A DNA stretch of 13,072 nt from a virus (taxonomy: Duplodnaviria > Heunggongvirae > Uroviricota > Caudoviricetes), in IMG/VR virus record IMGVR_UViG_2671180695_000008, one strand, 5' to 3'. A program made the translations under genes and the position numbers. Below, piece after piece: positions 1 to 13,072 of the stretch. Every line of letters begins with the position of its first letter. Within the stretch, counting starts at the first letter, position 1. The notes under the pieces were generated by a model. The model worked only from the letters and a program-made list of their open reading frames with translations. It did no database searches and had not been told where the DNA came from.

Positions 1-1
1 A

Positions 2-157
2 TTAACCGGTAAACGGGTGGTGTCTGTCCAGAAAGATGGTCGCAGAATTGAATATACGGCGGCTTCTCTGGATGAGCTTAACCGGGCGATCAATGATGCG
101 GAGTCGGTACTGGGGACAACCCGCCGTCGCCGTCGTCCGCTGGGAGTGAGGTTATGA
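2..157 (+). CDS. Head completion protein (lambda gpW-like), C-terminal part; 5' end lies outside the window
   Basis: Frame-2 translation ...GKRVVSVQKDGRRIEYTAASLDELNRAINDAESVLGTTRRRRRPLGVRL* resembles the C-terminus of lambda gpW as recalled (GKRVATVQKDGRRVEFTA...RRRG). Its stop overlaps the portal ATG (ATGA), and it sits directly upstream of the portal as in lambda W-B. Confidence 0.6.
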   Translation, partial: LTGKRVVSVQKDGRRIEYTAASLDELNRAINDAESVLGTTRRRRRPLGVRL

Positions 158-1026
158 AACGAACGCCTGTCCTGATTGATGTGAACGGCGTTCCGCTTCG
201 TGAGAGTCTCAGCTACAACGGGGGCGGTGCAGGATTTGGCGGGCAAATGGCGGAGTGGTTGCCACCGGCGCAGAGTGCCGATGCAGCCCTGCTGCCTGCG
301 TTGCGTCTGGGGAATGCCCGGGCAGATGATCTGGTGCGCAATAACGGGATAGCGGCCAATGCGGTGGCCCTGCATAAGGATCATATTGTCGGGCATATGT
401 TTCTGATCAGCTACCGTCCGAACTGGCGCTGGCTGGGGATGCGGGAGACTGCGGCAAAAAGTTTTGTCGATGAGGTGGAGGCGGCCTGGTCGGAATACGC
501 CGAAGGGATGTTTGGCGAGATCGACGTGGAAGAGAAACGCACGTTTACGGAATTTATTCGTGAAGGTGTGGGCGTTCATGCGTTTAACGGCGAAATCTTT
601 GTGCAGCCGGTCTGGGATACGGAGAGCACGCAACTGTTTCGTACGCGTTTTAAAGCCGTGAGTCCGAAACGGGTGGACACGCCAGGACACGGTATGGGGA
701 ACCGTTTTCTGCGGGCCGGTGTGGAGGTCGATCGATATGGTCGTGCCGTTGCGTACCATATCTGTGAGGATGATTTTCCGTTCTCCGGGAGTGGACGATG
801 GGAACGGATCCCGCGTGAACTTCCCACCGGGCGTCCGGCCATGCTGCATATTTTCGAGCCGGTGGAGGACGGGCAGACCCGTGGGGCTAATCAGTTTTAC
901 AGCGTCATGGAACGGCTGAAGATGCTCGATTCCCTGCAGGCAACACAGCTTCAGTCGGCCATAGTGAAGGCGATTTATGTCTATCATCTCACCGTAGTTG
1001 CCCGCATCGTTCGCCAACTCCACTGA
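154..1026 (+). pseudogene. Portal protein (lambda gpB-like), N-terminal fragment interrupted by an inserted element
   Basis: Translation matches the lambda gpB N-terminal half by recall (GNARADDLVRNNG, FEPVEDGQTRGAN, MLD.LQ.TQLQSAIVKA). Similarity ends after ...SAIVKAIY (codons through 978), followed by 16 unrelated codons (VYHLTVVARIVRQLH) and a stop. The remainder of the portal resumes at 11871. Confidence 0.85.
967..979. other. Candidate attL core (AAGGCGATTTATG) inside the portal coding sequence
   Basis: The same 13-mer with one mismatch (AAGGCGATGTATG) recurs at 11865..11877. Both copies are in the same codon phase of the portal frame, encoding K-A-(I/M)-Y. Confidence 0.65.
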
Positions 1027-1103
1027 AACCCTTGCTGCGTCTGGAATGTCGTTTTCCATGCTTTTGATGACCGTTCATCACCCTTCCAGTTTTTCGCGGT
1101 TTT

Positions 1104-1156
1104 GTGTATTGCAATGTGTATTGCAAATTGGCGATCGGGATGGGTGTGTATTGCAA
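1104..1156. repeat. Three direct copies of GTGTATTGCAA just upstream of int; candidate integrase arm-type binding sites
   Basis: Copies at 1104..1114, 1116..1126 and 1146..1156. Related copies lie at the opposite end of the element (11770..11790). Confidence 0.55.
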
Positions 1157-1174
1157 ATCTCTTGAGGGCTTTTA

Positions 1175-2416
1175 ATGGCTATTGAAAACAAACTCAGTGA
1201 CAAACTGTTAAAGAGTCTTGTCGGAAAACGGCAGGACAAACAAAAAACAATAGCGGATGGGCGCGGGTTGTCTGTGCGTGTAAGCATGGTTGGGGGGATC
1301 AGCTTTGTTTTTTACTATCGTCTTGGTGGCAGGGAATCCCCTCCGGTATGGCTTACACTTGGTCGCTATCCTGACATGTCTCTTGCAACGGCCAGGCGCA
1401 TGCGTGATCAGTGCCGTGAATGGCTGGCTGAAAATCTGGACCCCCGCAGGCAAATAAAACTTGCTGCCGAAAAAACTATGCAACCAGTGACCGTAAGGGA
1501 TGCGCTGTTTTACTGGTACGACAATCACGCCACAACAGCCAGAAAAGAGCATGAATATTTAATAAAACGATTTGAAAAGCATATCTTCCCCTATATCGGT
1601 GATATGGCTATAGAACAGTGCAAATTACACACATGGCTTACCGTCTTTGACAGGATCAAAAAAAATGCGCCTGTTATGTCTGGTGCAATTTTTCTTGATA
1701 TCAAACAGGCGTTGCGTTTTTGTCGCGTCAGGCAATACATCGCGTGCGATCCCTTTGGAGATATTAACGTAAGTTATGTCGGGCGCTCATCCGGTATAAG
1801 GGATCGCGTTCTTAATATCAATGAAACCGCTGATGTATGGTCTTATGCTTACGGTAATAATTTGCTAACTCTGTCATCAATATATAACCGAAGAATAATG
1901 GTTATCTGCCTGGTGTTTGGTTGCCGACAGCAGGAGGCGAGGCTATCCACCTGGGACGAATGGGATTTAAAAAACTGGGTATGGACAGTCCCAAAAGAGC
2001 ACAGCAAAAACAAGGAGGCTATAGTAAGGCCTGTTCCTGACGGAATAAAACAATGGATCGTTAATCTTTACGCAGAAACAAAAAATCGCGGTTATGTTGT
2101 CGGTTGTGCTTTGCAAAGGGCGACAATAACAGGGGCTGCAAACAGAATATGCAGGCGTCTTGGTCATGATACTAATGGCTTGTGGTGCATACATGATTTC
2201 AGGCGCACATTTTCCACTACGCTTAATGATATGGGGGCGGATCCTTATATTGTCGAACTTCTTTTAGGTCATAAAGTGAAAGGGGTTGCTGGTGTTTACA
2301 ATAAAAGCAGGCATATAAAGAAAAAACTTGAGGTGCTTAATATGTGGGTTAATTACCTTAATACGATAGCAGGATTTAACAACAACGTTATCGAGCTTAA
2401 TAAAGAGGTGGTGTGA
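1175..2416 (+). CDS. int: Tyrosine recombinase / integrase (P4-type)
   Basis: 413 aa ORF. N-terminal arm-binding-like region and a C-terminal catalytic region with HDFRRTF...LLGHK...GVAGVY motifs typical of phage integrases. First gene inside the insertion, next to the junction and arm-type repeats. Confidence 0.9.
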   Translation: MAIENKLSDKLLKSLVGKRQDKQKTIADGRGLSVRVSMVGGISFVFYYRLGGRESPPVWLTLGRYPDMSLATARRMRDQCREWLAENLDPRRQIKLAAEKTMQPVTVRDALFYWYDNHATTARKEHEYLIKRFEKHIFPYIGDMAIEQCKLHTWLTVFDRIKKNAPVMSGAIFLDIKQALRFCRVRQYIACDPFGDINVSYVGRSSGIRDRVLNINETADVWSYAYGNNLLTLSSIYNRRIMVICLVFGCRQQEARLSTWDEWDLKNWVWTVPKEHSKNKEAIVRPVPDGIKQWIVNLYAETKNRGYVVGCALQRATITGAANRICRRLGHDTNGLWCIHDFRRTFSTTLNDMGADPYIVELLLGHKVKGVAGVYNKSRHIKKKLEVLNMWVNYLNTIAGFNNNVIELNKEVV

Positions 2417-2417
2417 T

Positions 2418-2675
2418 ATGGCAATTTATTCTCTTGTTGATGAAAACGATTTGCGCACAATGAAGGACATTGATCGGTTCATTCGTGAAAAAGAGTGCAT
2501 AGCACTTACCACGCTGGCAAACTCAACACGCTGGAAAATGGAGCAGGCAGGTAAATTCCCGCGACGTATCAAGATCGGTGAACGTGCTGCAGGGTATCGA
2601 CTTTCAGAGGTTCAGGCATGGATCCGTGGTGAGTGGCATCCTGGATGGAAACCTGGAAAAACAAAACAGCAATAA
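2418..2675 (+). CDS. alpA: AlpA-family HTH regulator / excisionase-like protein
   Basis: 85 aa; motif ...ALTTLANSTRWKMEQAGKFPRRIKIGERAAGYRLSEVQAWI matches the AlpA (Phage_AlpA) fold pattern. Its start overlaps the int stop, and a strong SD (AGAGGTGG) precedes it. Confidence 0.85.
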   Translation: MAIYSLVDENDLRTMKDIDRFIREKECIALTTLANSTRWKMEQAGKFPRRIKIGERAAGYRLSEVQAWIRGEWHPGWKPGKTKQQ

Positions 2676-2688
2676 CCAGTAAATAATG

Positions 2689-2711
2689 CCCCTCATCACG
2701 AGGGGTTTTTT
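2689..2711 (+). terminator. Rho-independent terminator after alpA
   Basis: Stem CCCCTC (2689..2694) pairs with GAGGGG (2700..2705) around loop ATCAC, followed by TTTTTT (2706..2711). Confidence 0.8.
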
Positions 2712-2731
2712 GTCTATAAGGTAAAAACGCG

Positions 2732-3310
2732 ATGAATAAAAATATTGCTGTGACGGGCAAGGGGTACGCTCGTCCAGTGAAAAAATTCTGCGATATTCGT
2801 GATCTCGTCGTTCTGCGCTTTGATAGTGTGAACGTTCGTGTGGTGTATCTGAACGGCGATCCGTGGTTTGTTGCAAAAGATGTTTGTGCTGCGCTGGAAC
2901 TAACCAATTCGCGTACGGCGTTGCAGATGCTTGATGATGATGAAAAGGGAGTAAATTTAACTTACACCCCAGGAGGAAATCAGAATATGAGAATTATCTC
3001 TGAGTCAGGTTTCTACAAACTAATAGCCCGCAGCCGCAAAGCAACGACGCCTGGCACATTTGCTCATCGTTTCAGTAACTGGGTATTCAGAAATGTGATA
3101 CCAGGTATCAGAAAAACGGGGACTTATGGTATCCCGTGGGGTGCATTACAGGATTTTTCCCGCCGTAAAGAGCAATATCAAATAAGTGCCAGCGAGAAGG
3201 GGAGGGAGCTACAGGCATGTAAGCGCAAAAAGCGTGAGCTGGAGGAAGAAGAAAAAACGCTGATACGTGAATATCAGCCTGAGTTTTACTTTGGTAACCG
3301 CATTCAGTGA
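2732..3310 (+). CDS. Bro-N domain protein (phage antirepressor-like)
   Basis: 192 aa; the segment VRVVYLNGDPWFVAKDVCAALELTNSRTALQMLDDDEKG...ISESGFYKLIARSRKATTPGTFAHRFSNWV has the Bro-N / AntA N-terminal pattern (D/E-PWFVAKDV...L.....A). The C-terminal part is charged and probably coiled. Confidence 0.7.
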   Translation: MNKNIAVTGKGYARPVKKFCDIRDLVVLRFDSVNVRVVYLNGDPWFVAKDVCAALELTNSRTALQMLDDDEKGVNLTYTPGGNQNMRIISESGFYKLIARSRKATTPGTFAHRFSNWVFRNVIPGIRKTGTYGIPWGALQDFSRRKEQYQISASEKGRELQACKRKKRELEEEEKTLIREYQPEFYFGNRIQ

Positions 3311-3340
3311 CAAAACAAAGGCGACCGCAAAAGGGTCGCC
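3311..3340 (-). terminator. Hairpin acting mainly as a minus-strand intrinsic terminator, between the convergent Bro and minus-strand genes
   Basis: Stem GGCGACC (3320..3326) pairs with GGTCGCC (3334..3340) around loop GCAAAAG. On the minus strand it is followed by TTTGTTTTGT (plus 3311..3319). No U-run follows on the plus strand. Confidence 0.6.
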
Positions 3341-3406
3341 AGTGGGAACAAGGGAAAACAAAAGCATCACCAACAATGCCACATTTGCGGCTGGTGGGCA
3401 ATGTGA

Positions 3407-3586
3407 TCAGTCAGATTTGGTTCGTTCCAAGGTTTGCAACGAGAGCTTTTTCCTGTGCTCTTTAAGGAATTTCTCAAGAGCAAACGAACAAGGTGCGAAT
3501 CTTTCTGATTCATGTTCATGCGCTATATTTTTGCGTCGTCTCTTACGAGTTGGTGATGGTGTTTTGGTTGATTCTGTGTCGCTCAT
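3407..3586 (-). CDS. Small basic hypothetical protein (59 aa), absent from the supplied ORF track
   Basis: Translated by hand from the minus strand: MSDTESTKTPSPTRKRRRKNIAHEHESERFAPCSFALEKFLKEHRKKLSLQTLERTKSD*. An AGGA lies 8 nt upstream of the ATG; it follows the 3644..3949 gene and precedes the minus-strand terminator. Confidence 0.45.
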   Translation of the reverse strand: MSDTESTKTPSPTRKRRRKNIAHEHESERFAPCSFALEKFLKEHRKKLSLQTLERTKSD

Positions 3587-3643
3587 GGTGCTGTCCTGTA
3601 AAGCAATGCGCCTGCGTTCCTCAAACTATGGCGCTGATATTGG

Positions 3644-3949
3644 CTATTCATGCTCTTTGACCTTGCGTCGCTGGAGTTCTTCACGCGCGACGGTGACGAG
3701 TTGCCCGATCTCCTCGGCTGCTTTGATGCCGATTTGTTCGACCTTAGCCAGGGCATCCAGTGACGACACAAGGGGATTTTCTCCGCTGCCTTCTGCTTGG
3801 CGGCGGGCTATTTCTCCGCGCATGGCGGTTACGATAAATCCGGCATTGCTTTCACCGTCCAGCTTAACGGATTCCATCCCTTGCATAACATCTAGTGGGA
3901 CTCTGACAGTTGTCAGTTGTGATTTTGCGTTTTTGTTAGCCGTTGCCAT
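3644..3949 (-). CDS. Hypothetical small regulator (possible DNA-binding protein), divergent from the rightward operon
   Basis: 101 aa with a strong SD (TAGGAGTTTCAGAA-ATG on the minus strand). It is transcribed divergently from a palindromic operator region. No family is recognised with confidence; a ribbon-helix-helix-like N-terminus is possible but unverified. Confidence 0.55.
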   Translation of the reverse strand: MATANKNAKSQLTTVRVPLDVMQGMESVKLDGESNAGFIVTAMRGEIARRQAEGSGENPLVSSLDALAKVEQIGIKAAEEIGQLVTVAREELQRRKVKEHE

Positions 3950-3970
3950 TTCTGAAACTCCTAATCATCG

Positions 3971-4048
3971 GTGTGTTTCAGTATACACAAAAAAAGAAAT
4001 ACAAAAAGCCTTGACGTGTGTTTCATGCGCTCATAACATGAAACACAC
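3971..4048. promoter_or_regulatory. Divergent control region with a 12-bp perfect inverted repeat, a third half-site and a candidate rightward promoter
   Basis: GTGTGTTTCATG (4016..4027) and its reverse complement CATGAAACACAC (4037..4048) are separated by 9 bp. A further GTGTGTTTCA half-site lies at 3971..3980. TTGACG (4011..4016), a 17-bp spacer and TAACAT (4034..4039) overlap the palindrome. Confidence 0.55.
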
Positions 4049-4139
4049 CGAAAGGATTGTTGAAATACAAAGAGCAACGCCCCGCAGTGCTGGGAACACA
4101 TACGGGGCGTCTAACCAACAACGTAAACTAGGAGCCGTT

Positions 4140-4337
4140 ATGGTTGCTGTAAATCATATACCACACCTTGTACACACACAAACGGCCTTTGTGTGGCGTT
4201 TTCTGGCACTGAGTGCCGGAGAATCTCAAATCATCCACGTAACCGCCTGGACGGAACGCGAAGCGCGTAGCCGTTGCCCGTCCGGTTGTGTTGCTGTATT
4301 CGCTGCAAAAATCCGCCAGGGAGTGAGTCATGCTTAA
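4140..4337 (+). CDS. Hypothetical small protein (65 aa), possible first gene of the rightward operon
   Basis: ATG preceded by AGGAG at the correct spacing. It shares a frame with a long, compositionally odd ORF (3267..4337) that is otherwise rejected, so coding status is uncertain. Confidence 0.35.
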   Translation: MVAVNHIPHLVHTQTAFVWRFLALSAGESQIIHVTAWTEREARSRCPSGCVAVFAAKIRQGVSHA

Positions 4338-4515
4338 AACCTTCCGTGTATTTGCCCGAGCTGTTAACCCAATAGGCCACACAATTGGTATCGCTCAGAA
4401 TGTGAAGGCTGTTAATGTTCAGACGGCTATTGCTGCGGTGAGAAGCGAATCATCAGAATATGGCTTATCACAAGTCATTATTTCAGCAGTGTATGAATTA
4501 AAAGAGGTGCATTAA
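4330..4515 (+). CDS. Hypothetical protein (61 aa)
   Basis: SD GGAGTGAG upstream. Its stop overlaps the next start (TAATG), suggesting translational coupling. Confidence 0.5.
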   Translation: MLKTFRVFARAVNPIGHTIGIAQNVKAVNVQTAIAAVRSESSEYGLSQVIISAVYELKEVH

Positions 4516-4706
4516 TGCAGGAAATTACATTACACGAAGCCGCTGAACGTGCGCACCAGACAGAAATTATTTGCCGCCTTCTTGAGGTATACCCGAACAA
4601 AATTACAGATGCTGATATATCCGCACTGGCGAGCCTACTGGCGCGTCTTTCGGGAAGTGTCGCTAGTTTTTTGATTGAGGAAGAAAGTAAGCTGGTGGGG
4701 GATTAA
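4515..4706 (+). CDS. Hypothetical protein (63 aa)
   Basis: SD AAGAGG upstream; start is coupled to the preceding stop. Confidence 0.5.
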   Translation: MQEITLHEAAERAHQTEIICRLLEVYPNKITDADISALASLLARLSGSVASFLIEEESKLVGD

Positions 4707-4928
4707 ATGAATACAGAACGGGAAGTCTTTTTTAAATTGTTAGCATGTGCAGAAAGTTCATTAACTTTAAATAATTCAGCAAAAGCAATATTAAATATGT
4801 GGCTTGATTGCATAAATGACAATGAAGATGCAAATATTGCTTATGGCCTGTTGTCACTTATTGATGAATCAGCAGAAAAACTCAATGACGCAATAAATAG
4901 TGCCCTGCTATCAAATAAGTCGAGTTAA
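4707..4928 (+). CDS. Hypothetical protein (73 aa), visibly more AT-rich than its neighbours
   Basis: Starts immediately after the previous stop. Its base composition differs from flanking genes, suggesting a separately acquired cargo gene. Confidence 0.5.
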   Translation: MNTEREVFFKLLACAESSLTLNNSAKAILNMWLDCINDNEDANIAYGLLSLIDESAEKLNDAINSALLSNKSS

Positions 4929-4945
4929 GTCGAGGAATAAATAAT

Positions 4946-5245
4946 ATGGAAATGAAAAATTCTGGCTTTATTGCCAGCGGCCCCGCTCGACCTGAATTTA
5001 TGAACGGCGATATTTACCGCGATAAATACGGCGGCACGGTAACGATTAAAGGCGTGGCAGAACGGCGCATCACTTACCGCCGTGAGGGGTATAGCTATGA
5101 CTGCGTGATGCCTGTTTATCAGTTCCGGCGTGATTTTTCCCTGGTATATGCCGCACCCCGCAGTAAGCCCATCAGCAGGGAAAAAGCGTGGGGAAATATC
5201 CAGAAAATGAAAACCATGATTAACGGATTCAGAGGTAAAAAATGA
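4946..5245 (+). CDS. Hypothetical protein (99 aa)
   Basis: SD GAGGA upstream. Its stop overlaps the primase-helicase start (ATGA), placing it in the replication operon. Confidence 0.55.
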   Translation: MEMKNSGFIASGPARPEFMNGDIYRDKYGGTVTIKGVAERRITYRREGYSYDCVMPVYQFRRDFSLVYAAPRSKPISREKAWGNIQKMKTMINGFRGKK

Positions 5246-6996
5246 AACTGGCACCGAACGTAAAACAGCAGTCACGCGGCATAAAACACAAAGGAACAGA
5301 AGTCATTATTTTTGCGGGTAGTGATGCCTGGGCACACGCGAAACAATGGCAGGAACATGATGCGCGTATGGCCGGAGATAATGAGCCTCCTGTGTGGCTT
5401 GGGGAGCAGCAGCTATCCGAACTGGATAATCTGCAAATTGTGCCGGAAGGCCGAAAATCAGCACGCATATACAGGGCCGGATATCTTGCGCCTGTAATGA
5501 TAAAGGCGATTGGTCAGAAGCTGGCGGCAGCAGGCGTACAGGATGCAAATTTTTATCCTGAGGGTATGCACGGCCAGGAGGTGCAGAACTGGCGCGAATA
5601 TCTGGCCCGTGAACGCCAGAATCTTTCTGATGGTCTGGTCATTGAGCTTCCGGTAAAGCAAAAGGCGCAACTTTCGCAGATGGCGGACAGTGAGCGCGCG
5701 CAGTTGCTTGCCGATCGCTTTGATGGCGTTTGCGTACATCCTGAAAGTGAAATCGTTCACGTATGGCGCGGCGGGGTATGGTGTCCGGTCAGCACAATGG
5801 AACTTAGCCGCGAAATGGTGGCGATCTATTCAGAGCACAGGGCCACTTTCAGCAAGCGCGTAATCAATAACGCCGTGGAAGCGTTAAAAGTTATTGCCGA
5901 ACCAATGGGCGAGCCGTCTGGCGATTTGCTGCCGTTCGCCAATGGTGCGCTTGACCTGAAAACGGGGGAATTTTCCCCGCACACGCCGGAGAACTGGATC
6001 ACCACGCACAACGGCATTGAGTACACGCCACCAGCACCAGGGGAGAACATCCGCGATAACGCGCCAAACTTTCATAAATGGCTTGAGCACGCAGCCGGAA
6101 AAGACCCGCGCAAGATGATGCGTATATGTGCCGCGCTGTACATGATTATGGCGAACCGGTACGACTGGCAGATGTTTATTGAGGCCACCGGAGACGGCGG
6201 GAGCGGTAAAAGTACATTCACACACATAGCCAGCCTTCTGGCAGGGAAACAGAACACGGTAAGCGCTGAAATGACATCGCTTGATGATGCTGGTGGACGT
6301 GCGCAGGTTGTCGGGAGTCGTCTTATCGTCCTGGCTGACCAGCCGAAATATACAGGCGAAGGAACGGGCATCAAGAAAATCACAGGCGGCGACCCCGTGG
6401 AAATTAACCCGAAATATGAAAAGCGTTTCACGGCGGTAATCAGGGCGGTGGTGCTGGCGACCAACAACAACCCGATGATATTCACCGAACGGGCCGGAGG
6501 TGTGGCACGTCGTCGCGTGATTTTCCGTTTCGACAATATCGTCAGTGAGGCCGAAAAAGACAGGGAGCTACCGGAAAAGATTGCGGCTGAAATCCCCGTT
6601 ATTATCCGCCGATTGCTGGCGAACTTTACCGACCCTGAGAAGGCACGGGCTTTACTACTGGAACAGCGTGACGGTGATGAAGCACTGGCAATAAAGCAAC
6701 AGACGGATCCGGTTATTGAGTTTTGCCAGTTCCTGAATTTTCTGGAGGAAGCGCGCGGCCTGATGATGGGTGGCGGTGGTGATTCAGTGAAGTACACGAC
6801 CAGGAACAGCCTTTACCGCGTCTATCTGGCGTTTATGGCATACGCGGGCAGGAGCAAACCGCTAAACGTGGCTGAGTTCAGCAAGGCCATGAAGCCAGCG
6901 GCGAAAGTTTACGGGCATGAATATATTACGCGAAAAGTTAAGGGAGTAACGCAGACCAACGCAATTACAACAGACGATTGCGACGCGTTTTTATAA
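5242..6996 (+). CDS. Replication protein: P4-alpha / D5-type primase-helicase (SF3 P-loop NTPase)
   Basis: 584 aa. Walker A motif ATGDGGSGKST, a D5_N-like segment LPFANGALDLKTGEF and a following NTPase core resemble the C-terminal helicase region of P4-family primases. The N-terminal ~150 aa are not confidently assigned. An iteron array follows immediately. Confidence 0.85.
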   Translation: MKLAPNVKQQSRGIKHKGTEVIIFAGSDAWAHAKQWQEHDARMAGDNEPPVWLGEQQLSELDNLQIVPEGRKSARIYRAGYLAPVMIKAIGQKLAAAGVQDANFYPEGMHGQEVQNWREYLARERQNLSDGLVIELPVKQKAQLSQMADSERAQLLADRFDGVCVHPESEIVHVWRGGVWCPVSTMELSREMVAIYSEHRATFSKRVINNAVEALKVIAEPMGEPSGDLLPFANGALDLKTGEFSPHTPENWITTHNGIEYTPPAPGENIRDNAPNFHKWLEHAAGKDPRKMMRICAALYMIMANRYDWQMFIEATGDGGSGKSTFTHIASLLAGKQNTVSAEMTSLDDAGGRAQVVGSRLIVLADQPKYTGEGTGIKKITGGDPVEINPKYEKRFTAVIRAVVLATNNNPMIFTERAGGVARRRVIFRFDNIVSEAEKDRELPEKIAAEIPVIIRRLLANFTDPEKARALLLEQRDGDEALAIKQQTDPVIEFCQFLNFLEEARGLMMGGGGDSVKYTTRNSLYRVYLAFMAYAGRSKPLNVAEFSKAMKPAAKVYGHEYITRKVKGVTQTNAITTDDCDAFL

Positions 6997-7010
6997 TTTT
7001 TTGTAAAAGC

Positions 7011-7232
7011 CATCTACCCCATCTACCTGAACAAAATAAACGCATATTATTCAACATGATAAGTGGGTATAGGGCTAGGTAGAAGGCTAATAAAAGCTCT
7101 CTACCTCTTCTACCTGATTTTATCAGTTTCAGGTAGCAGGGTAGACGGCAGGTAGAGGAGTCAAAAAGCTATCTACCCGCTGAAAGCCGCGCCATTACTG
7201 ACATGATGAGCATTCGGGTAGATGGGTAGAGG
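7011..7232. repeat. Iteron array; candidate replication origin
   Basis: About 11 copies of the core TCTACC / GGTAGA in both orientations within ~220 bp (for example CATCTACCCCATCTACC, CTCTACCTCTTCTACC, GGTAGCAGGGTAGACGGCAGGTAGAGG, GGTAGATGGGTAGAGG). It lies directly downstream of the primase-helicase gene in an otherwise non-coding stretch. Confidence 0.7.
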
Positions 7233-7280
7233 GGGGGAGGCACAACTAAAAACTTTTTAAACGAGGGGGGGTGAAAATAA

Positions 7281-7595
7281 ATGCGCATACATAAAAATCA
7301 CTTAACAAACATGCCAGCCGAAAACATGAATCAGGGGCGACAAATGACCAAAATTCGCAGAGACAGAACACAGGCAAAATATAAAGCGTTAGACATGACA
7401 GAGCTTTCCTTAAAGGTGGCAATCAAAGCGATAGACCACCACACACGGGCAGGATACGCGAAGGAACATCCCGACCTGATAAGCGCATTCATGACCACAG
7501 CAGCGGCAAACTTTGCCACGCTGACAGAACGGGAGATTGCCGAAGCGGAACAGGTGACAACCATCAATGTTAAAACCGGAGAGCAGACAGCATGA
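7281..7595 (+). CDS. Hypothetical protein (104 aa)
   Basis: G-rich SD (GAGGGGGGG) upstream. Its stop overlaps the next start (ATGA). The start codon is uncertain because internal Met codons exist. Confidence 0.5.
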   Translation: MRIHKNHLTNMPAENMNQGRQMTKIRRDRTQAKYKALDMTELSLKVAIKAIDHHTRAGYAKEHPDLISAFMTTAAANFATLTEREIAEAEQVTTINVKTGEQTA

Positions 7596-8014
7596 CAGCA
7601 CAGATAGCGGCTTACGGGCGGCTGGTGGCTGACCCGCAGTTAAAGACCACCAGCAAAGGGACACAAATGGCGATGGCGAGTATGGCGGTTCCCCTGCCGT
7701 GCAGCCAGGCAGATGACGGAACGGCGACGATGTGGTTATCCGTCCTGGCGTTTGGCAGACAGGCCGACGCACTGGCAAAACACCACAAAGGCGAACTGGT
7801 GAGCGTGGCGGGTAACATGCAGGTAAGCCAGTGGACAGGCCAGAACGGCGAAACGCGGCGGGGCTGGCAGGTTATCGCAGACAGCGTAATCAGTGCGCGA
7901 ACGGCGCGACCGGGCGGCAAAAAAGGCCAGCAGGGGCAGGCCACTGACGCACTGAACAGGGCAAAACAACAGTCGGGGAATGATGATCCGTACGGCGATA
8001 ATATACCGTTTTAA
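7592..8014 (+). CDS. ssb: Single-stranded DNA-binding protein-like (OB fold, C-terminal ...NIPF tail)
   Basis: 140 aa with the pattern GRLVADPQL...G...A.......W.SV.AFG..A..LAK..KGELV.V.G......W....G..R.....ADSV, then a Gly/Gln-rich linker ending DDPYGDNIPF. This resembles the SSB OB core and its acidic ...DDDIPF protein-interaction tail. Confidence 0.7.
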   Translation: MTAQIAAYGRLVADPQLKTTSKGTQMAMASMAVPLPCSQADDGTATMWLSVLAFGRQADALAKHHKGELVSVAGNMQVSQWTGQNGETRRGWQVIADSVISARTARPGGKKGQQGQATDALNRAKQQSGNDDPYGDNIPF

Positions 8015-8021
8015 ATTCTGC

Positions 8022-8050
8022 AAACAAAAAGATGCCGGAAAAAAATAGAT
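8022..8050. other. 11-bp-stem hairpin in the SSB / capsid intergenic region (possible terminator or regulatory structure)
   Basis: ATGCCGGAAAA (8022..8032) pairs with TTTTCCGGCAT (8040..8050) around a 7-nt loop. No clean U-run follows on the plus strand, so terminator function is uncertain. Confidence 0.4.
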
Positions 8051-8225
8051 TTTCCGGCATGCTACATAAATCCCGACCAAAGGAAGTAAATACATTAACA
8101 CGAATTATCAGCACTGAAGTTGTTACGGCATATTTTATACAACATTGCACTTGGTTGCATGTATTCGCATAGCAGACATCGGTAATAGAATATATTCACA
8201 ATTATTTGTAATGAATGTAAAGAGG

Positions 8226-9272
8226 ATGAGTATGGTTGATTTATATTCGCCTACACAGCTTGTGCAGGTGGCTAATGCTGAAGATGTGCAAAAAAAATTA
8301 AATGCGTTGTTTACCAGTTTGTTTTTCACTCGCTCGGTAATGTTTGAATCGAGAGACATTATTCTTGATACGATCGACGATCCAAATATCCCGATCGCGG
8401 CGTTTTGCTCTCCTATGGTGGGCAGTAAAGTTTCACGAGATGAGGGATACGAATCAAAAACAATTCGTCCAGGTTATATGAAGCCGAAAAGCAGCATTGA
8501 TCCAAATAAGTTAGCTGTGCGCCCTGCTGGTGTGTCACCTGAGCAATACAATGCTTTTGGGGCGCGTAATATTAAAGTTAAACAGGCGATTGTAAATCAG
8601 GCTAAAGCTATTCGTGCACGTATTGAATGGCTTGCTGTTCAGGCAATCACAACGGGGAAAAATATCATTGAGGGCGATGGTATTGAACGTTATGAGCTGG
8701 ACTGGAATATAAAACCACAAAATATCATCACTCAGTCTGGCGGTACTGAGTGGTCAGGTAAGGATAAAGAAACTTTTGATCCAAATGATGATATTGAGAG
8801 CTACGCAGAATTTAGTGAGGGCGTCACTAATATCATCATTATGGGTGGTAATGTATGGAAGAAATACCGTTCATTCAGAGCGATAAAAGAGGCTTTGGAT
8901 ACCCGTCGTGGTTCTAATTCCGAACTGGAAACGGCCCTTAAAGACCTTGGTGATTCGGTGAGTTTTAAAGGGTATATGGGCGATGTTGCGATTGTTGTTT
9001 ACAGCGGGCGTTATACCGACGAGGACGGAACAGAAAAACATTTCCTTGATCCTGATTTGATGGTGCTTGGCAATACGGCTCTTCAGGGGATTGTCGCCTA
9101 TGGCGGTATTCAGGATCCGGAGCTAATCCGAATGGGGCTGACTAAAGCCGAACTTGCACCGAAAAACTATATTGTGCCTGGTGATCCGGCTATTGAATAT
9201 GTGCAGACACATTCAGCACCACAGCCAATACCGGCCCGCATCAATCGTTTTGTTACCGTTCGCATTGGCTAA
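8226..9272 (+). CDS. Major capsid protein (lambda gpE-like)
   Basis: Motifs NIITQSGGTEWS, DTRRGSNSELETA, GDVAIVVYSG and MVLGNT match lambda E as recalled. The chosen start MSMVDLYSPTQL parallels lambda MSMYTTAQL and has SD AGAGGA; the ORF track's upstream start at 8145 is less likely. Confidence 0.85.
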   Translation: MSMVDLYSPTQLVQVANAEDVQKKLNALFTSLFFTRSVMFESRDIILDTIDDPNIPIAAFCSPMVGSKVSRDEGYESKTIRPGYMKPKSSIDPNKLAVRPAGVSPEQYNAFGARNIKVKQAIVNQAKAIRARIEWLAVQAITTGKNIIEGDGIERYELDWNIKPQNIITQSGGTEWSGKDKETFDPNDDIESYAEFSEGVTNIIIMGGNVWKKYRSFRAIKEALDTRRGSNSELETALKDLGDSVSFKGYMGDVAIVVYSGRYTDEDGTEKHFLDPDLMVLGNTALQGIVAYGGIQDPELIRMGLTKAELAPKNYIVPGDPAIEYVQTHSAPQPIPARINRFVTVRIG

Positions 9273-9281
9273 GGGGGAGCA

Positions 9282-9623
9282 ATGGCTACTCATTACACTG
9301 AACTCATGGCTGGCACTGAAGCACTGGTGACTACGCTGGGGATATTTTCAGCTAATAAAGGGGTAATTCCTGCATTTACGCCACTGATGCAGGAAGATGC
9401 AACAGGTGCACTGGTGGTATGGGATGGTTCGAGCGTAGGTAAAGCGGTTTATGTTTCCGCTGTACAAATCGACACAGCGAAAAAAACACAGGCACAGGTT
9501 TATAAGACAGGTGTTTTAAATGTTGATGCTCTGAACTGGCCTGAGTCTGTAAAAGAACTGTCGGCAAAGGTTGCCGCGTTTGTTGGCTCAGGTATTTCTG
9601 TTCAGCCGCTGGCTCGTGTGTAA
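9282..9623 (+). CDS. Head decoration protein (lambda gpD-like)
   Basis: 113 aa; the pattern TPLM....G.LV.WDG...G.AV.......T.....YK.G......L.WPE matches lambda D as recalled. SD GGGGGAG upstream. It follows the capsid gene, the reverse of the lambda D-E order. Confidence 0.75.
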   Translation: MATHYTELMAGTEALVTTLGIFSANKGVIPAFTPLMQEDATGALVVWDGSSVGKAVYVSAVQIDTAKKTQAQVYKTGVLNVDALNWPESVKELSAKVAAFVGSGISVQPLARV

Positions 9624-9634
9624 AGGGGGATACA

Positions 9635-10018
9635 ATGCAGAATCATTACAATGACCTTAAGCCAATTGCCGAAATGATGTATCCGGATCCAGCAGTAGAG
9701 GAATTAAAGGCTATTGCTGACAAAATGCGTTTAAGTGAACGCCTTGTTGATATGAATCAGGTGATGGAACTTACTACCCTTAGCCGTCGCACATTGCTAA
9801 ACCTTGAGGCTCGCGGAGAGTTCCCCGAACGCGTACAGGTTACGGAAGGGCGTAAGGCCTGGTATTTAAGTGAAGTGATCGACTGGATAAACAATATTCC
9901 TCGATCTTCTGAATATTGCCGCGTACCTGTCCCAAAAAAGCCAGATGCGGCGCTATGCCTCAAGATTGAGCGTGTACGTCGCAATGCACGGGATGGTCGC
10001 TATAAGTTGATTGGTTGA
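9635..10018 (+). CDS. AlpA/MerR-like HTH domain protein (second AlpA-family member)
   Basis: 127 aa; the segment VDMNQVMELTTLSRRTLLNLEARGEFPERVQVTEGRKAWYLSEVIDWI fits the AlpA-type HTH pattern. It has an N-terminal extension and a basic C-terminus, a GGGGGA SD upstream, and lies immediately upstream of the cos site. Confidence 0.6.
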   Translation: MQNHYNDLKPIAEMMYPDPAVEELKAIADKMRLSERLVDMNQVMELTTLSRRTLLNLEARGEFPERVQVTEGRKAWYLSEVIDWINNIPRSSEYCRVPVPKKPDAALCLKIERVRRNARDGRYKLIG

Positions 10019-10029
10019 TGAAATTAGGG

Positions 10030-10108
10030 CCCGTTCTGGCTGGCGGGTCCTTTCCGGCGATCCGGTAGGCTACGGGGCGGCGACCTCGCGGGTTTTCGCT
10101 ATTTATGA
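10030..10108. other. Lambda-type cos site (cosQ-proximal sequence plus cosN with the 12-nt cohesive end GGGCGGCGACCT)
   Basis: 10072..10108 ACGGGGCGGCGACCTCGCGGGTTTTCGCTATTTATGA is identical to the recalled lambda cosN / left-end sequence (cohesive end at 10075..10086). The upstream GGGTCCTTTCCGGCGATCCGGTAGGCTACG closely matches the recalled lambda right-end sequence. Downstream cosB-like sequence has diverged, and a Nu1-like gene follows. Confidence 0.85.
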
Positions 10109-10219
10109 GCCTTTTTCGGGTGCTGGTGGTGGTTTTGTTGTTCGCTCTATCTCTATGAATAAAAAGGAAAAGATAAAGCCAATACACCAACCTGAAACAT
10201 TACTTAAGTGGGGATATTG

Positions 10220-10762
10220 ATGAAATCGCACCTGATGAACAAAAAAAACATGGCGCAAAGCTGCCATGTAAGTGCGACAGCGTTCGACAAGTGGGGAGTG
10301 ACTCCCGTTGAACGTAAAGGCCGCGAGGCGTTTTATGATGTTGCCAGCGTAATAGACAATCGGGTTAGCAATGCAATTAACCAGATTACAGACGACAAAG
10401 GCGAGATTGATGATGATGAACTCCTACGAGTCAGGATCAGATTGCTGACAGCACAGGCAGAGGCGCAGGAGCTTAAAAACGAGCGCGAACGCGGCGACGT
10501 TATTGATACCGCGTTTTGTATATACGTGCTTTCAAAATTGGCGAGTCAGATTTCTTCAATCATGGACAGCCTGCCGCTTGCCATGACAAGGAAGTTTCCC
10601 GACATGAAGCCGTCTATGCTGGATGGACTGAAAAAAGAAGTTATCAGAGCCTGTAACGCATGCGCAAAACTTGACGAAAACATACCGCTGATGCTGTCCG
10701 ATTATCTGATGGAAACTGCCGGAAACGTACCGGATAAGTTGCAGCCGAATAAAGATAAGTAA
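10220..10762 (+). CDS. Terminase small subunit (lambda Nu1-like)
   Basis: Matches lambda Nu1 by recall (RLTRAQADAQELKNARD...ETAFC.FVLSRIAGEIASILDGLPL...RFPE compared with RLLTAQAEAQELKNERERGDVIDTAFCIYVLSKLASQISSIMDSLPLAMTRKFPD). Start is uncertain: ATG at 10220 (GGGGA SD) is chosen, with alternatives GTG 10208 and ATG 10235. It sits downstream of cos as in lambda. Confidence 0.85.
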   Translation: MKSHLMNKKNMAQSCHVSATAFDKWGVTPVERKGREAFYDVASVIDNRVSNAINQITDDKGEIDDDELLRVRIRLLTAQAEAQELKNERERGDVIDTAFCIYVLSKLASQISSIMDSLPLAMTRKFPDMKPSMLDGLKKEVIRACNACAKLDENIPLMLSDYLMETAGNVPDKLQPNKDK

Positions 10763-10773
10763 CGTAGTACGCT

Positions 10774-11055
10774 ATGACTGAATCCGAAATACTGCGATTA
10801 ATCCGCCGTGCTTGTGGAATCAGCAAGCAGCATGACGAACAGGCCACGCAGCCGGACAGCGTGACCGCAGATAATTATGTGCGTGTAGTGGCTGAGGTGA
10901 TGCGCCGTGACGGTATTGAGCTTAACGGCGTGGATATGCGCAACATACGAACAAGAGTCCTTGAGTTGCTGGCATATCGTCGCCGTTCTCAACAACGGAG
11001 GGAGAGCGCGAAAAACACTTACCAGTGGAAGAAGCCGGAACGATTGCGGCGGTAA
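10774..11055 (+). CDS. Hypothetical basic protein (93 aa) in the position where lambda encodes the large terminase
   Basis: ORF starts 11 nt after the TerS stop and is Arg-rich. No convincing family match; no obvious SD, so possibly translationally coupled. Confidence 0.45.
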   Translation: MTESEILRLIRRACGISKQHDEQATQPDSVTADNYVRVVAEVMRRDGIELNGVDMRNIRTRVLELLAYRRRSQQRRESAKNTYQWKKPERLRR

Positions 11056-11070
11056 CTTGCTGATATTCCC

Positions 11071-11094
11071 GATAACGCAAAATTGCGCTGGCTG
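11071..11094. repeat. Direct repeat GATAACGC-N5-TTGCGCTGGCTG (copy 1; copy 2 at 11257..11280)
   Basis: The two 24-bp copies differ at 3 positions and lie 186 bp apart in the non-coding right arm. Each is followed by a TTGCA/TGCAA-type near-palindrome. Confidence 0.5.
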
Positions 11095-11306
11095 ACTTGT
11101 TGCATTGCAAAAAGTTAAGCAGGAAGGCACGGCCTGTAAGATGGGATGCAGTAAGTAGTTCAAGGCTACCTTGTGCTGGCACGCACAGTTAAGCCGTCGG
11201 TGCTGGATATCCCCCACTGGGGGAAAAGCTGGCTACATCCCTCACATCTGAGGACTGATAACGCGACATTGCGCTGGCTGGCAAAGTGCAAAATTGCACG
11301 ATGGCC

Positions 11307-11468
11307 TAACCCATTGATTATTTCGAAAACCTGCAATGCAGGAAATCGGGGAAGTAAGCCTAAGCTATTGATTGTTTCGAAAACCCCCATTGGGGGATGT
11401 CGGGAAAGTAAGACTAACCCATTGATTCTTCCACAATCCTCAATTTGAGGAGGCCGGAACGTCTACAT
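11307..11468. repeat. Tandem ~54-bp repeat (3 units) each containing a 5-bp-stem, 3-nt-loop hairpin with covarying stems; candidate structured RNA or recognition array
   Basis: Units 11307..11360, 11361..11414 and 11415..11468 share TAA(C/G)C(C/T)ATTGATT...TTCGAAAAC and CGGG.AAGTAAG flanks. Internal hairpins are CCTGC-AAT-GCAGG (11330..11342), CCCCC-ATT-GGGGG (11384..11396) and CCTCA-ATT-TGAGG (11438..11450). The third unit is more diverged. Confidence 0.6.
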
Positions 11469-11769
11469 AGCTGCATCGCCGTAATGATGATTCAGCCCAC
11501 CAGCCAAATCAGCACAGCAACGACAGAATAGCCCGACACAGAAAAACCACGAATATGGGGTTTTTGTTATGACATGGTCATGATGACCACTCATACAAAA
11601 CAGGTAAAGCCCACCAGCCTGATTAAAGGTTAACCGGAAAAAAGCCAGGTATCCAATCTCGATATGGGGATCCCTATATCGACATTAACGCCCACTAAAA
11701 CTGTGCATATATGCATAGAAAAAGCATCCACCAGCTTTATGACGGATGCCGCTCATCTTATAAATAATC

Positions 11770-11790
11770 GTGTATTGCAGTGTGTATTGC
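11770..11790. repeat. Two direct copies of GTGTATTGC(A) near the right junction; candidate integrase arm-type sites
   Basis: GTGTATTGCA at 11770..11779 and GTGTATTGC at 11782..11790, in the same orientation as the three copies beside int. An AT-rich tract lies between them and the att core. Confidence 0.5.
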
Positions 11791-11864
11791 GACTCCTTTA
11801 AACGATAGGTCTGAGCATTCGTAATGTACTGTTTTTAAATTTTATTTTTTCCTGTCTTTTCATA

Positions 11865-11877
11865 AAGGCGATGTATG
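11865..11877. other. Candidate attR core (AAGGCGATGTATG)
   Basis: Matches 967..979 at 12 of 13 positions. Portal homology resumes here (IKAMYAATIE...). Confidence 0.65.
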
Positions 11878-12644
11878 CAGCGACGATTGAAAGTGACCTT
11901 GATACCGAAAAGGCCTTTGAATATATCGCCGGTGCGCCGCAGGGGCAGAAGGATAATCCGCTTATTAATATTCTGGATAAGTTCTCCACCTGGTATGACA
12001 CGAATAGCGTGACGCTGGGTGGTGTCAAAATTCCGCACCTTTTCCCCGGTGATGATCTGAAACTTCAGACCGCGCAGGATTCAGACAATGGATTTTCGGC
12101 GCTTGAACAGGCGCTGCTGCGGTATATCGCCGCCGGTCTTGGCGTTTCCTACGAACAGTTGTCCCGTGATTACTCGAAGGTCAGTTATTCAAGTGCCCGC
12201 GCATCCGCCAATGAGTCGTGGCGCTATTTTATGGGGCGGCGAAAATTTATTGCGTCCCGGCTGGCCACGCAGATGTTTTCCTGCTGGCTGGAAGAGGCAC
12301 TTCTTCGGGGGATTATTCGTCCGCCACGGGCACGTTTTGATTTTTATCAGGCGCGATCAGCCTGGTCACGGGCTGAGTGGATTGGAGCCGGAAGAATGGC
12401 CATTGACGGGCTCAAGGAGGTTCAGGAATCAGTGATGCGCATTGAGGCCGGACTGAGCACGTATGAGAAAGAGCTGGCGCTGATGGGCGAGGATTATCAG
12501 GACATTTTCCGCCAGCAGGTCAGGGAATCTGCAGAGCGGGAAAAAGCCGGACTCTCACGTCCGGTGTGGATAGCGCAGGCGTATCAGCAGAAGATAGCGG
12601 AGAGTCGCAGGCCGGAAGAGGAGACAACACCACGTGAGACGTAA
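11871..12644 (+). pseudogene. Portal protein (lambda gpB-like), C-terminal fragment downstream of the insertion
   Basis: Translation MYAATIESDLDTEKAFEYI...LGGVKIPHLFPGDDLKLQTAQDSDNGFSALEQALLRYIAAGLGVSYEQLSRDYSKVSYSSARASANESWRYFMGRRKF...WIGAGRMAIDGLKEVQESVMRIEAGLSTYEKE matches the lambda gpB C-terminal half by recall. The ORF begins at a fortuitous in-frame ATG, and similarity starts at about 11862. Confidence 0.85.
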
Positions 12645-13072
12645 TCTTTCACACATTATTGCCGCAGCATTCAATGAACCGCTGCTTCTGGAGCCCGCCT
12701 ATGCGCGGGTTTTCTTTTGCGCGCTCGGGCGCGAGATGGGGGCAGCAAGTCTTTCGGTACCACAACAGCAGGTACAGCTTGATGCTCCCGGAATGCTGGC
12801 TGAAACGGACGAGTACATGGCCGGAGGTAAACGACCGGCCCGTGTTTACCGGGTGGTGAACGGTATTGCGGTACTGCCGGTGACCGGCACGCTGGTGCAC
12901 CGGCTGGGGGGGATGCGGCCATTTTCCGGAATGACTGGCTATGACGGCATTGTCGCCTGTCTTCAGCAGGCAATGGCAGATAGCCAGGTGCGGGGCATAC
13001 TGCTGGACATTGACAGTCCGGGCGGGCAGGCCGCCGGCGCGTTTGACTGCGCTGACATGATTTACCGCCTCC
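12634..13072 (+). CDS. Head maturation protease / scaffold-processing protein (lambda gpC-like, S49 family), N-terminal part; 3' end outside the window
   Basis: Hand translation from GTG 12634: (M)RRNLSHIIAAAFNEPLLLEPAYARVFFCALG...RVYRVVNGIAVLPVTGTLVHRLGGMRPFSGMTGYDGIVACLQQAMADSQVRGILLDIDSPGG matches lambda C as recalled (AFNEPLMLEPAYARVFF...GIAVLPVSGTL...GMTGY...LLD.D.PGG). Its start overlaps the portal stop as in lambda B-C. Confidence 0.8.
   Translation, partial: MRRNLSHIIAAAFNEPLLLEPAYARVFFCALGREMGAASLSVPQQQVQLDAPGMLAETDEYMAGGKRPARVYRVVNGIAVLPVTGTLVHRLGGMRPFSGMTGYDGIVACLQQAMADSQVRGILLDIDSPGGQAAGAFDCADMIYRL

What the first reader, a model, noticed from the sequence alone, without database searches (positions are those of the whole stretch)
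11307..11468. Tandem 54-bp repeat whose internal hairpins keep pairing through compensatory changes
Three units share conserved flanks but carry different 5-bp stems (CCTGC/GCAGG, CCCCC/GGGGG, CCTCA/TGAGG) around 3-nt loops. Covariation that preserves pairing points to selection on structure, as in RNA or single-stranded DNA. It is not a CRISPR array, because the conserved and variable parts are arranged the other way round. It could be a structured non-coding RNA array, a decoy, a processing substrate or a packaging recognition element; I cannot tell which.
Basis: seen in the sequence. Interest (0 to 1): 0.8.

Follow-up and report, generated by a model that had tools for sequence, protein, structure and literature searches.

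The report
Phage regulator docking sites in satellite
The tandem repeat is a non-coding array, carried by a phage-parasitic island, of short DNA modules copied from inside a phage regulator gene (roi); each module is a host bending-protein (IHF) site beside a small symmetric site, so the 'compensatory hairpins' are most likely double-stranded protein-binding sites and not RNA.

Summary
In detail: three 54-bp units lie at 11304-11465, each with a perfect 13-bp dyad whose arms differ between units. Across 25 non-coding and 29 gene-borne homologues the dyad keeps pairing through double changes. The RNA reading is not supported. There is no Rfam hit, fold energies match shuffles, and mismatches show no strand bias.

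Each unit is homologous (79-96%) to an 18-codon stretch in the N-terminal Rha-type DNA-binding domain of lambdoid phage roi/antirepressor genes. The three units match three allelic classes of that gene. Each unit also carries an exact IHF consensus; with one more in the same cassette, these are the window's only matches.

The array is the core of a larger cassette (11053-11465). It sits in the variable far end of an EcCICFT073-like PICI embedded in a prophage portal gene. It is neither cos nor the known attP motif, and some related islands lack it.

Best explanation: a multi-allele array of IHF-plus-operator modules that docks or titrates Roi-type phage regulators. Binding and function are inferred, not shown. 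I found no description of this array in the searchable literature. Interest is moderate to high.

The parts
11053..11094 (.). Module 0: IHF consensus (TATCAGCAAGTTA on the minus strand, 11053-11065), spacer, and dyad CGCAA-AA-TTGCG (11076-11087). It overlaps the stop codon of the 93-aa ORF.
   Evidence: weak nhmmer hit at 11053-11072. The same module directly precedes the units in L376 and L377.
11204..11230 (.). Degenerate module: dyad TCCCCCA-C-TGGGGGA (11210-11224) with the right flank AAAGCTGG and no intact IHF core.
   Evidence: (D4)
11240..11253 (.). Short dyad CCTCA-CATC-TGAGG. It has the same arm sequence as unit 3 with a 4-nt centre.
11257..11280 (.). Partial second copy of the right half of module 0 (GATAACGCGACATTGCGCTGGCTG, 92% to 11071-11094).
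   Evidence: D3
11286..11299 (.). Leader dyad GTGCAA-AA-TTGCAC, which immediately precedes the first unit in this and other satellites.
11304..11357 (.). Unit 1: IHF consensus AATCAATGGGTTA (minus strand, 11307-11319) and dyad CCTGCAATGCAGG (11330-11342). It corresponds to the phage roi allele class ...LPALQVFEKINNLG.
   Evidence: 38/48 to the nearest phage allele
11358..11411 (.). Unit 2: IHF consensus AATCAATAGCTTA (minus strand, 11361-11373) and dyad CCCCCATTGGGGG (11384-11396). It corresponds to the roi class ...NPPMVVFEKINNLG of HK629/VT2-Sakai, where the dyad has one mismatch.
   Evidence: 41/48
11412..11465 (.). Unit 3: IHF consensus AATCAATGGGTTA (minus strand, 11415-11427) and dyad TCCTCAATTTGAGGA (11437-11451). 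It corresponds to the antirepressor class ...HPQIEDCGRINGLG of phage phi330 (96% over 50 nt).

Best explanation
The repeat is the core of a non-coding cassette (11053-11465) in the variable far end of a helper-embedded PICI. The cassette is built of roughly 48-bp modules. Each module is an IHF binding site (WATCARNNNNTTR on the minus strand), a 10-bp A/T-rich spacer and a 13-bp dyad. The modules are homologous to an 18-codon stretch inside the N-terminal Rha-type winged-helix domain of lambdoid phage roi/antirepressor genes, which carry the same IHF site and dyad. The three tandem units match three allelic classes of that gene. I infer that the modules act as double-stranded DNA. IHF bends the DNA next to a dyad operator that is bound by a dimer of a Roi-type regulator. 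The arms covary because both half-sites of an operator must change together when specificity changes. The satellite has collected several specificities side by side, so its DNA docks or titrates Roi-type regulators of several lambdoid phages (a decoy or a sensor). Shown here: the anatomy, the homology, the IHF consensus, the covariation, the conservation pattern and the genomic context. Inferred: binding by IHF and Roi, and the benefit to the satellite.
For: (1) Homology. Unit 2 is 90.6% identical to roi of HK629/VT2-Sakai and unit 3 is 96% identical to an antirepressor gene of phi330, at codons about 41-58. Unit 1's dyad is that of the LPALQV allele class. Each unit is nearer to a phage allele (38-45 of 48) than to its sister units (32-37 of 48). 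(2) IHF. The only exact WATCAANNNNTTR matches in the 13 kb are one per unit (1 of 200 shuffles reach 3), and a fourth WATCAR match sits in module 0. In 25 non-coding units the invariant columns are T4, A6 and T12-T15, which form the IHF core. The N positions vary, and the Y and W positions vary only within their class. 22 of 25 units keep the full consensus. (3) Dyad covariation is seen in non-coding and in gene copies. (4) Constraint after capture. Of 224 differences between non-coding units and their nearest phage allele, 11 fall in the 9 IHF core columns (42 expected) and 26 in the 13 dyad columns (61 expected). There is no third-codon-position excess (58/104/62). (5) HK022 roi carries CTGCATTGCAG followed by AATCAATGATTTA, the only IHF consensus match in 12.7 kb of that phage. 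From my memory of the abstract of Clerget & Boccard 1996 (PMID 8763934; the paper is not held), Roi binds a site within its own gene that is closely linked to an IHF site, and IHF stabilises the binding. (6) RNA tests are negative. (7) The cassette is accessory. It is absent from related PICIs that keep the downstream motifs. It is present at the int-distal end of other satellite families. It is inverted in one of them. (8) This island encodes no Rha-domain protein, and one array holds several different dyads. Both points fit binders supplied by different phages.
Against: No binding data exist for these units. The Roi/IHF binding statement rests on memory and the site was not mapped here. The lambda-like prophage that hosts this PICI has no roi gene, so the array cannot target its own helper's Roi. 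Lambda, which lacks roi, still induces EcCICFT073 alpA (PMC6092414), so the array is not the main induction switch. The dyad types in the array are mostly inherited from phage alleles, so covariation in the satellite copies is not independent evidence. The units are related by descent, so the p-values are inflated. The NPPMVV phage allele keeps an imperfect dyad although a synonymous change would perfect it. This weakens the idea of strong selection for symmetry in phages.
Confidence: 0.5

Rival explanations
1. The array is transcribed and works as RNA. It could be an antisense RNA against roi/antirepressor mRNAs of several phage types, since the + strand is antisense to roi. It could also be a structured RNA whose hairpins are the functional parts.
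For: In this island the array lies downstream of, and co-oriented with, the late operon, with no strong terminator in between. The + strand is antisense to phage roi, with 79-96% identity per unit. Hairpin covariation is real.
Against: There is no Rfam match even at E<=1. Fold energies are not better than shuffles (z -0.81 and -0.63). Non-Watson-Crick cells show no strand bias (4 G.T-type, 4 A.C-type, 3 other). A candidate outer helix has no covariation. Stems of 5-6 bp with 1-3 nt loops are marginal. Conservation follows the degenerate IHF consensus and not overall complementarity to the target. Unit 2 is a perfect dyad at the cost of a mismatch to the phage gene. The cassette is inverted relative to island genes in L380.
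Confidence: 0.15
2. The modules are strong IHF sites used for the satellite's own DNA transactions, such as excision or integration, replication, packaging or transcription control. In that case the dyads are bound by a satellite or host protein, not by a phage Roi.
For: The cassette always lies near the int-distal end of the island, next to conserved motifs (AGCCCACCAGCC repeats and a 32-bp palindrome). The IHF consensus is the best-conserved part. The 54-bp spacing is close to five helical turns.
Against: The known HE-PICI attP motif lies at -81/+132 of the attP centre (PMC10111431), which corresponds to window 11769-11793 and 1103-1126. The array is 400-560 bp away. Unit number (0-4), spacing and orientation relative to the att end all vary. 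cos is elsewhere. One array holds several different dyads, which a single satellite protein is unlikely to read. This reading does not explain why each unit tracks a different phage roi allele.
Confidence: 0.15
3. The array is neutral debris: short fragments of phage Bro-network (Rha/KilAC antirepressor) genes left by repeated recombination in a dynamic zone of the satellite, with no function.
For: PICI late and Bro zones are known to exchange DNA with prophages (PMC10111431). Other short fragments in these non-coding ends match other antirepressor genes (Ant of VT2-Sakai, a KilAC gene of a Hafnia phage). Degenerate modules are present (11204-11300).
Against: Only the same roughly 48-bp segment is ever captured, never its coding neighbours. 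Differences from phage alleles avoid the IHF core and the dyad and are not coding-like. Dyads stay perfect while the flanks diverge. Array-like DNA, counting the phage gene copies as well, is found in 833 of 5426 complete E. coli genomes; the satellite cassette itself turns up in several satellite families.
Confidence: 0.15
4. The units are silent 18-codon cassettes: in-frame donors for gene conversion that switches the DNA-binding specificity of roi-type genes in phages or satellites.
For: Each unit is exactly 18 codons, is in frame with its neighbours, and has conserved flanks around a variable centre. The Bro-network genes are noted for domain swapping.
Against: This island has no expression locus. 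In other satellites the units are not in frame or evenly spaced. Substitutions are not coding-like.
Confidence: 0.05

Closest known systems
Roi binding site plus IHF site inside the roi gene of phage HK022 (Clerget & Boccard 1996, J Bacteriol 178:4077; recalled from the abstract, paper not held)
   Same: Each unit is homologous to the same segment of roi genes. HK022 roi carries the dyad CTGCATTGCAG and an IHF consensus 12 bp downstream at the equivalent codons.
   Different: Here the element is non-coding, multiplied, combines several allelic specificities, and sits in a satellite that has no roi gene. In the phage it is a single site inside the coding sequence.
Titration or decoy arrays of regulator binding sites (for example E. 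coli datA for DnaA with IHF, P1 incA iterons)
   Same: Clustered binding sites, in some cases IHF-assisted, whose proposed role is to sequester a regulator and not to control an adjacent promoter.
   Different: Those arrays repeat one specificity for the cell's or plasmid's own protein. This array would collect different specificities aimed at proteins of other genetic elements. Binding is not shown.
IHF sites in lambda attP and cosB
   Same: Exact match to the IHF core consensus with an A/T-rich stretch on the 5' side.
   Different: The array is not next to cosN, is not at the positions of the HE-PICI attP motif, and is dispensable in related islands.
CRISPR arrays
   Same: A phage-derived, allele-diverse library stored in tandem in a mobile element.
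   Different: There are no conserved repeats separating variable spacers and no cas genes. The units are homologous to each other, and the variable part is a 13-bp dyad.
P4-type immunity RNAs (CI/seqA; Rfam C4, isrK) found in some PICI Bro zones
   Same: Non-coding regulatory elements of satellites that derive from within Bro-network genes (PMC10111431).
   Different: There is no Rfam match in this window. The array is in the late or distal zone, and the evidence favours DNA-level function.

Membership tests
Structured non-coding RNA | Match to a curated RNA family | tested here: not met
   cmscan of the whole window at E<=1 gave 0 matches.
Structured non-coding RNA | Folding more stable than composition-matched shuffles | tested here: not met
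   z = -0.81 for the + strand and -0.63 for the - strand over the 162-nt array. Single hairpins have only -4 to -6 kcal/mol as DNA.
Structured non-coding RNA | Covariation that keeps base pairs | tested here: met
   This feature is equally expected for a dyad-symmetric DNA operator, so it does not discriminate.
Structured non-coding RNA | Strand-specific tolerance of G.U pairs | tested here: not met
   4 G.T-type, 4 A.C-type and 3 other mismatched cells in 25 units. The sample is small.
Structured non-coding RNA | A stable transcript | not testable with these tools
   No expression data are available. The promoter/terminator scan is uninformative.
IHF binding site | Core consensus WATCARNNNNTTR | tested here: met
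   All four matches in the window lie in the cassette. 22 of 25 non-coding and 29 of 29 gene units match. Variation follows the degeneracy of the consensus.
IHF binding site | Binding and bending by IHF | not testable with these tools
   This needs gel shift, footprinting or ChIP.
Roi operator of lambdoid phage roi genes | Homology to the dyad-plus-IHF segment inside roi | tested here: met
Roi operator of lambdoid phage roi genes | Specific binding by Roi protein | not testable with these tools
   The published binding (PMID 8763934) is recalled from memory. The paper is not held and the site is not mapped here.
CRISPR array | Identical repeats alternating with unrelated spacers, and cas genes nearby | tested here: not met
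   The units are homologous throughout. No cas domains were found in the island.
cos packaging site (cosB R sites with IHF site) | Immediately adjacent to cosN | tested here: not met
   An exact lambda cosN lies at 10075-10086 with cosQ homology at 10040-10074. The array is 1.2 kb downstream.
attP arm of HE-PICI integrases | Doubled TGTATTGC motif at -81 and +132 of the attP centre, with fixed geometry | tested here: not met
   The motif lies at 11769-11793 and 1103-1126 (PMC10111431). The array lies outside it, and varies in copy number, spacing and orientation.
REP/BIME (RIP) elements with IHF sites | REP consensus palindromes flanking the IHF site | tested here: not met
   No REP-like match in or near the array at up to 3 mismatches.
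Protein-coding repeat on the minus strand | Intact ORF with coding-like substitution pattern and family match | tested here: not met
   The 74-aa minus-strand ORF has no PHROG hit. ORFs are broken in other satellites. Differences by codon position are 58/104/62.

The most novel reading that the evidence does not exclude
Phage satellites carry a non-coding 'operator library': an array in which each unit mimics the IHF-assisted autoregulatory site of a different allele of a phage regulator (Roi/Rha-KilAC antirepressor). When the satellite amplifies, the array titrates that regulator and disturbs phages that carry it. This would be a DNA-decoy form of inter-element conflict, with an allele repertoire that is acquired from phages.
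Probability: 0.25. Interest if true: 0.85.

Novelty: new variant of a known kind. Interest (0 to 1): 0.6.

Why it matters
If the modules bind IHF and Roi-type proteins, they would be a new kind of accessory trait of phage satellites. The trait would be a non-coding array that stores binding sites for several allelic versions of a phage regulator, and not a gene. That would give a testable handle on the poorly understood Roi/Rha antirepressor family, whose link to IHF has been unexplained since the 1990s. It would also show that dyad covariation in a coding sequence can mark a protein-binding site embedded in the gene for that protein's own DNA-binding domain. Array-like DNA occurs in 833 of 5426 complete E. 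coli genomes, a count that includes the phage roi-gene copies; 233 carry at least 80% of the array query. The satellite copies inspected are unannotated, among them those in O157:H7 strains. The result is also a caution: compensatory changes in a palindrome do not by themselves show RNA structure.

Tried and rejected
- **Rfam and tRNA/tmRNA scans:** nothing found.
- **cos hypothesis:** rejected, because lambda cosQ/cosN lies at 10040-10110.
- **attP-arm hypothesis:** rejected on position, on variability and on inversion of the cassette.
- **Minus-strand ORF (11390-11166, 74 aa):** no family match, and it is broken in relatives. A '230-codon gene' call in L167 proved to be a spurious ORF across an array, so one row of alignment A2 is really a satellite unit. 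Removing it does not change the picture.
- **Outer helix (columns 19-21 with 45-47):** pairing equals the shuffles, so there is no covariation.
- **REP/BIME:** no match.
- **Protein scan of one genome per species with the 93-aa neighbour:** no loci found.
- **DNA-pattern scan of the same collection:** almost only chance hits outside Enterobacterales. These hits served as a control, with 0-4 of 6 dyad pairs.
- **First viral pattern:** mis-specified; it caught only the unit-3 class.
- **Solved structures of Roi:** none.
- **Clerget & Boccard paper:** could not be read. No searchable paper links Roi to PICIs.
- **'Coding constraint prevents a perfect dyad in the NPPMVV allele':** rejected, because a synonymous CCC to CCA change would perfect it.
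- **Own-helper target:** the prophage hosting this PICI has no roi.

Full report
**Observation.** The window holds three in-register 54-bp units at 11304-11357, 11358-11411 and 11412-11465 (Tandem Repeats Finder; the repeat finder; sequence). Each unit contains a perfect 13-bp odd palindrome: CCTGCA-A-TGCAGG, CCCCCA-T-TGGGGG and TCCTCAA-T-TTGAGGA. The 11000-11500 bin holds nine short palindromes against about two per 500 bp elsewhere. Five of the window's eleven perfect 13-mers lie between 11211 and 11576. The finding is therefore real at the stated coordinates, and it is not a chance pattern.

**Context.**
- The window is an EcCICFT073-like Gram-negative PICI. It encodes:
  - an integrase (1175-2416);
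  - AlpA;
  - a Bro-N protein;
  - a D5-type primase (5242-6996);
  - SSB;
  - a lambda-E-like capsid protein (8145-9272);
  - a gpD-like decoration protein;
  - a second AlpA-like protein;
  - a Nu1-like small terminase (10208-10762);
  - a 93-aa protein (PMC6092414).
- It is inserted inside a lambda-family portal gene. The N-terminal part of that gene is at 154-1026 and the C-terminal part at 11871-12644.
- An identical copy in E. coli CFSAN064035 shows the surrounding lambda-like prophage.
- This is the helper-embedded PICI configuration described by Tommasini et al. (PMC10111431), at their site B:Phage_portal_2:241. Their doubled attP motif tgTGTATTGCantgTGTATTGCa is at 1103-1126 and 11769-11793.
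- Lambda cosQ/cosN homology, with an exact cosN, lies at 10040-10110 just upstream of the terminase gene.
- The repeat is therefore neither cos nor the known attP motif. It lies in the unannotated 800 bp between the last late gene and the attachment site.

**What the units are.** BLAST against phage genomes placed the units, on the opposite strand, inside roi/antirepressor genes of lambdoid phages.
- Unit 2 is 90.6% identical to roi of HK629 and VT2-Sakai.
- Unit 3 is 96% identical to an antirepressor gene of phi330.
- The matched stretch is codons about 41-58 of a 240-aa protein with an N-terminal Rha domain and a C-terminal KilAC domain.
- 54 bp is 18 codons.
- A survey of roi alleles in IMG/VR found, at that position, the dyads CCTGCATTGCAGG (LPALQV, the dyad of unit 1), CCCCCAATGGTGG (NPPMVV, one mismatch; unit 2 is the perfect version) and CCTCAAATTGAGG (PQIE, unit 3). 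Further alleles carry CCTCCAATGGAGG, CCTGCAATGCAGG and CCTCAATTTGAGG.
- Each window unit is closer to a phage allele (38-45 of 48) than to its sister units (32-37 of 48).
- The three units therefore represent three allelic classes of one phage gene segment.

**IHF sites.** The conserved flank of each unit is an exact IHF core consensus on the minus strand (AATCAATGGGTTA, AATCAATAGCTTA, AATCAATGGGTTA). These are the only three WATCAANNNNTTR matches in the 13 kb, and 1 of 200 shuffles reaches three. With R allowed at the sixth position, a fourth match appears at 11053-11065, next to another dyad (CGCAAAATTGCG). This defines a fourth module. Degenerate modules and a leader dyad (GTGCAAAATTGCAC) fill 11204-11300. 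In phage genes the IHF core is encoded by ...I-N-x-L-G.

**Covariation.** An nhmmer survey of all fetched loci gave 29 distinct units in gene context and 25 usable distinct units in non-coding satellite context.

| Measure | Non-coding units | Gene units |
|---|---|---|
| Cells paired | 95.3% | 96.6% |
| Pairs with double-sided changes | 4 of 6 | 2 of 6 |
| Covariation score | 0.506 | 0.268 |
| Shuffled control | 0.146 (0/500 reach observed) | 0.083 (0/500 reach observed) |
| Slid-partner control | at most 0.12 | at most 0.014 |

Chance matches of the flank pattern in unrelated genomes show only 0-4 of 6 pairs.

**RNA or DNA?** Covariation of a short inverted repeat is expected both for a hairpin and for a dyad-symmetric operator. 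The other tests point to DNA.
- There is no Rfam match.
- The array folds no better than shuffles on either strand (z -0.81 and -0.63).
- Mismatched cells are 4 G.T-type, 4 A.C-type and 3 other, so no strand is favoured.
- A possible outer helix has no covariation.
- In the non-coding units the invariant columns are exactly the IHF core. The N positions vary freely, and the Y and W positions vary only within their class.
- Of 224 differences between non-coding units and their nearest phage allele, only 11 fall in the nine IHF core columns (42 expected) and 26 in the 13 dyad columns (61 expected). There is no third-codon-position excess. These counts are not phylogenetically independent, so the p-values are inflated, but the pattern is clear.
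- In a P4-like island next to dinD the whole cassette is inverted relative to the island's genes and to its end. This is hard to reconcile with a co-transcribed RNA or with an intasome component.

**Link to known biology.** HK022 roi carries CTGCATTGCAG and, 12 bp downstream, AATCAATGATTTA. That is the only IHF consensus match in the right 12.7 kb of the phage. From my memory of the abstract of Clerget & Boccard 1996 (PMID 8763934), Roi binds a site within its own gene that is closely linked to an IHF site, and IHF stabilises that binding. I could not read the paper. Citing papers confirm only that Roi is a DNA-binding protein connected with IHF-dependent lytic growth. I therefore infer, but have not shown, that the dyad is the Roi operator.

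**Distribution.**
- Array-like DNA occurs in 833 of 5426 complete E. coli genomes. In 233 of them at least 80% of the array query is covered.
- In the satellite copies inspected it is unannotated. In phages it lies in genes annotated as KilAC antirepressor or Rha family.
- The same cassette (module 0, leader dyad, one to three units) sits at the int-distal end of other satellite types. These are an O157:H7 island and a TerL-encoding island next to clpS, and the P4-like island next to dinD.
- Related PICIs have from zero to four units at variable spacing, and further dyads (CAGCCAACGGCTG, TTCGCCAGCGGCGAA). Some keep the downstream conserved motifs but have no units.
- The cassette is therefore an accessory, variable feature.

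**Mechanism proposed.** Each module is a double-stranded docking site. IHF bends the DNA next to a dyad operator that is read by a dimer of a Roi-type regulator. The arms covary because a change of specificity requires both half-sites to change. The satellite has lined up several specificities, so its DNA can bind Roi-type proteins of several lambdoid phages, either as a sink or as a sensor.

Two facts limit this proposal:
- The prophage that hosts this PICI has no roi gene, so the target would be other phages.
- Lambda, which lacks roi, still induces EcCICFT073 alpA, so the array is not the main induction switch.

Three rivals get about 0.15 each: an RNA function, an architectural role in the satellite's own DNA transactions, and neutral debris from recombination. 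Silent coding cassettes get 0.05.

**Novelty.** The island type, its insertion in the portal gene, the attP motif and the cos site are all published. I found no description of this array. The HE-PICI paper does not mention it, and no searchable paper links Roi with PICIs. I rate it a new variant of a known kind: clustered, IHF-assisted regulator binding sites that were captured from inside a phage gene and assembled as a multi-allele array in satellites. It deserves binding and deletion experiments.

Noticed in passing
154-1026 and 11871-12644; island about 975-11870: The island splits a lambda-family portal gene (Pfam profile positions 2-242 and 238-354). It is therefore a helper-embedded PICI at the published site B:Phage_portal_2:241. 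The short identity block AAGGCGAT.TATG occurs at about 967-980 and about 11865-11878.
   Followed up: yes
1103-1126 (also 1145-1156) and 11769-11793: Doubled motif TGTGTATTGCA, identical to the HE-PICI attP motif of Tommasini et al. It is not the crossover site itself.
   Followed up: yes
10040-10110: Strong homology to lambda cosQ/cosN, with an exact GGGCGGCGACCT at 10075-10086. Similarity to lambda ends about 25 bp to the right of cosN, so cosB differs, as published for EcCICFT073. The terminase-like protein matches only the C-terminal part of Nu1 (Rpp-like).
   Followed up: partly
11494-11505, 11608-11619, 11728-11740 and 11655-11686: AGCCCACCAGCC repeats (spacing 114 and 117 bp) and a 32-bp palindrome AATCTCGATATGGGGA/TCCCTATATCGACATT. 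Both are conserved in satellites that use other attachment sites (for example L375 next to clpS), where they flank the array. Their function is unknown; they may be Int or AlpA binding sites.
   Followed up: partly
L379 (NZ_CP031134.1 96900-116900) and L373: The prophage that hosts the island sits at the lambda attB (next to ybhC) and is lambda-like. It has no roi or antirepressor gene in its nin region. Its major capsid gene is interrupted by IS621, so the helper is probably defective.
   Followed up: partly
L073 3406-3447 and 3536-3566: Other short stretches of PICI non-coding ends match other antirepressor genes (a KilAC gene of Hafnia phage Pocitis76, 26 of 26 nt; Ant of VT2-Sakai, 93.5% of 31 nt). 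The region may be a patchwork of fragments from several Bro-network genes.
   Followed up: no
7010-7027 and 7216-7234: Short tandem repeats (CCATCTACC x2, GGGTAGAG x2.4) just downstream of the primase gene. This is a plausible replication origin of the island.
   Followed up: no
phage roi genes (L083-L162, L374): A protein-coding gene keeps a perfect 13-bp dyad through compensatory double substitutions across alleles (PQIE, PALQ, PPME, PAMQ, PQFE). The dyad lies in the codons of the gene's own DNA-binding domain, so binding site and binding domain would be physically coupled.
   Followed up: partly
3267-4337: The mechanical 356-aa ORF is probably not a gene. RefSeq annotates several small genes there instead, including an Icd-like cell-division inhibitor and a YlcI/YnfO family protein on the opposite strand.
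   Followed up: no
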